The notes under the pieces: generated by a model | What the model was told of the DNA's origin: nothing | Seen by the model: only the letters and a program-made list of their open reading frames with translations | The model's database searches: none | In this document: in pieces, positions 1 through 64,000 of the stretch | Numbering within the stretch: the stretch's first letter is position 1 | How the letters are laid out: each line of letters begins with the position of its first letter | Translations under genes and position numbers: made by a program | Assembly (NCBI GenBank): GCA_963719085.1 | Contig: CAVRAL010000004.1 | Span: 1,152,001 to 1,216,000 of the forward strand | DNA: 64,000 nt | Direction of reading: 5' to 3' | From: a candidate division FCPU426 bacterium | GTDB lineage: Bacteria > Oederibacteriota > Muellerivitia > Muellerivitales > Muellerivitaceae

Positions 1-1
1 T

Positions 2-1858
2 TTGGAAGAGGCGAATCGGTTTTGTCCCGTTTGCGGGGCGCCCCGGGAACCCGTGGAGCGCCAAACTTACGAAGGCATCGAGGCTTTTGAGCAGGGGGAA
101 TACGACAAGGCGCTGTCCCTTTTCAAAGGTGTGGCTAAAAAGCAAAACTTAAGCGCTTTCGCGCTGCGTGATGTGGGGCACGCCGCTTTTCACCTTCAGG
201 ATGACAATCTGGCCCTGGATTATTACGAGCGGGCGCTTCAGGTTTACAAAAACCTTCTCGACGTCCATTTCAATGTGGGCCTCATCCATATGCGCCGGGG
301 CCATGTCAATGACGCCATGTTCTCCTTTTTGGAAACGCTTCAACTGATCCACGCGCTCACGCCCGGCAGTTATTACCTGGGGCTTTTTCACACGGCGGAA
401 ACCTTGACGCTTCAATGCCGGCTGAACTTGGGGATGCTTTTCAAGGAGCAGGGCGAGCTGGAGAAGGCGCTTGACCAATACCGGCTCATTTTAGAGAGCC
501 ATCCGAAGAATGTGCTGGCCTTAGGCAATCTGGGCGACGCTTTAATGACTTTGGAGCGCTACGAGGAAGCGATTAAAACCTTTAAGAAGGCCCTCAAGAT
601 CCTTCCCGAAAGCGACGAGAGGCTGAACCTCCAAAATGATTTGGGCGTGTCTTATTTCAAAAAGGGCGAGATTGAGAACGCCATCGTGGAATTTAAGGCG
701 GTATTGAAGAAAAACCCCGACCATGTGAACGCCATCTACAACTTAGGCCAGGTTTATTATCACGAAGGGCTGACGGGCCGGATGAAGAAAGACTACGAGG
801 AATTCGTGAAATCGTCCAAGGACGCGGCCTCGATTCTTTTCGCCCTCTCGAAATCCATGGTGTCGGTGGCCGCGGACGCCGAAAGGAACCGGGTGCAGGA
901 TGATCCCGCCCTTATCGGCAACAGCACGGAGATGAAAAAAATACACGACCTCATTAAGCGGGCCGCCGCCAGTGACGCGACCGTGCTCATCCTGGGGGAA
1001 AACGGAACGGGAAAAGAACTGGTGGCCAAGGCCATCCACCAACAGTCCAACCGCTATGACAAACCCTTCATTCCCATCGCCTGCTCGGCCTTGAGCGAGT
1101 CGCTTTTGGAAAGCGAGCTTTTCGGGCATGAGAAGGGCTCTTTCACCGGGGCCATCGGGCAAAAGATGGGAAAGTTTGAGGCGGCGAACCACGGGTCGGT
1201 TTTTTTGGATGAGATCGGGGAAATCTCGCTGTCCACCCAGGTCAAACTGCTTCGGGTTTTGCAAGAGAGGGAATTTGAAAGGGTGGGAGGGACGGAGCCC
1301 TTGAAGGTGGATATCCGGGTGATCGCGGCTACCAACCGCGACTTGAAGCAGGCCATCAAGGCTGAACGGTTCCGGGAAGATCTTTATTACCGCTTGAACG
1401 TTATTGTGATTGAGCCCCCGCCGCTTCGGCGCCGGGAAGGCGATTTGCCCTTGCTCATCCGTTATTTTATCGACCGGCAGAAAACCAAGCGCTCCACGCG
1501 GTTTGAGGGGGCTTCCGAGGCGGCCTTGAAGATCATGGAAAATTACGCCTGGCCCGGCAACGTGCGGGAGCTTGAAAATGTGATTGAGCGCATCCTCACC
1601 TTAAATGACGATGTGCTGATTAAGCCGGAGCATTTGCCCGAGGAAATGATGGGCAAAAAGCCCCAGGATTCGCCCGAGACAAGAATCGCGACCGGGGTTT
1701 TGCCGGGCTCCAGCGTGTTGGAGTCAGTGGAACGGGAAATGATCGCCCGCGTTCTCAAGGAATCGGACTTCAATAAGAAACAGGCGGCGGTACGATTGGG
1801 CATCAGCCGGCCCACGCTTTATCAAAAGATCCGAAAATACGGGATTGAAGTTCCATAA
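2..1858 (+). CDS. Sigma54-dependent enhancer-binding protein with N-terminal Zn-ribbon remnant (CPVCG), TPR repeats, AAA+ domain and Fis-type HTH; 5' end probably outside the window
   Basis: GENGTGKE Walker [23 protein letters not shown] Walker [38 protein letters not shown]; several TPR helices. Confidence 0.93.
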
Positions 1859-1905
1859 ACGGAATAACCATTTAGGAATGAAGCCTGGAGTATGATTCGA
1901 TCGAG

Positions 1906-1966
1906 TGTAAACTAATTGAACAGTGTAAATATATTGTGTAAATTATATTTACAAATCTGATTTACA
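1906..1966. promoter_or_regulatory. Putative upstream activating sequences for a sigma54 activator
   Basis: TGTAAA at 1906, 1924 and 1937; TTTACA at 1948 and 1961; palindrome TGTAAA-TTATA-TTTACA at 1937-1953; about 90-145 bp upstream of the predicted start site. Confidence 0.6.
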
Positions 1967-2024
1967 CGGGAAGGGATAAGTCAAATAAAGGGCCCTTTTT
2001 AAAGGCTTATCAAAAACCCCGCTT

Positions 2025-2041
2025 TTGGCATATCCCTTGCT
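2025..2041 (+). promoter_or_regulatory. Sigma54 (-24/-12) promoter
   Basis: TTGGCATATCCCTTGCT: GG at 2027-28 and GC at 2039-40, exactly 10 nt apart; matches TGGCA..TTGCW. Confidence 0.75.
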
Positions 2042-2049
2042 TATTAGTG

Positions 2050-2138
2050 GTACATCCGTGAGAGCGGAGTAGCCTTTTAACGAACCAAACCATTCTCACC
2101 TCCTTAGAGCCTCGGTCTTGACCCACCGGGGCTTTTTT
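2050..2138 (+). ncRNA. Candidate sigma54-dependent small RNA (~90 nt) with an anti-SD seed
   Basis: Lies between the -24/-12 promoter and an intrinsic terminator; 5' hairpin TCCG-TGAGAG-CGGA; single-stranded CCATTCTCACCTCCTTA. Confidence 0.6.
2107..2138 (+). terminator. Rho-independent terminator
   Basis: GAGCCTCGGT/ACCGGGGCTT stem followed by a T-run. Confidence 0.75.
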
Positions 2139-2176
2139 ATTGCCAAAATTCACCTTTTTACATAGTGGCAAATCCA

Positions 2177-2284
2177 TTCACCGCACACGCCAAGGGCGCC
2201 AAGAAACCCATTGGCCGGATTGGTTTTTGGAGGATTTCAACCATTGCTTTTTTGTCTTGGCGAACTTGGCGTCTTGGCGGTGAA
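2177..2284. repeat. Intergenic palindromic element, family A (ACGCCAAG-unit arms)
   Basis: TTCACCGC..ACGCCAAG..CGCCAAG arm, AT-rich spacer, CTTGGCG..CTTGGCGTCTTGGCGGTGAA arm. Confidence 0.8.
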
Positions 2285-2349
2285 ATTGTTTAGGCTTTAG
2301 CTCGTTTTTAGCCCCTGCTTGAGTTTCTTCTGTTGTGTTATCCTAGGCT

Positions 2350-3450
2350 TTGCCGCTTAAAACGCCTTGGAGGACACCCCTGAACGCCTACTGGATTATC
2401 CTTCTCATCTCCGCCGTGCTTTCCCTGGGGCTGACCCCCCTCTTTCGAAAAATCGCCCTTCGCACCAACTTCGTGGACAGCCCCAGCGGGCAGCTCAAAC
2501 GCCATACGGCCCCGGTGCCTTATTTGGGCGGGCTTGCCGTTTATTTCGCCTTTCTGTTGACCCTTTTTGGGGCCATCATTTTCTTATCCCCGGCGGACAC
2601 GCCCAAGATTTTGGCGGTGATTTTTGGGGGAACGATCATGGCCATCCTGGGGTTGGCGGATGATCTATTCTTTTTGAAGCCCGGTTTGAAGTTTTTAGTC
2701 CAGTTTGTGGCGGCGGCCTGCCTGATTATTTTCGGGGTCCATATCAAATTTATCTTTAACCCCTGGCTGGATTGGGTGATCACCCTTCTTTGGGTGGTGG
2801 GCGTCACCAACGCTTTGAACCTGATCGACATCATGGACGGGCTGGCCGGCGGCGTGACGGTCTTGGCGGCCCTGGCTTTTGTTTTCGTGCCTTTGGGCGG
2901 GGAACCCAACTACGTCAATTTGGTGGCGGCGGCCTTGGCGGGCAGCGCCTTGGGCTTTCTTCCTTATAACTACCAACCCGCTAAAATTTATCTCGGGGAT
3001 TCCGGGGCGCTCTTCATCGGGTTCGTCCTGGCCAGCGTGGCGATGGGCGAGAGCTATACCCAAACCAACGTGGTTTCTTTGGCCGCGCCGATTTTGATCC
3101 TGGGCATCCCGATTTACGACACCATTCTGGTGATGTTCCTGCGGTTCCTTAAAGGCAAGTCGATGTTCCAGGGTTCGCACGATCACCTGGCTTTGCGGCT
3201 TCGGTTTTTGGGAATGAGCGTGAAACAGGTGGTGCATTCGCTTTGGGGGTTGACCCTCCTTTGCTGCGGGGCGGCTTTCTTTTTGATCCGCCTGAGCGAA
3301 AAGCGCGCCTTTGTTTTTCTGCTGGCCTTTTTTTTCGCCGCCACCCTCTGGACCCTTTTTGTCGCCATGATCCCGATTGACGGGCCGGGAATGCGCGTGC
3401 CGGCAGCCAAGAAAAAGAAACCGCGAACCGCTCCGAAGTCCAAACGATGA
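2350..3450 (+). CDS. WecA/TagO/MraY-family (GT4) polyprenyl-phosphate HexNAc-1-phosphate transferase; start may be CTG at 2380
   Basis: PYLGGLA, GLADD, NALNLIDIMDGLA, IYLGDSG motifs; multiple TM helices. Confidence 0.9.
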   Translation: MPLKTPWRTPLNAYWIILLISAVLSLGLTPLFRKIALRTNFVDSPSGQLKRHTAPVPYLGGLAVYFAFLLTLFGAIIFLSPADTPKILAVIFGGTIMAILGLADDLFFLKPGLKFLVQFVAAACLIIFGVHIKFIFNPWLDWVITLLWVVGVTNALNLIDIMDGLAGGVTVLAALAFVFVPLGGEPNYVNLVAAALAGSALGFLPYNYQPAKIYLGDSGALFIGFVLASVAMGESYTQTNVVSLAAPILILGIPIYDTILVMFLRFLKGKSMFQGSHDHLALRLRFLGMSVKQVVHSLWGLTLLCCGAAFFLIRLSEKRAFVFLLAFFFAATLWTLFVAMIPIDGPGMRVPAAKKKKPRTAPKSKR

Positions 3451-4757
3451 AGGCTCCTATTCTCATCGCCGGCGGCGGATTGGCCGGGCTGGCCTGCGCG
3501 CGGGAATTGCACCAAGCCGGGAAAACCTATCTTTTGGCCGAGCGCGAAAGTCAAATCGGCGGCCTTTGCCGCACGATTCAAACCCGGGGGTTTAGCTTCG
3601 ATTACACCGGCCACTTTCTCCATTTCAACAAACCCGAGATGAAAGCGTGGGTGTTGAAATTGATGGGCGATCAGTTGAAGACGCGGAATCGGCACGCGGC
3701 CATCTATAGCGAAGGCGCCTATACCGAGTACCCCTACCAAGAAAATAACGCGGGACTCAAACCCGAAACCGCCCGGGAAAATGTTTTGGGTTACCTGGAG
3801 GCGGTCCTGCGGCGGAAGTTCCAGGGCGTGGATCCGGCGGAGGCCAAGGATTTTAAAACCTGGTGCCTTCAAACCTTGGGGCCGGGCCTGTCGAAAAATT
3901 TTATGTTCCCCTACAACGCGAAGCTTTGGAAGTTCCCCCTCGATCGTTTGACTCCCCGTTGGATGGGAAGGTTCGTCCCGTCCTCCCGGGTGGGGGAAGT
4001 GGTGCGGGGCGCTTTTCATCGGGAAAAGTCCGAGTCTGGTTACAACGCCACTTTTCTTTATCCCGAAAAGGGAGGCATCTCGGCCCTGCCAAAGGCCCTG
4101 GCCCATGGCCTTCCCAACCTTTGGATCGGCGCGGGGTTGAAGTCCCTCGATTTGTCCCGCCGGAGGGCCGTTTTGGAGGGCGGACTTGAGGTGGAATATG
4201 ATCGGTTGGTTTCAAGCCTTCCCTTGCCCAGCCTTTTAAAACTTTCCGCCGGGATTCCCGCGCGACTGCGCCGGTCGGCGGCGGCTTTAAAGGCCACCTC
4301 CATCTACAACATTAATTTTGGGTTTAAGGGCCGCCAGCCGGTTCCTTACAGCTGGGTTTATTTTCCGGGAAAAGAATTTTTGTTCCACCGCGCCGGCTCG
4401 GTCAGCGCCTGTGTGCCGGGAATGGTTCCGCCGGACCATTTTTCCCTGTATGTGGAGTTTTCTTATGGTCCCGGCCAAAGGCCCAACCCGGCCGCGATGG
4501 GGCGGCACGCGTTTGAAAAATTGAAGGCCTTGGGCTGGGTGAAATCGTTAAAGGATTTGGCGGTTCGGGTGGACCTAAACCTGCCCGGGGCCTATGTCAT
4601 TTACGATGAGGATCGGGAAAGCGTCTTGGGGGAACTAAGCCGCTTTTTGACCAGGCAAGGGGTCCAATCCATGGGGCGTTATGGCCGCTGGGAATATGGC
4701 AGTATGGAAAGCGCCATGGACCAGGGCCGCCAAGCGGCCCAGGTTTTGATCCAATAG
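3447..4757 (+). CDS. FAD-dependent oxidoreductase, amine oxidase/UDP-galactopyranose mutase-like
   Basis: IAGGGLAG dinucleotide-binding motif, GGLCRT, DYTGH, GRYGRWEY; ATGA overlap with the upstream gene. Confidence 0.75.
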   Translation: MKAPILIAGGGLAGLACARELHQAGKTYLLAERESQIGGLCRTIQTRGFSFDYTGHFLHFNKPEMKAWVLKLMGDQLKTRNRHAAIYSEGAYTEYPYQENNAGLKPETARENVLGYLEAVLRRKFQGVDPAEAKDFKTWCLQTLGPGLSKNFMFPYNAKLWKFPLDRLTPRWMGRFVPSSRVGEVVRGAFHREKSESGYNATFLYPEKGGISALPKALAHGLPNLWIGAGLKSLDLSRRRAVLEGGLEVEYDRLVSSLPLPSLLKLSAGIPARLRRSAAALKATSIYNINFGFKGRQPVPYSWVYFPGKEFLFHRAGSVSACVPGMVPPDHFSLYVEFSYGPGQRPNPAAMGRHAFEKLKALGWVKSLKDLAVRVDLNLPGAYVIYDEDRESVLGELSRFLTRQGVQSMGRYGRWEYGSMESAMDQGRQAAQVLIQ

Positions 4758-4845
4758 GCCCGGCGGGAAGCCGCTTTTCAGTTTTCCCGTGTATAATGCG
4801 GGACAAGTCGCCGGTTAAACTCAGCCTCTTAAATTAGGGAACCGC

Positions 4846-5295
4846 ATGGCCGCCATCGATATCGACTCCATTAAAAACTTAAGCCTTTTCAAGGACCTCG
4901 CGCCCGCCGAGCTGGAAAACTTATCCACCCTCATTTTTGAGAAAAATTATTCGAAGGGCTCCACGCTTTTCGTGGAAGGGATGACCGGCGAGGTGCTTTA
5001 CCTGGTTAAAAGCGGCTCCGTGCAGATCCTCAAAAAACTCGACAATCACCAGGAAACCGCCTTGGCCACCTTGAAAGCCGGGGAGTTCTTGGGTGAAATG
5101 TCCTTGATCGATAATCGGCCCCGCACCGCTACCGCCCGGGTCGCCGAGGAATCAGTGCTTTTGGTCATGACCAAAAAGGCGTTCAACGCCATGATGGAAA
5201 AACATCCTTCGGTGGCCTTGAAAGTATTGTTGGTTTTCCTCAAAGTGGCCAACGAGCGGGTCCGCAAGGCCAACGAGGCCTTCAAGCAAATTTAG
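4846..5295 (+). CDS. Stand-alone cyclic-nucleotide-binding domain protein
   Basis: GEFLGEMSLIDNRPRTATA phosphate-binding cassette; no HTH. Confidence 0.9.
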   Translation: MAAIDIDSIKNLSLFKDLAPAELENLSTLIFEKNYSKGSTLFVEGMTGEVLYLVKSGSVQILKKLDNHQETALATLKAGEFLGEMSLIDNRPRTATARVAEESVLLVMTKKAFNAMMEKHPSVALKVLLVFLKVANERVRKANEAFKQI

Positions 5296-5319
5296 AAATG
5301 CCCAAAGAAGAGGCATTTA

Positions 5320-5481
5320 GCAGTGATGTCCCGGGGCTCCCTACTGGTGTTAAGGATGCCCGGGACAATGTCGCCGTCCACTGTTTATATTTATATAGGG
5401 AAAGGCGACGCGAACGCCGATGAAAAATCTTCAATTTTTGTTTTTTCTTCAAAATCGGCGTTTATCCGCGTTCATCATTGT
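5320..5481 (-). repeat. Palindromic element family C with nested two-hairpin module
   Basis: Reverse complement is homologous to 27989-28143 and 56441-56578. Confidence 0.8.
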
Positions 5482-5526
5482 AAAAAGATTGATTTTTGAA
5501 TTTTAGTCTTTGAAACGGCGAATCCC

Positions 5527-7254
5527 ATGAAATCTCATCTCCTGTCTTCATTTTCCCTGCTCGTGGTTTTGGCGTTGCTGGCCCCCCTTCGGGCCGCCGC
5601 CGACACCTTTGATCCGGATGAATCCGCGATCGAAAACCAGGCGCGGGCCTATTGGCACTACGCCTGCGGTTTGGAAGCCCAGGCCCAAAACGACGACTCC
5701 CGGGCCATGGCGGAGTTTGAGGAAGCTTCCCGGATGGATCCCAATTCTCCCGCCGTCCACAACCGGCTGGCTTTTCATTACTACCAGCAAGGCCTCAACT
5801 ACAAAAGCGAGGAAGAGTTCCGCAAGTCGATCGAACTGGACCCTTCCAATATTGACAACCGGCTGCTTCTGGCCAGCCTTCTGGGAAGCCAGGGGGAATA
5901 TGGCAAGGCGGAAAACCAATACACCGCGATCTTGAAGCTGGACCCGAAAAACTTGGAAGCGCGTTATTACCTGGCCGGCATCTACGCGTCCGAAAACCGC
6001 TACGAGGAAGCCCTGGATAAATACGAGGACATCCTCAAGGACAATCCGAAGGCCGCGGGGGTTTATTACAGTATCGGCCTTCTTTTTATCCGCAAAAACG
6101 ACTCGGCCCAGGCCGAGGGGGCTTTTCAGAGGGCCATCAGCATCGATCCCACCCTGGTGGAAGCCTACAGTTCCTTAGGGCTGGTTTATGAATTGGACCA
6201 AAAGCCCGCCCAAGCCATCGACACTTATCTGGCGCTGCTCAAGATCAAGCCCGATCAAGCCACGGTTTATGAGTCCTTGGGCGAGCTTTATTACAATTCC
6301 AATCAAGACCAAAAGGCCATTGAGGCTTTCCAGAACTATGTCCGGCTCAAGCCCGAGGATCCCTCCATCCAGGACTATATCGGCGTCTGTTCTTACCGCT
6401 TGAAGGACTACGCGGGGGCCGTCAAGGCCTTCCAAACTTTATTGGACGCCCAACCCACCAACGATTTGGTGCGCTACCGCTTGGCGGCCACCGAGGAGGA
6501 AATGGATCTGGACGACGAAGCTATCGCCCAATTGAAGATGATCCTGGACCATGACCCGAAAAATACCGACGCTTGGTACCAAATGGTCCTGATTTATCAC
6601 AAGCAAAAGAAAGAGGACCTGTTGACCCAAACGCTTTTAAGCGGGCTCAAGGCCAATCCCGAGAGCGAGGACCTGATCCTGCTCCAGGCGTCCCTGGCCA
6701 ATGAAAAGGGCGACCTGAAGGCGGCGGAAGCCGGTTATCGAAAGACCATTCAACTGGATCCCAAAAACAGCCAGGCCTATTTTTATCTGGGATCGCTTTT
6801 GGACCAGGAAGGCCAATTCAGCGACGCCATGGACCTGATGAAAAAGGTGATCCAACTTCAGCCGGACGACGCCGAGGCTTTCAATTACATCGGTTATTCC
6901 TACGCCGACAAAAACCAAAATCTGGATGAGGCTCAAAAAGACGTGGAACAGGCGCTGAAGCTGGATCCGAACAACGCCTATTACCTGGACAGCCTGGGCT
7001 GGGTTTTTTACCGCAAGAACGATCTTTCCACGGCCAAAGAAAAGTTCGAGCTCGCCATCGCCCAATTGGGCCCCCAGGCCCAGGAAGCCAACAAGGATGA
7101 CGCCATCATTTTCGACCACCTAGCCCATGTGCTGGTGAGGATGGGGGACAAGATCGAGGCCCAAACCCAATTAAAGAAGGCGTTGGAACTGGATCCCACG
7201 AACAAGGATTTCCTCAACGACCAATCCAAACTGGACTCCACCAATTCCTTGTGA
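5527..7254 (+). CDS. Exported multi-TPR protein of the type found upstream of ispE
   Basis: Signal peptide; many TPRs; AFNYIGYSYAD..YYLDSLGWVFY C-terminal motif. Confidence 0.88.
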   Translation: MKSHLLSSFSLLVVLALLAPLRAAADTFDPDESAIENQARAYWHYACGLEAQAQNDDSRAMAEFEEASRMDPNSPAVHNRLAFHYYQQGLNYKSEEEFRKSIELDPSNIDNRLLLASLLGSQGEYGKAENQYTAILKLDPKNLEARYYLAGIYASENRYEEALDKYEDILKDNPKAAGVYYSIGLLFIRKNDSAQAEGAFQRAISIDPTLVEAYSSLGLVYELDQKPAQAIDTYLALLKIKPDQATVYESLGELYYNSNQDQKAIEAFQNYVRLKPEDPSIQDYIGVCSYRLKDYAGAVKAFQTLLDAQPTNDLVRYRLAATEEEMDLDDEAIAQLKMILDHDPKNTDAWYQMVLIYHKQKKEDLLTQTLLSGLKANPESEDLILLQASLANEKGDLKAAEAGYRKTIQLDPKNSQAYFYLGSLLDQEGQFSDAMDLMKKVIQLQPDDAEAFNYIGYSYADKNQNLDEAQKDVEQALKLDPNNAYYLDSLGWVFYRKNDLSTAKEKFELAIAQLGPQAQEANKDDAIIFDHLAHVLVRMGDKIEAQTQLKKALELDPTNKDFLNDQSKLDSTNSL

Positions 7255-8135
7255 GCGCCCCCGCCCTCGTCCTTCAAACCCCCGCGAAGATCAATTGGGT
7301 CCTGGAAGTGCTGGGCAAGCGGGACGACGGTTTTCATGAGCTGGCCTTGGTTTTTCAGGCCGTCAGTCTTTGGGACGAACTTTCCTTTTATCCCCAAGAC
7401 CGGGGCCTGGAGTTGTCGATAGAGTCTTCCCCGGCGCCTTTGGAAGCCGATGATTCCAATTTGGTTTTAAAGGCGGCGCGGCTTTTTTTTGAGGCGGCCG
7501 GCATTCAGGCGGGAACGCGGATCGGGCTGAAAAAAAATATTCCCCTGGCCGCCGGGCTTGGCGGCGGGTCCAGCGACGCGGCGGCCACCCTTTGGGGGCT
7601 GAACCATCTTTACCAAACCCGGATGCCTTTGGAAAAACTTCAAGCTTTAGCCTCGCGGCTGGGGTCCGACGTTCCGTTCTTTTTGACCGGAGGCACGGCC
7701 TTAGGGACGGGCCGGGGGGAAATGATCGAGTCCTGGGAACCGGCGGCTGATTTTTCGCTCGTTTTGGTCAAACCCGAGGAAGGGCTTGCCACGCCGAAAG
7801 TTTACCAGTCAGGCAAGGCGGTCTTCACTCCGGGCGAAAAGGCCGGGAAATTAAAGCCCTTGCTTCAAACCCGTGACCCGCGGGCGGTGGCCCAGGGTCT
7901 TTTCAATGGGTTGGAGCCCGCCGCTTTTTCCTTGCTCCCGTTGGTCGAAAGCCTCAAGAATAGCCTGTTGAACGGGGGGGCTTTGGGCGCCCTGGTTTCG
8001 GGCAGCGGCCCGACGGTTTTTGCCCTGATGGAAAACGGCGAAGCCGCCCAAGCCTTGGCGAGAAAAATGAAGTCCCAGGCCGCCCATGTTTTTGCCGTCC
8101 AAACCGTTTCGGAAGGTCCCAGGATCCTCTCATGA
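7251..8135 (+). CDS. ispE: 4-diphosphocytidyl-2-C-methyl-D-erythritol kinase
   Basis: PAKINW, KNIPLAAGLGGGSSDAA, GSDVPFF, SGSGPTVF. Confidence 0.97.
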   Translation: MSAPALVLQTPAKINWVLEVLGKRDDGFHELALVFQAVSLWDELSFYPQDRGLELSIESSPAPLEADDSNLVLKAARLFFEAAGIQAGTRIGLKKNIPLAAGLGGGSSDAAATLWGLNHLYQTRMPLEKLQALASRLGSDVPFFLTGGTALGTGRGEMIESWEPAADFSLVLVKPEEGLATPKVYQSGKAVFTPGEKAGKLKPLLQTRDPRAVAQGLFNGLEPAAFSLLPLVESLKNSLLNGGALGALVSGSGPTVFALMENGEAAQALARKMKSQAAHVFAVQTVSEGPRILS

Positions 8136-9127
8136 AAAATAAAAAATCGAATTCCCCGGCGTCTAAAGGCTCCTGGCTCCCCAAAGTTTTGGGCTGGGTT
8201 GTTTTATTGGTTTTGGCTTGCTTCCTCGTTTTCATTTATTTCATCCTGCCGCCCAAGGTCGGGCAATCGATCGCCGACCGGGCCCAAATCCGAAAAGCCT
8301 TAACCCAAACGCCCAAGACGGACGGATTTCGTTATCAGGACGTCAGCTTCACCGCCTCCGACGGGGTGAGCCTCCAGGGCTGGTGGCTGCCCTCGGCGAA
8401 GAAAGGGAAACCCGAGGGAACGGTTATTCTTTCCCACGGGGTTTTTAAAAACCGGGAACAGGTCCTCAGCCGGGCGGAATTTTTAGCCAAGGCCGGCTAT
8501 CAGGTGCTTTTGTTCGACCTACGCGGCTGCGGGGAAAGCGGCAACAGCCCAGTTTCGGGCGGCCTTTTGGAAGCCAAGGATTACCTGGGCGCCTATGACA
8601 ATTTAGAGAAGACCCGCCGGCTTCAAAGCCCCGTGGTATTTTTCGGATTTTCCCTGGGCGCCATCGCGGCCTTGCGGGCGGGTCAACAGGAAGGGGATAA
8701 GATCCAAGCGATCATCGCGGACAGCCCCTTGCCCAACATTAAGGCCTATGTTTCCCGGCGCACCATGGGCGGCGGCTTTAGCGTTTTTCCGGGATTTCTC
8801 GGCCGTTGTTTAAAGGCCTACAACGCCTTAACCGGGCTTTCACTGACTCAAGAGGATTTGGACTTGTCGCCGGTGGTCAAGCAAATCACCCAAACCCCGG
8901 TGCTTTATATTGTGGGACAGAAGGATGACTTGGCCCGGCCCCCGGAAGTGCGGCAGTTGTTTGACTTAACGGCCGCCCGCCATCGCCGCCTGGATTACAT
9001 TCCGGACGCGGGGCATGACCAGACCTATTCCCAATACCCGGTGATTTATGAGCGGGGGGTCTTGGAGTTTTTGAACGATTTAAAAACGGGATTCCCCGAG
9101 CCGAAGCTTTCGGGCGCGGCGAACTGA
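8132..9127 (+). CDS. Membrane-anchored alpha/beta hydrolase
   Basis: N-terminal TM helix, HG, FDLRGCGES, GFSLG nucleophile elbow, D..H. Confidence 0.88.
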   Translation: MKNKKSNSPASKGSWLPKVLGWVVLLVLACFLVFIYFILPPKVGQSIADRAQIRKALTQTPKTDGFRYQDVSFTASDGVSLQGWWLPSAKKGKPEGTVILSHGVFKNREQVLSRAEFLAKAGYQVLLFDLRGCGESGNSPVSGGLLEAKDYLGAYDNLEKTRRLQSPVVFFGFSLGAIAALRAGQQEGDKIQAIIADSPLPNIKAYVSRRTMGGGFSVFPGFLGRCLKAYNALTGLSLTQEDLDLSPVVKQITQTPVLYIVGQKDDLARPPEVRQLFDLTAARHRRLDYIPDAGHDQTYSQYPVIYERGVLEFLNDLKTGFPEPKLSGAAN

Positions 9128-9147
9128 AATAAACAAAAACGAATCAA

Positions 9148-9284
9148 TTTCACCACGAAGTTCACCAAGTACACGAAGTTAAACATGAAATAATCCGACT
9201 AGCCCCATTTTCGGGGTCTTGAAGAAGATTTCGACTGAAAATAAGATTTCTTCACTTCGTGAACTTAGTGCACTTCGTGGTAAA
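9148..9284. repeat. Palindromic element family B (CACGAAG-unit arms)
   Basis: CACCACGAAGTTCACCAAGTACACGAAG ... CTTCGTGAACTTAGTGCACTTCGTGGTAAA between convergent genes. Confidence 0.8.
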
Positions 9285-9289
9285 TGGGC

Positions 9290-9670
9290 TTAAGGTTCCT
9301 TTTTCTTGAACCGCATGGCGGACCAGTCCTCGTTAAGCGAAACCAGCGATACCCCGTCCAGCCCATGTTTCGCCATCAAGGCGTGTCCCGTATCCCGGTT
9401 GTAATCCGACTTATATTTTTTGGAAGTTCCCTTCGGATAAGCTACCCAGAGCACGGTTTTTTCGTTCAATAACTTCGGCAGGATTTTCGCCAGTTTTTCC
9501 CCTTCGCCGAGCGATTTCACAAAACAAAGGGCGAAACCATATTGGCCCTGGGGCGCGGTATGGACCTTGACGCCAAAAGCTTTCGACAGGAGTTTGAGCT
9601 CGGCCGGCAGGCCCAAGAGCAAAACCGGTTGCTGACCTTTGAAAAAAAGCTTTTTGAGGATGGGGTTCAT
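9290..9670 (-). CDS. Conserved hypothetical protein (DUF3052-like)
   Basis: LWVAYPKGTSKKY..NRD and VSLNEDWSAMRF motifs. Confidence 0.7.
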   Translation of the reverse strand: MNPILKKLFFKGQQPVLLLGLPAELKLLSKAFGVKVHTAPQGQYGFALCFVKSLGEGEKLAKILPKLLNEKTVLWVAYPKGTSKKYKSDYNRDTGHALMAKHGLDGVSLVSLNEDWSAMRFKKKEP

Positions 9671-9749
9671 TATTCAACACATCCGATGTCCCATCGAGAG
9701 CCCTTGAATGGCTCAAACCCGATGGGATTTCGGGTGCTCCTTTTTCTTG

Positions 9750-9956
9750 TTATTCGACGCACCCAATAAAGTAATGGCATTGATAGCAGACGATCTTGCA
9801 TTTTTTGGTGACCATGGCGTGGCCGCATTGGGGGCAGGTGTAAAAGAGTTCCTCGGCTTCATTGACGATGACGTTATTTTTAACCATCCGGCCAAAGTCT
9901 AAAAGCGATGGCAAGGGCGTGATGATGGGTTTCAAGTCGGCGTTTTTTTCGTCCAT
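9750..9956 (-). CDS. Small Cys-rich CPxCG zinc-finger microprotein
   Basis: CPQCG..C..CYQC..C; canonical promoter immediately upstream. Confidence 0.65.
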   Translation of the reverse strand: MDEKNADLKPIITPLPSLLDFGRMVKNNVIVNEAEELFYTCPQCGHAMVTKKCKIVCYQCHYFIGCVE

Positions 9957-9962
9957 AAAACC

Positions 9963-9991
9963 AGCCTATCACGCCGCTTTTGTCGCCTCAA
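9963..9991 (-). promoter_or_regulatory. Sigma70-type promoter, probably giving a leaderless mRNA
   Basis: TTGAGG-N17-TAGGCT with TG extension, 6 nt before ATG 9956. Confidence 0.5.
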
Positions 9992-10093
9992 TGCCGATTT
10001 GTTCCCGCCGTTTGTGCTTGATTCAGGCCCTCGGGCGAATTAAATTACACCCCTGCTTTCAGTAGGTCTTCCTTAATTCAGCCTATTCCTGAT

Positions 10094-10168
10094 TGGGGCG
10101 TCGACAAGCGGTAAGTCACCAGATTTTGGATCTGGCATTCGTAGGTTCGAATCCTACCGCCCCAGCCA
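10094..10168 (+). tRNA. tRNA-Gln(UUG)
   Basis: Cloverleaf: TGGGGCG/CGCCCCA acceptor stem, CCAGA-TTTTGGA-TCTGG anticodon arm, GGTTCGAATCC T-loop, encoded CCA. Confidence 0.97.
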
Positions 10169-10208
10169 TTAAAGCCCATCCTCATAGAATTGAGGATGGG
10201 CTTTAATG
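10167..10208. terminator. Bidirectional terminator-like hairpin
   Basis: 18-bp perfect stem CATTAAAGCCCATCCTCA/TGAGGATGGGCTTTAATG between the convergent tRNA and OYE gene. Confidence 0.7.
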
Positions 10209-10247
10209 TTTGTGAGAGGCTGCTTTTTTTCATCCACACCGCGCTTC

Positions 10248-11348
10248 TTACCCCAAACGAGGGTAATCCGTATAGCCCTTCTCGTCGCCGCCGTAAAAAG
10301 TCGCGGGGTTGGGCGGATTGAGCCCTTCGACGGGGTTCAGGGTGCTGGCCGCTATGCGCTTGAACCGCTCGGGTAAATCGGGATTCGCCAAGAAGAGGGT
10401 CCCGTAGCACACCAAGTCGGCGCCGCCCTTTTCCACAATCGCTTCACCCGAGGCCAGGTCAAAGCCCTGGTTCACCATATAGGCTTGGTGGAAGACCGAA
10501 CGCAAGAGCGGCGTTAAGAGGGCGGTTCCGGCGGGGAGCTTTTTCGCGTCGGCGGGTCCTTCCTTCACGCAAAGATAGGCCAGCTTGCGCTTATCCAGTT
10601 CCTTCGCCAAGGCGGTGTAGGTTTCCACCGGATGGGCGTCGGACATGGAGTAGTAATCAAAATAAGGGGACACGCGGTATCCGACCCGCTCCGGGCCCCA
10701 GACACCGACGATGGCGTCGACGACTTCCAGGGGGAAGCGCAGGCGGTTTTCCAGGCTGCCGCCGTAAGCGTCGGCGCGGTGGTTGGAGCCGCTCTTGGTG
10801 AATTGTTCCAGCAGGTAGCCGTTGGCCCCGTGGATTTCCACGCCGTCAAAGCCCGCCGCCATGGCGTTTTCCGCGCCCTTTTTGAATTGGGCGACCACTT
10901 CGGGGATTTCCGAAAGTTCCAGGGCCCGGGGGGTCACAATATTTTTTTGTTCGCCTTGGGGCGTGTGCAGCTGCCCGGCCACGGGAAGCGCCGAGGCGGA
11001 TACGGGAAGTTTTCCGCCGTGATAGTCGGGAAGCGAGACCCGGCCCACATGCCAGAGCTGCAAAAATATTTTGCCGCCGGCTTGGTGGACCGCGTCGGTC
11101 ACCTTGATCCAGCCTTTGACCTGCTCGTCCGAATAGATGCCCGGGGTGTTGGGGTAGCCCTGGCCCATGGGAGTGACCTGGGTGGCTTCGGTCACGATGA
11201 GCCCGGCCGAGGCCCTTTGGGCGTAGTAAACGGCCGCCAGGGGGTTGGGCACATTGCCTTCCACGGCCCGGCAGCGCGTCAGCGCGGACATCGCCATTCG
11301 ATTGGATAATTCCATCGCGCCCAGCTTAAAAGGGGATAACAGTTTCAT
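10248..11348 (-). CDS. Alkene reductase (Old Yellow Enzyme, NemA-like)
   Basis: LTRCRA, YYAQRASAGLI, QLWHVGR, EIHGANGYL, ANPDLPER, GYTDYP; ATG 11348 with AGGAG SD. Confidence 0.93.
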   Translation of the reverse strand: MKLLSPFKLGAMELSNRMAMSALTRCRAVEGNVPNPLAAVYYAQRASAGLIVTEATQVTPMGQGYPNTPGIYSDEQVKGWIKVTDAVHQAGGKIFLQLWHVGRVSLPDYHGGKLPVSASALPVAGQLHTPQGEQKNIVTPRALELSEIPEVVAQFKKGAENAMAAGFDGVEIHGANGYLLEQFTKSGSNHRADAYGGSLENRLRFPLEVVDAIVGVWGPERVGYRVSPYFDYYSMSDAHPVETYTALAKELDKRKLAYLCVKEGPADAKKLPAGTALLTPLLRSVFHQAYMVNQGFDLASGEAIVEKGGADLVCYGTLFLANPDLPERFKRIAASTLNPVEGLNPPNPATFYGGDEKGYTDYPRLG

Positions 11349-11439
11349 GAAAGCTCCTAGGAGAAGAATGATTGAGAGGGCTTTTATACATCGATGATTC
11401 AAAGGATAGATAGCGGGGCAATAAAAAAAATAAAAGTGT

Positions 11440-11457
11440 GGTTACTTTCGGGTGACT
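11440..11457. promoter_or_regulatory. Possible HxlR-type operator upstream of the OYE gene
   Basis: Imperfect palindrome GGTTAC-N6-GTGACT. Confidence 0.3.
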
Positions 11458-11490
11458 GGTTGTTAGGGCGTCCATTTCGGACCAGGAAAT

Positions 11491-11523
11491 AAAAAAGCCC
11501 GCCCCGATACCGGGACGGGCTTT
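11491..11523 (-). terminator. Intrinsic terminator
   Basis: AAAGCCCGTCCCGG..CGGGGCGGGCTTTTTT on the minus strand. Confidence 0.7.
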
Positions 11524-11537
11524 AAGATCGCTGAAAA

Positions 11538-12005
11538 TCAGTTTGAAGCGTCGCTGTCCGCGTCAGCCGAGTCGTCCGCGCTGGGGGTGGAAGCGGCCCC
11601 CGCGCCGGGGGTGGCTGAAGGCGCCGCCCCGCCATGTTTGGCGGCGTAAATGGCTTTGGAATTGTCATTGAGCATTTGAACCAGCTGGGTGAGCTGGTCG
11701 TCGGTCAATTCCCTTTTGCCGTTTTGCTCGATATCGGTTTTTTTCTGGACATGGATCGCCTTGACCTGCTCCCATAAGGGCTTGGCTGATTCTTTGGTCA
11801 GGGTGCCGGCTTTGACCCCTTCCTTGATGCGGGCGCTTTGTTCCAGCAGGCGTTGATTGATCAATTTGACCCGGGGATCCGCGACGCCGTTGAGCCCAAC
11901 GGTCGATTCGGTCGCCGCCGGGGCGGGTGTGGCGTCCTGAGCCATGGCCATCGAACCGGATCCCGCCGCTAATAGGAACAAAAACAAACCTAAATATTTT
12001 CTCAT
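11538..12005 (-). CDS. Exported helical hypothetical protein
   Basis: Signal peptide ending AMA; GGAGG SD; GxLT repeats. Confidence 0.75.
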   Translation of the reverse strand: MRKYLGLFLFLLAAGSGSMAMAQDATPAPAATESTVGLNGVADPRVKLINQRLLEQSARIKEGVKAGTLTKESAKPLWEQVKAIHVQKKTDIEQNGKRELTDDQLTQLVQMLNDNSKAIYAAKHGGAAPSATPGAGAASTPSADDSADADSDASN

Positions 12006-12059
12006 AAATCCTCCCTCATTTTTAACGGCTCTTGAAAAAGCCGTTTTTCGCGTCTGGAA

Positions 12060-12087
12060 TTAGACGGTCTGAGATGAGGAAAAGTTT
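12060..12087 (-). promoter_or_regulatory. ECF-sigma-type promoter
   Basis: AAACTT-N16-GTCTAA on the minus strand, about 55 nt before ATG 12005. Confidence 0.55.
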
Positions 12088-12118
12088 TTGGGAAAGGGTT
12101 TAAAACCCCGCGGGAGGG

Positions 12119-12481
12119 CTACGAAACCAGCGCGAAAGACAAATCGAGCATCTTTCGAATCAGGCTTGGAGGCAAAGACCCATCCAAAAGAACCGTATTC
12201 CAGTGTTTCTTATTCATGTGGTAGCCGGGTTCAATGGAATGGGGGTATTGTTTCCGGAGCGTGAGGGCCCAATGGGGGTCGCATTTGAGGTTGCTCGACC
12301 AGTGTGCGCCATCGGGCGAGAGCGTCGCGAACATCTTGCCCCTCTTGGTTTTATAAACGGCTACCTGTGGCCCAAAGGGAAAAGTTTCCCGGGCTCCGGG
12401 TTTTGAGAGAAAAAGCTTCCGGTATTTGCGGAAGGGCCTTCCCGTGAATAAAGGCGCTGAGATCGGTTCTTTTCGCGTCAT
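12119..12481 (-). CDS. MmcQ/YjbR family DNA-binding protein
   Basis: TFPFGP, KMFA, NLKCDP, PGYHMNKKHWNTV. Confidence 0.93.
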   Translation of the reverse strand: MTRKEPISAPLFTGRPFRKYRKLFLSKPGARETFPFGPQVAVYKTKRGKMFATLSPDGAHWSSNLKCDPHWALTLRKQYPHSIEPGYHMNKKHWNTVLLDGSLPPSLIRKMLDLSFALVS

Positions 12482-12501
12482 AAACTCCTTGAGGGGGACG
12501 G

Positions 12502-13347
12502 CTAAAAATCCAACAGTTCACCGACCCGAGGTGACCAATCCACGCGTACATAGGTGATCCGGTCCAATGGTTCGCCGACCAGTCTGGCGCGCTTGTCGTT
12601 TTTTTTCGCTAAAGCGAGATTTTTCCCGGGGACGCCGTCCTCGTCGAAAAAATTGACGGACCAATTCAAAAGAAAGGTTTTTTGATCCGGTGTTTCCACC
12701 GCGGTGGGCGCGCTGCCGGGTTTGGTTTCGCGGGAAAGACAGGAGGATCGGCGAACGAACCGGGGAAGGGCGAAATCCGAGGGCTCAAGTTCGGCGATTT
12801 CGTCCGGCCATACCAGGCTTCCCGGGTCCTCAGCCAAGGGCGGCTCGGAGCTGAAAACAATTAAACAGCGGTCGATCTTTTTTCCCTGGCGGGTTTGAAT
12901 CCGGCAGGGCACCTCGGCGTATTGAGGATCATTTGAAAGTTGATGGGCGGGGGTGGCTCCAATGAGCTTGGCCTTAAGCCAATGGGAATCCGACAGCGTT
13001 TGAGGTGAGGCGCCCCAACGTTCCAGCAAGCCGGCTTTCTCAGGCGAAACGACGGTCATCAGTTCGCCCGCGGCGTCCAGGTACCAGGCTTGGGCGCATC
13101 GCGGGCATTGATAAAGCGAGCCCCGCCGAAAGGCCTTTTTTCTTAAAAGCGTCCGGGTATAGCGGCCCCAATCGCCTTGGGGTTCGGATAAGGCCAGCTG
13201 CCAATTGAATTGAATGGTTTGCCAGCCGCCATCGCAAGCGGGACAGGCTCCGGGAGTCCTGTCGCCGGTTTTGGTTTCGGGGATCGAAGGCCGTTTGTCG
13301 AAGCGCAAAGTTTTTCCTTTTTTAAGAAACGGCGGAAGCGTCCCCAT
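12502..13347 (-). CDS. Hypothetical protein with two CxxC motifs
   Basis: 281-aa ORF; CPAC and CPRC. Confidence 0.6.
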   Translation of the reverse strand: MGTLPPFLKKGKTLRFDKRPSIPETKTGDRTPGACPACDGGWQTIQFNWQLALSEPQGDWGRYTRTLLRKKAFRRGSLYQCPRCAQAWYLDAAGELMTVVSPEKAGLLERWGASPQTLSDSHWLKAKLIGATPAHQLSNDPQYAEVPCRIQTRQGKKIDRCLIVFSSEPPLAEDPGSLVWPDEIAELEPSDFALPRFVRRSSCLSRETKPGSAPTAVETPDQKTFLLNWSVNFFDEDGVPGKNLALAKKNDKRARLVGEPLDRITYVRVDWSPRVGELLDF

Positions 13348-13542
13348 TCTTTCACCGGTGGGGCCCGGGGAAAATCAAAAAAATAAGTAAATCGGTCAAC
13401 CCGGATTCTTTTAACGAAAAACCTGCCCTGGTTTTGGCGACCTTGAGTGGTGGTTTGGCGGAAATTTGGTAATCTTAATGGGGGTCAAGGCTTTATCTCG
13501 GCGCCCGGCGAAATTTTTCATTACGACAAGAATAAGGACTCC

Positions 13543-14016
13543 ATGAGCGAACGGACGGGTTGGCTGGAAAAATGGGTGGGTGGCCGGGTCGCTTCGATCG
13601 TGGAAGTGAAATATCACCGGGTTCAAGTCAAAAAAACACGCCGCAAAAAAGCCGGCGGCCCCCTGCCCGCGGAGCGCCAAGCCGAGCATTATTACATCCT
13701 CGATAAAAAGGTCCATTTGGGCCACCTGACCCTCACGGGGAACAGCGTTTTTGGGAAGAATGAGTTGTTGGAAGTGGGCCTGCCCGTACCCCAGTTTCAA
13801 ACCCAGCTGAGGCTTTTAGGCAAAGCCGTCGACACCACGACCTTTCTGGAACATAAGCGGGTGGTTTTTCGGGCCCAGGTCCATTTTTCCGCGGTGAACA
13901 AGGAGGATTTTCAACGATTAGTCGCCATGGCGGAACGCCGCTTGAAATTGATGGGTCCGCCTCCAACCCTTTCCCAGCATCCCGCCCACCGAAAGATGAC
14001 CTTCCAGAGGACCTGA
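13543..14016 (+). CDS. Hypothetical protein, possibly a degenerate PilZ-like domain
   Basis: AAGGA SD before ATG 13543; C-terminal GKAV..QVHF..EDFQRL pattern. Confidence 0.5.
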   Translation: MSERTGWLEKWVGGRVASIVEVKYHRVQVKKTRRKKAGGPLPAERQAEHYYILDKKVHLGHLTLTGNSVFGKNELLEVGLPVPQFQTQLRLLGKAVDTTTFLEHKRVVFRAQVHFSAVNKEDFQRLVAMAERRLKLMGPPPTLSQHPAHRKMTFQRT

Positions 14017-14045
14017 TTTTCCGATCCATGTTAAAATCCGGCCCT

Positions 14046-14624
14046 ATGCCAGCTTCCGCCCCCATTCCGGTTTTTACCGACCTTCAGGTTCAACAAGCGG
14101 TTGAAAAAATCGCGCTGGAAACCGCCGCTTGGCTGGAAAATGTCTCGTCCCCCCAATTAAATCTTTTATCCATCCTGGAAGGCGCCCGGCCCCTGGCCCG
14201 GGACCTGACCCGAAACCTTCAGCGCTTGAACCCCGCGATTAAGATTCAACAACATTCCATCCGGGTCCGGGCCACGGAAGGCTCCCAGCTGATGGAAAGT
14301 CGGAAATTTTTGGACGAGGGCGTGGAATGGGACGCTTTAAGCCGATCCCCGGTTTTGATTGTGGATGATCTTTTGGATTCGGGTAAAACGCTTCAAACCG
14401 TCGGCCAAAAGATCGGGACGCGCGCGGAGTTTAAAACGGCCGTGTTGATTCAAAAATATTCCGAGGCCCCCGTGCGGGCGGACTTTCGGGGGCTTCAACT
14501 GGGACTGCGCCGGGAGGATTTGGCGGCCAAGGGTTTGAGGGATTATTGGCTTTACGGTTATGGAATGGATTTGGACGGGAAATTCCGGGATTTAAATTAC
14601 GTGGCTTGGGTGGAAGTGCGGTGA
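14046..14624 (+). CDS. Hypoxanthine-phosphoribosyltransferase-like type I PRTase
   Basis: LIVDDLLDSGKTL PRPP loop; WLYGYGMD. Confidence 0.8.
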   Translation: MPASAPIPVFTDLQVQQAVEKIALETAAWLENVSSPQLNLLSILEGARPLARDLTRNLQRLNPAIKIQQHSIRVRATEGSQLMESRKFLDEGVEWDALSRSPVLIVDDLLDSGKTLQTVGQKIGTRAEFKTAVLIQKYSEAPVRADFRGLQLGLRREDLAAKGLRDYWLYGYGMDLDGKFRDLNYVAWVEVR

Positions 14625-15838
14625 GCGGCGAAACCGAAGTTTTGGTGGTGGGGGCGGGGCCGACCGGGCTTACCGCCGCTGCGGCGTTGAGCCGTTGGGG
14701 CGTCAAGGCGCGCGTCATCGATCAAGCGCCGGCACCGAGCGATCAATCCAAGGCCCTCGGCGTTCAGCCCGGCACCCTGGAGTGCCTGCGGGATGTTTTT
14801 GGGGCGCGGCTCCCGGCCCAAATGATCCAAGAAGGTTTTCCCGTGAAGGCTTTTCATTTGCGGGTCGAGGGCCAAAGGACCCTGGACATCGACACCAGCG
14901 TCATTCCCAGCGCTTATAACTTCATCCTGGTTTTGGAGCAAAGTAAAACCGAGAGGCTTTTGGCCGAGGTCCTCAGCGGCGAATCCATTCCCGTGGAGCG
15001 CTCCCGCGCGCTTCTGGAAACCCGCGAGGAAGGGAACGGAGTGTTGTCCCGAACGCGAAAAAGCGATGGAACGGAAGAGGTGATCCGGTCCCAATTTGTG
15101 CTGGGCTGTGACGGCGCCCACAGCCTGGTACGGCATCAGGCGGGAATCGATTTTCAAGGAAAACCCTATTCGGCGGATTTCATCTTGGGCGATGTGCGGC
15201 TGGAATGGGCCTGCCCGGACGGGGAAATCCAAATTTTTTTGGGAAACCGGGGCGTGGCGGCGGCTTTTCCCATTAAGGGCGACCACCGGTTCCGCTTTAT
15301 TTTGATTCCGAAGGAAAAAACGGCGGTTGAATCCCTGGCGATTTCCCCGGAAGAATTTAACCGGACCGCCCGAGGCCTTTGTCCCCTGCCTTTGAAAATG
15401 CTGGAACCGATTTGGCTCACCCGGTTCCGGGTCCATCATCGGCGCGCGAAACGGTTTCAAAAAGGACGGCTTTTTCTTTTGGGGGACGCGGCGCATATCC
15501 ACAGTCCCATCGGGGGACAGGGCATGAACACGGGCATTCAGGACGCGGTGAACTTGAGTTTTAAAGTCGCCCGGGTTTTGCGCCACGGGGCGCCGCTGGA
15601 AAGCTTGAATGGGTACGAAGCCGAGCGGGTTCCGGTGGCGGACGCCATCCTAAAAAATACCGACGCCGCCACCCGGACGATTCTTTTGGGGGAGAATCCT
15701 TTTTTACAAAAGATGGCTTTTTATTTGGCGCCGCGATTGGGAAGGCTTCCATTTCTCCAAAAGAAAATACTGCGAGGTATTTCCCAGATTGAGGTGGCCC
15801 GCCGCGAGATCGCCCAACGCCGGCGGTTCAGCGAATAA
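14621..15838 (+). CDS. FAD-dependent monooxygenase
   Basis: VVGAGPTG, GCDGAHS, GDAAHIHSPIGGQGMNTGIQDA; GTGA overlap. Confidence 0.92.
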   Translation: MSGETEVLVVGAGPTGLTAAAALSRWGVKARVIDQAPAPSDQSKALGVQPGTLECLRDVFGARLPAQMIQEGFPVKAFHLRVEGQRTLDIDTSVIPSAYNFILVLEQSKTERLLAEVLSGESIPVERSRALLETREEGNGVLSRTRKSDGTEEVIRSQFVLGCDGAHSLVRHQAGIDFQGKPYSADFILGDVRLEWACPDGEIQIFLGNRGVAAAFPIKGDHRFRFILIPKEKTAVESLAISPEEFNRTARGLCPLPLKMLEPIWLTRFRVHHRRAKRFQKGRLFLLGDAAHIHSPIGGQGMNTGIQDAVNLSFKVARVLRHGAPLESLNGYEAERVPVADAILKNTDAATRTILLGENPFLQKMAFYLAPRLGRLPFLQKKILRGISQIEVARREIAQRRRFSE

Positions 15839-16125
15839 AAAGCCTCCGTGGCTTAGAGCGCCTGAACTCCCGGTTTATTCCCCAAAATAATTTCAAACGA
15901 GCCCGGGCGGGATTTGGGCTTTTTTATTAACACGTGAAATTGTCAAACAAGATCGATAAACCATTCGGGCGGTGAGCCGAAATCCTTTTCCCTAAATAGG
16001 CGCCAGTTTCATTGTCAGTGACCTGAAAGAGGGGTTAAATAGACGGCAAGGGTTAAAGGGCGGATAAATTCAAAAGTCCCGAAACCCAAATTTTCAACGG
16101 TCAGCTAAAATCGTTTGGAGCCGAG

Positions 16126-19100
16126 ATGCCTCTCGCGACTTTCCAACTTATTTTCCGCTGGGTCACTCGTTTTGGGGTGAACGTGCCGGCTATTGTCGTA
16201 TTTTTTTTCGTGGGGCTTCCTATTATTTCCCCGGTTGGGGCCACCATCACCGGACTCACGATTGTGTCCGTCAATCCCGCCGCCCCGGTTCCCGGAGCCG
16301 CCTTGACCGTGATCGGCAGTTATTGCGCCAGCTACAACGGGGAACCGGATGATTTATTCTTGGCCACTGAAAGCGCCTCCGCCTCGATCATTTCCTGCCC
16401 CAGCGTCACCCAGCAGTTTCTCGTGGATGTGAACGGCATCGGCCGCGATGAGAACGATCCTTGCGGCGGCAATCCCAGTTGTACCCAGGCCGGTTATCCC
16501 GTGACGAATATCAATACCACGCCGAACACGGGGGGCTGTACGGGAGGCACCTTTTTCAACGGCGTTACTTTCGTGGTCACGGTCCCCTCGAACCTCCAAT
16601 ATGGCACCGCTTACCATTTGGTTTTCTCCGGTAAAGACAACGGCTACCAATGCAGCGGGCCGGACCCGACCCTCCAACAACAAAATTATCCCTTTACCGT
16701 GTCCAGCCCCTTGGGGGGAAGTGTTTCCTTGAATAAAAGCGCCGAATCAACCGCGGGCGCCTTGCCGGGCGATCAAGGCGCTTTACCCGGCGATCTTATT
16801 TTATTCAGCATCAATTACACCTTCGTCAACCGTACGACGGACAGCATTTCGGATGTGCTGCCGCCCGGCGTGACGCTGGTCCAAGCGCAGCCGGCCCCGG
16901 CGGCGGAGGTGGGCAGTACGGTGACTTGGACCTTGCCCAACGCGAATCCCGAAATTCAGGGAAGCGTTTACGCGCTGGTTCGGGTCGACGCCAATACGCC
17001 GGCGGGCACTGTTTTTTCCAACACGGCCAGCTATTCCAGCAACAATGGAACGGGAACGAGCAACACGGTGATGGCCACGACCGGAACGCCCTTCACCCTC
17101 ACCAAAAGCGAGTCCTCCGCCGGGCCTTTGAATCCGGGGCAGGTCATCACCTATACGCTGGCCTACCAGTACAACGGTTCCAGCCTGAAGTTTTCCGATT
17201 CCTACGATTACGACTCGATCGGAAGCTCGCCCACCGGCGCCAATATCACGGGTTATGACGGAACCCAATATAGTACGAGCGCGGGAACCTGGATTGTGAC
17301 GGCCGGGTCGGGGGGCGATAATTATCTCCACGCCGATGGCGGGGGAAATTATCCCCAACTGCTGCGTACCAGCTCCGGGGGAACGACTTACTGCCCCTTC
17401 GGGGGCGGGGCGGTGTCGATCTATAAGGTTGAGGGCGACCTGGAAGTGGATCCCAATAACCCCTGCACCAAAGGCTGTGACGCCTCCATGGTGGCCTTCG
17501 CCGATTGCAACCAGAACGCCTATCTCATCAGCATCTCAGTCGATCCCTATCCATCCCACTTTTTCATCCAAAAAGTTTCCGGCGCCAATTACGTTTATGG
17601 CAACGGCAACGCGGCCAGCAGCTGGGTTTCCACCGGGCTTCCCGCGGGCCCGGGGGACAGCTACATCATCAACTCAGGGGAATTTTACACCGTGGACGCC
17701 ACGATCCAGCCCAATGGAACGGGCGGCGTGAGCTTTACCTTGTCGATTCATCCGACCAACCAAGCGGGAACCACCCTCACCTATTCACTCAACGACCCCA
17801 ACGCCACGGACCTGCCCTTTACGGCTTGCGGCTGCGGGGAAGTGGGATGGCAGGTGGATAACAGCATCGATGAATTCGCGAACCTCAAGGTTTTCTCCGC
17901 GGACAACCTGCTCAACGGGTCCCTCACCGATCCGATTCCCCCGGGCGTGACCTATCAGGGCTCCAGCACGGTCAACGCGGGAGCCCCGGTGATTCAATCC
18001 ACCGGCGCCAACGCCTTGACCTGGACCTATCCCAATATCCCGCCCCTGACGGGGACGAAGGCCATTACTTGGTGGGGAACGGTGGCCTGCACGGGCGCGC
18101 TGGGCGTGACCAACACGTCTTACTTCAACGCCGCCAATCTTTCGCTTCCGGTGACTTCCAACGCGGTGACGGCCTTAATCAACTGCCCCACCAACACGCC
18201 CACTCCCACGCCCACCGATACTCCCACGAATACCCCCACCCGCACGCCCACGCCCACCAATACGCCGACATGGACCCCCACCAATACCTTTACGCCCACC
18301 TGGACCCCGACCCCGACTCCCACGAATACCAACACGCCCACCCCGACTCCGACCAATACCTTTACCCCCACGCCCACCAATACCCCCACTTGGACCCCGA
18401 CCAATACTTGGACGCCCCTTTTCAGCCCCACCCCCACCAATACCTTTACGATCACGCCGACCTTCACGCCGACCAATACTTGGACTCCCACCGATACCAT
18501 TACGCCGACCGATACGCCCACGCCCACCAATACCCCAACGGATACTTTTACCATTACCCCGACGGTGTCGGTCACCAATACCTTTACCTTTACGCCCACC
18601 TTTACCCCGACGAATACTTGGACTCCGACGAACACCCCCTCACCGACCAATACCTGGACGCCGACTTTTACCGCGACCCCCACTCACACGCCGACGAACA
18701 CTTTCACGGTGACCTTTACCCCCACCTTTACCTTTACGCCGACCGCGACCCATACCGTGACCCCGACGCCAACCGTGACGCCGACTTCCACGGCGGTCGG
18801 CATCGTCATTCTGGTCGGCATTTACAACTCGGTGGGTGAGTTGATCGAGCAGTTTCCCGAACAGACGCTGCCCAACGGGGTTCAGGTTTTTTCCTTGAGC
18901 CCCAACGCGGAGATCACCAGCCTTAACGGCGGAGTCACCATCATGGTGCAGGGGAATCCCGTCGCTTCTTGGAACGGAACCAACCCCAATGGCACGCCGG
19001 TGATAAACGGCCAATACTATATTAAGGTGGACAGCGTGGATAACGGGTCCGTGAACAGCGTCACCCAGCCGGTCATCGTGAACCGGGATCTGAAACATTT

Positions 19101-19686
19101 GGACGTGGATGTTTACAACGAGGCGGGCGAAATCGTGGCGCACCTCGTCGACACGGTCACGGACCCCACGGGCAATCCCTTAACCAGCGTTTCCATTTCC
19201 AGCGACGTTTTGAGCCCCGGTTCGGGGTCCAACAGCCAGATCACTTTGACCGGTAATAACGGCCAAGTTTTGGCGACTTGGACCGGAACCAATGACGCGG
19301 GCCAAGCGGTGGCCACCGGAACCTACTTTATCGAGGTGCATGATGACGAGGGAAACAACGGGGGAGCGGACTTGGTCCAAACCGTGGTGGTGACGGGGGC
19401 GCCGACCGCGCCGGGAACTTTCAAGGCTTCGCCCAATCTATTGGGGGCCAACCAGACTTTCGTTCAATTCACGGATAATGACCCCTCCCAGGTCACCTTA
19501 CGCGTGAGTGTTTACGATGTGGCGGGGGAATTGGTGAAAAGTTTGACGGGGGACCCGGGGACCAACCTGGCCACCTGGGATACCACGGGATACGCCAGCG
19601 GACTTTATTTCGCCCGGGTGAGCGCGATCGACGCGGATGGCCATTCCCGGGGCGAGAAGATTTTGAAGATCATGCGGTTACGCTGA
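16126..19686 (+). CDS. Large secreted/surface protein: Cys-rich N-terminus, DUF11-like domains, Pro/Thr linker, C-terminal FlgD-Ig/CTD-like domains
   Basis: LxK..PGD.I.F.I.Y..D.LP.G repeats; about 200-aa T/P repeat; three YN/D.xGE.. W..T..G.Y modules. Confidence 0.8.
18187..18790 (+). repeat. Intragenic Pro/Thr low-complexity repeat (TPTNT[F/W/P])
   Basis: Degenerate 6/18-nt periodic repeats in frame. Confidence 0.9.
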
Positions 19687-19784
19687 AGTCGAAATCCCCC
19701 TTGGCCGTCCTGAGGCTTCGCGGGCGTCTTCCCGAGCGCTTCATGCTAGGATGTCCCATCTTTTTTATAGATGCCGACGAAAAT

Positions 19785-19849
19785 ACTAGAATGGATCGCC
19801 TTCCATTTTCATTGCGGGCAAAATAGTTTGGAAGGCGATCCATTCTAGT
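19785..19849. repeat. Perfect 21-bp inverted repeat with a 23-nt spacer
   Basis: ACTAGAATGGATCGCCTTCCA / TGGAAGGCGATCCATTCTAGT. Confidence 0.9.
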
Positions 19850-19878
19850 CATCATCCAGGCATCGATAAGGGGAATCC

Positions 19879-20118
19879 ATGGAATCCGACAATAAGACGG
19901 TTCATCAATCGACGATCAAGGTTAAAAGCGGGGAATACCGGTTTACGGTCAAGGACTCGCCCCGGTCAGGGCGCTATTTATTGATGGAAGATGTCCGGAT
20001 CAAGGACGGGAAATCCAGGGTTGAGCGGGTGGTGGTTTATCCCGAGCTCATCGAGGGTTTTGACGCGGAGTATCAAAAGGCGAAGGCTTTTATGATTCCG
20101 CCTCCGGCATCAACTTAA
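19879..20118 (+). CDS. PUR/DUF3276-like single-stranded nucleic-acid-binding protein
   Basis: Y.F.VK....GRYL.M.D...R.VVY.E..F pattern; AAGGGGA SD. Confidence 0.6.
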   Translation: MESDNKTVHQSTIKVKSGEYRFTVKDSPRSGRYLLMEDVRIKDGKSRVERVVVYPELIEGFDAEYQKAKAFMIPPPAST

Positions 20119-20126
20119 AAAAATTC

Positions 20127-20233
20127 TTTTACTACGAAGTACACGAAGTTCACAAAGTTAAAACAAGAGCATTTCTTTTGATTTGAAGAAAATTTAGCCT
20201 TACTTCGTGTACTTTGTGAACTTCGTGGTAAAA
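20127..20233. repeat. Palindromic element family B
   Basis: ACTACGAAGTACACGAAGTTCACAAAG ... CTTCGTGTACTTTGTGAACTTCGTGGTAAAA. Confidence 0.8.
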
Positions 20234-20252
20234 CGCCTTTTGTTGATTGATT

Positions 20253-20427
20253 TTAAACTTCTTGGCCTGCCGCCCAATCCCCGTAACGGCGTTTCGCCCG
20301 ATATCGGGCGAGTGCACGGGGACGGGCCGCCGGATGGATATATTTATACTTCCTGGCCGGCCGCCCAGCCCGACGCCCACTCCCACCGATAACCGCTTCG
20401 CCCAATCTTGGGCGAAATCGTAGGGAG
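20253..20427 (-). repeat. Two tandem units of hairpin plus displaced copy of the HI0933 gene's C-terminal codons
   Basis: 20344-20379 encodes WASGWAAGQEV*; 20253-20276 encodes WAAGQEV*; the gene ends WSSGWAAGQSV*. Confidence 0.8.
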
Positions 20428-20445
20428 GGTCATCGCAATGATATT

Positions 20446-21633
20446 TTATACCGATTGGCCTGCGGCCCATCCCGATGACCACGCCCACTGAAAGTTATAC
20501 CCTCCCAGCCAGCCGGTGACGTCGACGACTTCGCCGATAAAATAAAGTCCGGGGACTTTTTTCGATTCCATCGTCCGGGATGAGAGCTCATCCGTGTCCA
20601 CGCCGCCCCGGGTGACTTCGGCCTTGTTGTAACCCACCGTCGACTCCGGAACGATCACATAGTCTTGAATCGCGCGGCAAAAGGTTTCCAAGACCTTGTT
20701 GGAAAGGGTGGGCAGGGCCGCGCCCTCGGGCAGCTCCAATTCGCAGAGCCGATCGGCCAGGCGGTTGGGAAGTTTTTCCTTCAAGAGGGTCTTCACCTCG
20801 GATTTGGAACCTTTGCGTTTATAGTCCCAAAACCATTGGACAAGTTTGTCCGGGGTTTCACTCGGCACGAAATTTAAGTGAAGTTTGTTGTCCTGGCGCC
20901 AGTACAGGGAAATTTGCAGCGCCGCGGGGCCGCTGAGGCCCACATGGGTGAAGAGGATATTTTCCCGGAAAGAGGCGCTTCCGCAAGACACCAGGCAGTC
21001 GGTGGAAACGCCGGTGAGGTCCCCGAACTTTTTAAGGTCGGGGGCTTTTAATCGAAACCCATCCAGGGCCGGCGCCGGTTCCACGATCTTCAGCCCAAAT
21101 TGCCGGGCGATCTTATACCCAAAATCAGTGGCGCCGACTTTGGGAATCGAAAGCCCCCCGGTGGCGATGACGAGGGAGTTGGCGCGGAAGCTGTCTTTAT
21201 CGGTTTGGACGGTAAAGCCGTCGGTTTTCTCGATCGAGGTGATTGTGTGGCCCAGAAAAAACTCGGCCTTCGCCTGGCGGCACTCCTCGGTCAAAAGCGA
21301 GACGATATCCTTGGCCGAATAGTCGCAAAAAAGCTGGCCCAATTTTTTCTCGTGATGGGGAATTTTATGCGACTTGACCAATTTCAAGAAATCACCCGGG
21401 CCATAGCGGGACAGGGCCGATTTGACGAAATGGGGGTTTTGCGACAGGTAATTGTCGGGCCCGGCGCCGGTGTTGGTAAAATTACAGCGGCCCCCGCCCG
21501 AAATGAGGATCTTGGCGCCGACCTTTTCCGCGTGGTCGATCAAGGCCACCCGGCGTCCCCGTCTGCCCGCCTCCATGGCGCACATCATTCCGGCCCCGCC
21601 CGCGCCGATAATTAGAACCTCGAAATTTCGCAT
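20446..21633 (-). CDS. HI0933/BaiN (YhiN)-family flavoprotein
   Basis: IIGAGGAG, KILISGGGRCNFTN, ATGGLSIP, LFTHVGLSGPA, VTRGGV, GGYNFQWAW. Confidence 0.95.
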   Translation of the reverse strand: MRNFEVLIIGAGGAGMMCAMEAGRRGRRVALIDHAEKVGAKILISGGGRCNFTNTGAGPDNYLSQNPHFVKSALSRYGPGDFLKLVKSHKIPHHEKKLGQLFCDYSAKDIVSLLTEECRQAKAEFFLGHTITSIEKTDGFTVQTDKDSFRANSLVIATGGLSIPKVGATDFGYKIARQFGLKIVEPAPALDGFRLKAPDLKKFGDLTGVSTDCLVSCGSASFRENILFTHVGLSGPAALQISLYWRQDNKLHLNFVPSETPDKLVQWFWDYKRKGSKSEVKTLLKEKLPNRLADRLCELELPEGAALPTLSNKVLETFCRAIQDYVIVPESTVGYNKAEVTRGGVDTDELSSRTMESKKVPGLYFIGEVVDVTGWLGGYNFQWAWSSGWAAGQSV

Positions 21634-21772
21634 GCGGCATCTTACAGGATAAAAGCCCTTTTCCCACCGGGGAGAGGAAAAGGGTTTCCGAAACCGGCGG
21701 CTTCTTCTTTAGGCGCGGGCTTTGCCGGGGTCTATACTTCAGGTGAAGGCCTACTCGCTTTCCGGAGGACTT

Positions 21773-21982
21773 ATGAAGGAAAAAAGAAGGATTTGGCTGG
21801 TGATTCTCCTGATTTCAGCCCTGGCCCTGCCCGGCTTGGCTAAAACCAGCGCGCATGCCTCCAAATTGTCGAAGAGCGCGAAAACCCATTCGTCCCATAA
21901 AAGGACCCATCCCAAACCGCTGCCCAAGGTCGAAAGGGTCCAACACCCGATGGACGATGGTCCGCCGGCGGGCTGGCATTGA
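21773..21982 (+). CDS. Small exported basic protein
   Basis: GGAGG SD, signal peptide, downstream terminator. Confidence 0.55.
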   Translation: MKEKRRIWLVILLISALALPGLAKTSAHASKLSKSAKTHSSHKRTHPKPLPKVERVQHPMDDGPPAGWH

Positions 21983-22017
21983 TCTTTTCCTAAATAAAAC
22001 AGAATCCATTTGAGCTT

Positions 22018-22052
22018 AAAGGCGCCGGACTTGAAAGTCCGGTGCCTTTTTT
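22018..22052 (+). terminator. Intrinsic terminator
   Basis: AAAGGCGCCGGACT-TGAA-AGTCCGGTGCCTTTTTT. Confidence 0.8.
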
Positions 22053-22216
22053 GTTTTAGATGATTTTGATGGGGCTGGTTTACAACAAGTGTCTAAAAAT
22101 AGGCAAAAATAAAATTTAACATCGGCGTCATTGAATCGGGATATTGTTCGCGATTAAATTGGAGACGGTTCATTTCGCGAAACGGCATGAACCACCCATC
22201 ACTCGAGGAGGAACTT

Positions 22217-23005
22217 ATGCCCAAACCCATCGCCGTCCTGACGAGCCGGAAAATAAAACATTACGGATGGTCCCCGGACCTGCCCGACCACCGGGATCAT
22301 CTTTACGCCGCGCCCGCGGTCCATTTAGCCGCCCTTCCGCTCAAAGCCGACCTGCGGCCCGGCTGCCCGCCGGTTTATGACCAGGGGCAATTGGGAAGCT
22401 GTACCGCCAATTCCATCGCCGCCGCCGTGGAGTTTGACCAGATCAAACAAAGCCTGCCGTCGGTTTTTGTCCCCTCCCGGCTTTTTATTTATTACAACGA
22501 GCGGGCCATGGAAGGGACAGTTTCCCAAGACAGCGGCGCCCAAATCCGGGACGGCATCAAGGGCGTTGGAAAACTGGGCGTGTGCCCGGAAAAAGAATGG
22601 CCCTATGTCATCGCGAAGTTCGCGCAAAAACCTCCCTCAAGCTGTTACGGCGACGCGGTGCAGTACCGGGCGCTGAGCTATCAAAAAGTCGCGAGGGACC
22701 TGAACCAAATGAAGGGCTGTCTGGCTTCCGGTTATCCTTTTGTGTTCGGCTTCACCGTCTATCAAAGTTTTGAAAGCACCCAAGTGGCCAAAACCGGCTT
22801 GGTGCCTATGCCCGCACCCAGCGAGCAAACCCTGGGAGGCCACGCGGTCATGGCGGTCGGTTATGACGACAGCAAACAAGTGTTTATCGTGCGTAATTCT
22901 TGGGGCCCGGGTTGGGGCTTGAAAGGCTATTTCCTGATGCCTTACCTGTACCTCATGCATCCGGGGCTTTCGAGCGATTATTGGACGGTTCGTTTAGTGG
23001 GGTAG
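22217..23005 (+). CDS. Papain-like C1 cysteine peptidase (xylellain-like)
   Basis: DQGQLGSCTAN, GGHAV, RNSWG. Confidence 0.93.
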   Translation: MPKPIAVLTSRKIKHYGWSPDLPDHRDHLYAAPAVHLAALPLKADLRPGCPPVYDQGQLGSCTANSIAAAVEFDQIKQSLPSVFVPSRLFIYYNERAMEGTVSQDSGAQIRDGIKGVGKLGVCPEKEWPYVIAKFAQKPPSSCYGDAVQYRALSYQKVARDLNQMKGCLASGYPFVFGFTVYQSFESTQVAKTGLVPMPAPSEQTLGGHAVMAVGYDDSKQVFIVRNSWGPGWGLKGYFLMPYLYLMHPGLSSDYWTVRLVG

Positions 23006-23020
23006 GAAAAGACCGCATTT

Positions 23021-23110
23021 TTCACCGTCCAGACGCCAAGTTCGCCCAGAAAGATAAAAATCGCGTTTGACACATTTTTGTTTTTGATTTTCTTGGCGTC
23101 TTGGCGGTGA
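23021..23110. repeat. Palindromic element family A
   Basis: TTCACCGTCCAGACGCCAAG ... CTTGGCGTCTTGGCGGTGA. Confidence 0.75.
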
Positions 23111-23149
23111 TAGGGTGTTTCCGTAAATTCCCAAATTTAAGGAAAAACT

Positions 23150-23824
23150 ATGTCCAAGTCTTTCGCCAAGGCCGATGAAGCCGTCCAAAAGTATGTTCTT
23201 GAGACCTTTCATCCCGAGGACCCAATCCTTTTAGAAATCCGGGAAAGGGCCGCGAAAGAAGGCCTGCCGGACATCCACGTGGGGCCCATGGATGGTCTTC
23301 ACCTGGAAGTCATCGCCCGGGCTGTAGGCGCGAAAAAGATAGTCGAAATCGGGACCTTAGCCGGTTATTCGGGGGTTTGCCTGGCCCGGGCCCTGCCCAA
23401 AGACGGAAAACTTTATTGTTTTGAGTATGAGCCCAAGCACGCCCGGGTTTCCTTGGAATCCTTTAAGAAGGCCGGGTTTGAGGAACAGGTCGAAATTCAT
23501 GTGGGGCCGGCTTTGGAACAGCTGCCGAAAATAGAGGCCCAAGGGCCGTTCGACTTGGTCTTTATCGACGCCGATAAACCCGCTTACCCGGCTTATTTGG
23601 AATGGGCCATGAAGCATTTGCGGTTGGGGGGAGTCTTTTTGGGGGACAACACCTTTTCGGGCGGGCTCGTGGCGGACCCGGCCAACGAAACGCAAGGGCC
23701 CAAAACGGAAAGGGTCAAGGCGATCCGTGAGTTCAACCGAATGGCCGCCACGGATCCCCGCTTCCGCTCCACCGTCATCCCCACCGGCGAGGGGTTAACC
23801 ATGGGCGTTAAAATGAGGAACTGA
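23150..23824 (+). CDS. O-methyltransferase (caffeoyl-CoA/catechol OMT family)
   Basis: EIGTLAGYS, FDLVFIDADK, DN. Confidence 0.92.
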   Translation: MSKSFAKADEAVQKYVLETFHPEDPILLEIRERAAKEGLPDIHVGPMDGLHLEVIARAVGAKKIVEIGTLAGYSGVCLARALPKDGKLYCFEYEPKHARVSLESFKKAGFEEQVEIHVGPALEQLPKIEAQGPFDLVFIDADKPAYPAYLEWAMKHLRLGGVFLGDNTFSGGLVADPANETQGPKTERVKAIREFNRMAATDPRFRSTVIPTGEGLTMGVKMRN

Positions 23825-23828
23825 TTTC

Positions 23829-24521
23829 TTATTCGTCCTTTAATCGATAGCCGACGCCCGGTTCGGTCATCAGGTATTGGGGCCGGTTGGGATCGGGCTC
23901 AATTTTTTCCCGCAATTGATGGATATAGGTCCTGAGGTTTTGGGAGTCGTTGGACGTTCCCCAAATCTCGGTCAGTATTTGTTTTTGGGTGACCACCTTG
24001 CCGGCGTAGCGGACTAAAAGCGCCAGCACGTCGTATTCGTTGGGCGTGAGATGGACCGGTTTGTTTTTAACCAAGACCAGCCGTTTGTCCAAATCGACCT
24101 TCAGCCCCTTGGATTCAAAGAGCGCGGGCGCGCCCCCGGTTTTTTCTTTTTGCGCGTGGCGCAAGGCCACCCGGATGCGCGCTAAAAGCTCTCCCACGCT
24201 AAACGGCTTGGTGAGGTAATCGTCGGCCCCCGCGTCGAGCCCGGCGATCTTATCCCCGTCTTTGCCCCGGGCGGTGAGGATAATAACGGGAATCGCGGAG
24301 ACTTTCCGTAATTGTTTTAAAACCTCTAGGCCGTCCAGGCCGGGCAGGCCTAAATCCAAAAGGATGAGCTGGGGATGATGGGAGGCGGCCAGGGCCAGGC
24401 CTTCTTCCCCCTTGTCGGTTTCCACCACCTTGAAAGACTCGTTCGAAAGCGAGGCTTTCAAAAACCGGCGGATGGAGGCCTCGTCCTCAATGACTAGAAT
24501 GAGCTGTTTCTTGTCCGCCAC
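23829..24521 (-). CDS. kdpE: Response regulator KdpE
   Basis: REC plus winged helix, GADDYLTKPF, TEPGVGYR; follows kdpD; GTG start with GAGG SD. Confidence 0.93.
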   Translation of the reverse strand: MADKKQLILVIEDEASIRRFLKASLSNESFKVVETDKGEEGLALAASHHPQLILLDLGLPGLDGLEVLKQLRKVSAIPVIILTARGKDGDKIAGLDAGADDYLTKPFSVGELLARIRVALRHAQKEKTGGAPALFESKGLKVDLDKRLVLVKNKPVHLTPNEYDVLALLVRYAGKVVTQKQILTEIWGTSNDSQNLRTYIHQLREKIEPDPNRPQYLMTEPGVGYRLKDE

Positions 24522-24589
24522 GGAAAACCTCTTTTTGAAAGTCCGGCTTTTCAAAACATTCTATCAAAAGCGGCGGGAGCCCATCGGGG

Positions 24590-27256
24590 TCAGGCTTTAG
24601 GTTCCAGTGGGAGCGAGAATTGAAACACCGCGCCGCCGCCGGGCCGGTTGAAGGCCTCGATTTTTCCCTCGTGCAGGTCCAGGATTCCCTTGCAAACCGA
24701 AAGCCCCAAACCGGTTCCGCCTGCCAGGCGCTGGGCTTGGCCCCGGTAAAATTTATCGAAGACATGCGCCAAATCCTCCTCGTTCAATCCCGGGCCGCGG
24801 TCGAATACCTTGAGGGTCATCCAAGCGCCCTCCATTCCGACGGATAACTCAACGGGCGATGGGTCGGGGGTGTATTTGAGCGCGTTGTCCAAAAGATTAA
24901 CCAATACCTGCTCGATTAAAAGGCCGTCCATGGGGACGGCGGGCAGATCCTGGCGGGCCCGGATCTCAACGGTCCGCGAGCCGACTTGTTTTTCCAGCCG
25001 CCCCAACGCCGAGCCGATAATCTCGTTGATGTGGGTCTTTTCTTTTTTCGCCCGGATAGCGCCGGACTCGAGCCGCGTCATTTCGAGCAGGTTATTGACC
25101 AAACGGTTGAGCCTTTCCGATTCGCCGAAAATATTCTCTAAAAGTTCGTCCTGGGTCTTTTGGTCCATGCTTTTCCGGTTTTCCAAAAGACTGCTGGCCG
25201 AGCCCGCGATGGCGGCCAGCGGCGTGCGCAGGTCGTGGGAAACGGAGCTTAAGAGGGAACTGCGGAGCTTTTCGGTTTCCATGAGCACTTGGGTTTGCTT
25301 TTGTTTTTGTTCCAGCCGGTCGCTGGCCACGGCCAGGGCGCTTTGGTGGGCGAAGGCCTCCAGCAGGTGCAATTGTTCGGGGATGAAAAGCCGTTCCGGA
25401 TCCCGGGGTTTGACGCCCAGCGCCCCTACGGGCTCCCCGGAAGCCAGGAGCGGCACGTAAAGCGCCTCCGAGGCCGGCAAGGTATCCGTGCCGCGGCCGG
25501 CCACTTGGCCCAGGTCATAAGACCAATGGGCCACCCCCATTTCCTTGGCCGAAAGGGTGAAGTCCTCGCGGCTCCCGCACTGGACCTCCAATCGGCCATG
25601 GTCGTCGGGAAGCAAGGCGATGACATCGCTCTCAAAAACTTCCGCGATGTGGTTCACCGCGATCCTCAATAACTCTTGGGTGCCACGGTTGCCCGCCAAT
25701 TCCCGGGACAGGGCGTAAAGCGCGGCGGTCCGGCGCTCCCGGAGCCTTGAAAGTTTCGCCTGCCGCCTGACCCGCACCGTCAGGTTGCTGATGGAAAGGC
25801 CCACCAACAGCATGACCAGGAACATAAAAATGTACTGGGTGTCGGATACGGCGAAAGAAAAGCGGGGCGGCACGAAAAAGAAATCAAAGGCGATGACGCT
25901 TAAAAAAGAAGCCAGGGTGGAGGGGCCCAGGCTGAGCCTTGAGGAAACCGCCAGGATGCCCAAAAGATAAACCATGATGAGGTTGGCCAGGTCCACATGG
26001 GGGAAGAGCAGCCACGCCAGGCCCGTGCTGGCCAGCACGGATAGAACCGCCCCAAGATAAGGGAAGGGGTCCAGCGGTTTGGTTCCCGGAAGCGGGCGGG
26101 CGGGCGTTGAGTTTTTTTCCGTTCCGCTTTGGGTGACATAAATATCGATTTCGCCGCTGTCCCGAAGTAAAAGATCCACCGGGGAGGGTTTTAGGATGCG
26201 CCGCCAAAGCGAGGCCGAGGGTTTTCCGATGACGATCTGGGTGACGTTGCGCTCCCGGGCGTAGTTGAGGACTTCCTCGGCGAAGTTTTGCCCGCTGAGG
26301 GTGGCGGTCTCGGCGCCCAATTGCTCGGCCAGGCGCAAGTGCGCCACGGCTTGAGCCCGGGCTTCCTTGGAAAGGGCCGGCGCGGGGGTTTCCACCGTCA
26401 CCGCGATCCATTCGGATTTCAAGCCCTTGGCCATCCGGTGGGTGGTGCGTACCAGGCCGGCGGAGGCGGGGTTGGGGCCCACGCAAACCATCAGGCGCTC
26501 GCTGGTGGCCCAAGTCTGGGTGATGGCCTGGTCCTTACGGTAATCCTGCACCTGGTCATTGACCCGGTCGGCGGTGCGGCGCAGGGCGATTTCCCGAAGC
26601 GCGGTCAGGTTTCCTTTGCGGAAAAAGTTTTTCAGCGCCCTTTGCGCCTGTTCGGGCGCGTAGACCTTGCCCTCGGCCAGACGTTTTAAAAGATCGTCCG
26701 GCGGCAGGTCCACCAGTTCGACCTCGTCGGCCTCCTCCAAAACCGAGTCCGGCAGGGTTTCCCGCACCACCACGCCCGTGATCCGGGCCACGATGTCGTT
26801 GAGGCTTTCCAGATGCTGGACATTGAGGGTGGTGTAGACGTCGATGCCGCTGTCTAAAATTTCCAAAACGTCCTGCCAGCGCTTGGGGTGGCGGGTCCCT
26901 TTGGCGTTGGTATGGGCCAGTTCGTCGACTAAAAGAAGGCGGGGTTTCCGCTTCAGCGCCAAGTCCAGGTCGAATTCCCGCAGTTGGGTCCCATGGTATT
27001 CGACCGAAAGCGCGGGCAGAATTTCCAGGCCTTCCAACAGGGAGGCGGTTTCCCGGCGCCCGTGGGTTTCCACGATCCCCACCGCCACATCCACGCCGGC
27101 GGCCTTTTGGGCCCGGGCCGCTTCCAGCATGGCGTAGGTTTTCCCCACGCCGGGCGAGGCGCCGAAAAAGACCTTCAGCTTACCCCGGGATTTTTTTTGT
27201 TCCTCGGCCTTGACGCGGGACAGCAGGGCGTCCGGATCGGGTCTTTTGTTATTCAT
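24590..27256 (-). CDS. kdpD: Sensor histidine kinase KdpD
   Basis: GASPGVGKTYAML, VDELAHTN, USP domain, 4 TM, SHDLRTPL, HATPase. Confidence 0.97.
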   Translation of the reverse strand: MNNKRPDPDALLSRVKAEEQKKSRGKLKVFFGASPGVGKTYAMLEAARAQKAAGVDVAVGIVETHGRRETASLLEGLEILPALSVEYHGTQLREFDLDLALKRKPRLLLVDELAHTNAKGTRHPKRWQDVLEILDSGIDVYTTLNVQHLESLNDIVARITGVVVRETLPDSVLEEADEVELVDLPPDDLLKRLAEGKVYAPEQAQRALKNFFRKGNLTALREIALRRTADRVNDQVQDYRKDQAITQTWATSERLMVCVGPNPASAGLVRTTHRMAKGLKSEWIAVTVETPAPALSKEARAQAVAHLRLAEQLGAETATLSGQNFAEEVLNYARERNVTQIVIGKPSASLWRRILKPSPVDLLLRDSGEIDIYVTQSGTEKNSTPARPLPGTKPLDPFPYLGAVLSVLASTGLAWLLFPHVDLANLIMVYLLGILAVSSRLSLGPSTLASFLSVIAFDFFFVPPRFSFAVSDTQYIFMFLVMLLVGLSISNLTVRVRRQAKLSRLRERRTAALYALSRELAGNRGTQELLRIAVNHIAEVFESDVIALLPDDHGRLEVQCGSREDFTLSAKEMGVAHWSYDLGQVAGRGTDTLPASEALYVPLLASGEPVGALGVKPRDPERLFIPEQLHLLEAFAHQSALAVASDRLEQKQKQTQVLMETEKLRSSLLSSVSHDLRTPLAAIAGSASSLLENRKSMDQKTQDELLENIFGESERLNRLVNNLLEMTRLESGAIRAKKEKTHINEIIGSALGRLEKQVGSRTVEIRARQDLPAVPMDGLLIEQVLVNLLDNALKYTPDPSPVELSVGMEGAWMTLKVFDRGPGLNEEDLAHVFDKFYRGQAQRLAGGTGLGLSVCKGILDLHEGKIEAFNRPGGGAVFQFSLPLEPKA

Positions 27257-27283
27257 GGCTAAAACCTACCCCAAAATCTTGTT

Positions 27284-27364
27284 AACCACAGATTCACGCG
27301 GATGAATCGAAAGAGAAAAAGAAATTCGTGCTTTTTAAAGCCTTGTCCAAGCGCATCGGTGGTT
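27284..27364. repeat. Degenerate palindromic element (family C-like)
   Basis: AACCACAGATTCACGCGGATGAA ... GCGCATCGGTGGTT. Confidence 0.55.
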
Positions 27365-27380
27365 CCACATGATTTTAGCT

Positions 27381-27971
27381 TTATTTTGAAGATAAAGCGT
27401 CCAGGGCCAAGTTTAATTTCAACACGTTCACGCCTGGATCGCCGATGACGCCCAGCCACCTTCCCCGGGTATTTTGGGCGATCAGGGATTCCACCTGGGA
27501 AAGTTCCAGGCGGCGGATTTTAGCGACGCGCCCGGCCTGATATTCGGCCGCCGCGGGGCTGATCTCCGGGTCCAGACCTGAGCCGGAAGCCGTGACCAAA
27601 TCCATGGGCACGGGGGCTTGATGACCGGGGTCAGCTTTGCGAAGGGCGTCGACCCGCCCCTTGACCGCGTCCAAAAGAGCCTGGTTGGTAGGTCCCAGGT
27701 TCGAGCCGCTGGAAGCGGCCGCGTTATAACCCGTGGGACTGGTGGCGCTGGGCCGGCTCCAGAAATACTTGGGGTCGTCGAAAGTCTGGCCGATGAGTTC
27801 GGACCCGACGGTTTGGCCCTTGATTTGGATCAGGCTGCCAGCCGCTTGATGGGGAAAAAGAACCTGCCCTAAGACCGTGACGAGGCCCGGATACAAGAAT
27901 CCGGTGAGGATCGTGAAGGCCGCCAAAAAAACGGCGGATAAGCGAATTTGGGTTCCGATTTCTTTAAACAT
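27381..27971 (-). CDS. kdpC: K+-transporting ATPase subunit C
   Basis: [43 protein letters not shown]. Confidence 0.97.
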
Positions 27972-27988
27972 TTTCGTCTCCTTTTTTT

Positions 27989-28143
27989 ACATGGATCAAC
28001 GCGGATGAACGCTGATAAAAGATTCCGAAATTCCATGTTTTTTTAAAATCCGCGTTCGCGTCGCTTCTCCGTATAACAGTTAGGGGAGAGCGACATTGCC
28101 CCGGGTATCTTTGACTTCGATTGGAATCCTGGGACATCATTGT
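27989..28143 (+). repeat. Palindromic element family C with nested two-hairpin module
   Basis: AACGCGGATGAACGCTGAT ... ATCCGCGTTC[GCGTCGC..GCGACATTGCCCCGGG..CCTGGGA]CATCATTGT. Confidence 0.8.
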
Positions 28144-28152
28144 TAATGATCC

Positions 28153-30225
28153 TTAAACCCAGCCGAAGGCCGATAAAACCATGTCGATCAGTTTGATGCC
28201 CGCGAAGGGCACCACCAGGCCGCCTAACCCGTAAATGAGAGAGTTGTTCCAGAGCAGTTTCGAGGCCGAGGCGGGGCGGTACCGGACACCCCGCAGGGCC
28301 AGCGGGACCAGAAAGACAATGATGAGGGCGTTAAAGATGACCGCCGACAAGATGGCGCTTTGGGGTGTGGCGAGCCGCATGATGTTCAAGGCGCCCAATT
28401 CCGGGTAGGTCAGGGCGAAAGCCGCCGGCAGGATGGCGAAGTATTTTGCCACATCATTGGCGATGGAAAAAGTCGTCAGGGACCCCCGGGTCATGAGAAG
28501 TTGTTTTCCGATCCTCACGATTTCAATCAGTTTGGTGGGATTGGAATCCAGGTCCACCATGTTGCCCGCTTCCTTGGCGGCCTGGGTGCCGGTGTTCATG
28601 GCCACCGCCACGTCGGCCTGGGCCAGGGCCGGGGCGTCGTTGGTGCCGTCGCCGGCCATGGCCACCAGCCGGCCTCCGGCCTGCGAATCCCGGATGAGCT
28701 TGAGCTTGGCCTCGGGCGTGGCTTGGGCCAAAAAGTCGTCCACGCCGGCCTCGGCCGCGATGGCGGCGGCGGTGAGAGGATTGTCCCCGGTGATCATGAT
28801 GGTTTTAATCCCCATCCGCCGAAGCTCGGCGAAGCGCTCTTGGATGCCGCCCTTCACGATGTCCTTCAATTGAATAACGCCCAATACTTTTTTCCCGTCG
28901 GCCACGACCAAGGGCGTCCCGCCCAATCGGGAAATGGATTCCGCGCCGCGGCGCACGTCGTCCGGGTAATGGCCGCCTTGTTCCTGAACATAGTGTTCGA
29001 TGGACTCCGCGGCGCCCTTGCGGATGGACCGCTTGCCGATGTCCATGCCGCTCATGCGGGTTTGGGCGGTAAAGGGCACGAAGGTGGCGGCCAACTCCTT
29101 CATTTCACGCCCCCGAAGCCCGTATTTTTCCTTGGCCAACACCACGATACTGCGCCCTTCGGGGGTCTCGTCCGCCAGCGACGAAAGTTGGGCCGCTTCG
29201 GCCAATTCAGCCATGGTGACGCCTTCGGTCGGAATCAGCTCGGTGGCTTGGCGGTTGCCTAAGGTGATGGTTCCGGTTTTATCCAACAGCAAAATGTCCA
29301 CATCGCCGGCGGCTTCGACCGCCCGGCCGGAGAGCGCGATGACATTGGCTTGGATCATCCGGTCCATTCCGGCGATACCGATGGCGGACAGAAGTCCCCC
29401 GATCGTGGTGGGGGCCAAGCATACGAAAAGAGCCACCAATACGGTGACCGTGACCACCTTCCCGGCGCCCGAAACGAGGACGCTGTAGATCGAATAGGGA
29501 AGCAGGGTGGCGCAAACCACCAAAAAGACCAGGGTCATGGCCGCCAGCAAAATATTAAGGGCGATTTCATTGGGGGTCTTTTGGCGTTTGGCGCCCTCCA
29601 CCATGGAAATCATGCGGTCCAAAAAGGATTCGCCCGGATTGGAAGAGATGCGCACAATCAGCCAGTCGGAGATCACCCGTGTGCCGCCGGTGACGGCATT
29701 GCGGTCGCCGCCGGCTTCGCGCACCACGGGAGCGCTTTCGCCCGTAATGGCGCTTTCATCCACCATGGCGACTCCGACAACCGCCTCGCCGTCCCCGGGA
29801 ATAAAGTCCCCGGCCTCCACCAGCACCAGGTCATCCTTGCGCAGGTCGCCGGATAAAACTTCTTGAAGGGGGGAATCTTTTTTAGCTTCCTTCAATTTTT
29901 TAGCCTTCACCTGCTGGCGTGACTGGCGCAGGGTATCGGCCTGGGCCTTGCCCCGCCCCTCGGCCATGGCTTCGGCGAAATTGGCGAAGAGGACCGTGAA
30001 CCAAAGCCAGAGGGAGACGGTGAAGATGAAGCCGGGCGCCGCTTCCCCATGGCCCCCGAGGGCCTGGAGCCAAAGGCCGGTGGTGAGGATACTGCCCACG
30101 TAAACCGTGAACATGACCGGATTTTTGACCATGTGGCGGGGGTCCAATTTTTTGAAAGAGTCCCCGATGGCCCGGCGGGTAATTTTGGGGTCGAAAAGCG
30201 GTTTGTGTTGGGTTGGTTCGTTCAT
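28153..30225 (-). CDS. kdpB: K+-transporting ATPase subunit B
   Basis: [27 protein letters not shown]. Confidence 0.98.
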
Positions 30226-30238
30226 TTTATTCTCCTAA

Positions 30239-32044
30239 TTAGAATGAGAGGTGCATCATTTTTAAGTGCTCAACAATGGGTCCCAGGGCCAGGGCGGGCA
30301 GGAAGTTCAAACCACCCACCAAAAGGACGGTTAACACCAGCATCACGATGAAAAGCGGCGTGTGGGTGGGAAGGGTTCCCGCGCTGGGCGGTGAAATTTT
30401 CTTCTTCGCCAAACTTCCGGCCAAGGCCAGGATGGGAATGGCCAGCCAGAAACGGCCGAGGAACATGGCGACCCCGCCCAGCAGGTTATAAAAGGGCGTG
30501 TTCCCGGTCAGCCCCCCAAAGGCGCTGCCGTTGTTGTTGGATTGGGAGGTGAAGGCGTAAAGGATTTCGCTAAAGCCATGGGGCCCCGGGTTTTCCGGAG
30601 CCGCTTGCCCCGCGGCCGTGACCACGGCCACCGCGGTGGTCACCAGGGTCAAGAGGGGCGGGATCAGGATCATGATCGAGGCCATCTTCATCTCATAAGA
30701 CTGGATTTTTTTGCCCAGGTACTCCGGGGTGCGGCCCACCATGAGCCCCGCCACGAAAACCGCCACGATGACAAAGGCCAGCATGCCGTAAAGGCCGGAG
30801 CCGACCCCGCCGAAGGAAACCTCTCCCAGCATGATCATCCAAAGCGGCACTAAGCCGCCCATCGGCGTGAAGGAATCATGCATGGCGTTCACCGAGCCGT
30901 TGGAAGCGGCGGTGGTGACGGAAGCCCAAAGGGCCGAGCCCGCGATCCCGAAACGGACTTCTTTTCCTTCCATATTTCCGTCGCGCAAGGAAGACCCGTC
31001 TTGGCCCAAGGTGAGATGGTTGAGGGCGGGGTTTCCCGATTGCTCGGAGGCCACGCATAAATAAAGCATGGGAGCCAGCAGCAGGAACATGGCGGACAGG
31101 ATGGCCCAGCCTTGGCGGCGGTCCCCGACCATCACCCCGTAGGTGTAGCAGAGGGACGCCGGAATAAGCAGGATGGTCAAGAGTTCCAAAAAGTCGGTGA
31201 GGGGCGTTGGATTCTCAAAGGGGTGGGCCGAATTGACGTTGAAAAAGCCGCCGCCATTGGTGCCCAGCATTTTGATGGCTTCCTGCGAGGCCACCGGTCC
31301 CACCGCGATAGATTGCTGGGTGACAGGGATGGAAGTGGTTTGGGGCTTTCCATTTAGTGTTACTGGAACACCCTGGGCATTCGTGACCGGTTGGTCATAA
31401 GAAGTGGGTTGAACCAGGGCGGCATTGGGATAGGCGCTGAAGGTTTGGGGTACCCCCTGTTGAATTAGTACAAGCCCATAAAAAAGGCTCAGGGGCAAAA
31501 GGATGTAGAGGGCGCCCCGGGTCATATCCACCCAAAAATTTCCCAGTTGGCGGGTTTCTTTCCGGGAGATGCCCCGAATGAGCGCCGCCAAAGTGGCCAT
31601 GCCGGAAGCCGCGCAGAGGAAATTATGGACGGCCAGGCCGGCCATTTGGGTGAGATAGCTCATGGTCGACTCGCCGCCATAGTTTTGCCAGTTGGTATTG
31701 GTGATGAAGCTGATGGCGGTGTTGAAGGACAGGTCGGGAGTCACGGCCCCTTGCCCCGCCGGATTCAGGAAAAGAAATGACTGAAGCCGCATCAGGCCGT
31801 ATAAAACCAAGCCGCCGACCAGGTTGAAGACCAGCATGGCGAGGGCGTAAGTTTTCCAGTCCATCTCCTCGCCGGATTTCACCCCGCCCAGGCGGTAAAT
31901 GAAATTTTCCAGCGGGCCCAGCCAGCGGGCGGCCCAGAAGGGTTTGTTTTCGTAAACCCGGGCCATATAGAGGCCTAAGGGTTTCACCAGCGCGAGCAAA
32001 ACAGCGAAATAAATCAGAATTTGAATCCATTGGTTGCCTGTCAT
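30239..32044 (-). CDS. kdpA: K+-transporting ATPase subunit A
   Basis: TNTNWQ, GTNGGG, SNGS, NNGSAF pore loops. Confidence 0.98.
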   Translation of the reverse strand: MTGNQWIQILIYFAVLLALVKPLGLYMARVYENKPFWAARWLGPLENFIYRLGGVKSGEEMDWKTYALAMLVFNLVGGLVLYGLMRLQSFLFLNPAGQGAVTPDLSFNTAISFITNTNWQNYGGESTMSYLTQMAGLAVHNFLCAASGMATLAALIRGISRKETRQLGNFWVDMTRGALYILLPLSLFYGLVLIQQGVPQTFSAYPNAALVQPTSYDQPVTNAQGVPVTLNGKPQTTSIPVTQQSIAVGPVASQEAIKMLGTNGGGFFNVNSAHPFENPTPLTDFLELLTILLIPASLCYTYGVMVGDRRQGWAILSAMFLLLAPMLYLCVASEQSGNPALNHLTLGQDGSSLRDGNMEGKEVRFGIAGSALWASVTTAASNGSVNAMHDSFTPMGGLVPLWMIMLGEVSFGGVGSGLYGMLAFVIVAVFVAGLMVGRTPEYLGKKIQSYEMKMASIMILIPPLLTLVTTAVAVVTAAGQAAPENPGPHGFSEILYAFTSQSNNNGSAFGGLTGNTPFYNLLGGVAMFLGRFWLAIPILALAGSLAKKKISPPSAGTLPTHTPLFIVMLVLTVLLVGGLNFLPALALGPIVEHLKMMHLSF

Positions 32045-32057
32045 TTGAGCCGCTCCT

Positions 32058-32147
32058 TTAAAACCATTCGGGTTTCAACAAGGCGATCACCAGATAAACT
32101 AAAAGCGCCGCCGCCACCAGGCCGCTGACGATATATAGAAGGGTCAT
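32058..32147 (-). CDS. kdpF: K+-transporting ATPase subunit F
   Basis: MTLLYIVSGLVAAALLVYLVIALLKPEWF; GGAGG SD. Confidence 0.9.
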   Translation of the reverse strand: MTLLYIVSGLVAAALLVYLVIALLKPEWF

Positions 32148-32242
32148 GAGTCGCCTCCCATCATTTTGTCCAGGGCGCCGATCAACCACAGGCTGGACAA
32201 GGTCAAGACCAGGAAAATCCCAGCGCAATAAAGTTCCAACAT
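32144..32242 (-). CDS. 32-aa membrane peptide upstream of kdpF
   Basis: MLELYCAGIFLVLTLSSLWLIGALDKMMGGDS; AAGGGGGA SD; ATGA overlap with kdpF. Confidence 0.7.
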   Translation of the reverse strand: MLELYCAGIFLVLTLSSLWLIGALDKMMGGDS

Positions 32243-32362
32243 GATTTCCCCCTTTTTTCAAAAAGTTTTCTACTTGAATCCTAGAGGCTTCCACGCATGC
32301 TCTTTATGTCCCGAGTCATAGTCGGGCCCTCTTTCAGATTCGATGAAAACCATAGGATGAAA

Positions 32363-32384
32363 GGGTGTTAAGATGTTGTAGAGA
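32363..32384 (-). promoter_or_regulatory. Putative KdpE binding site
   Basis: Minus-strand TCTCTACA-ACA-TCTTAACA-CCC direct repeat with 11-bp period, similar to the E. coli kdpF operator. Confidence 0.4.
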
Positions 32385-32460
32385 TGGGAAGGCGGGTTGT
32401 GGAGAAGTTGTGGAGGTGAAAAACCCGCCCAAACATTATTTCACCGGTTCGGGAGAAAAC

Positions 32461-33204
32461 ATGGAAACGCGTGTTTTGCGGTGGGTCTTGACGCTGGGAT
32501 GGTTTTTGGCGCCGGCGGCGCTTTGGGCTGAACCGCCTTTCAATACCGGGGACCCCGAACCCACCGACCCCGGGCATTTTGAGATTTATCTCTCCGGTTC
32601 CTACACGTCCAACGATTCGGGAAGCGAAGGCGAACTGCCCGAACTGGAAGTGGATTACGGGGCGCTTCCGGATCTTCAGCTTCATATCGCCACGCCCTTT
32701 CTTTATAACAACCCCCATGGAGGCGGCGGCGCTTATGGTTATGGAGACACCGAATTAGGCGCGAAGCTCCGCCTGTACAGCAATCCGGATAAGGCCTTCC
32801 AATGGGGGATCTATCCCTTAATGGAAGTTCCCACGGGCGACGCTTCCAAGGGACTCGGCAACGGGCAGGCGCAATTTTTTATTCCGATCTGGTTTCAGAA
32901 GCAAATCGGAACCTGGAAAAGTTACGGCGGCGGGGGCTATTGGTTTAATCCGGGGCCGGGGCACTTGGACTGGGTTTATATCGGATGGGTTTTACAGGAT
33001 TCGGTTTCTCCCTTGTTGGATTTGGGCGGCGAGGTGTTTTTTCATACGGCTTCCGAAACCGGAACCGCGGACGCTTTGGGATGGGACGTGGGCGGGGGGT
33101 TGAATTTCAACGAGGACCATCACCTTTTAATGACAATGGGGCGGGATACGGTGGAAGACCAGGTGACCTATACCCTTTACGCCGCCTATGAATTGGACCT
33201 ATAA
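32461..33204 (+). CDS. Putative outer-membrane beta-barrel (MetA-pathway/transporter-like)
   Basis: Signal peptide, PPFNTGDPEP, GYGDTELGAK, PTGD..GLG, alternating aromatic strands. Confidence 0.7.
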   Translation: METRVLRWVLTLGWFLAPAALWAEPPFNTGDPEPTDPGHFEIYLSGSYTSNDSGSEGELPELEVDYGALPDLQLHIATPFLYNNPHGGGGAYGYGDTELGAKLRLYSNPDKAFQWGIYPLMEVPTGDASKGLGNGQAQFFIPIWFQKQIGTWKSYGGGGYWFNPGPGHLDWVYIGWVLQDSVSPLLDLGGEVFFHTASETGTADALGWDVGGGLNFNEDHHLLMTMGRDTVEDQVTYTLYAAYELDL

Positions 33205-35320
33205 CCCGGTGAAATCCGGATATGGCGCCCTTTTTTGGGTTGGGGGAACCCTGCTGTGGGCCCTGTTGATTTTCGGTCATTACTTTTCCCTAAGCTTTTT
33301 CCAGGACTTCTCATTTCTGAGCCAAGTGAAGCGGGACTTTGAGCAAGCGAATGGGGACATCCTGCGCGCCTCCCTGGCGGACCGGGGGCCGGGGGTCCTT
33401 TGGGATTTCATGATGGGGCTCACCTTGTGGGCCTGGGGAAAACGCTTGGGTGATTGGATTGGATTGCCGAAGCTCCCGATGGCCTTAAAGATCGCTTTTC
33501 AAGCGGCGCTGGGAATCGTTTTTTTCAACAGCCTTTGGCTGGGGTTGGGCTTGAGCGGGTTGTGGTTTAAAAGTCTTTTTTTAATTCTCTCCCTGTTGTT
33601 CATGGGTCCGGCGCTTTGGTTTTTAACGAAAGATTTACCGCGGGCCTGGAAAGGCTTCCGCTCGGGCTTTGATTTCCCGCCGCGGGCCTGGGTATTCGCG
33701 CCGGTTCTTTTAGCGGTTCTTTTGTACCTGCTGGCCTTGGCCCAAAGTTTGGTTCCTGAGATTTATTTTGACGGGTTGGTTTACCATCTTTCGGTCCTCC
33801 AGTTTTGGTGGGACCGCCACGGCATCCTGGATTTCGCCACGAATTTTCATTCCTATTATCCCTTCGGCGCCGAGCTTTATTTTTTAAACGGGTTTTGGCC
33901 CTCGGGAGCGGGGGAAGACGCCAAGCTTCTGAATGTTTTTGCCTTGGGGCTGACGGTTTTGGCGGCGGCGGGCTGGGTGGCGGAGGAATCGGGGGCGGCT
34001 CTGGCGTGGTTGACGGGCGCGTCGCTTTTATTTCTTCCCTGGGTTTCCACGACGGTTTGGACCACGCAAAACGAGGTGGTGCTGGCTTTTTTCCTGCTGC
34101 TTTTCTTTTACGCGGCGCGGCGCTGGGCCCGCGCGGCCGCCGCGGGACCCCGGTTGGCTTGGGTGCTGCTGGCCGGACTTGCCGGCGGCGCGGCCTTGAG
34201 CGTGAAATACACGGCGGCTCCGGCTTTTTTGGCCGCGGGAGCCGCGCTTTTCATCGAGAATCCCAAAAGTTTTGGACGGGACCGTTGGAAAGAATGGCTT
34301 TTATTGGCCGGCCTTTTGGCGGGGGCCTTGGGTCCTTGGCTTTTGAAAAACTTCTTTTATACGGGCAACTTGATTTATCCCTATTTGGCCCAATGGGTCG
34401 GCGGACGGAGCCTTTCGCCCGAAAGATTCCAGGAACTATTGGCCAATCACGAGTCGGTTTTTGGCGTGGGCGGCGCGCCTTTTTGGAAGTGGCCTTATGA
34501 GGCGGCGGTCCATCATGTTGATCGCACGATGGGCCCCCTGCTTTTTTCCTTCCTTCCATTTTTGGCGGCGGGGCTGGCGGGGTGGAAGAAAGAAAGGTAC
34601 TTGTTGGCGCTGGTCTTACTTTACCTGGCGGGCGGTTTTTTGATTTCCTACCAGACCCGGCTGATGATCCCTGAAATGGTTCTGTTTTTAGCGGGGACCG
34701 GTTGTTTTTTAGGCGGGCTCAAAAAACCGGGCCTCGCCGGTATTTGGGCCGTCGTTCTTTTGGTTTTCGGGCTGACCACCTTTTTATCCTTGATTCGTTT
34801 AAGCGCGGACTATACGCAAAGCCAGAAGATTTGGCTTGGCGTTCAAACCCGGGAAGATTTTTTGAGAACATCCCCCCAAACGGCTTCGTTTTATTCCTTG
34901 GCGCGGGCCTGCGGGAGCCTGGCTTCCGGAGACCGTCTTTTGGTGGTGGGCGACGCCCGGGGGCTTTATTATCCAAGGGCTTACTTCACCAACAGCGTTT
35001 TTGACGACCCCCAGCTGGTCAAGATCACCCGGGAGGCGTCCAACGCCCAGGGGATTGGGCGGGAACTGCGGCAATTGGGAGTGGACGATTTAGTGATTCC
35101 CGGCGAGGAAGAAATGCGCCTTTCCCGCCTTTACCCGGAAGACTACGCCTTGACCGCGGCCCAGTGGAAAAACCTGGATGATTTCATCCAACGGGGCGCC
35201 GATTTGGTTTATTGGAGGGGCCCCCAAGCGATTTACCACCTGCGCCCGGTTTTAAGCTCCCGGGCCCAACCCATTCCGGATCTTTTACTTTTATTACCCA
35301 ATTCCAAAGTCAAACCATAA
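33188..35320 (+). CDS. GT-C fold (ArnT/PMT-like) polytopic membrane glycosyltransferase
   Basis: DGLVYHL, SVKYT, PWLLKN..TGNLIYP; many TM helices. Confidence 0.7.
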   Translation: MNWTYNPVKSGYGALFWVGGTLLWALLIFGHYFSLSFFQDFSFLSQVKRDFEQANGDILRASLADRGPGVLWDFMMGLTLWAWGKRLGDWIGLPKLPMALKIAFQAALGIVFFNSLWLGLGLSGLWFKSLFLILSLLFMGPALWFLTKDLPRAWKGFRSGFDFPPRAWVFAPVLLAVLLYLLALAQSLVPEIYFDGLVYHLSVLQFWWDRHGILDFATNFHSYYPFGAELYFLNGFWPSGAGEDAKLLNVFALGLTVLAAAGWVAEESGAALAWLTGASLLFLPWVSTTVWTTQNEVVLAFFLLLFFYAARRWARAAAAGPRLAWVLLAGLAGGAALSVKYTAAPAFLAAGAALFIENPKSFGRDRWKEWLLLAGLLAGALGPWLLKNFFYTGNLIYPYLAQWVGGRSLSPERFQELLANHESVFGVGGAPFWKWPYEAAVHHVDRTMGPLLFSFLPFLAAGLAGWKKERYLLALVLLYLAGGFLISYQTRLMIPEMVLFLAGTGCFLGGLKKPGLAGIWAVVLLVFGLTTFLSLIRLSADYTQSQKIWLGVQTREDFLRTSPQTASFYSLARACGSLASGDRLLVVGDARGLYYPRAYFTNSVFDDPQLVKITREASNAQGIGRELRQLGVDDLVIPGEEEMRLSRLYPEDYALTAAQWKNLDDFIQRGADLVYWRGPQAIYHLRPVLSSRAQPIPDLLLLLPNSKVKP

Positions 35321-35342
35321 AACTTAGGGGACATTTCAATTT

Positions 35343-35448
35343 TTTCACCACCAAGACGCCAAGGCACCAAGGAAACCAAAACGCGAGATTCTGAATTAAA
35401 CCTAGGAATTTAAGTCTTTCTTGGTGTCTTGGCGTCTTGGTGGTGAAA
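35343..35448. repeat. Palindromic element family A
   Basis: TTTCACCACCAAGACGCCAAGGCACCAAG ... CTTGGTGTCTTGGCGTCTTGGTGGTGAAA. Confidence 0.85.
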
Positions 35449-35534
35449 GAGTTTTGACGTGTTCTTAATAGAATGCGGTGAAAGTCGTCCCCTGGGTCGA
35501 TTATCATAAGAGACACTAAAAGACGGGAGCGGGC

Positions 35535-36890
35535 ATGGGCAAACCATTGGTGGCGATCATCCTGGCGGCGGGCGAGGGCACCCGCATGAAATCCAATCTC
35601 CCCAAGGTGCTTCACCCGGTCGGGGGCAGGCCCATGCTGGATTACGCCCTGGACCACGCCTTGGAAGCCGGCGCGTCAAAAGTTTATCTGGTGGTCGGCG
35701 CCCACGCCCAAAAAGTCCTGGCCCACGCGGGCAAGCGCGCGACCGCGGTCGTCCAAAAAGAGCGCCGGGGAACCGGACACGCGGTGCAAAGCGTGATGCC
35801 CCGGATTAAAAATTTTTCCGGCGACCTGTTGGTGATTTACGCCGATTCAGCCCTGCTGCGCCCCCAAACTTTGATGGCGCTTAGCCAGTTCCACCGTTTT
35901 CATGGCGGCGCGGCCACCTTGTTGACCGCCCGTGTGGCGGACCCATTTGGCTATGGCCGGATCGTGCGGGACCGGAACGGGAAAGTGGAAAAAATCGTCG
36001 AGGAAAAAGACGCCGATGAGGCCACCCGGCGCCTTTCGGAAGTGAACGGGGGGGCTTATCTGTTTAAAGCCGCTTCCTTGCGGGAGGCTTTGAAAAAGAT
36101 AAAACCTAAAAACGCCAAGGGCGAGTTGTATCTGACCGACGCCGTGGGCGAGATGATTTGGCGCGATGAGAAAGTCGAGGCCTTAACGGTTCCGGACGCG
36201 CGGGAAATCTTGGGCGTGAACGACCGGGGACAATGGGCCCAGGCGCACCGAATTTTGACCGAACGAAGAATTGAGACGCATCAACAAAACGGCGTGACCT
36301 TCCTCAATCCTTCCACGGTGGAGATCGAGGAAGGCGTCAAGATCGGCCAGGACTCGATCATCGAAGGCGGCGTTTATTTGGGAGGGAACACGGTCCTGGG
36401 CGCGGCTTGCCGGGTGGAATCGGGCAGCCGCTTGGTGAACGCCAAACTCGGGCGTCAAGTGACGGTGAAAAGCTCCAGGATATCCGACAGCCAAGTGGGC
36501 GATCACTCGGATGTGGGACCGAACGCCCATGTGCGGGCCGGCTCGGTCATCGGCCAGGGCGTCCATATCGGGACCAACGCCGAACTCAAAAACGCCAAGC
36601 TCCAGCCGGGCGCCAAGGTGGGGCATTTTTCCTACGTGGGCGACGCGGTTTTGGGCCGGGACGTGAATGTGGGCGCGGGGTGCGTATTCGCCAATTTCGA
36701 TGGGTTGAAAAAACACCGGACGATTGTGGGGGATAAGGCTTTTTTGGGAAGCAATAGCACGCTGGTGGCCCCGCTTAAGATCGGCGCCGGCGCCATTGTG
36801 GGCGCGGGGGCGGTGGTTACGAAAAACGTGGCCGCGAAGGCGATTGTGGCGGGTGTGCCCGCGAAACCCATGAAAAAGAAGAAGCCATAA
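35535..36890 (+). CDS. glmU: Bifunctional UDP-GlcNAc pyrophosphorylase / GlcN-1-P acetyltransferase
   Basis: LAAGEGTRMKS..PKVLH, GYGRIVR, ELYLTD, hexapeptide repeats. Confidence 0.97.
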   Translation: MGKPLVAIILAAGEGTRMKSNLPKVLHPVGGRPMLDYALDHALEAGASKVYLVVGAHAQKVLAHAGKRATAVVQKERRGTGHAVQSVMPRIKNFSGDLLVIYADSALLRPQTLMALSQFHRFHGGAATLLTARVADPFGYGRIVRDRNGKVEKIVEEKDADEATRRLSEVNGGAYLFKAASLREALKKIKPKNAKGELYLTDAVGEMIWRDEKVEALTVPDAREILGVNDRGQWAQAHRILTERRIETHQQNGVTFLNPSTVEIEEGVKIGQDSIIEGGVYLGGNTVLGAACRVESGSRLVNAKLGRQVTVKSSRISDSQVGDHSDVGPNAHVRAGSVIGQGVHIGTNAELKNAKLQPGAKVGHFSYVGDAVLGRDVNVGAGCVFANFDGLKKHRTIVGDKAFLGSNSTLVAPLKIGAGAIVGAGAVVTKNVAAKAIVAGVPAKPMKKKKP

Positions 36891-37017
36891 AATTGTGAAG
36901 TCCCCCGTCCGAGGGGCGAAATCCGTCAATAAGAACGGCCCTGTTAAAAAATAACCCAAACGACCCGATTTCTTTTAAAATCAACGAGCTGAAATTACGA
37001 CTTTCCGAGGAACAACC

Positions 37018-37980
37018 ATGAGCCCCAAATCGCCTAAATTGGAAGGCCTGAAAGTTTTCAGCGGAACCGCCAATTTGGCCCTGGCCAAAAATATCGCCAA
37101 GTCCTTGGGCGTGCCCCTGGGCGAGGTTTTGGTCACCCGTTTTTCCGAAGGCGAGACCCGGGTGAAGATCAACGAGGACGTCCGCGGCCGGGATATTTTC
37201 CTCATCCAACCCACCTGCCCGCCGGTCAACGATAACGTCATTGAGCTTCTCATTATGTTGGACGCTTTCAAGCGCGCGTCGGCCCGCCGAGTCACCTCGG
37301 TGCTTCCTTACTACGGGTACGCCCGGCAGGACCGCAAAGACCAACCCCGGGTTCCCATTACGGCCAAGCTCATGGCCAACATCATCACCGTGGCCGGCAC
37401 GAACCGGGTTTTGACCATGGACCTTCACGCCCAGCAGATCCAGGGCTTCTTTGACATCCCGGTGGACCACCTTTACGCCTATCCGGTCTTGTCGGGTTAT
37501 TTCCGGAAGAAAAAGCTTAAAGACCTCACCGTAGTGTCCCCTGACGTGGGCGGCATCAAGATGGCCCGGGCCTATGCCAAGGGCTTGGGGGCGGATCTAG
37601 CTATTGTGGATAAGCGCCGCACCGGCCCCAACGAGGTGGAGGCGATGAACCTGATTGGGGAGGTCAAAAACCGAACCGTGCTCATCCCGGATGACATTAT
37701 CGCCACCGGAAGCTCCCTGGTGGAGGCCGTCAACGCCTTGGTCAAGTTTGGGGCGGGAGACATCTATGCCTGCTGTACCCACGCCATTTTGTCGGGAAAT
37801 GCCGTGCAAAAACTGCAAAAATCGGCCTTGAAAGAAATCGTGGTTACGGATACCATTCCTCTTCCCCCGGAGAAGCGGGTTGATAAGATCAAGGTTCTCA
37901 CGGTGGCGCCCCTCTTGGGCGAAGCGATCATGCGGATACACAATGAGCGGTCCATCAGCACGTTGTTTGACGATCCCTAG
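37018..37980 (+). CDS. prs: Ribose-phosphate pyrophosphokinase
   Basis: PYYGYARQDRK, DLHAQQIQGFF, VSPDVGG. Confidence 0.98.
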   Translation: MSPKSPKLEGLKVFSGTANLALAKNIAKSLGVPLGEVLVTRFSEGETRVKINEDVRGRDIFLIQPTCPPVNDNVIELLIMLDAFKRASARRVTSVLPYYGYARQDRKDQPRVPITAKLMANIITVAGTNRVLTMDLHAQQIQGFFDIPVDHLYAYPVLSGYFRKKKLKDLTVVSPDVGGIKMARAYAKGLGADLAIVDKRRTGPNEVEAMNLIGEVKNRTVLIPDDIIATGSSLVEAVNALVKFGAGDIYACCTHAILSGNAVQKLQKSALKEIVVTDTIPLPPEKRVDKIKVLTVAPLLGEAIMRIHNERSISTLFDDP

Positions 37981-38036
37981 ACGCGAAAAATAACCGACCA
38001 CTCGCTAATATCATTCTGTTGAGGAGCCGTGCCGAA

Positions 38037-38762
38037 ATGAAACAAGTACCTATTACCGCTAAAATCCGTACCACCCGGGGCAGCGCCCAAACCCGCCGTC
38101 TGCGCGCCGAAGGCCTGGTGCCGGCCGAGCTTTACGGCCACAAAGAAACCAACCAATCGATCGCGGTGGAAGAGAAGGACCTGAACAAGATCCTGGCCAC
38201 TTCCCGCGGCGAGAACATCTTTTTCGCCTTGAACGTGGAAGGTCAAAAGGGCGATCCGGCCTTGGCCATCATCAAGGAAATCCAATACGACAAGATCAAG
38301 AGCTCGATCATCCACGCTGATTTCCATAAAGTGAACATGAACGAGAAGATCCGCATCAAGGTTCCCATCAAGATCGTCAACGGCGACATGGCCGAAGGCG
38401 TGAAGTCGGGCGGCACCTTGCAAACCTTCATCCGTTCGCTGGAAGTTTATTGCCTGCCGTCCCAAATCCCGGAAGCCATCCCGGTGGATGTGCTCACCCT
38501 GAAGGTCGGGGAAGCGGTCCACGTTTCCGACTTGAAGCTGACCGGCGATGTGCGGGCCACTTTGAGCGGGGAAAATGTCATCGTTTCCGTGGCCGCTCAA
38601 GCCGCCGAGGAAGTCAAGGCGGAGGCCGTCGCGGCCGCCCCGGGCGCCGCGGTTGCGGGAGCCACGGGAGCTACCGAGCCCGAAGTCATCACGGCCAAGA
38701 AGAAAGACGACGCCGCGGCGCCTGCCGCCGGCGCCGACAAGAAGCCGGCCGAAAAGAAGTAA
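38037..38762 (+). CDS. rplY: 50S ribosomal protein L25/Ctc
   Basis: RRLR.EG.VPAELYG, HADF, long Ctc form; synteny. Confidence 0.96.
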   Translation: MKQVPITAKIRTTRGSAQTRRLRAEGLVPAELYGHKETNQSIAVEEKDLNKILATSRGENIFFALNVEGQKGDPALAIIKEIQYDKIKSSIIHADFHKVNMNEKIRIKVPIKIVNGDMAEGVKSGGTLQTFIRSLEVYCLPSQIPEAIPVDVLTLKVGEAVHVSDLKLTGDVRATLSGENVIVSVAAQAAEEVKAEAVAAAPGAAVAGATGATEPEVITAKKKDDAAAPAAGADKKPAEKK

Positions 38763-38794
38763 CCGCCGGTTTTTTCGCCTCGCTGAATTTTTTC

Positions 38795-38827
38795 AAGCCA
38801 CTTCGCCTGGGGCGGGGTGGCTTTTTT
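38795..38827 (+). terminator. Intrinsic terminator
   Basis: AAGCCACTTCGCC..GGCGGGGTGGCTTTTTT. Confidence 0.75.
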
Positions 38828-38866
38828 GTTTCGTGATTAAGAAAGTTTAACAGAAAATCCAATTAA

Positions 38867-38948
38867 CAATGATGGACGCAGATAAACGCGGATTCGATTG
38901 GAATAAAATTATCCTATCTTCATCGGTGTTCATCAGCGTCCATCATTG
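38867..38948. repeat. Palindromic element family C, simple (empty) form
   Basis: CAATGATGGACGCAGATAAACGCGGAT ... ATCGGTGTTCATCAGCGTCCATCATTG. Confidence 0.8.
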
Positions 38949-38971
38949 CAAAATGCCTTGCGAGGTGTTTT

Positions 38972-39556
38972 ATGGCTTCTGAAACTTGGCTGGTGGTGGG
39001 GTTGGGCAACCCGGGCCCCCGCTATGCCCATACCCGGCACAACGCGGGGTTTGAGGCCGTTGAGACCTTGGTCCTGCGGCGCTCGGTTCCGCTTAAGGAA
39101 AAGGATGAGGCCATCTTTGGCTCCTATGTTTTGGAAGACCGGGAAGTCATCCTCTTTTTCCCCCAGACCTTCATGAATGAATCGGGCCGGGCCGTGGCGC
39201 CGTTCCTTCGTTACCGTCAAATCCCCTTAAACCGGCTTTTGGTTTTATCCGACGATTTGGACCTGCCGGTGGGAAAACTCCGGGCCAAACCTTTCGGATC
39301 TTCCGGCGGCCAGCATGGGCTGGATTCCATCATCGCCCATGTGGGAGCCAGCGATTTTCCCCGGATCCGCGTCGGCATTGGGAAGCCCCCGAATCCTACG
39401 CAAGGCGCGGAGCATGTGCTGTCCAAATTCACTCCGGACGAAAAACCCTTGATCGAAAAGGCCATTGCCCGGGCGGGCGCCGGGATTGAGACCTATATCC
39501 TGCGAGGGCCGGACGCCGCCATGCGGGAACTCAACGGCGATATGCCTGAAAACTGA
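38972..39556 (+). CDS. pth: Peptidyl-tRNA hydrolase
   Basis: VGLGNPG..Y..TRHNAGF, PQTFMNESG, DDLDL, RIRVGIG. Confidence 0.97.
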   Translation: MASETWLVVGLGNPGPRYAHTRHNAGFEAVETLVLRRSVPLKEKDEAIFGSYVLEDREVILFFPQTFMNESGRAVAPFLRYRQIPLNRLLVLSDDLDLPVGKLRAKPFGSSGGQHGLDSIIAHVGASDFPRIRVGIGKPPNPTQGAEHVLSKFTPDEKPLIEKAIARAGAGIETYILRGPDAAMRELNGDMPEN

Positions 39557-39567
39557 GAACCAAAACC

Positions 39568-39681
39568 AACCGCTCACGCAAAGACGCCAAGACGCTAAGA
39601 AATAAAAAATTTTTTGATTTTCAAATTTGATGATTCCGGCTTTGACTACCTTTTCGTCTTGGCGTCTTTGCGTGAGCCGTT
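39568..39681. repeat. Palindromic element family A
   Basis: GCTCACGCAAAGACGCCAAGACG ... CGTCTTGGCGTCTTTGCGTGAGC. Confidence 0.85.
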
Positions 39682-39699
39682 TTTGTTGGTTGAAGTTTG

Positions 39700-41244
39700 T
39701 TACTTTAACTTAAATACATAATTCAGCGGCACGCCTTCGCGTTTCACCACGTAGACAATTTTGGAAGCGTCCACCAGCTTGTCTTTATCATCCCGGGTGG
39801 TAGACAGGTAATAGTCGGCCTTTTTCAAATCATCCGTCCAGGCCAACCGATCGTCAAAGTAGCAGGCCACTTGGTAGGAATTGCCGCTGGCATTAATGAG
39901 AATGGGTGTTTTGCCCATTGGGTTTTCTCGTGTTTTAACCCACTCCACCGCTTCCTTGAAACTGGCGCCCCAATAGTCGGTCTCAAAGCGGGCTTGAGCC
40001 CCCCTGAGCCCTCCGGTTAACTCGTTGAAATAAACATACTCATAAGGATGCAGTCGAATCAAATCGACCGCCACAAACAGCGCCAAAAAGGCCGTGGTGA
40101 GGCCGATTACACGGCGGTTTCGTTGGGTCAGCAGGAATTCGGCGAAAGCCCCCGCCGCCATCACTCCCATCACCGGCAATAGAAATAGGAAATGCCGTAA
40201 ACCGTCGTATACCACGGGCTTCAGAAGGAAGTAAAAGGCCAGGTTCACCAATAGGGCTAGGGCCAGGAGCAGCCAGAGGGGGTTTGCCTTTGTTTTTTTC
40301 AGCGCCGTGAAGGAAGCCAAAAACCAGCCCAGGATGAAGAGGGGCGTGGTGACGAGCAAGAAAACCGGCAGATAGCTTCGAGGCAGGTCGTTCGACTGAA
40401 TCTCACGGCCCATAAACAGGACCGGACTACTCCAAGGATAATTCTTCGCCGCGTCCAGAAGCTCGATCATGCGGTGGAAGTAATCGGCGCCCAGATAGGG
40501 CCAGGTGGCGACCAGGATGAAATTAGACAAAATGAAAACCAAAAGGAACGCCGGAATCCGGTCGCTCCAAAAGGGAGTTGGTTTTGCCTTAGGTTTTCTA
40601 TTCGTCTTGGCGGCTTCCCACCGCCAAAGAATCATTTCATAACAGGGCCAGATGAGGAAAAGCGTGAATCCCACCAGCCTTTGGGAAACGGTGAGGCCGA
40701 AAAGGGCGCCCAAGATCAAAATTTTCCCCAAGCTCGGGAAGGGTTTTTGGTTCAGCAGGAAGACGGCGGCCAGGGACACAAAATAAAGCACGGCGAAGGG
40801 CCCGTCTTTCGGGTTGGCCGGAAGATCGCCGGTGAGACGGGGCGTGAGAAAAAGAAAAACCGGCCCCAGAACCGCGGCCCAGGGTTTTCGCGTTTGAGCC
40901 AATAAAACCTCGTAAGCGGCGGCGAAGAGAAAAAAACCGAAGGCCAGGTTTAACCAGTGGTCGTAAGCGATATCCATGGAGGGATTCAGCAGCGAAAGGA
41001 CCCAGGCGTACCAATGGTCGTAAAGCACGGTGGCGTCGTTCGGGGAGGCCTTTTGAATAAGGCCCATCCATTGGCCGTCGAGAAGATAGCGGCCCAACAC
41101 CAAGCCGCGCGCGTAAACACCCGATTCATCCCAGGTCTCCCCGTAATTCCGGTAGGTCAGGGCGATAAATAGAAAATAAAAGAACGAAAAGAAAACCAAG
41201 GGATAGCGTTTTTCAAAAAAGGTCGGGGAAGCGGCTTGGGCCAT
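39700..41244 (-). CDS. GT-C (PMT/GT39-like) membrane glycosyltransferase
   Basis: GETWDE acidic motif, NPKD, YDGLRH, HPYEYVYFN, ETDYWG. Confidence 0.75.
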   Translation of the reverse strand: MAQAASPTFFEKRYPLVFFSFFYFLFIALTYRNYGETWDESGVYARGLVLGRYLLDGQWMGLIQKASPNDATVLYDHWYAWVLSLLNPSMDIAYDHWLNLAFGFFLFAAAYEVLLAQTRKPWAAVLGPVFLFLTPRLTGDLPANPKDGPFAVLYFVSLAAVFLLNQKPFPSLGKILILGALFGLTVSQRLVGFTLFLIWPCYEMILWRWEAAKTNRKPKAKPTPFWSDRIPAFLLVFILSNFILVATWPYLGADYFHRMIELLDAAKNYPWSSPVLFMGREIQSNDLPRSYLPVFLLVTTPLFILGWFLASFTALKKTKANPLWLLLALALLVNLAFYFLLKPVVYDGLRHFLFLLPVMGVMAAGAFAEFLLTQRNRRVIGLTTAFLALFVAVDLIRLHPYEYVYFNELTGGLRGAQARFETDYWGASFKEAVEWVKTRENPMGKTPILINASGNSYQVACYFDDRLAWTDDLKKADYYLSTTRDDKDKLVDASKIVYVVKREGVPLNYVFKLK

Positions 41245-41302
41245 GGGCCCATTTAACAGGAGCCGAGGGTCCGCTTCAACAGCGGAATGAGGGGTTTAAA
41301 AG

Positions 41303-41331
41303 AAAAGGCCGGGCGGACTTGCCCGGCCTTT
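41303..41331 (-). terminator. Intrinsic terminator after the RND gene
   Basis: AAAGGCCGGGC..GCCCGGCCTTTT. Confidence 0.75.
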
Positions 41332-41350
41332 GGATAAATCAGGATAAAAA

Positions 41351-44300
41351 CTAGGCGCTGGATTTACGGCGTTTACGGTTTCCGGTGGTTAGGTTTCCAT
41401 CCTCGTCAAACTCGAACTTGTGGATATCACCCCGCTCCAGGTTTGACATCAAGCTATAGGCGCAGGGAACCACGACCAGGGTCAGGATGGTGGAGAAAAA
41501 CATCCCGCCGATGATGGCCACCGACATACCCTGGCGGAGTTCCGCGCCCGGGCCAAAGGCCAAAGCCGCCGGGATGGCGCCCGCGATGGTCGCGGCGGAG
41601 GTCATCAGAATGGGACGGAAGCGGATCGGGCAGGCCGCCATCAAGGCGTCCTTCACGTTCATATTGTCCAACCGGCGGCGTTGATTGGTGAAGTCTACCA
41701 GCATGATGGAATTCTTTTTCACCAGCCCCAACAACAGGATGATGCCGATGAAGCTGTACATATTGAAGGATTGGCCGGTAATGAGCAGCGCGAAGAACGC
41801 CCCGGTGATGCTGAAGGGAAGCGCCAACAGGATCACGATGGGCTGGATAAAGCTGTTAAATTGGCTTCCCAGAACCATGTAAGCCACGATGATGCCTAAA
41901 ATCATCACGATGCCCAATTGGGAGAAGGCGCCGCTGTTGGTTTGGGAGCTGCCGGTCAACTGTACGCTGTAGCCGCCGGTCGTGGGAAGACAGCTTTGGG
42001 CGTCGTCGGTGGCTTCCTTCAAGGCTTCGGCCTGGGAAGTTCCCGGTCCCGCGTTGGCGTAAAAATAAACGGCGGGTTGCCGCATGTCACGGGTAATTTG
42101 TTGCAAAGAAGTGGTGACGGCCAAGCTGGAGACGGCCGAGACCGGCAAAACCTCGCCCCGGTTGTTGCGGACGTAAATATGATTAATGTCGGTAGGAAGC
42201 AGGCGCTGCTCATCCGGTACCCGGAGCAGGATGGGATTGTCGTGCCCGTCTTCGTGGAAATAAATCCCCTGGAAGGTATAGCCGCCGATCAAGGAACCTA
42301 CCACGTTGCCCAAATCATCCATATTGACGCCCATGGCGGCGGCTTTGGCCCTATCCGGAATGATCCGGATTTCAGGCTGGCCGTCCAAGAAATTGTCGGT
42401 CACGTCGGCCAACTTGCTATCGTCTTTGAGTTTGGCCCGGATGGCTTGGACTGATTGGGACAGGACGGTCCAGTCCGGACCCGTGACGATAAACTCCGCC
42501 GCGTAACCCTTGCCGGTCGACATACCGCGCTGGGACAAATCCTGGATCGAGACTTGGAGATCGGGGGAAACCTTGCTCAGCTTCGCCCGGAGCAACTGGG
42601 AGAACTCCATCTGGGTCAGCCGTTTATGCACCTTCTTCTTGGGTTTTCCCTTGCCCTGGCTCAGTTCCTCGTCCACCACCGGACGGGCGCCGGGATCTTT
42701 CATGGTGACGAACAAAATGGCCGCGTTGGTGGCGCTGGTGCCGAATCCGCCGACGGCGGAATAGAGGTTCTTGATCTCGCCGCGGTCTTTAAGCGCCGCC
42801 TCGCATTGTTTGACGATGCCGTCGGTGTGCGTCAGTGAGGATTGCACGGGCAATTTCAAGTTCACGATGAAGACGCTTTGGTCGGTCACCGGCACGAATT
42901 CCTTCTTGACCAACATAAATGAGAAAAGGGAGCCCGCGAAAATGGCCAGGGAGGTGATCAAGATAAGCCAACGGTGGCCCAGCGACCAACCCAGGACCCG
43001 GGTATAAAATCTCGTCAACCGGTGGAATTGGGTGTTGACGAAATGATTAAAGCGGCTGTGCTCATCGGCGCTATGCACGAATTCCGAGCAGCGCATGGGC
43101 GTCAAGGTGATGGCTTCCAGCAGGGAGATCAGCACCGCGCCTGAAAGGGTGACGCCGAATTGAAAGAAGAACTTTCCGATGACGCCCTGCATGAAGGCGA
43201 TGGGCAGGAAGATGGCGATGATGGCGATCGAGGTGGCGATGGCGGCGAAGGTCACTTCCCGGGCTCCCTTGAGGGCGGCCTCGACCTGGTGCTCGCCCTT
43301 TTCCTGGTGACGGACGATGTTTTCCAGCACCATGATGGCGTCATCAACGACCACGCCGATAGACAAGGAAAGCGCCAAAAGAGTGAAGGTGTTCAAGGTG
43401 AAACCAAAGAAATAAATGATCATCATCGTGCCGAACAAGGAAGTGGGGATGGCGAGGAACACGTTCAAGGTCGAGGTCCAACTTCCCAGGAAGAGGAAAC
43501 AGACCAACCCGGTCAATAAGGCGGCCAGGAAGATGGTCAGTTCCAATTCATGGACGTTGTCCTTGATGAAGGTGGTCGTGTCGAAATTGACCGCGATGTG
43601 GTAGCCGGGGGGAAGCTGTTTTTGCACTTCCGCCATGCGCTGTTTGGCGAGGTCGGCCACCTCGACGGCGTTATAGCCGTCCTGCATCACGATGCCTAAG
43701 CCGACCGCCGTGGTGCCGTTGAAGCGCGAAAGCCTAACCGTGGGGGAAACGATGCCGTCCTCAATGGTGGCTACGTCCTTCAAACGGGCCGCGCCGTAGT
43801 TGGGCGCGCCCCCGCGGGTGATGATGGGTAGGTCGCCAAAGGCGGGAACCGTGTAAGCCTCGCCCATGGAACGGATGTCATATTGGACATCGGGTGTTTC
43901 CATGGACCCCGCGGGAACCTCATCGTGCTGGTGCTGGATGGTGTCGATCAGGTCCTGGACGGTCAATTCATGGGCGTTCAGCTTATTGTTGTCCACCCAA
44001 ATATTGACCTCGCGGTTCATGAACCCGCCCAGGAAAACATTGGAAACACCCGGCAGGCTGGTGAAGTGGTCCTCGATATGGTCGCGGGTGTAGAGCATCA
44101 TGTCCTTGACCGTCAAGGGCGGGTCGACCGTGACGGCGAACCAGATGATGGGGGAGCTGTTGGGGTTTTGCTTGCGGATGACGGCCGGATAAACGTTGGT
44201 CGGCAGCTGCTTTTGAACGGAGGCCACCAGGGTTTGGACGTCTTGGACCGCGGCGTCCACGGGCCGGCTGATATCCAGGAACACCGTGATATTGGCTTGG

Positions 44301-44560
44301 CCCTGGGTACAGGTGCTTTGAACGTCCTGCACGCCTTCCACGCCCAAAACCGCCTGTTCCACCACGTCGGAGACGTCGGATTCCACGACCTCAGGGGCGG
44401 CGTTGGGCAAGGTGATGGAAACGTTTACGACAGGGAAATCCACATCGGGCATTTGGGCTAATCCCATCCGGCTGAAACAAATAAAACCGAATAAAAGCAG
44501 GGCGGCCATGAACATCCAGGCCATCACGGGGTTGCGGATGGAAATATCAGACAGGGTCAT
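41351..44560 (-). CDS. RND efflux permease (AcrB/MdtB family)
   Basis: PDVDFP, GVVVDDAIMVLENI, KKNSIMLVD, RFRPILMT. Confidence 0.96.
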   Translation of the reverse strand: MTLSDISIRNPVMAWMFMAALLLFGFICFSRMGLAQMPDVDFPVVNVSITLPNAAPEVVESDVSDVVEQAVLGVEGVQDVQSTCTQGQANITVFLDISRPVDAAVQDVQTLVASVQKQLPTNVYPAVIRKQNPNSSPIIWFAVTVDPPLTVKDMMLYTRDHIEDHFTSLPGVSNVFLGGFMNREVNIWVDNNKLNAHELTVQDLIDTIQHQHDEVPAGSMETPDVQYDIRSMGEAYTVPAFGDLPIITRGGAPNYGAARLKDVATIEDGIVSPTVRLSRFNGTTAVGLGIVMQDGYNAVEVADLAKQRMAEVQKQLPPGYHIAVNFDTTTFIKDNVHELELTIFLAALLTGLVCFLFLGSWTSTLNVFLAIPTSLFGTMMIIYFFGFTLNTFTLLALSLSIGVVVDDAIMVLENIVRHQEKGEHQVEAALKGAREVTFAAIATSIAIIAIFLPIAFMQGVIGKFFFQFGVTLSGAVLISLLEAITLTPMRCSEFVHSADEHSRFNHFVNTQFHRLTRFYTRVLGWSLGHRWLILITSLAIFAGSLFSFMLVKKEFVPVTDQSVFIVNLKLPVQSSLTHTDGIVKQCEAALKDRGEIKNLYSAVGGFGTSATNAAILFVTMKDPGARPVVDEELSQGKGKPKKKVHKRLTQMEFSQLLRAKLSKVSPDLQVSIQDLSQRGMSTGKGYAAEFIVTGPDWTVLSQSVQAIRAKLKDDSKLADVTDNFLDGQPEIRIIPDRAKAAAMGVNMDDLGNVVGSLIGGYTFQGIYFHEDGHDNPILLRVPDEQRLLPTDINHIYVRNNRGEVLPVSAVSSLAVTTSLQQITRDMRQPAVYFYANAGPGTSQAEALKEATDDAQSCLPTTGGYSVQLTGSSQTNSGAFSQLGIVMILGIIVAYMVLGSQFNSFIQPIVILLALPFSITGAFFALLITGQSFNMYSFIGIILLLGLVKKNSIMLVDFTNQRRRLDNMNVKDALMAACPIRFRPILMTSAATIAGAIPAALAFGPGAELRQGMSVAIIGGMFFSTILTLVVVPCAYSLMSNLERGDIHKFEFDEDGNLTTGNRKRRKSSA

Positions 44561-44593
44561 CGGGTCATCCTTCGGAGTTGATGTGCGGCACGG

Positions 44594-46015
44594 CTACTTT
44601 TTCTCGTCCGGCAGTTTCGGCAACTCACCCACGGCCACCCCCAGCCAGATTTGGTCGTAAAGGGTTTGGTACCGGGTTTTGACGTAATCAGCTTTGGCGG
44701 TTTCCAACGAGTTCAGGGTTTGTAAAAGGGTCAACGGCGTCTGAAGATTTAATTTGTAATCATGCAAAACGGCATCGTAGGCGGCTTGGGAGGCGTCCAT
44801 GGCATTTTGGTAGGCGGCGGTTTGCTGGATGGAATCCCCAAGGCCCTTATAGACTTGGCGGATTTCTTCCAGGGCGGCTCTCCGGGTTTGGCTCCAGGCG
44901 AGTTTCGCCTGGTTCCGTTTGGAATCGGCTTCCCGTTCCTGGGCCACGATCTGGCCTCCTTCGAAAACCGGAAGCGAGGCTTCCAGCCCGACAGTCCATT
45001 CCCGGGGGTCGTTGCCGCCATCGGCGGCCAGGTAGTAGTTGCCCGTGGCGACGAGGGACGGCAGGTGTTCCCCATGGGCCTGCAGGACAGAGGCTTCCGC
45101 CACGTCCAAGCTGGCCTTGGCTTGCTGGACATCGGGACGCTCGTCCACATGGGTCACCGCATCGTCCAGGCCGAAGGGCGGGATGGCGTAATTCTCGTCG
45201 GTGGATTGAAGTTCGGTGTCGGGCTTAATCCCGGCCAAAAAGGCAAGCGTTTCCCGTTCCTGGGTGAGTTGGGTCTTGTCATTCTGGATGGTCGCGTCAA
45301 GCTGGGCCAATTGAGCCGTGGTGGTCAACATGTCGCTTTTTTGGGCGCGTCCGATCGAGACCCAGTTTTTTTGAACGTCTAATATTTTTTGGGTCAGGTC
45401 CCTTGAGTCCATATCCGTCTGCAGGGAGTCCTGCAATTCCAAAACGGAATAAAAGGCTTGAGCCACATTCAGAAGCAGGCGGCTGGACGCTTGGCGTAAT
45501 CCGAAATTTTGAGCGTCGATATTGGCCTTCGCGCCTTGGAGAGCGGCTACTTGATTTAAACCGGACCAGATGGTTTCCGCGCCGCTTAAATAAAGGGAAT
45601 CCCCGGCCGCGTTGGAGGAAGTGTTGCCGGGCCCGGATTGGGCGAAGGTCCCGGAGGCCCAAGTTTTTTGTCCAACCAAACCTATCTGAGGAAGCCAGGC
45701 TCCCAAGGCCTGCTGCTGCTGGGCTTCGGCTTGTTCGACATTTTCCACTTGGCTGGCGAGGGTCTCCGTGCGTTCCACCGCCAGCGCGTAAACATCCCAA
45801 AGATTCAAGTTAGTCTTTTCGGCTGCGGCTTTCGCTAGGTCCGTGTTGACGCCCGTATAGGCGGGAAGGGGATTGTCGACCCGCTCCTGATCGACCTCAA
45901 CATGGTAATGCGCGCAGCCCGAAAGTAACCCCAGGGCCGCCAAGCCGGCGGCGAAGGTTTTGAAGGTTTGGATGTTTTTCAAAAGACGATCCTTGATCGG
46001 GTATTGACGTCTCAA
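44594..46015 (-). CDS. TolC-family outer-membrane factor (lipoprotein); start uncertain
   Basis: LSGC lipobox, OEP repeats, RPDV, LPVFEGG. Confidence 0.88.
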   Translation of the reverse strand: MRRQYPIKDRLLKNIQTFKTFAAGLAALGLLSGCAHYHVEVDQERVDNPLPAYTGVNTDLAKAAAEKTNLNLWDVYALAVERTETLASQVENVEQAEAQQQQALGAWLPQIGLVGQKTWASGTFAQSGPGNTSSNAAGDSLYLSGAETIWSGLNQVAALQGAKANIDAQNFGLRQASSRLLLNVAQAFYSVLELQDSLQTDMDSRDLTQKILDVQKNWVSIGRAQKSDMLTTTAQLAQLDATIQNDKTQLTQERETLAFLAGIKPDTELQSTDENYAIPPFGLDDAVTHVDERPDVQQAKASLDVAEASVLQAHGEHLPSLVATGNYYLAADGGNDPREWTVGLEASLPVFEGGQIVAQEREADSKRNQAKLAWSQTRRAALEEIRQVYKGLGDSIQQTAAYQNAMDASQAAYDAVLHDYKLNLQTPLTLLQTLNSLETAKADYVKTRYQTLYDQIWLGVAVGELPKLPDEKK

Positions 46016-46054
46016 AATAGGCCAAACGGCTTGAGCAAAATAGCAACAGGCCTC

Positions 46055-46663
46055 TTAGGGTTTCAAGAGTCCTTGGGCGAAAACTTTGGAGAGCGACCGC
46101 GCGTACTCCTCGTCGCCTCCCTCAAACTTCATGCATCCGCCTAAAATTTTCTCGTCCATGGTGTAATTCATGATGGCGCCCACGAACTGAAAGGCCACCA
46201 GCTTCATGGCGTTGGGGGACATTTTCCCCTCGAGAAAAGGGCCCAGCACTTGTTTGATGTTCTGGTCCACCCGGTCCTGGATGTTTTCCATGTAGATTTT
46301 CTTCAGATAATTGTTTTTCAGGCTCTCCGACAGCAAAATCTTGGTGAACTCCACATTCTCATCCTTTTTCATCTGCTCCAGGAAACCCCGGGCGGTTTGA
46401 TAAAGGCATTCCTCCAAGGTGCGGGGGGTGCCCAGGCCTTGGACCAATTCCTCATCCTGCCGCCAACGCAACTCAAAGATGCCGTGCAGGATGGTTTCCT
46501 TGCTTTTGAAATAATGATAAAGCGTGGCCTTGGTCAGCCGGCAGGCCCGGGCGATTTGGGACATGCTGGTTTCTTTCACGCCTTTTTCCGAAAAAAGCTT
46601 CCGGGCTTCCGCCAAAATTTTAACCATCTGTTGCTGGTGTTTGTGGGGGTCGAGCACTTTCAT
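46055..46663 (-). CDS. TetR/AcrR family regulator
   Basis: LFSEKGVKETSMSQIA..TKATLYHYFKSKE. Confidence 0.95.
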   Translation of the reverse strand: MKVLDPHKHQQQMVKILAEARKLFSEKGVKETSMSQIARACRLTKATLYHYFKSKETILHGIFELRWRQDEELVQGLGTPRTLEECLYQTARGFLEQMKKDENVEFTKILLSESLKNNYLKKIYMENIQDRVDQNIKQVLGPFLEGKMSPNAMKLVAFQFVGAIMNYTMDEKILGGCMKFEGGDEEYARSLSKVFAQGLLKP

Positions 46664-46743
46664 AAGGCCATAAACCTACCCTGCGGTTGATTTTTTTTGT
46701 AAGGGCCCGTCATCCTTTTCATTCCTTCAAAAACCTTTCTTAC

Positions 46744-47187
46744 TTACTTAGCGGAGCAGGGGGCCGAATTCGGGCACGAGGCCGGCGGCATGTGATGGAA
46801 CAGGAACCAAAACCATCCCTCCAACCCCGGTTTCACGGGTGGATGATCGTGTTGCGCCTTTAAGGCGTCCAATTTTTTAATCTGTTCGGCGGACAAGAGC
46901 GGGCGAATCTTCGCGTCGATCTTGTCCCGGATGGCGCAGAACTTATCGCGGTCCAAGTCCCGTAATTTGTTAATGTCGGCGTCTTCGGTTTTGAGAATGG
47001 CCTCGACCTTGATTTTTTGGTCGGGAGTCAAGCTCAGTTCGCAGGCGAGGCGGTCCAAAACATGATGATGATCCCCGCTGTTGAGCCACATCCGGTTCAT
47101 GCAATGGCTGATGTAAAGCACGGTGATCATGGAGCCCACCAAAAGGCCGATGATGAAAATAAGGGAACCCTTGATCCAGTTTTTCAT
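46744..47187 (-). CDS. Membrane-anchored periplasmic Spy/CpxP-like protein
   Basis: TM anchor; LSLTPDQ and LSAEQ motifs. Confidence 0.6.
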   Translation of the reverse strand: MKNWIKGSLIFIIGLLVGSMITVLYISHCMNRMWLNSGDHHHVLDRLACELSLTPDQKIKVEAILKTEDADINKLRDLDRDKFCAIRDKIDAKIRPLLSAEQIKKLDALKAQHDHPPVKPGLEGWFWFLFHHMPPASCPNSAPCSAK

Positions 47188-47188
47188 G

Positions 47189-47650
47189 TTATTGCCCCTC
47201 GTCGTAGCTGATGAGCGAAACCGTGAGGTTGCTCGAGGCCGGGAGAACCGGAGCCGCGACGGCGGTCGAGGCCACTTGGGATCCGCTTTCATTTAACAGC
47301 GAGGAATCCGAGGCCAAACCCGGAAGGTTGGGCAGAACGGCGGTCCAAACCCAGGCGGCGGCCGCGAAGGAGCCCACCAACGGCAGGGACCAGGGCATCA
47401 GGGATTTCCACAACGATTGTTCCCGATTGGGTTCCAGGCGGGCCATCACTTTTTGGGTGAAAAGATCCTCGCTCCATTCGGAGAATAAGGGCTTGGCGAA
47501 AAGGAAGCGCGAATGGGTCTGCCATTGACGAAGGGTTTGCCGGCAGGAGGGGCAGGCTTCCAGATGGCTTTCCACTTCCCAACGCTCGGGTTGGGGAAGC
47601 CTTTGGTCATAATAAGCCGAGAGCTTTTCGGCTAGTTTGGCGTGATTCAT
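47189..47650 (-). CDS. Zinc-binding (ZAS) anti-sigma factor
   Basis: HLEACPSC HxxxCxxC motif plus TM helix. Confidence 0.88.
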   Translation of the reverse strand: MNHAKLAEKLSAYYDQRLPQPERWEVESHLEACPSCRQTLRQWQTHSRFLFAKPLFSEWSEDLFTQKVMARLEPNREQSLWKSLMPWSLPLVGSFAAAAWVWTAVLPNLPGLASDSSLLNESGSQVASTAVAAPVLPASSNLTVSLISYDEGQ

Positions 47651-48258
47651 TCGCTTCTTTTCCTTTCGTAATTCACGGTTTGGACGCCCGGAAGCGCCTG
47701 GAAGTGTCGGACCCGTTCCTGCATGGCTTTGCGCGCCCGGGATAGGCGGCTTTTGACCGCGTCCACTGAACAGTGCAAAACTTTTCCCAGTTCCTCGTAA
47801 GACAAACCCTCCGCTTCGCGCAGGGTCAACAGGGTTCGATAGTCATCCGGCAGGGCGGACAATATTTTTTGGGCCAGATCCCGGTTTTCCAGGGCGGTGT
47901 CGGCGTCGGCCTCGGTCGAGGCCAATTTTTGCAGGAAGCCCGTTTCCTGCTCCATCAGCGCGTCCCAGGATACAGAAGGACGCCGTTTTCGTTTACGCAA
48001 AAGATCAAGACAATGGTTGGTCGTAATGCGGTAAAGCCAGGTGGAAAAAGCCGAGTCGCCCCGGAATTTGGCCAGGGATTGATAGGCCTTCACGAAAGAG
48101 TCCTGGGCGGCCTCATCGGCCTGAACCGGATCCCCCAGCATGGATTGGCAATAGCCCCGCACCTTGCGTTGGTAGCGTTGGACCAAATGGGCGTAAGATT
48201 CTTTATCGCCGGCCAAGATTTGTTGGACCAAAAGACGGTCTTCGATCACGGATTCCAT
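47647..48258 (-). CDS. ECF RNA polymerase sigma factor
   Basis: FSTWLYRITTNHCLD, GLSYEE, VKSRLSRAR. Confidence 0.95.
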   Translation of the reverse strand: MESVIEDRLLVQQILAGDKESYAHLVQRYQRKVRGYCQSMLGDPVQADEAAQDSFVKAYQSLAKFRGDSAFSTWLYRITTNHCLDLLRKRKRRPSVSWDALMEQETGFLQKLASTEADADTALENRDLAQKILSALPDDYRTLLTLREAEGLSYEELGKVLHCSVDAVKSRLSRARKAMQERVRHFQALPGVQTVNYERKRSE

Positions 48259-48394
48259 TCCCCTAATCTATATTGATATAAGGACGTTGAAAACCCCTCC
48301 GGGGGGTCGCGGCGGCTTTTTTATCCGGCGTTTTGAGGTTTTTTTCCGTTCTTTTCCTAGGCGCGGGGTTGGGGCTTATATAATAGGAGCCCTA

Positions 48395-48844
48395 ATGGAA
48401 TTTCCCCTTTCCAAGAAAGCAAGGTTTTTCACCGCTTTCCCGCTGACTTCAGCGGAAAAGAAGGTATTGGGTTTTTTGGGGTGTTTAGTCTTGCTGGGTT
48501 CGGCCACCTTAGGGTTTGAAAAGCTGGGCGGCCGGTTTCCCGAGCCCTCTTTCGCGTCGGCCTTGAGCCGGGTGCCTTTAAGGCCGCCGGTTTATGTCTC
48601 CCGCGCCGCGGGCGGCCAGGGCCGGTTTTCAGGTCTTTCCCGGGCTTTGGACATCAACCGGGCCGGCCTTGATCAGCTGCGCTGGGTTCCCGGCGTTGGA
48701 CCCGAGACGGCTAAGCGGATCGTCCAATACCGTAAGGCCCACGGGGATTTCGAAAGTTTGGAAGATTTAAAAAAAGTTCCCGGCGTGGGCGCGAAAAAAT
48801 ACAACAAGATGGCTCCCCATTTGAAAGTGGACGCCAAGCCTTGA
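48395..48844 (+). CDS. comEA: ComEA-like helix-hairpin-helix DNA receptor
   Basis: TM helix; LDINRA..L..VPGVGP.TA.RIV.YR..G.F..LEDL.KVPGVG. Confidence 0.8.
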   Translation: MEFPLSKKARFFTAFPLTSAEKKVLGFLGCLVLLGSATLGFEKLGGRFPEPSFASALSRVPLRPPVYVSRAAGGQGRFSGLSRALDINRAGLDQLRWVPGVGPETAKRIVQYRKAHGDFESLEDLKKVPGVGAKKYNKMAPHLKVDAKP

Positions 48845-48864
48845 TCCTTTTTGAAAGGCTTCGG

Positions 48865-50205
48865 ATGAAAAAGAGCGCGAGCAGGTTCGGCTGGATTTTG
48901 GGGTTTTGGCTGTTGCCTTGGGCCGCTTGGGCGGACCTTCAAATTTTGACCCAAGTGCCTTCCACTTATATGTTTCCCGCCCAAGGATTCATGCCTTTCA
49001 ATATCCATCGGGGAACCCAAACCTTGTTGTCGCTCATGCTTCCCGATACTTCCTTTAATAATCCCCAAGGCATGGCCTGCGCCTTGCTCAATAAAGACCA
49101 CGACCCGAAGGCGCCCTTGAACGACGTGATTGTGACGGTGATCGGGGTCAACTCGGGCGCGGGGGAGATTTTTTACAACACGGGATTAAAGGAGTTGAAA
49201 AAGTTCGGCTCTTCGGGCGGCGGCCCCGGCCAATTTCTGTCCCCCACGGGCGCGGCCATCCATCCCAACGGTTCGGTGGCGATCGCGGACACGGGAAATA
49301 ACCGGGTGGCGCTTTTAAAAGACGACGGCTCGCGCCTGCGTTGGGTGAAAGCCTTGGGAACGCTGGGCGCGAAGGCCGGACAGTTCAACGCGCCCCAAGG
49401 CGTGGCCTATGACACGCCGGGCAATCTTTATATCGCCGACACAGGCAACAACCGGATCCAGGCGCGCGTCCCCACGGGAGCGTTCCGTGTTCTTCCCATC
49501 AGCGGATTGGACCATCCCACGGCCCTTTGCGTGATCGACGCCAAGGCCGATTGGAGCTTTTACAAAACCGGGGACCTGGCCAACCGATTGGCCGTCATCG
49601 ACCAGCAGGGGCAACGGCTTCAGACTTTCACGCTGGACGGAAAACCGCTGGCCCAATTTACCGCCGACCAAGCCAGCGACGGACCCATGCAGTTGTGGGG
49701 CTGCGCTTTTGATTATTACGGAAACGTGGTGGCCACGGATTTCGCCAAAGGCTGCCTGCGAAAATTTGGAAGAAACCTGGAATACCTGACCACCTTCGGA
49801 AGCATGGGGGACGAGGATTACCAGTTTGACGAGCCCCGGGGCATCTGCCTGAACACCCAGTTCGGCCAAATGTTCGTGTCGGAAAAAGACAGCGCCCAAT
49901 ATTACTGGGTGGGGGCGGACGCCCAAAACCTGGCTTTCCAGAAAACCGCCCAAGGATTCCGGTTCCCCTTCTTTCTCACCGAGCGGGCCCTGGTCAGCGC
50001 CGTGATCCAAGACGCCTCGGGCAACACGGTTAAAAACCTGGGAGACGGCATGGACTTGGAAGAGGGCGCCCAGGAGCTGGACTGGAACCCGGACGCCTCA
50101 GTCCCGTCAGGCGATTACACCCTGCGGCTGACGGTCATGGCCACCTATTCCACGCGGGAAAGGGAAGCCAAGCAGTTGACCCTGACCGTTACCTACGCCA
50201 AATAA
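48865..50205 (+). CDS. Exported NHL-repeat beta-propeller protein with a C-terminal FlgD-Ig-like domain
   Basis: GQF..P.G.A....IADTGNNR repeats; signal peptide. Confidence 0.8.
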   Translation: MKKSASRFGWILGFWLLPWAAWADLQILTQVPSTYMFPAQGFMPFNIHRGTQTLLSLMLPDTSFNNPQGMACALLNKDHDPKAPLNDVIVTVIGVNSGAGEIFYNTGLKELKKFGSSGGGPGQFLSPTGAAIHPNGSVAIADTGNNRVALLKDDGSRLRWVKALGTLGAKAGQFNAPQGVAYDTPGNLYIADTGNNRIQARVPTGAFRVLPISGLDHPTALCVIDAKADWSFYKTGDLANRLAVIDQQGQRLQTFTLDGKPLAQFTADQASDGPMQLWGCAFDYYGNVVATDFAKGCLRKFGRNLEYLTTFGSMGDEDYQFDEPRGICLNTQFGQMFVSEKDSAQYYWVGADAQNLAFQKTAQGFRFPFFLTERALVSAVIQDASGNTVKNLGDGMDLEEGAQELDWNPDASVPSGDYTLRLTVMATYSTREREAKQLTLTVTYAK

Positions 50206-50244
50206 TTGTTAGTGTATTAGTTTGAAGGGTAATTGGTTTTAAGA

Positions 50245-50414
50245 TGTCTTTGCGAGGGGCGTTTTTCATTGGTTTTAGCGACGAAGCAATCTCAGTTTAT
50301 GGGTGTTTAATCGGTCTTTTGTTGTTGGATTTATTGAGGTTGGAATTTTATTTTAAACTGGGTTTGCTTCGTCATGAACGCCTGCCTATTCGGCGGGCAT
50401 TCCTCGCAATGACA
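50245..50414. repeat. Palindromic element family D (GTCWTTGCGAG..GAAGCAATC type)
   Basis: TGTCTTTGCGAGG..GACGAAGCAATCTCAGTTTA ... TAAACTGGGTTTGCTTCGTC..CCTCGCAATGACA. Confidence 0.8.
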
Positions 50415-50511
50415 GACTAATTCCCTAAGCTCATTTCGTTTCCCCGCCCGAATCAATCGGGTACACTAACCCCCAGTTTGAAGACTTCTATATAGAACAG
50501 GGAGGCGTGCC

Positions 50512-51210
50512 ATGGCCGTTCCGAAGTTGTTACAGACCAACCGCATGAACGAAACCGCCGGCGGAGTCACTTACCACATCGAGGGCGAGTTGGTTCCGGT
50601 TTTGCATGTGGAACTGGGGAATACCCCGGTTTATTTCGAGCACCATATCCTTCTTTGGAAAGATCCTTCCGCCACCATCGGCATCAAGGCCCTTAAGGGC
50701 GCTTTCAAGCGGGTTTTGGCCGGTATGCCGGTTTTGATGACCGAGGCCAAGGGCCCGGGCCGGATCGCCTTCAGCCGGGACGGCGTGGGGCATGTGTTCG
50801 CCATCCATTTGGACAAAGGCCAGTCGATCAACGTTCGGGAACACCAGTTTTTGGCCGCCACCGACAACGTGAGTTACAACTTCACCCGGGTGAAAGGTGT
50901 GGCCAATATGTTTTTAGGCGGCTCAGGATTTTTCATCGATACCTTCGCCTGCGAGTCGGGGACCGAAGGCGTGTTGTGGCTGCACGGCTATGGCAATGTT
51001 TTTGAGGTCGACCTCAAGGCCGGGGAACAGATCGACATTGAGCCGGGCGGTTGGATTTACAAAGACCCGGGTGTGAAGATGGAAACCATCTTCCAGCGCC
51101 TATCCACCGGGCTTTTCGGCGGCGCGGGCCAGCTTTGCTGGAATCGCTTCACCGGCCCCGGGCGCTTAGCGCTCCAATCGATGTACCTGCATATGCCCAC
51201 AGAGGAATAA
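50512..51210 (+). CDS. AIM24 family protein
   Basis: EHHILLWK, VREHQFLAA, LHGYGNVF, RFTGPGRLALQS. Confidence 0.85.
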   Translation: MAVPKLLQTNRMNETAGGVTYHIEGELVPVLHVELGNTPVYFEHHILLWKDPSATIGIKALKGAFKRVLAGMPVLMTEAKGPGRIAFSRDGVGHVFAIHLDKGQSINVREHQFLAATDNVSYNFTRVKGVANMFLGGSGFFIDTFACESGTEGVLWLHGYGNVFEVDLKAGEQIDIEPGGWIYKDPGVKMETIFQRLSTGLFGGAGQLCWNRFTGPGRLALQSMYLHMPTEE

Positions 51211-51216
51211 AAACGG

Positions 51217-51239
51217 GGCCCCGCAAGGGGCCTTTTTTT
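51217..51239 (+). terminator. Intrinsic terminator
   Basis: GGCCCC-GCAA-GGGGCC plus T7. Confidence 0.8.
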
Positions 51240-51272
51240 ATTGGGGACATTCGTCGAATGGGAGAGAACGTG

Positions 51273-52136
51273 ATGCAGGATAAACAAACCCCGGTGCCCG
51301 AGAGCACGGCCTTGCGGGTCGCCCTCTGGCGGGCCTTGCATATGCGGGTCGATCTGTTGCCGCATGTGTTTGAGGATGAGATCGGTTTCAAGCTGGCGGC
51401 GCCCGAGGAGGGTTGGCGCGAGCGCCCGGACATGAATCCGGAATGGACGAAGCCCTTCCGCGCCTCAATATTAGCCCGCGCGCGCTTCATTGAGGATTTA
51501 GTGGTCGAACAATCCGGCCTTGGCGTCAGTCAATATGTGATCCTGGGAGCGGGGCTTGATACCTTTTCCCAGCGCAGGCCGAAGATCGCTTCCCGCCTAA
51601 AAGTGTTTGAAGTTGACCAACCAGGACCCCAAGAATGGAAACGTAAAAGACTGATTGAACTTGGTTTTGGAATCCCGGAATGGCTCAAGTTTGTGCCGGT
51701 TGATTTTGAGACGGGGGATGGTTGGTGGAAACAATTGAAAGCCTCAGGATTTGATGTCGGCCGCCCGGCGGTCGCCGCCTCCACCGGCGTGAGCATGTAT
51801 CTCTCCCAGGAAGCCATCTCAGCGACCCTGCGCCAGGTGGCGGCCTTCGCCCCGGGATCGACGTTGGCCATGACTTTTCTTCTGCCGATCGAGTTGGCGG
51901 ACCCGGAAGTTCGTCCAGGGCTTGAGCGGGCGGTCAAGGGGGCGCAAGCCAGCGGGACGCCTTTTATCAGCTTTTTCACGCCGGATCGGATGCTGGCGCT
52001 GGCGCGCGAGGCCGGATTTAAGGAAGTACGGCACGTCTCGGCGGCGGAACTGGCCCAGCGTTATTTTTCGGGCAGGACGGACGGCCTTCGCCCGCCCAAT
52101 AATTCTGAAGAATTACTGGTGGCGACTTCCGGATGA
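51273..52136 (+). CDS. SAM-dependent methyltransferase (LCM/TIGR00027-like)
   Basis: RARFIED, QYVILGAGLDT, FEVDQP, GVSMYL. Confidence 0.9.
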   Translation: MQDKQTPVPESTALRVALWRALHMRVDLLPHVFEDEIGFKLAAPEEGWRERPDMNPEWTKPFRASILARARFIEDLVVEQSGLGVSQYVILGAGLDTFSQRRPKIASRLKVFEVDQPGPQEWKRKRLIELGFGIPEWLKFVPVDFETGDGWWKQLKASGFDVGRPAVAASTGVSMYLSQEAISATLRQVAAFAPGSTLAMTFLLPIELADPEVRPGLERAVKGAQASGTPFISFFTPDRMLALAREAGFKEVRHVSAAELAQRYFSGRTDGLRPPNNSEELLVATSG

Positions 52137-52169
52137 GATGCCTTTGAAAAAATATAGGCGGAGCCAGCG

Positions 52170-52580
52170 ATGAAACTAGGAACCCATCTCACCTTTAGCG
52201 GACGGTGCGAGGAAGCCTTTCGGTTTTACGAACAATGCCTGGGCGGCGGCAGCCTTCGCCTGCTTACCTATGGCGATTCACCGATGGGCGCCAAGATGCC
52301 GCCTGAATGGCGCGGGAAAATCGTCCATGCCTCCCTCGCGGTCGGCAATATGGAATTAACGGGCGTGGATCTTTTGCCGAAAGATTATGAACCGCCGAAG
52401 GGTTTTTTCGTCCTCTTGAACCTGAGCACCCCGGAACAGACGGAGCGGATATTTCAAGCCTTGTCCGAAAAGGGCGTGGTTCGGATGCCGCTCCAGGAAA
52501 CCTTTTGGTCGGTCCGTTTCGGCATACTGGTGGACCCCTTTGGGGTGCCTTGGGAGATCAATTGTGAGGCCGCTCCCTAG
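52170..52580 (+). CDS. VOC/PhnB family protein
   Basis: CEEAFRFY, MPLQETFWS.RFG.LVDPFGVPW. Confidence 0.92.
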   Translation: MKLGTHLTFSGRCEEAFRFYEQCLGGGSLRLLTYGDSPMGAKMPPEWRGKIVHASLAVGNMELTGVDLLPKDYEPPKGFFVLLNLSTPEQTERIFQALSEKGVVRMPLQETFWSVRFGILVDPFGVPWEINCEAAP

Positions 52581-52693
52581 TTCACGGGAAGTTTACACAT
52601 AAGTTCCTATGGCGTTTGGGTTTTGGTTTATTGTAGGCTATCTGTGCTTTTGGGCTTGATCTTCAAATCCCAAGGAATTCGAGGCTGGACCGA

Positions 52694-53296
52694 ATGGACG
52701 CTTCTTCAGTAGCGGAAAGCTATCGGCGCTATTCCCGAATTTATGTCTTTCACCTGAACCCCGGGCGCTCCGTGGCGGTCCAGCGGATGGAGCTGAAAAG
52801 CGACGATCGGGTATTGGAAATCGGGATTGGGACCGGTTTGTCCCTGCCGCTTTATCCTACCCATGTCAATGTCACTGGCATCGACATCACAGCCGAAATG
52901 CTGGAACGGGCCCAACAACGGGTTGATCTTTTAAACATGGACCACGTTGAGCTTCATTTGATGGACGCGCAAAAGCTGAGCTTCCCCGACCATTCCTTTG
53001 ATAAAAGCATCGCCATGTTCGTGGCGTCGGTCGCGCCCGATCCCGTGGCCATGATTCGGGAAATGAAGCGGGTGACCCGTCCTGGAGGCGGAATCTACAT
53101 CTTGAACCACTTCAGCCAAAAAGGCTCCTTCATGAGTCTGGTGGAAAAAGCGCTGAGTCCCTTCGCCCCCCAATTGGGGTTTGAGCCGCTTTTTTACTTG
53201 GATGATTTTATCGAACGGGCCGGGCTTCAGGGCGCGGTGGACATCCCCATCCAACCTTTCGGTTATTGGCGTTTGCTCTGCTTCAAAAACGAATAA
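52694..53296 (+). CDS. Class I SAM methyltransferase (PmtA-like phospholipid N-methyltransferase)
   Basis: VLEIGIGTGLSLP.YP, MDAQ.L.FPD.SFD, EMKRVTRPGG.I.ILNHF. Confidence 0.75.
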   Translation: MDASSVAESYRRYSRIYVFHLNPGRSVAVQRMELKSDDRVLEIGIGTGLSLPLYPTHVNVTGIDITAEMLERAQQRVDLLNMDHVELHLMDAQKLSFPDHSFDKSIAMFVASVAPDPVAMIREMKRVTRPGGGIYILNHFSQKGSFMSLVEKALSPFAPQLGFEPLFYLDDFIERAGLQGAVDIPIQPFGYWRLLCFKNE

Positions 53297-53311
53297 TCGA
53301 AAAAGCGGGTC

Positions 53312-53797
53312 TTGCCATTGACTAGCCCGAAAAAATTATCTTTTCTACTACTTTTATTTCCGCTGGCCGGATGTTTTTCCGGGCCGCCGCCGGTGCCGAT
53401 CAACGTGGACCAAGCCAAGCAATTCGCCGATCAAGTGGCCCTGGATTATTTCGACAACGACGTCCATGACCTTTATCCGAGGCTGGACCTGGGCTTTAAA
53501 AGCGAGGTCCACAATGAAAACGATTTAAAAGCCGTCCTCCACCACATCCGCTTTTTGTACGGCACCCCCATCGCCTATGACTACAAGGTCGCCACCTATG
53601 GGCACCGTCCCACGGACTCGGGCCCTAAAGCCTATGTGGACCTTTGGTACATCCTGCGCACCAAGCAATATCCGAAAGGGGATCACTACCTCAAGATTGA
53701 GGTGGTTCAAGCGCAGGGAGCTACCTTCTTGGATCTGGGGGGCTTGGGAATTTTGACTTTTCCCGATGGATTGCCGGCTTACTTAAAACAGAATTAA
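53312..53797 (+). CDS. Hypothetical lipoprotein
   Basis: LAGC lipobox. Confidence 0.7.
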   Translation: MPLTSPKKLSFLLLLFPLAGCFSGPPPVPINVDQAKQFADQVALDYFDNDVHDLYPRLDLGFKSEVHNENDLKAVLHHIRFLYGTPIAYDYKVATYGHRPTDSGPKAYVDLWYILRTKQYPKGDHYLKIEVVQAQGATFLDLGGLGILTFPDGLPAYLKQN

Positions 53798-53817
53798 GAA
53801 ACCCTGACAAAAACCTA

Positions 53818-53933
53818 TTTCACCGCCAAGACGCCAAGTTCGCCAAGAAAAACAAAGGACTATATTTCAAAAAATCGCCGAAAATAGGTATTGTTTTTGT
53901 CTTCCTTGCGCGCTTGGTGTCTTGCCGGTTAAA
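53818..53933. repeat. Palindromic element family A
   Basis: TTTCACCGCCAAGACGCCAAGTTCGCCAAG ... CTTGGTGTCTTGCCGGTTAAA. Confidence 0.75.
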
Positions 53934-54056
53934 ATTGTCTTTGCTTTGATTATTGTTATAAGTCCTAAATTGTGCAAAAATAATTTAACGCCATTTGTTT
54001 TTTGCGTCCCCGGGTCTTCGTGGTAAAAAGGGTCATCCTTAAAGGCCCTGGATCCT

Positions 54057-56411
54057 ATGAGACCCTATCTAACGCTTGCCTTTGTCTTGGCGGCGATCGC
54101 GCTACGTTTTTTCCAAGCCGAAGCCGATTTCGCCCGCCAACAAACTGTTTTCCCCCAACCGGTCAAAGGCTCCTTTAAAGTTTGGGTCGCGGAAGAGCCG
54201 GAAGTTCTTTTTGACCGGGAGCCGGGAAGCCATTTCAGCGGCCGCCGGAACGGGTTTTACGAGCCGAACGTCTTTGAGGTCCGCGCGGTTTGCACCCTTC
54301 TTTCGTTCAACGGCCAAGCTGAGCCGCCGGTCAGGGCGAGGGTGAGCTTTAGGCTTTCTCCCGATTCGACTTGCCCCTTGCTCAACGACGGCGAGACGGT
54401 GGAATTTCAGGGCTGGATGGGAATTCCGCCGCCGCCCCAAAATCCCGGCCAGTTTGACTATGCCCAATTTCTCAAAAACCGGGGAGTCGCCTATACGGCC
54501 GCGGTATTGCCCGGGGCTTTCAAGGCTGACCCTGAGGAAAAGCTTCGGGGATTTTTCCTCAACCGCTGGGCGGCTTTTTTAAAGCGCTCGGTGGAAGAAC
54601 GGATTGATTTTCTTTTGCCCTATCCCGAAAACGCCCTGCTTTCGGGCATCCTTTTGGGCGAGCGGGTGGGGTTACCGCAGGATCTGGTGGAAACCTTTAT
54701 CGTTACCGGAACGGTCCATATCTTGGCGGTTTCCGGGCTGATCACGGCTTTTGTGGCCGGAATTCTTTTTCTTTTCTTCCGGGCCGCTCAAGTTCCCCGA
54801 AAAGGCGCCGCGGCGCTGACCCTGCTTGGCATCCTTTTTTTCGTCCTGATGACCGGGGCCCATCCGCCGGTTTGCCGCGCCGGGCTTTTTTCCGGGCTCG
54901 CTTTATTGGCGCTTTTATTGGAACGCCGGGTTTTGGGTGGGACCTTACTTCTGACGACGGCCAGCCTGCTCATCCTGATTAATCCCTTTGTGTTGACCGA
55001 CCTTTCTTTTCAAATTTCTTTTTTGGCCACGGCGGGGCTCATGGTGATGGGACCCTTTCTTATGGAAAAACTATCGTTTTTTTGGAAACCCGCGGCGCTG
55101 GTGGCGGCGGCCACCCTGGCCGCCCAGCTTTCGGTGTGGGCGCTCATTTTGGGTGATTTCAATTTGTTGGCGGTTTATTCGGTTCCGGCCAACCTAGTGG
55201 TGGTGCCTTTGGTTTTATTTAGCACGGCGGGTGGGCTGGCCGCGCTGGGCGCCTCCTTTCTAAACCTTTCTTTAGGAAAACTTTTGGCCGCCGGAGTCTC
55301 AGGTCCCCTGCATCTGTTGATGGCCCTGGCCGCCGGGATGGCCCGTTGGCCCTTGGCCCAGATTATTGTGGCCACGCCGCCGCTCCCCTGGACCCTTCTT
55401 TTTCACGCCTGGCTTTTGGCGGCTTTCTTCGCCTATTGGCCCCGGCCCGAGCCCGAAAAGCCTTCCGAACGCTGGAAGCGGAAAAATATTTTTTATCAGC
55501 GGGCGCGAAAACTGGCGGCGGGCAGCGGGTGTTTGCTTCTCTTTTTGTCCCTGGTCCTGGCGGGGATGGATCGCTTCGCGTCGCGGCCGGCTTTGCGGGT
55601 CACTTTTCTGGCCGTCGGGCACGGCAACGCCGTGGTGGCGCGATCGCCCCAGGGACGGATTTTGATCGTGGATGGGGGAAAGGAAACCATCGGGCCCGAC
55701 CGTTACCTGCCGTTGGTTTCCTATCTGCGTTTTTTAGGGACCCGCGAGGTGGACTCGGCCTTGGACACCCATCCGGACGAGGATCATGTGGGTGGTTTGG
55801 TGAATCTGGTTTCCGCTTTTCCGGTGCGCCGCGCTTACGAGGGCGCGGGCGCGAAGGCTTCCACGGATATTTACCAGGCCTTCCACGCCGAGTTGAGCCT
55901 GCGCGGGGTGCCGCTTTATTTTTTGAAGCAAGGCGATTCGCTTCCCGAAATGGCGCCCGCGGAGGCGCGGGTGCTTCATCCACCGCTGAACTTCAAACCT
56001 CCCCAGGCGGATAATAACCGGTCGGTGGTGACCGAACTGTGCTATCCGGCGGGGCCTTCGGGCGTCTCGGTGCTCTTGCCCGGGGATTTGGAAAAGGACG
56101 GACTGTTAAAATTATTGGCGGATAACCGGCCCTTTCCCCGGATCGATTGGCTCATGGCCCCCCACCATGGCCGCGCCAGCGGGGAGCCGGCCCTTTGCGC
56201 GCGCCGCCTCAAACCCCGGTTTGTGGTCTTTAGCGATCAGGTGGACTATCCCGCGTCCCGCGCCCTCTATGAAAAAAATGATCCCGGCGTGAGGGTTTTT
56301 TCCACGGCTCGGGAGGGCGCGGTGGAACTGGAAATATTTTCCGACGGCCAAAGCCGCTACCGGACCCGCCGGAACCCCCAATGGACAACACTTTCCCCGT
56401 CTATCCATTAA
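54057..56411 (+). CDS. comEC: DNA uptake channel ComEC/Rec2 (OB + competence + MBL domains)
   Basis: NPGQFDY, HILAVSG, SFQISF, VGHG, THPDEDHVGG, PHHG. Confidence 0.93.
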   Translation: MRPYLTLAFVLAAIALRFFQAEADFARQQTVFPQPVKGSFKVWVAEEPEVLFDREPGSHFSGRRNGFYEPNVFEVRAVCTLLSFNGQAEPPVRARVSFRLSPDSTCPLLNDGETVEFQGWMGIPPPPQNPGQFDYAQFLKNRGVAYTAAVLPGAFKADPEEKLRGFFLNRWAAFLKRSVEERIDFLLPYPENALLSGILLGERVGLPQDLVETFIVTGTVHILAVSGLITAFVAGILFLFFRAAQVPRKGAAALTLLGILFFVLMTGAHPPVCRAGLFSGLALLALLLERRVLGGTLLLTTASLLILINPFVLTDLSFQISFLATAGLMVMGPFLMEKLSFFWKPAALVAAATLAAQLSVWALILGDFNLLAVYSVPANLVVVPLVLFSTAGGLAALGASFLNLSLGKLLAAGVSGPLHLLMALAAGMARWPLAQIIVATPPLPWTLLFHAWLLAAFFAYWPRPEPEKPSERWKRKNIFYQRARKLAAGSGCLLLFLSLVLAGMDRFASRPALRVTFLAVGHGNAVVARSPQGRILIVDGGKETIGPDRYLPLVSYLRFLGTREVDSALDTHPDEDHVGGLVNLVSAFPVRRAYEGAGAKASTDIYQAFHAELSLRGVPLYFLKQGDSLPEMAPAEARVLHPPLNFKPPQADNNRSVVTELCYPAGPSGVSVLLPGDLEKDGLLKLLADNRPFPRIDWLMAPHHGRASGEPALCARRLKPRFVVFSDQVDYPASRALYEKNDPGVRVFSTAREGAVELEIFSDGQSRYRTRRNPQWTTLSPSIH

Positions 56412-56440
56412 GAACCCCTAACGAAAACCAAATTAATTGA

Positions 56441-56578
56441 ACAATGATGGACGCAGATGAACGCGGATTTGTAGAAACATTAGGATTTCCGCCATTTTCT
56501 ATCGGCGTTTATCCGCGTTCGCGTCGCTTATCCATATCCTAGTTAGGGGAGAGCGACATTGCCCCGGCGCATCATTGT
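56441..56578 (+). repeat. Palindromic element family C with nested module (short form)
   Basis: ACAATGATGGACGCAGATGAACGCGGAT ... ATCCGCGTTC[GCGTCGC..GCGACATTGCCCCGGCG]CATCATTGT. Confidence 0.8.
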
Positions 56579-56621
56579 AAAAAGGTTTTATTGGAGACTC
56601 TAAATTTTAAATAAGCGGGGA

Positions 56622-57839
56622 ATGTCCTTTTGGTTGATTCCCGCTAAGATGAGCCCGAAGTCATTCACTTCAGTTAGGAGGTTTGTGGCTCCCTTGATTC
56701 CTTCCCCGTCCGGCACAGCGCGAAAAACCGTCATTGATCTTGTCCGGTTCTTCAGTATCTTTGTCGTGTTGGGCTGCCATTTTTATCCCCGCTGGGTCGC
56801 CAACTCGGGCGACTATCCCCACTGGCTGCGCTGGCTTATCCAGACCCTCTTTTTGAACGGGGGCAACGGAGTCACTTGTTTTTTCGTCGTGTCCGGTTTT
56901 TTGATCACCCAAATGATGGCCGAGTCGGCGCCTCGCTTTTCCCACCTGGACCTCCGGGATTTTTACGTGAAGCGGGCGGCCCGCATCGTCCCGCTTTTGT
57001 TGTTGGTGGTCTCGCTGGGATTTGTTTTGGCCCAATGGCAGCCGATTTTCAGCATGCGCCGCTATATTTTTTTTGACGTGCCCACGGGGTTCACCTGGGA
57101 CTTTTGGCTGTCGTTAACGACCTTTACCTTTAATTGGTTCTTGGTGCTTCAAGGATTGACCGGAAAAATCGGACTCCACTGGGCCCTGCTTTGGTCCTTG
57201 GCGGTTGAGGAACAATTTTATTTTCTCTACCCGCTCTTTTTTAAAAGGCTGGGCGGCAAGCGGTCCCTATGTTTTTTCCTGGTACTGATGGCGGTCGTCC
57301 CGGTGCTTTTCCGGGTTTTCGTGGATAAGACGCTGGGGGATGACATTGGCTGGGGCCGTAATTTTTCGCTCGGGGTCTTCGACGCCTTGGCCATCGGATG
57401 CCTGGCTTATTGGGCTTGGCCTTTATTTAAAAGATGGGGCCGCGCCGGTTGGGGGCTTGGTTTCAGCGTTCTTTTGTTGGCTTGGGGTTATACCGGGTTT
57501 GGCTTGAGCGATTCCGTCGATTTTATTTTCGGCCCCTCGTTCGTGGCATTGGGCTGCGCCGGGGTTATTTTAAACGGGCTGGAAATGAAAACTTTTGAGA
57601 GGCCTTTTTGGCGGTGGTTGAGCGGGCCGGGCCGGCTGAGCTATGGAGGCTATTTATGGCAGGTGATCCTCCTTTATTTCCTCATGCCGATCGTATTTCC
57701 CTGGGGCGGTTTGCCCGCCCTTTTCGCTTGGATGCTGGCGGTGTGGGTTTGGTCTTTTATTTCTTACCAATGGTTTGAACAACCGATGAATCGTTGGGTC
57801 CGCTCCTGGTTCAAGATTCGGCCGTCGAAATCCCTGTAA
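56622..57839 (+). CDS. Acyltransferase family 3 (OafA-like); start uncertain
   Basis: DLVR..VLGCH, GV..FFVVSGFLI, FYVKR..RI.P, WSLAVEEQFY, SYG.YLWQ. Confidence 0.92.
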   Translation: MSFWLIPAKMSPKSFTSVRRFVAPLIPSPSGTARKTVIDLVRFFSIFVVLGCHFYPRWVANSGDYPHWLRWLIQTLFLNGGNGVTCFFVVSGFLITQMMAESAPRFSHLDLRDFYVKRAARIVPLLLLVVSLGFVLAQWQPIFSMRRYIFFDVPTGFTWDFWLSLTTFTFNWFLVLQGLTGKIGLHWALLWSLAVEEQFYFLYPLFFKRLGGKRSLCFFLVLMAVVPVLFRVFVDKTLGDDIGWGRNFSLGVFDALAIGCLAYWAWPLFKRWGRAGWGLGFSVLLLAWGYTGFGLSDSVDFIFGPSFVALGCAGVILNGLEMKTFERPFWRWLSGPGRLSYGGYLWQVILLYFLMPIVFPWGGLPALFAWMLAVWVWSFISYQWFEQPMNRWVRSWFKIRPSKSL

Positions 57840-57851
57840 TGGGGCCCCCGG

Positions 57852-57880
57852 TTGAAATCCCGGCCGAAGCTACTTATAAT
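57852..57880 (+). promoter_or_regulatory. Near-consensus sigma70 promoter, leaderless HU mRNA
   Basis: TTGAAA-N17-TATAAT, 7 nt before ATG 57888. Confidence 0.7.
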
Positions 57881-57887
57881 GGGGCTC

Positions 57888-58190
57888 ATGAAGCTAGTGC
57901 TACAAGATATAGTACGGGCTGTGGCCAAGGCCTCCGGCTTGAAGGTCCCCGACGCTAAAGTTGTCACCCAACGCATCATCGACACCCTGGAAGAAGGCTT
58001 GCTCCGGGGAGAAACCATTGAAATCCGCGACTTCGGGGTCTTTAAGACTAAGCTCGTTCAAGGCCGGGTCGGCCGGGACCTTAACCGGGGAATTTCGATC
58101 GCTTTGCCGCCCACGCGCCGGATTAAATTTAAGCCCGGCAAAAAGCTCAAACCCATTCCGGTGGGTGAAAAGCAACTCACTTTGGTCTAA
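57888..58190 (+). CDS. HU/IHF family DNA-binding protein
   Basis: IEIRDFGVF, R.GR..., FKPGKKLK. Confidence 0.88.
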   Translation: MKLVLQDIVRAVAKASGLKVPDAKVVTQRIIDTLEEGLLRGETIEIRDFGVFKTKLVQGRVGRDLNRGISIALPPTRRIKFKPGKKLKPIPVGEKQLTLV

Positions 58191-58214
58191 GGTGTTTTGA
58201 GACAGGGAGCCAGG

Positions 58215-58715
58215 ATGTCCACGACGGTGCATTATTTCGGAAAAATTAAAAGCCCGGAATCCATCCGTGAGTTGAAGGAAGAGTTCCAGGAAATCGCCCA
58301 AGTGAGCGGTTGGACCTTTGAGAAGGTCGACCACGTTTTCGCGCCCACGGAGAACCCGGGTCCGGCCCGGTTGACCCTCAAGGGCATCCGCCTGACCCTG
58401 GGCAAATCCTTCAGCCCGGTTCAATTGACCTTCGATAAAGACGGCTATCTTTCCCATATCTATTACGAGACGGTCATGACCGAAAATCCCTTGCGGGTGG
58501 GCGTGGAAAAAACCACCCAGATCCTCCATCAGGTCCACACCAGCACCACGATGAAGAATCCCGACGCCCAAGACCATATCAGCTTGATCAAGGTTTTGGA
58601 TTATGTGAAGAAAAAATACGTTCCCAATTTGGAAGTGATCGACAATACTGGTTATTGGTATAGCCGGGACTTGGCGGCGCTACGCTCCAAGAGCCTGCAG
58701 TTAATTCCCAAGTAA
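58215..58715 (+). CDS. Hypothetical protein
   Basis: GGAG SD; typical codon use; followed by a terminator. Confidence 0.7.
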   Translation: MSTTVHYFGKIKSPESIRELKEEFQEIAQVSGWTFEKVDHVFAPTENPGPARLTLKGIRLTLGKSFSPVQLTFDKDGYLSHIYYETVMTENPLRVGVEKTTQILHQVHTSTTMKNPDAQDHISLIKVLDYVKKKYVPNLEVIDNTGYWYSRDLAALRSKSLQLIPK

Positions 58716-58726
58716 GTCTCCCCAAT

Positions 58727-58770
58727 AAAAAAACCCCTTTGCGCCCCTTTGGCGGCAAAGGGGTTTTTTT
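58727..58770. terminator. Intrinsic (bidirectional-type) terminator
   Basis: AAAAAAACCCCTTTGC..GCAAAGGGGTTTTTTT. Confidence 0.8.
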
Positions 58771-58804
58771 ATTTGGCGGCGAATTCTTTAAAAGCGAGAC
58801 AAAG

Positions 58805-60904
58805 TTGAGAAAACGGCTTGGCTTAAAATGGGTGTTTCCGGGGTTGGCGGTTCTTTGTTTTTTTACCGCCGAAAACGGCCGGTCGGATGATTTTTCGAAG
58901 TCCTTAGGGATGGATTTCAACGCGGGCCGATTCGCCCAAGTCGAGGACAGCCTCCAGAATTCCTTGGACCAAAATCCCGCCCAGCCCCGGCTGTGGCTGG
59001 AATTGGGCGCTTTGCGGCAGGCCCGGGGGGACAACGCCTCGGCCTTGGCCGCCTATCAGACCTGCCTTTCAAAAGTTGATTCTTTTCCCGTGGCGCTGGA
59101 TGACGCCAAGACGCTGCTGCGCCTCGCCCGGCTGAAGGACGCCGAGGCGGCCTATTTAAAATTAAACGCCCAGCAGCCGGACAATCCGGAGGTCCTTTGG
59201 GGATTGGCGCAGGTTAAAAATTACGAGTCTCAATGGATTCATTACAAAAAATTCGCCGATCGGCAGGCCGACCGGGTTCAAGCCCAGAGCTGGCTTTTAA
59301 AGACCGTCCAGGTCGAGCCTTCCTTCGCCCTGGCCTTTTGGCAATTGGCCGATGTGTCCCGCCGCTTGGGCGATGACAAGACGGCCTTGTGGGCCTATGA
59401 GCAAACCCTCAAGCTGGACGGCAGTTTCAAGGAAGCCCACCGGCATATCGCGGAGCTCCTGGCCAAGCATAAAGATTTCAAAGACGCCCTGGCCAAATAC
59501 GACCAAGCCCTGGCCATCGACCCGAATGATTTGGCGTTAAAAAAAGAGGACCAGCGGGTGGCGGAGCAGGTACCCGAGCAGGCGGGTGAGCGCCGTGAGG
59601 CGCGGCTGGCGCAATGGGAAAGTTTTAAGCCGCCGGCGGCGTCTTATCTGCCTGATTCTTCCGTGACCATCCGGGTGGGGTTGGCCCGGGGTTTGGGACG
59701 GCTTCATTTTAAATGCGACAGCGATTTGTCCGTCACGACGCCCGCGGGCACGGCGGTTACCGTTTTGCCCGGCGGCGGGGAATACAAGATTGTTTATGAC
59801 TCGGCGGGCAAATCGCCCACGGGTTCGGAGCGGTGGCGGCTGGAAACCGAGCATGGCAAGCTTTTGCTGGCCTTCAGCAACCGGCTTTGGTTCATCCCTT
59901 CGGACAAACAAAAAACCATCGCCTTGCACGCGCTTGTGTCCAACGCCGGTTATTTTTTCGCCCGGGAACAGGACAAGGCTTACCGGGGCATCCTTGAGAT
60001 TTATCCCAAGCCCGGGTCAGGGTTCCAGGTCGTGAACCGGGTGACCCTGGAGCAATATCTGGGGGGCGTGGTGCCCTCCGAGATGGTCTCGTCTTGGCCC
60101 GCGGCCGCCCTTCAAGTGCAGGCCATCCTGGCCCGCACTTACGTGCTTTCCAAGATGGGCCGACACGAATCGGAGGGGTTCGACGTCTGTGATAGCGTGC
60201 ATTGCCAAGTTTATGGCGGGATCGGGGCCGAGAATATCCATTCCAACGAGGCGATCCTCAAAACCGCGGGCGAGGTTTTGGAGGCCCACGGCCATATTTT
60301 GCCGGTGGCTTTCTCCGCCCAATGCGGCGGACACACGCAGGATTACCAAGAAGCCTGGGGCGCCAAGGTGCCGGTTATCGGCGTCCGGGATGACGCGCCG
60401 GGCGAGAATCCGGACATGGATTTTCCGCTGTCGCCTTATTCCTTGGAAACCTGGATCCATGAGGACCGCCCGTCCTATTGCCGGATCCCGGGGCTCAAGG
60501 GATACCAAAATTACCGCTGGGTGGTGGTGGTGCCGGCGGCCGATCTTTCGGCCAAGGCCCCCAAATTGGGGAAAATCAGGCGGTTGGTGGTGGAACACCG
60601 CTCCAGCGCGGGTTGGGCCGACCGGCTTTTAGTGGAAGGGGATTCGGGAAGCCAAGAGCTGAAGGGGGATGTTATCCGTAGTTTTTTAGGCGGGATTCGG
60701 AGTAATCTGATTTGGATCGAGACCCAGTTCAACCCCCAAGGCTGGCCGGAAGCTTTCATCATTTACGGCGGGGGTTGGGGCCATGGCGTGGGTCTCTGCC
60801 AAGTGGGAACTTTGGGGATGGTGAGGCAAGGTAAAAGCGTGGAGGATGTTTTGAAACATTATTTCCCCCTGGCGAGTTTGGAAAAACTGCCCGCGAATCC
60901 GTAA
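58805..60904 (+). CDS. SpoIID/LytB lytic transglycosylase with N-terminal TPRs
   Basis: YRG, VN...EQYL.GVVPSEM, QAILARTY, CQVYGG, GGWGHGVGLCQ. Confidence 0.92.
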   Translation: MRKRLGLKWVFPGLAVLCFFTAENGRSDDFSKSLGMDFNAGRFAQVEDSLQNSLDQNPAQPRLWLELGALRQARGDNASALAAYQTCLSKVDSFPVALDDAKTLLRLARLKDAEAAYLKLNAQQPDNPEVLWGLAQVKNYESQWIHYKKFADRQADRVQAQSWLLKTVQVEPSFALAFWQLADVSRRLGDDKTALWAYEQTLKLDGSFKEAHRHIAELLAKHKDFKDALAKYDQALAIDPNDLALKKEDQRVAEQVPEQAGERREARLAQWESFKPPAASYLPDSSVTIRVGLARGLGRLHFKCDSDLSVTTPAGTAVTVLPGGGEYKIVYDSAGKSPTGSERWRLETEHGKLLLAFSNRLWFIPSDKQKTIALHALVSNAGYFFAREQDKAYRGILEIYPKPGSGFQVVNRVTLEQYLGGVVPSEMVSSWPAAALQVQAILARTYVLSKMGRHESEGFDVCDSVHCQVYGGIGAENIHSNEAILKTAGEVLEAHGHILPVAFSAQCGGHTQDYQEAWGAKVPVIGVRDDAPGENPDMDFPLSPYSLETWIHEDRPSYCRIPGLKGYQNYRWVVVVPAADLSAKAPKLGKIRRLVVEHRSSAGWADRLLVEGDSGSQELKGDVIRSFLGGIRSNLIWIETQFNPQGWPEAFIIYGGGWGHGVGLCQVGTLGMVRQGKSVEDVLKHYFPLASLEKLPANP

Positions 60905-60914
60905 AGGAGAATCC

Positions 60915-61478
60915 GTGAAAAAGCTTTTTTTCATTTTACTGTTCCTGTCCTTCGGGCTGACGTCCTGCCGGACCCTAGGAACGGATTTGGGGCTCGTGCA
61001 CCTCACCGACCTCCAGCAGCGGGAAGGCCCCACGGGAACCCTGGCCCAACCGGCCCCGCTCGATCCTTTCAAAAGCTATGACTTGGTCATGGCGGCCAAC
61101 GAATGCCGCTATTTCCAGATGAACCTGCCGGAAGGATGGTATTGGAAGTTGTTCGTGACCGCGGTCAACCGCTCGAAGGATACCTCCGGGGTCCTGAAGG
61201 CCGGGGTGCTTCCCTCGACGCCCGCGTGGGACGCGGTGCCGCTTTGTGTTTCCCAAAAAGAGTTCGACTTAAAAACCGAGGGCGAAGAGGAAGTTTTGGG
61301 CGTGTCCAATAAAGGCCCCACCCGCCCGGCGGTTTTGGAATTGTGCCAGGAAGGCTCGCCCATCCGGGTCACCTTGAAAAGCGAGGTGTCGCCGATCAAT
61401 GGCGAGCTCATGAGTCCCTTGGGCATGAAACTGCCCGTTCGTTTACCGGGAACCTCTTCCGCGTTCGCGGGGGAATAA
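60915..61478 (+). CDS. Hypothetical lipoprotein
   Basis: AAGGAG SD, GTG start, LTSC lipobox. Confidence 0.7.
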   Translation: MKKLFFILLFLSFGLTSCRTLGTDLGLVHLTDLQQREGPTGTLAQPAPLDPFKSYDLVMAANECRYFQMNLPEGWYWKLFVTAVNRSKDTSGVLKAGVLPSTPAWDAVPLCVSQKEFDLKTEGEEEVLGVSNKGPTRPAVLELCQEGSPIRVTLKSEVSPINGELMSPLGMKLPVRLPGTSSAFAGE

Positions 61479-61481
61479 ACC

Positions 61482-61943
61482 TTGCCCCTTTACTTCGCCT
61501 ATGGAACCAGCCTGCACCGGGCTCAAATGGAGCGGCGCATGATGGGCAACAAACCCGTGACCCGGGGCTACCTGCGGGGTTTTCGGCTGGCCTTCATGGG
61601 CCACTCGGTGGAACGCAAGGGCGCGGTGGTGAACTGCCTGCCCGATCCGGACCGGTTCATCCCCGGAACGCTTTATGATTTAAATGAGGTCATGATCGCG
61701 TATTTGGACCGATGCGAGGCCTGTGAAAAAGGAACCTACCAAAAACTCGACGTGATCATTGAAAAAGACGACGGCGAGAAGGTGGCGGCGGTTTGCTACC
61801 AGTTGGCCATGCCCGACCCGCCCTTTGGGAAACCCAATCTGGGCTATCAAATGCAGGTCAAGCAAGGCTATAAGGAATGGGGATTGCCCGAGGAAGTTTT
61901 GGAAGAAGCCTTGAGGTGGAGCGAAGAAAAAATTTCTTCCTGA
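61482..61943 (+). CDS. Gamma-glutamylcyclotransferase family protein
   Basis: YFAYGTS..QM.RR, LD..E, Y..GY..WGLP. Confidence 0.85.
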   Translation: MPLYFAYGTSLHRAQMERRMMGNKPVTRGYLRGFRLAFMGHSVERKGAVVNCLPDPDRFIPGTLYDLNEVMIAYLDRCEACEKGTYQKLDVIIEKDDGEKVAAVCYQLAMPDPPFGKPNLGYQMQVKQGYKEWGLPEEVLEEALRWSEEKISS

Positions 61944-62095
61944 AAAGTACCCAGTTTGAGTAAAAATAAAAAAACCGTCCAACTATTGGTCGGTCCCGCT
62001 GACGCCCTCCGCTTTAAATCCGTTTAAACCCGCCAAAAAAGTTTGGTACGGCCTTTGCTTTTAGCTTCCGTGGATTTCATCCCACGGAGGAAAAA

Positions 62096-62416
62096 ATGCC
62101 CGTTAAAAATGTCGAAGCTTATCAGGAGCTCGAAAACCAACTTTCGCGCTTGCGGACCCATTACGATTATTTTGAGGGATCGGAGGCCAAGGAAGTGTTG
62201 GAGTGGGCCCGGTTTTTCCAGAAGTGGAGCAAGCAGGCCTCGAACCAGGGTTTTTCCTGGGCGCGCCTCCATTTTCAACAGGCCAATTTTTTAGTCTCGG
62301 AGTTTTCCGGACGAAAAACCACGATTCGCGCTTACGAGACTTTGCGCCGGTTGATGGACGAGGCGGCGGAAGACCTGCGGGGGGAAAGCGCCCAATTTGA
62401 GGAAAAGAGCCGGTAA
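62096..62416 (+). CDS. Hypothetical helical protein
   Basis: GGAGG SD; 106-aa ORF. Confidence 0.65.
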   Translation: MPVKNVEAYQELENQLSRLRTHYDYFEGSEAKEVLEWARFFQKWSKQASNQGFSWARLHFQQANFLVSEFSGRKTTIRAYETLRRLMDEAAEDLRGESAQFEEKSR

Positions 62417-62486
62417 TTAAAGGGGAATTGCCCGCCTTGGATCGCTTGTTTAGCGGTTGGAATGAGTGTGTTAAAATCGCCCGGTT

Positions 62487-64000
62487 ATGGACCATTTTAA
62501 CGAAAAACTCCTGGACCAAATTCCGGAAGGTTTAGCGGCTTTCGATTTAGAAGGCCGGTTTATCTTTTGGAATAAAACCCTTCAAGCCTTGACCGGACTT
62601 GCCCCGTCGAGCGTTTTAGGCAAAAAGTTTTTTGAGCTTTTCCCCGACTTTAAAGTCAAAAACCAGGATTTCCACCTCCGGGAAGCCTTCGCCGGACGCT
62701 CGGCCCTGGCCCATCATTTTCCCTTCGGCGATATTCAGGATCCCCAACTTTTCTTCGAGACATTTTACGGCCCCTTAAAAAACGAGGCCGGTCAGGTGAC
62801 CGGCGCGGTGGCGCTGGCGCGCGACCTGTCAGAGCGCATGAAAGAACTGCGCCTTTTGGAAGACCGGGAAAAGAGGCTTCGGCAATTTTTTGAGATCGCC
62901 GAGGAAGCCATCATGGTCCACGAACAGGGCGTGATCCGGGACGTGAACCCGGCCTTGGCGCGTATGCTGGGTTATGGGCCCGAGGAGATGATCGGCCGTC
63001 CCGTTTCCGATTTTTCCGATCCCGTCTCAGCCAAAAAGACCCAAACCTATCTGGCGGTGGGCTACCCGGAGGGCACTTATGAGTACTTGGCCAAACGCAA
63101 GGACGGAACCACCTTTCCCATGGAGGTCCGGGGCCGGGATTTTGAGATCGGGGGAAAAACCTTGCGGGTTTCCACGGGATGGGACATTACTTACCGTAAA
63201 AAAATAGAGCGGGCGATCCAAGAAAGCGAGGAGCGCTTCAAACGATTCGCGGAGATCACCCGGGAAGGCATCCTGTTCCACAAAGACGGGAAAATCCTGG
63301 ACGCTAACCAAACTTTGCTCGACTTGACCGGTCGAACGGCGTCCGAAGTGGTCGACAAGAACAATTTAGACTTCATGACCGAGGAATCGATCGAGAAAGT
63401 CCGCCGGTTCCGAGGCGAAGGTTATCCGATACACCCTTACGAGGTGACCCTGCGCCACAAAGACGGGACCTTGATTCCCGCGGAAGCCTTGGGCCGTTAT
63501 TTCACGCTCGACGGGGAACAAGCCCGGGTGGTCAGCGTTTGGGACATCCGGGACCGTAAAAAAGCCGAGGACGCCTTGCGCCAGTCCGAGGAAAAGTTCC
63601 GCAGCCTCATCGAGAATTCACTCGACATGCATTCGCTGATTGACGCCGGTGGCCGGGTGATTTACGACAGCCCCTCGGTCCAAAAGGTCATGGGGTTTCC
63701 GCCGGAAGAAAGGCTGGGCCGCGATTATTTGAGGCATGTGCATCCGGAGGACAAGCCGCGAATCGCGGAATTGATCGGGGAGACGTTGAAAGCGCCCGGA
63801 ATGACCGTGGCCGCCGAGTTCCGGGCCCTGCGCGCGGACGGCCAGTGGCATTTGATGGAAGGCTCGGCCACCAACCTGCTCGATCATCCGTCGGTGAAAG
63901 GCATTGTGGCCAACTTCCGCGACATCACGGAGCGAAAGGCCGCCGAGGAGGCCCTGCGCAAGTCGGAGGCCAAGTTCCGCAGCTTGATCGAGAATTCCTA
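62487..64000 (+). CDS. Multi-PAS sensor protein (runs off the window end; absent from the ORF track)
   Basis: MDHFNEKLLDQIPEGLAAFDLEGRFIFWN...; repeated DIT/DIRxRK..E..LR.SE..FR linkers. Confidence 0.88.
   Translation, partial: MDHFNEKLLDQIPEGLAAFDLEGRFIFWNKTLQALTGLAPSSVLGKKFFELFPDFKVKNQDFHLREAFAGRSALAHHFPFGDIQDPQLFFETFYGPLKNEAGQVTGAVALARDLSERMKELRLLEDREKRLRQFFEIAEEAIMVHEQGVIRDVNPALARMLGYGPEEMIGRPVSDFSDPVSAKKTQTYLAVGYPEGTYEYLAKRKDGTTFPMEVRGRDFEIGGKTLRVSTGWDITYRKKIERAIQESEERFKRFAEITREGILFHKDGKILDANQTLLDLTGRTASEVVDKNNLDFMTEESIEKVRRFRGEGYPIHPYEVTLRHKDGTLIPAEALGRYFTLDGEQARVVSVWDIRDRKKAEDALRQSEEKFRSLIENSLDMHSLIDAGGRVIYDSPSVQKVMGFPPEERLGRDYLRHVHPEDKPRIAELIGETLKAPGMTVAAEFRALRADGQWHLMEGSATNLLDHPSVKGIVANFRDITERKAAEEALRKSEAKFRSLIENS

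Follow-up and report, generated by a model that had tools for sequence, protein, structure and literature searches.

What is transcribed from the sigma-54 promoter that lies between a bEBP gene and a glycosyltransferase gene in the window, the whole stretch of 64,000 nt analysed here? The sequence-only reading of the locus had proposed a module in which a TPR-sensing activator induces an RNA that occludes ribosome-binding sites, possibly of many mRNAs. We analysed the window together with its genome (G000, 99.08% complete), a second genome of the same genus (G027) and further genomes of the order and of the phylum. The host is an uncultured soil bacterium; none of its phylum has been cultured and, to our knowledge, no riboregulator has been described from it. 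Comparison of sequences supports the module of bEBP, palindromes, promoter, predicted ORF-free RNA and terminator as real and conserved, and we regard the RNA, with its transcription predicted, as a real and conserved family of bEBP-linked sigma-54 sRNAs with an anti-Shine-Dalgarno (anti-SD) seed.

The upstream gene (1..1858, + strand) was identified by Pfam and from its translation as a bEBP gene with Zn-ribbon, TPR, sigma-54 AAA+ and HTH_8 parts. Pfam matches comprised Sigma54_activat (E 1.4e-72), TPR families, AAA_lid_14 and HTH_8, and a GSFTGA loop and Walker motifs were recognised by reading the translation. Based on the upstream genome sequence, the true start (MMIALVCRECGQ...) is ~40 nt 5' of the window edge, and translation from there adds a zinc ribbon (CxxC-N10-CxxC). 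The protein has no receiver domain, and its match to the LuxO NCBIfam model was below the cut-off. Within the order, 31 of 32 genomes have an orthologue with 52-88% identity. The genome encodes both this bEBP, with its AAA+ sigma-54 interaction domain, and sigma-54 itself, from a single rpoN gene (Sigma54_DBD, 214.6 bits).

Directly after the bEBP stop codon, TGTAAA/TTTACA palindromes had been read at 1906-1966, and they are present there: TGTAAA at 1906-1911, 1923-1928 and 1937-1942, and TTTACA at 1948-1953 and 1961-1966, including a perfect 17-bp palindrome, TGTAAATTATATTTACA, at 1937-1953. On this sequence we delimited a predicted enhancer (UAS; 1905..1967, no strand assigned), to which the bEBP would bind. 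In 21/30 family loci a strict TGTAA-N7-TTACA precedes the promoter by no more than 190 nt; the other 9 have degenerate copies. The palindromes typically lie at about -89 and/or -118 from the first base of the promoter, placing these predicted sites at a distance proper to a UAS (~80-150 bp). In the 3.04 Mb of G000 the strict palindrome occurs only twice, and none of the genome's 20 strict sigma-54 promoters lies close to the other occurrence; the RNA may therefore be the only target of the adjoining bEBP. The bEBP next door is the obvious activator of the RNA, although activation itself is a prediction from the sequence.

Between the enhancer and the promoter there is a conserved AAAGGG(CCC)TTTTT motif (1987..2000, no strand assigned), which a strict regex, A[AT]A[AG]G[GC]-N0-3-TTTTT, recovers in 15/30 loci, some -35 relative to the promoter; speculatively, it is a possible DNA-bending or IHF-type site. 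The sigma-54 (-24/-12) promoter TGGCATATCCCTTGCT (2026..2041, + strand) was assigned by motif match and conservation, with GG at 2027-2028 and GC at 2039-2040, so that the correctly spaced box of the earlier reading stands. It is the single match to TGGCAY-N5-TTGCW in the 64 kb (0.10 expected; at least one match in 10 of 100 shuffles) and is conserved in relatives. When distinct family sequences were gathered by BLAST via their 3' parts, TGGCAY-N5-TTGC was located at the expected distance in 24/24.

From the geometry of the promoter and the position of the terminator, we predict a small RNA of ~87 nt (2052..2138, + strand). In 2041-2139 the plus strand has no ORF that reaches 25 aa, and the longest inside the RNA is 7 aa, in agreement with the ~90 nt lacking a credible plus-strand ORF that had been described. 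The intrinsic terminator (2106..2138, + strand; stem 2106-2135, U-tract 2133-2138) begins 1 nt before the position given earlier, 2107; its stem has 11 pairs, 6 of them G-C, closed by the loop GACCCA and followed by T2133-T2138. The locus thus has the traits of a trans-acting sRNA gene: a predicted promoter of its own, a Rho-independent terminator, conserved structure and no conserved ORF. Taken singly, the terminator scan was not significant (3 sites against 1.5 expected in 900 nt) and the single-sequence fold was only moderately unusual (-26.3 kcal/mol, z = -2.79); therefore the case for the RNA rests on its relatives.

The 5' hairpin with a GAGA-like loop (P1, UCCGU-GAGA-GCGGA; 2055..2068, + strand) was assigned from folds and covariation. 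It was borne out in part: when the RNA is folded from 2045 the GAGA hairpin prevails, but when it is folded from 2052 GUGAGAG (2059-2065) pairs with UUCUCAC (2094-2100) in the minimum-energy structure and replaces it. P1 is short and has the GAGA loop in the genus of the window, and most relatives have a longer hairpin. Downstream of P1, a single-stranded A/C-rich linker, AACGAACCA, and the anti-SD seed occupy 2069..2106 (+ strand), as judged from conservation and predicted accessibility. The seed segment is CCATTCTCACCTCCTTA (2090-2106), within which UCACCUCCUUA spans 2096-2106 and the CCUCC core 2099-2103. CCUCCUUA is unpaired whether folding begins at 2045 or 2052. As the sequence-only reading had expected, the seed segment is predicted to be accessible, with a median unpaired probability of 0.99.

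We then turned to relatives. A bEBP protein search of public genomes gave three close loci, all with the same promoter, the CUCACCUCC stretch and the same terminator downstream. BLAST with 2020-2145 of the window matched 26/32 genomes of the order, mostly via the seed and the terminator. A covariance model (R1) built from the recovered family sequences, promoter included, detected one copy in each of 31/32 genomes of the order (88 bits in G000); it is missing only from G014, a 63% complete genome without a bEBP orthologue. It is this recurrence of promoter, hairpin, seed and terminator in 31 genomes, with covariation, that raises the RNA above chance. With the same model, no credible RNA was found in 67 genomes of the other orders of the phylum. 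One marginal match outside the order (G039, E 0.0048) turned out on reading to be only a terminator-like hairpin. In a scan of the collection, at least 116 stretches matched a loose terminator pattern; among the matches listed, 9 had a T-rich tail, and 7 T-rich-tailed ones had the promoter, all at loci already known from the order.

Covariation was evaluated in 30 members aligned to R1, an alignment that is fitted to the model and favours its structure. Of 601 cells, 87.5% were paired, and both partners had changed in 14 of the 21 pairs; such values were not attained in any of 500 shuffles, and pairing fell to 25-65% when the 3' partners were slid. P1 contributed most of the signal, with both partners changed in 12/13 pairs and pairing in 82% of cells. 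The terminator had 95.8% of cells paired, with changes from U-G to C-G or U-A. Folds of single members showed the same three-part architecture.

On the opposite strand, a perfect AAGGAGGTGAGAATG at 2106-2092 would start a 27-aa ORF, which raises the question of whether the conserved sequence codes for a small protein on the minus strand. The SD and ATG are ideal in G000, and in many relatives GGAGG is followed by TTG at 4-11 nt. However, the lengths of this ORF vary from 0 to 50 aa, the start is missing in 4/30 members, and the frame that covers the conserved loop shifts between members, giving VVAS or LSL. Such an ORF would also cross the sigma-54 promoter, the changes in the P1 region compensate for each other as base pairs, and no Pfam match was found. 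We consider a minus-strand gene extremely improbable.

Synteny was examined at the 30 loci. In 25 of them the next gene upstream, in the same orientation, is the bEBP gene; in two others a gene of ~270 aa is inserted after the bEBP gene while the palindromes and the promoter stayed beside the RNA, two are cut by contig ends (one retains the last 16 residues of the bEBP), and one has a different gene upstream, followed by a contig end. Downstream, outside the RNA, is a WecA/MraY-type glycosyltransferase family 4 gene (2369..3450, + strand; Glycos_transf_4 E 1.8e-32), whose SD, GGAGGA, spans 2369-2374 and whose start codon is probably the CTG at 2380. It lies on the same strand in 29/30 loci. 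Its SD and CTG are kept in all 4 loci read, and the strict GGAGG-N4-9-CTG[GA]A[CT]GC is found in 14/30.

With a gene so regularly in this position, the sigma-54 promoter could serve the glycosyltransferase gene and the RNA could be its cis-acting leader, the hairpin being a conditional terminator; the conserved GGAGGA could in principle pair with CCUCC. Yet the hairpin is a strong terminator that does not vary, and the folds showed no anti-terminator as an alternative. An extended -10-like element of a putative glycosyltransferase promoter, TGTGTTATCCT (2334..2344, + strand), lies beyond the terminator, and its family form, TGTTATAGT, was recognised by eye in most of the 30 loci. The spacing to the glycosyltransferase gene ranges from ~70 to 450 nt, inserted repeats included, and pairing of the seed with the glycosyltransferase start region is poor and ordinary (rank 1473 of 2468). 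The -10-like element, the variable spacing and the ordinary pairing argue that the RNA is a unit of its own and not a leader or attenuator, a role we hold to be highly improbable.

The reading that we favour, and to which we give a somewhat better than even chance, is an independent trans-acting sRNA of ~85-100 nt, transcribed by sigma-54 polymerase from a single copy throughout the order as the dedicated output of the upstream Zn-ribbon/TPR bEBP, which would pair with SD sites and block 30S subunits. The TPR/Zn-ribbon part would sense a signal, whereupon the bEBP would assemble on two TGTAA-N7-TTACA palindromes ~90-120 bp upstream and open the sigma-54 promoter. Transcription would end at the intrinsic terminator, giving an RNA with a 5' protective hairpin, an unstructured A/C-rich stretch of 25-35 nt ending in (A)CUCACCUCC, and a terminator hairpin. 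The exposed copy of the 16S tail would then pair with SD sequences, best with long ones of the GGAGGUGA type, and prevent binding of the 30S subunit. Transcription, activation by the bEBP, pairing with the SD and the choice of mRNAs are each what we infer.

In the sequence-only reading, the last 11 nt of the seed segment were equated with the 16S rRNA 3' tail of Escherichia coli. The 16S gene of the genome itself ends in ...GGATCACCTCCTTTCT, and the seed is indeed identical to this tail, over 10 nt (UCACCUCCUU). Among the 30 members, a CCUCC core is present in 26 and UCACCUCC, which matches the 16S 3' tail exactly, in 21, and the stretch is predicted to be unpaired. Because most members have CCUCC and UCACCUCC equals the 16S tail, SD pairing with exclusion of the 30S subunit is the most likely action of the RNA, as far as can be predicted from its sequence. 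The complementarity to an entire initiation region, AUG included, was retained only in its anti-SD part: the CCAUUCU extension is confined to G000 and G027, and the family consensus at this position is AAAACUCACCUCC. In the four members lacking CCUCC, CGUCUCUC (in G016), CUCUG, UCUCCCC (in G001) and UCUCCUUC are found instead; genus g2 has the seed variant GCCUCC. That the minimum-energy fold can sequester UUCUCAC in G000 and G027, according to the folding model, counts against the favoured explanation.

Hfq (PF17209) was not found in the 99.08% complete genome, with a control search positive in 5 reference genomes, and neither CsrA nor ProQ was found in the 99% complete genome; on these grounds, the action of the RNA is proposed to be independent of Hfq.

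To look for targets, start regions of G000 were scanned using crude gene calls (2468 genes). The top matches of a naive scan, C1:204696 and C1:1272577, were rejected as antisense to real genes and not ribosome sites, and a candidate site in a chemotaxis-receptor-like gene was rejected as internal to the gene. The start region of the bEBP gene has no GGAGG. Of the 38 flagellar-cluster genes, 8 ranked among the top 60 of the 2468 predicted duplexes (hypergeometric p 2e-6, tested after the cluster had been noticed), including fliI, motA, motB, fliL, flgI, flgD and a putative flagellar protein. GGUGAG occurs in 4/38 flagellar start regions versus 21/2430 elsewhere in G000. As targets, the flagellar genes were not confirmed in relatives, most of which carry GGUGAU (16S type) and not GGUGAG at motA and flgD. 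Most of the 29 start regions of motA orthologues compared have GGAGGUGAU. The flgD start regions (26, from 24 genomes), leaving aside the genus of the window, have GGGGUGAU, which is of the 16S type and pairs at an ordinary -9 to -16 kcal/mol. At motA and flgD of relatives, no pairing with the sRNA was found beyond the ordinary SD site. The scan of G000 start regions and relatives thus established no specific target for the occlusion that had been proposed, the flagellar lead having failed the comparative check.

A CCUCC seed would pair with nearly every SD site, and specificity is therefore unaccounted for by the seed. In addition, three other unpaired elements are, in our assessment, as conserved as the seed, and anti-SD action accounts for none of them: the linker AACGAAUCA (AAC[GA]AA[UC]CA, 23/30), the P1 loop GCGACAAC (16/30) and the terminator loop GACCCA (29/30). 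We rated them as equal to or above the CCUCC core in this respect. A real sigma-54 sRNA might accordingly act through one of these on a single mRNA or RNA-binding protein, CCUCC being auxiliary; this would fit the members without CCUCC and the failure to find a target specific to the seed. Against it, G000, G027 and genus g3 replaced the P1 loop (with GAGA or GAAA) and kept the seed, CCUCC has the classic position of a seed, unpaired just 5' of the terminator, and the search for an Hfq, ProQ or CsrA partner was negative. On balance we find this reading rather unlikely.

We compared the RNA with known systems. None of the 4227 models of Rfam 15 matched at the gathering threshold (best in the window, 16.6 bits, E 0.64), and in 7 further members no match overlapped the RNA. 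The three best alignments, to MmgR/suhB (RF00519), the Betaproteobacteria toxic sRNA (RF02278) and Burkholderia ncS54 (RF02871), scored 16.3-16.6 bits against gathering thresholds of 41-50, so that the RNA is not a member of these families. All three likewise have an unpaired CU-rich anti-SD motif directly 5' of a Rho-independent terminator; nothing beyond the CU motif and the terminator supports the alignments, and promoter type and linkage to a bEBP differ. For RsaE/RoxS and RepG, Hfq-independent pairing of C/U-rich unpaired stretches with G-rich ribosome-binding regions has been proposed. The pairing proposed here is alike, whereas sequences and regulators are unrelated. In Vibrio, the bEBP LuxO, a phosphorylated response regulator, has as its main output the adjoining sigma-54-dependent, base-pairing Qrr sRNA, which acts with Hfq. 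A bEBP-adjacent sigma-54 sRNA is common to both systems, but here the RNA is single-copy, Hfq was not found in the genome, and no Rfam model matched, Qrr included.

The closest architecture is that of pxr in Myxococcus xanthus, which the sequence-only reading had named as a precedent: the gene for this ~100-nt sRNA is directly downstream of the sigma-54 activator gene nla19, on the same strand, and a 262-nt intergenic region holds the sigma-54 promoter predicted for it (PMC5568312). Pxr is portrayed as a multi-stem-loop RNA conserved, with its synteny, in one order-level group (PMC5568312). The likeness, judged by description, is one of genomic architecture only, with no Rfam match in sequence or structure. 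Nla19 is described as a response regulator, and Pxr, from another phylum, with three stem-loops and no 16S-tail-like seed (PMC5568312), whereas the bEBP here has a Zn-ribbon/TPR input. Full-text searches by topic, on sigma-54 sRNAs with anti-SD seeds, listed nothing that describes this RNA. Judged by sequence, the RNA is a new family of an already known kind, the bEBP-linked sigma-54 sRNA. It adds to the families outside Rfam a well-supported one whose promoter, enhancer, structure and seed are defined from sequence. Because its bEBP lacks a receiver domain and seems to have just one target, the locus makes a compact sensor-to-sRNA module that might be rebuilt in E. coli. The seed, which copies the 16S tail, poses the question of whether a single RNA can tune, across the whole cell, how mRNAs with strong SDs are translated.

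In other orders of the phylum, the corresponding position encodes a protein. Full-length Zn-ribbon/TPR bEBP orthologues there (27-33% identity, ~600-650-aa frames) were analysed at 20 loci. At 17 of these, a script located repeats, either direct or inverted, together with a sigma-54 promoter and a ~61-aa gene after the bEBP stop codon; in G073 and G076 the ~61-aa gene lies ~180-195 nt downstream by profile coordinates, and at the remaining locus the contig ends too early. The consensus of the protein is MTFECxVKxGHxGAGK...GGVKKG...GQSVLSIK. Since an orthologous bEBP, repeats and a sigma-54 promoter precede the 61-aa gene elsewhere, the promoter slot appears to be a genuine regulated output position. 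This small-protein gene of the sister lineages had been missed by the sequence-only reading.

Small protein and sRNA are mutually exclusive outputs at the orthologous promoter. Families f10-f23 (34 genomes) have the small protein in 28 genomes and the sRNA in none; families f3-f9 (33 genomes), without the bEBP orthologue, have no small protein and no credible sRNA, the marginal match in G039 being the only one; and the order of the window (f1 and f2, 32 genomes) has the sRNA in 31 and the small protein in none. In G000, the best tblastn match to the 61-aa protein (E 0.054) lies inside a larger gene and is no homologue. We concluded that the output was probably exchanged, as the 61-aa protein is missing from all 32 genomes able to carry the sRNA. 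The simplest reading, with its direction taken from an unrooted comparison, would be that the order replaced the small protein by the RNA. Such an exchange at an orthologous sigma-54 promoter, an unusual experiment of nature, would change the chemistry of the output at constant input, and it offers a handle on the function of the 61-aa protein family.

One might go further and suppose that protein and RNA act on the same process, the 61-aa protein having been swapped for a mimic of the 16S tail in a signal-controlled global throttle of SD-led initiation that would hit operons with long SDs, such as the flagellar genes, hardest. If true, this would be a natural replacement of a protein regulator by an RNA, and an sRNA that competes generically with the ribosome; we think it unlikely. 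The protein could also hint at a different role for the RNA, that of a decoy of the 16S 3' tail which titrates a tail-recognising nuclease, a ribosomal or initiation protein or a toxin, and not mRNAs. The identity of UCACCUCC with the tail in 21/30 members and over 10 nt in G000 would suit a decoy, as would a small basic protein in the sister-lineage slot whose best fold matches, below trust level, are eL20/LX and RNA-polymerase binders. However, nothing emerged as a candidate for the titrated factor, the structural similarities are weak (Foldseek E 0.18 or higher; Z below 8), and the flanks of the 16S tail (GGAU..., ...UUUCU) are uncopied in most members. We regard the decoy as improbable, and pairing with mRNAs as the preferred reading.

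No Pfam family matched the small, basic 61-aa protein (best E 0.11). Its fold is confidently predicted as strand-strand-helix-helix-strand (pLDDT 85.4), with weak matches: the best Foldseek E was 0.18, the best Atlas score 0.85, and the best VIA match, ribosomal protein eL20/LX, had a Z of 6.0, below the trust level of 8; the RNA-polymerase binders were likewise below trust. One genus joins the TPR domain to the small protein in a single open frame that has no AAA+ or HTH part, 343-350 aa long at two loci and 355 aa, by profile, at a third.

Other orders of the phylum carry, immediately 3' of the genes orthologous to that of the TPR enhancer-binding protein (bEBP) and behind a sigma-54 promoter, a gene for a conserved protein of ~61 aa with the consensus MTFECxVKxGHxGAGK...GGVKKG...GQS (alignment A4 of this protein; bEBP loci L188-L205, e.g., L205:2133-2315 and L188:2164-2346). 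The protein matched no Pfam family, and the Shine-Dalgarno sites of its mRNAs are of the GAGGUGAU type. It was present in 28 of 99 genomes, whereas the order that has the sRNA lacks it in all 32 of its genomes.

One genus encodes the TPR input domain together with the small protein in one continuous open frame, 343-350 aa long, that has neither an AAA+ nor an HTH part (L241:163-1191 in genome G088; L242:122-1171 in G089). This arrangement looks like a fusion, and the apparent fusion hints that the TPR domain and the small protein work together.

Between the bEBP gene and the sRNA, an AAAGGG(CCC)TTTTT motif (window 1987-2000) lies at a fixed distance, ~35 nt 5' of the promoter; at least 15 of the 30 sRNA family loci compared have it there, possibly as a site for DNA bending or of the IHF type. 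Two genomes have unrelated genes of ~270-280 aa inserted in this interval (oriented loci L156:468-1274 and L160:412-1257), and L156 additionally retains, beside the enhancer, a second copy of the last part of the bEBP, a C-terminal remnant of 25 aa.

Downstream of the sRNA, a conserved CTG, positioned five bases 3' of a GGAGGA Shine-Dalgarno site, appears to be the start codon of the glycosyltransferase family 4 gene (window 2369-2382; also in loci L001, L002 and L003), and the TTG at 2350, listed as its start, is probably not the true one. In several relatives, short palindromic repeat units, e.g., tandems of GACAGTTGGCAG..., have been inserted after the sRNA terminator and 5' of this gene (L154:1617-1780; also L155, L157 and L158). 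These units resemble REP-like elements.

Elsewhere in the window's own genome (G000, contig C1), near-copies of the sRNA stretch CCAUUC(U/C)CACCUCC occur in sense orientation within two opposite-strand coding regions (1272566-1272586 and 204696-204709). Both probably arose by chance, with ~0.1 occurrences of the longer one expected by a rough estimate. The same contig bears a flagellar gene cluster of ~42 kb (506393-548318; L243-L245) comprising flgBC, fliFGHIJ, motAB, fliLMNOPR, flhAF, fliA, flgFGAHIJK, fliK and flgDE. GGUGAG is enriched in the start regions of this cluster, in G000 only.

Follow-up and report, generated by a model that had tools for sequence, protein, structure and literature searches.

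Downstream of a flavoprotein gene in the genome of an uncultured soil bacterium (3.04 Mb), short re-spelled copies of the gene's own tail lie one behind the other, each preceded by a hairpin, and the question that this locus raises is whether such a row is the scar of an integrating element or was produced by the locus itself. The window in which it was studied is the whole stretch of DNA analysed, 64,000 nucleotides long, and all positions given below are positions in it. An earlier note on this DNA had favoured the first answer, in the form of a minimal element, about 100 bp long, that had inserted or left scars repeatedly. According to our analysis, the relics look like leftovers of local duplication held by a conserved fold, and not like the scars of a jumping element.

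Three gene ends in a row

The live gene is well defined. Its 395-aa product matched PF03486 (Pfam HI0933_like) with an E value of 1.3e-92 and also matched PF22780, its score of 404 bits with TIGR00275 compares with a cut-off of 183.8, and orthologs of 63-72% identity were found in 31 genomes of the family. Its stop codon lies at 20448-20446 on the minus strand. Throughout the text E1 denotes the live end, E2 and E3 the displaced ends, S1 and S2 the spacers, and U1 and U2 the units formed by an end and its spacer (Table 1). The host genome is called G000 and that of a sister species G001; the genus is represented by these two genomes only.

Table 1. Positions of the flavoprotein gene, the stacked ends and the predicted folds in the window.
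Feature	Position	Strand	Basis
Live gene, HI0933-like / aminoacetone-oxidase-family FAD enzyme, 395 aa	20446..21633	minus	PF03486, PF22780, TIGR00275, orthologs
E1, live last 14 codons and stop, QWAWSSGWAAGQSV	20446..20490	minus	C-terminus typical of the family
E2, displaced, apparently former gene end, RWEWASGWAAGQEV and stop	20344..20388	minus	47-nt repeat, 77% identity; G001 match
E3, putatively oldest relic, WAAGQEV and stop	20253..20276	minus	Repeat match; positional homologs in G001, G002
Stop-spanning hairpin 1, E1 paired with first part of spacer 1, stop codon in loop	20419..20490	minus	RNA fold
Bulged hairpin 1, within spacer 1; 8-9-bp inner stem inside an outer stem, bulge of 6 nt on 3' side	20380..20427	minus	DNA fold
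Stop-spanning hairpin 2, E2 paired with first part of spacer 2; homolog of G001 live-end stem	20296..20396	minus	RNA fold
Bulged hairpin 2, in spacer 2	20278..20322	minus	DNA fold, R1
Possible long-range stem around E3, then TTTT	20228..20297	minus	RNA fold, weak

The letters and coordinates reported earlier for the three stacked ends were all verified, and so was their spacing, with E2 ending at 20344, 102 nt past the live stop, and E3 at 20253, 91 nt beyond; the gaps between successive ends measure 66-67 nt. The fragment described as E2 was present but had been drawn too short, since the repeat spans 47 nt and takes the relic to 15 codons, and upstream of E3 the homology continues for about 10 nt across a 1-nt indel. 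Local alignment of the last 60 nt of the gene with the DNA downstream of it gave a z of 10.9, a score reached by none of 300 shuffles, and both a degenerate pattern of the end and the peptide WAAGQxV followed by a stop occur three times in the 3.04-Mb genome, each time at this locus. Additionally, the row is covered by contigs of two studies, one of 333 nt from run X2 that spans 20204-20536 with zero differences and one of 154 nt from a second study (X4) that spans 20240-20393 with one difference. The array is genuine and no assembly artefact. Variants in unit number or alternative junctions were absent among the listed metagenome contigs of four runs, in which rare variants are dropped and of which X1-X3 may be the source sample.

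The copies have diverged in a way that is only moderately well described by the earlier statement that the differences fall mostly at third positions: this holds for 3/3 differences between E2 and E3, for 6 of the 11 between E1 and E2 and for 3 of the 5 between E1 and E3. Counted by codons, four changes between E1 and E2 are synonymous and four non-synonymous, and the substitutions Q>R and A>E in E2 hit residues that are invariant in the orthologs; E3 is a perfect end and differs from E2 by synonymous changes throughout. The end copies are 77-81% alike and share exact runs of a few bases with no long identical core, a state into which old scars could also have decayed. The units are arranged head to tail in the same order with periods of 102 and 91 nt, and they are homologous over their full length, U1 and U2 being identical at 71/102 positions (34/45 in the end, 17/23 in the first part of the spacer and 20/34 in the remainder). 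The motif TGGGCG/TGGGCC opens E2 and E3 and is found twice within each end, as read from the sequence.

A palindromic repeat at 20109-20251 adjoins the array and belongs to a family of about seven copies in the genome, in which other palindromic repeat families are also present. This neighbouring element starts about 20 nt past the E3 stop and has conserved ends of its own, and we saw no connection between it and the array of gene ends.

The apparent former live end and its folds

E2 agrees with the live end of G001 at 37/45 bases, and the 25 non-coding nucleotides after the E2 stop agree at 24 positions with those after the live stop of G001, as against 48% identity at the third codon positions of the flavoprotein genes of the two genomes. 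Judged by sequence, E2 and its flank are positionally orthologous to the end that is live in G001, and the earlier suggestion that a displaced copy was once the live end is supported for E2. The serial addition of units, also proposed in the earlier note, was supported. A positional homolog of E3 is found in G001, with a 6-nt insertion, and a shortened one in G002; these homologs carry indels, whereas E3 of G000 reads intact, a point against the reading as local duplication. The inner hairpin has been lost in G002 and the whole relic in G018.

The conservation of the E2 flank raises a further difficulty, as only about 70% of U1 is matched by U2 while this flank is 96% identical to that of G001, so a neutral relic would be too well kept. 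Either selection on the E2 stem is needed, or E1 and S1 arrived recently from elsewhere. The second possibility would be the import of an allele patch, in which E1 and S1 come from a diverged relative and the native E2 is thereby displaced downstream, by homologous recombination within the gene combined with an illegitimate join or by an unequal crossover between a relic of the donor and the live end of the recipient. Homology-facilitated illegitimate recombination, in which one-sided homology joins new DNA, is presented in PMC3240628 as an established route, and an import would be consistent with a divergence of about 30% between E1-S1 and E2-S2 next to so well matched a flank. The uneven identity of the gene between G000 and G001 (81% over codons 1-60, 49% over codons 241-330) and the closer relationship of the G000 flavoprotein to other genera (71-72%) than to its congener (67% at the amino acid level) point the same way. 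However, the stretch of low identity is due to G001, which diverges there from every ortholog (44-56%), and not to a foreign G000. Furthermore, no donor was found, as S1 gave no BLAST match with E < 0.01 in the 31 family genomes and the nearest metagenome relative of the flavoprotein is 67% identical, and the inner hairpins of S1 and S2 are closer to each other (20/34) than either is to G001 (13-14/34), which fits duplication within the lineage. We consider an import rather unlikely.

Each end copy supplies one strand of a hairpin whose span includes its stop codon. The first of these folds as RNA at -29.9 kcal/mol (z -3.1; 2/200 shuffles as good) and recurs in the fold of the whole array, and the second folds at -56.4 kcal/mol (z -3.3; 1/200). 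The homologous bulged hairpins that had been noticed before each relic both fold as claimed, at -14.6 kcal/mol (z -5.4) and -15.1 kcal/mol (z -4.0) when treated as DNA, with 0/200 shuffles as good in either case; the inner stem of the first has a z of -5.5 by itself, and the covariance model R1 gives the two hairpins 53 and 58 bits. The long-range stem around E3 reaches -18.9 kcal/mol (z -2.6; 3/200). In G001 the live end forms a perfect 10-bp stem (z -5.5) followed by TTTGATT, and the relic forms a further hairpin followed by TTTAAC. Additionally, part of spacer 2 repeats the gene end in inverted orientation: when aligned with the reverse complement of S2, E2 gave a score that 24 of 2000 shuffles reached, and E1 one that 19 of 2000 reached. 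This indicates that the apparent insert was derived from the locus itself and is not foreign DNA.

The architecture of the bulged hairpin is kept in S1, S2 and G001 with five pairs altered on both sides, and 84% of the cells are paired as compared to 37-61% with slid partners; the count was reached by 1/500 shuffles. The comparison covers three sequences, two of which are paralogs within one array. The conserved stems may act as 3' stem-loops of the mRNA. It could further be supposed that the relics, whatever their origin, are retained for a function, either as the decoy of a 3' RNA that switches between two folds or as tandem 3' stem-loops, which we regard as improbable. The strand after the stop would pair either upstream, with the coding end, or downstream, with the relic that resembles it, where it forms the bulged hairpin, and the fold could read out the arrival of the ribosome at the stop codon; in a simpler form, the stem-loops would end or stabilise the transcript ahead of the convergent gene. 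Such a role would agree with the finding that stop-spanning hairpin 2 and bulged hairpin 2 share their left strand and so exclude each other, with the paired changes, with a conservation of the E2 stem and flank far beyond that of third positions, and with the motifs that follow the stems in G001. The full version, in which the relics would be decoy copies of the last codons and duplication of the module would stack switches, strikes us as a long shot; it would explain the contrast between 24/25 in the flank and 48% at third positions, the paired changes in two arms and the fact that the old relic is still end-like. Against a function stand the small and partly paralogous set of sequences and the description in PMC8794818 of template switching, which can yield stems and seemingly compensatory changes in the absence of selection. 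Furthermore, a simple scan of the minus strand of G000 gave no canonical terminator, no covariance match of Rfam 15 fell on the array (weak hairpin-type matches, with E values of at least 0.012, were all on the neighbouring palindromic element), and G002 does without the inner hairpin and G018 without the whole relic.

The search for a mobile element

The earlier note proposed that the 3' end of the gene is the target of a minimal hairpin element, about 100 bp long, which brings a copy of that end with it, the recombinase or nuclease acting in trans or having been lost. Several features recall such a process: the anatomy resembles that of e14 at icd, whose live gene extends into the element and has the C-terminal pseudogene icdC beyond it (PMC13626634), each relic opens with TGGGCG at a hairpin foot, the hairpins being homologous, and the host genome has other palindromic repeat families. 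In this regard, relics at two paralogous loci of other genera (G004, G009) begin at nearly the same codon (Q-W-A-W; L021), which microhomology can explain and a site-specific process would explain too, and one spacer hairpin of G009 has a second copy within an unrelated ORF, so small mobile hairpins exist in the family.

Nevertheless, spacers and hairpins proved to be confined to a single locus. The combination of blastn-short and a pattern scan of G000 returned the two local hairpins and five unrelated pattern matches, nhmmer found in the same genome only the two self matches of the array hairpins below an E value of 0.5, and R1 recovered from the 31 family genomes only its three training copies, all others having E values of at least 0.09. 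In these genomes S2 had two matches only, to the flank in G001 (92% over 25 nt) and, as an exact word of 19 nt, in G007. Among the 20 ORFs between 8132 and 33204, that is within about 12 kb, none matched an integrase, transposase, recombinase or nuclease family; six of them lacked any Pfam match, and the others include the kdp operon, flavin enzymes, a T9SS-tailed protein and a C1 peptidase. The downstream DNA of 53 related loci, scanned for up to 600-1500 nt, contained no larger version carrying cargo or an enzyme, and a search of the 31 genomes with the tail peptide gave no good orphan end except E2. Weak matches to the tail peptide were obtained in G024, G042 and G005 (E 0.05-0.08). The earlier note had named two findings that would tell against its element, of which the first, a lack of cargo-bearing versions, is what we found; the second is not, as the hairpin is conserved and bound to the locus and is no dispersed REP. 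Together with copies that are 77-81% alike and lack a long identical core, the derivation of the spacer from the gene end, the absence of variant junctions in the contigs and the results from other lineages given below, these data mean that the hairpin element is already largely failing as a model, and we hold it to be highly improbable.

A diversity-generating retroelement would not fit, as no reverse transcriptase is encoded among the 20 ORFs, the differences are mixed in type and not limited to adenines of one copy, and the repeats measure just 24-47 nt. For an integron attC-like reading of the bulged hairpin, no integrase was present among the same ORFs. An apparently replaced gene end at L012 (G023) is actually a run of N within the last codons of the gene and is uninformative.

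Stacked ends also occur at other genes of the same genome. Six of 2377 ORFs of G000 score at least 36 for stacked ends, two of them within one repeated stretch on contig C5; other stacks are at C4:368385, C4:81958 and C4:957704, the last two being clear three-copy stacks. This control relied on crude calls, for which the longest ORFs from 120 aa upwards were taken and the starts are uncertain, and in it 5/2368 5' ends and 5/2368 3' ends reached the score, equal rates that are expected for undirected local duplication filtered by selection. An 8-mer common to the spacers of different stacks had no intergenic enrichment (19/185 occurrences) and is likely due to chance. Across the family and a sample of the phylum, three of 53 HI0933 loci had a z of at least 4 and one a z of 3.7, whereas the 153 HI0933 loci of other lineages gave three marginal matches, one among 74 metagenome loci and two among 79 genome loci, and none that was convincing; the genome loci were mostly those of distant HI0933 genes and formed a background set. 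The stacking habit is bound to the lineage and not to the gene. In the literature we found no link between HI0933 and integration sites, and nothing relevant on bacterial gene ends displaced by tandem duplication, stop codons or terminator hairpins.

Local duplication and its closest parallels

The reading that we put forward, with a little better than even confidence, is that of a locus-bound stack of gene-end relics, left when a structured module at the end of the gene was duplicated locally and serially. The anatomy of the stack, its uniqueness to the locus, the orthology of E2 with its flank, the folds and the stacks at other genes are the observations from which we infer the mechanism of duplication and the order of events. 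Two rounds of local duplication, by replication slippage, template switching or unequal recombination, would have copied a module of about 100 nt that comprises the last 8-15 codons, the stop codon and the structured 3' flank. This module is self-complementary, with the GC-rich codons of S-G-W-A-A-G as its 5' arm, the 3' arm just past the stop and the bulged hairpin next, and where the units join, microhomology would come from the TGGGCG/TGGGCC repeats, which recur at the feet of the bulged hairpins. If the stop codon lies within the duplicated stretch, the gene keeps an intact end and the duplication would therefore be tolerated, while the older ends would be displaced downstream and lose translation. 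Presumably E3 is the oldest relic and precedes the split from G001, E2 came next as the former live end, which it still is in G001, and E1 with spacer 1 is the youngest addition. Neither a dedicated mobile element nor a recombinase would take part.

If local duplication is the origin, a footprint like that of an integrating element, with re-spelled tails in a row and each behind a hairpin, can arise and persist with no detectable mobile element, which calls for caution in scans that treat such stacks as att-site scars. The locus would also preserve, on a small and datable scale, the stuttering of a gene end that is a stem-loop at the same time, the stem and not the reading frame being kept afterwards. 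Should the alternative folds be functional, it would represent an unusual 3' control element made from a copy of the coding end.

Among known systems, the nearest in anatomy is found in E. coli, where e14 and phage 21 sit in the 3' end of icd and the icdC pseudogene remains (PMC13626634, citing Hill et al. 1989). As described there, the gene receives its live end upstream, and a homologous C-terminal fragment with conservative divergence remains on the downstream side, as at our locus; the difference is that a prophage of about 15 kb with its own site-specific recombination lies between the icd ends, whereas the gaps of the flavoprotein array measure 66-67 nt, with no recombinase within about 12 kb and no other copy of the intervening DNA. 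The arrays of sequential displacement named in PMC5361080 are similar in that older modules accumulate downstream, but they stack whole foreign genes, and our array consists of gene tails of 24-45 nt with no donor shown. REP, BIME and MITE repeats likewise place hairpin-forming intergenic DNA beside gene ends; the array hairpins differ from them, and from the adjoining element with its several genome copies, in being restricted to one locus. Lastly, template-switch (quasipalindrome) mutation, according to PMC8794818 and PMC7202029, uses inverted nearby copies to create long stems and paired changes in two arms in one step, and the first part of spacer 2 is such an inverted copy of the gene end. 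The events described in these sources alter a few bases in one hairpin, whereas the array behind the flavoprotein gene repeats units of about 100 nt head to tail.

Stacked ends behind the flavoprotein gene

The HI0933-like flavoprotein gene also belongs to the aminoacetone oxidase family (NCBIfam TIGR00275, 404 bits; cut-off 183.8), and its live end, E1, is followed by two displaced copies, E2 and E3, set off by spacers S1 and S2, respectively. Successive stops lie 102 nt (E1 to E2) and 91 nt (E2 to E3) apart. The likeness of the downstream copies to the gene end is well beyond chance: aligned locally with the DNA behind it, the 60-nt end of the gene gives z 10.9, and in the 3.04-Mb genome a degenerate end pattern and the peptide WAAGQxV* each have three occurrences, none outside the array. 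Coordinates, spacings and occurrences thus bear out the stack of re-spelled gene ends described in the earlier note. The third-position bias that it reported is real, yet modest (6/11 differences between E1 and E2, 3/3 between E2 and E3, 3/5 between E1 and E3). In E2, two replacements, Q>R and A>E, both fall at residues invariant among orthologs, so that E2 is an untranslated relic undergoing decay.

Features of the array and other displaced gene ends (C, contig; asterisk, stop; position without contig, window)
Feature	Position	Strand	Remarks
HI0933-like flavoprotein ORF, 395 aa	21633..20446	minus	Pfam HI0933_like, E 1.3e-92
E1, live C-terminus	ends 20446	minus	...GYNFQWAWSSGWAAGQSV*; nearly letter-identical in orthologs and paralogs
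E2, relic	20388..20344	minus	RWEWASGWAAGQEV*
E3, relic	20276..20253	minus	WAAGQEV*
Palindromic element, ~140 nt	20109-20251		ends TTTACCAC...GTGGTAAAA; arms of ACGAAGT-type 8-9-mers
3'-end stack	C4:81958	minus	RQTLKIAILH* twice, three synonymous changes, and third decayed copy; period 47 nt
3'-end stack	C4:957704	minus	EGLVIPV* / ARLVIPV* / EGLAIPV*
3'-end stack	C4:368385	plus	EVSSLLEFIGLFQS* and EVISLLEFISLFK*
Further displaced 3'-end stacks	C4:1004633 and C4:1036523	plus	
Displaced 5' ends	C1:430229, C4:316120, C4:936643, C4:1120625, C4:447504	plus, minus, minus, plus, plus	crude ORF starts

The array is confirmed by independent contigs (not reads), although the assembly may itself derive from the first study of this check. 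A 333-nt contig spans 20204-20536 with zero differences, a second-study contig spans E3 to E2 with one difference, and none of the listed contig matches has a joint or an indel in the array. The palindromic element that begins ~20 nt past the E3 stop has ~7 copies in the genome, another one lying in the window at 9148-9284, between ORFs 8132-9127 and 9290-9670, and is absent from the syntenic spacer of G001, a relative of the same genus.

Alternative folds of the gene-end units

Read as RNA, the array is predicted to form three long hairpins with a stop codon in each loop, together with a small inner hairpin of S1 (-121.8 kcal/mol for the complete array, z -3.9; z -3.1, -3.3 and -2.6 for the three stop-spanning hairpins taken singly). 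At the live end of G001 the same stem is a perfect helix of 10 bp (z -5.5), with TTTGATT behind it. The post-stop strand finds an alternative predicted partner in the next relic, which gives the two bulged hairpins of the earlier note; these do fold strongly (z -5.4 and -4.0), and stop-spanning stem and bulged hairpin are mutually exclusive. In S1, S2 and G001 the bulged hairpin has retained its pair of stems and, on the 3' side, its 6-nt bulge. The alignment of these three sequences, two of them paralogs, has 84% of its cells paired as compared to 37-61% with partners slid, and five pairs with both members altered (as many or more in 1/500 shuffles); MAFFT set one inner-stem register one column off, so this count is conservative for G001. 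In addition, reverse-complement scores of S2 were matched by 24/2000 shuffles against E2 and 19/2000 against E1, the signal of S1 against E1 being weak (97/2000). The spacer is thus not foreign DNA; its first part copies the gene end, imperfectly and in inverted orientation.

Probable local duplication and the search for a mobile element

A minimal ~100-bp mobile element with its recombinase in trans or lost, as proposed earlier, is unsupported, since spacers and hairpins are confined to this locus and no recombinase was found nearby. Neither blastn-short nor a pattern scan found other copies in the genome itself, where a profile built from the two spacers had no match below E 0.5 besides the spacers themselves. 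Among 31 family genomes, which had no further copy of the hairpin either, S1 had zero matches at E < 0.01, and S2 matched nothing but this gene's 3' flank in G001 and one 19-nt word in G007. The covariance model built from the bulged hairpin recovered only its three training copies, all remaining matches having E of at least 0.09 per genome. The 20 ORFs from window 8132 to 33204 (six without Pfam match) gave no match to an integrase, transposase, nuclease or reverse transcriptase; Pfam-matched neighbours include the kdp operon, flavin enzymes, a methyltransferase, a response regulator, a T9SS-tailed protein and a C1 peptidase. Furthermore, no relative checked carries a gene between live and displaced end, whether recombinase, nuclease or other, and searching the 31 genomes with the tail peptide returned E2 as the sole good orphan end.

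Behind a paralog in G009, a 30-nt spacer hairpin has a 90% identical second copy within a 346-aa ORF of another contig, in which one G-C pair has become A-T through changes on both arms; this copy resembles an intragenic palindromic insertion. The two copies lie at L226:770-800 (G009:C45:2571-2600) and L025:1457-1486.

The explanation with the best support is that a self-complementary module at the gene end was duplicated locally in series. Junctions would lie at the repeated TGGGCG/TGGGCC words, and duplication would be tolerated because the gene always retains a complete end. Template switching at imperfect palindromes has been outlined as a route to creating and perfecting such stems (PMC8794818, PMC7202029). 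When the final 60 nt of each of 2377 crude ORFs were compared with the next 400 nt, six scored at least 36, two within one repeated stretch of contig C5 and the rest including the clear stacks at C4:81958, C4:957704 and C4:368385; T9SS-tail genes of the same genome also form stacks, with end KLLILR* and relic NWLILR*. Scores of at least 36 were reached by 5/2368 3' ends, 5/2368 5' ends and 5/1061 internal windows. At the five tabulated 5'-end loci the opening 30-50 nt of an ORF recur 30-190 nt ahead of it, with ~70-90% identity by eye. Displacement appears roughly as frequent at 5' as at 3' ends, so local duplication at gene borders is a general, low-frequency feature of this genome, specific neither to 3' ends nor to the HI0933 gene, as judged with controls that use crude ORF calls.

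Relatives, the preserved flank and known displaced ends

G001 has a single live end, and 24 of the 25 non-coding bases after its stop are identical to the flank behind E2, its coding part being equally close to E1 and E2 (37/45 each). This flank identifies E2 as positionally orthologous to a live end, with E1-S1 the probable later addition, supporting, for E2, the idea of a once functional, later displaced end. Downstream, G001 has a bulged hairpin that agrees in architecture and differs in sequence, and then an E3 homolog with a 6-nt insertion; the first displacement would therefore predate the split between G001 and the present genome, the two that make up the genus sample. The E3 homolog is shortened in G002, of another genus, and missing from its congener G018. 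In a family and phylum sample of 53 loci, three reached z of at least 4 (own genome, G002 and G009) and one z 3.7 (G004, reading SWAWASGGVAG*VA*), giving at least three separate events with kin counted as non-independent. Elsewhere, 1 of 74 metagenome loci and 2 of 79 genome loci gave marginal matches, and nothing comparable seems to occur at this gene outside the lineage.

Separately, the ortholog in G023:C19 (L012) has a 23-N run exactly in its last codons, an assembly gap where repeats would be expected, and HI0933-like copies with in-frame stops (nine at G018:C14:176721-177905, three at G043:C14:12119-13300) appear to be pseudogenes.

The near-identity of the E2 flank contrasts with a gene-wide third-position identity of 48% to G001, and this good preservation of E2 stem and flank is unexplained by local duplication alone. 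It would fit selection on the E2 stem, which might act as an mRNA 3' stem-loop or in a two-state fold with the relic as a coding-end decoy. It would also be accounted for if E1-S1 were a recent arrival from a diverged relative, which could occur by unequal or illegitimate recombination as outlined in PMC3240628. However, no donor was found among metagenome relatives of the gene or, for S1, in the 31 family genomes, and the unevenness of identity to G001 along the gene (window 20446-21633 against L008; 81% nt in codons 1-60, 49% in codons 241-330) stems from G001, which in codons 241-330 has diverged from all orthologs and whose protein (67% aa) is less similar than those of other genera (71-72%).

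The HI0933 array is a new instance of an ordinary type of event; its one remaining point of interest is a conserved pair of alternative predicted stems, bound to this locus and made of coding-end copies. Its ends look similar to those left by e14 in icd, with the icdC pseudogene, but e14, as outlined in PMC13626634, has a recombinase and cargo, whereas this array has neither.
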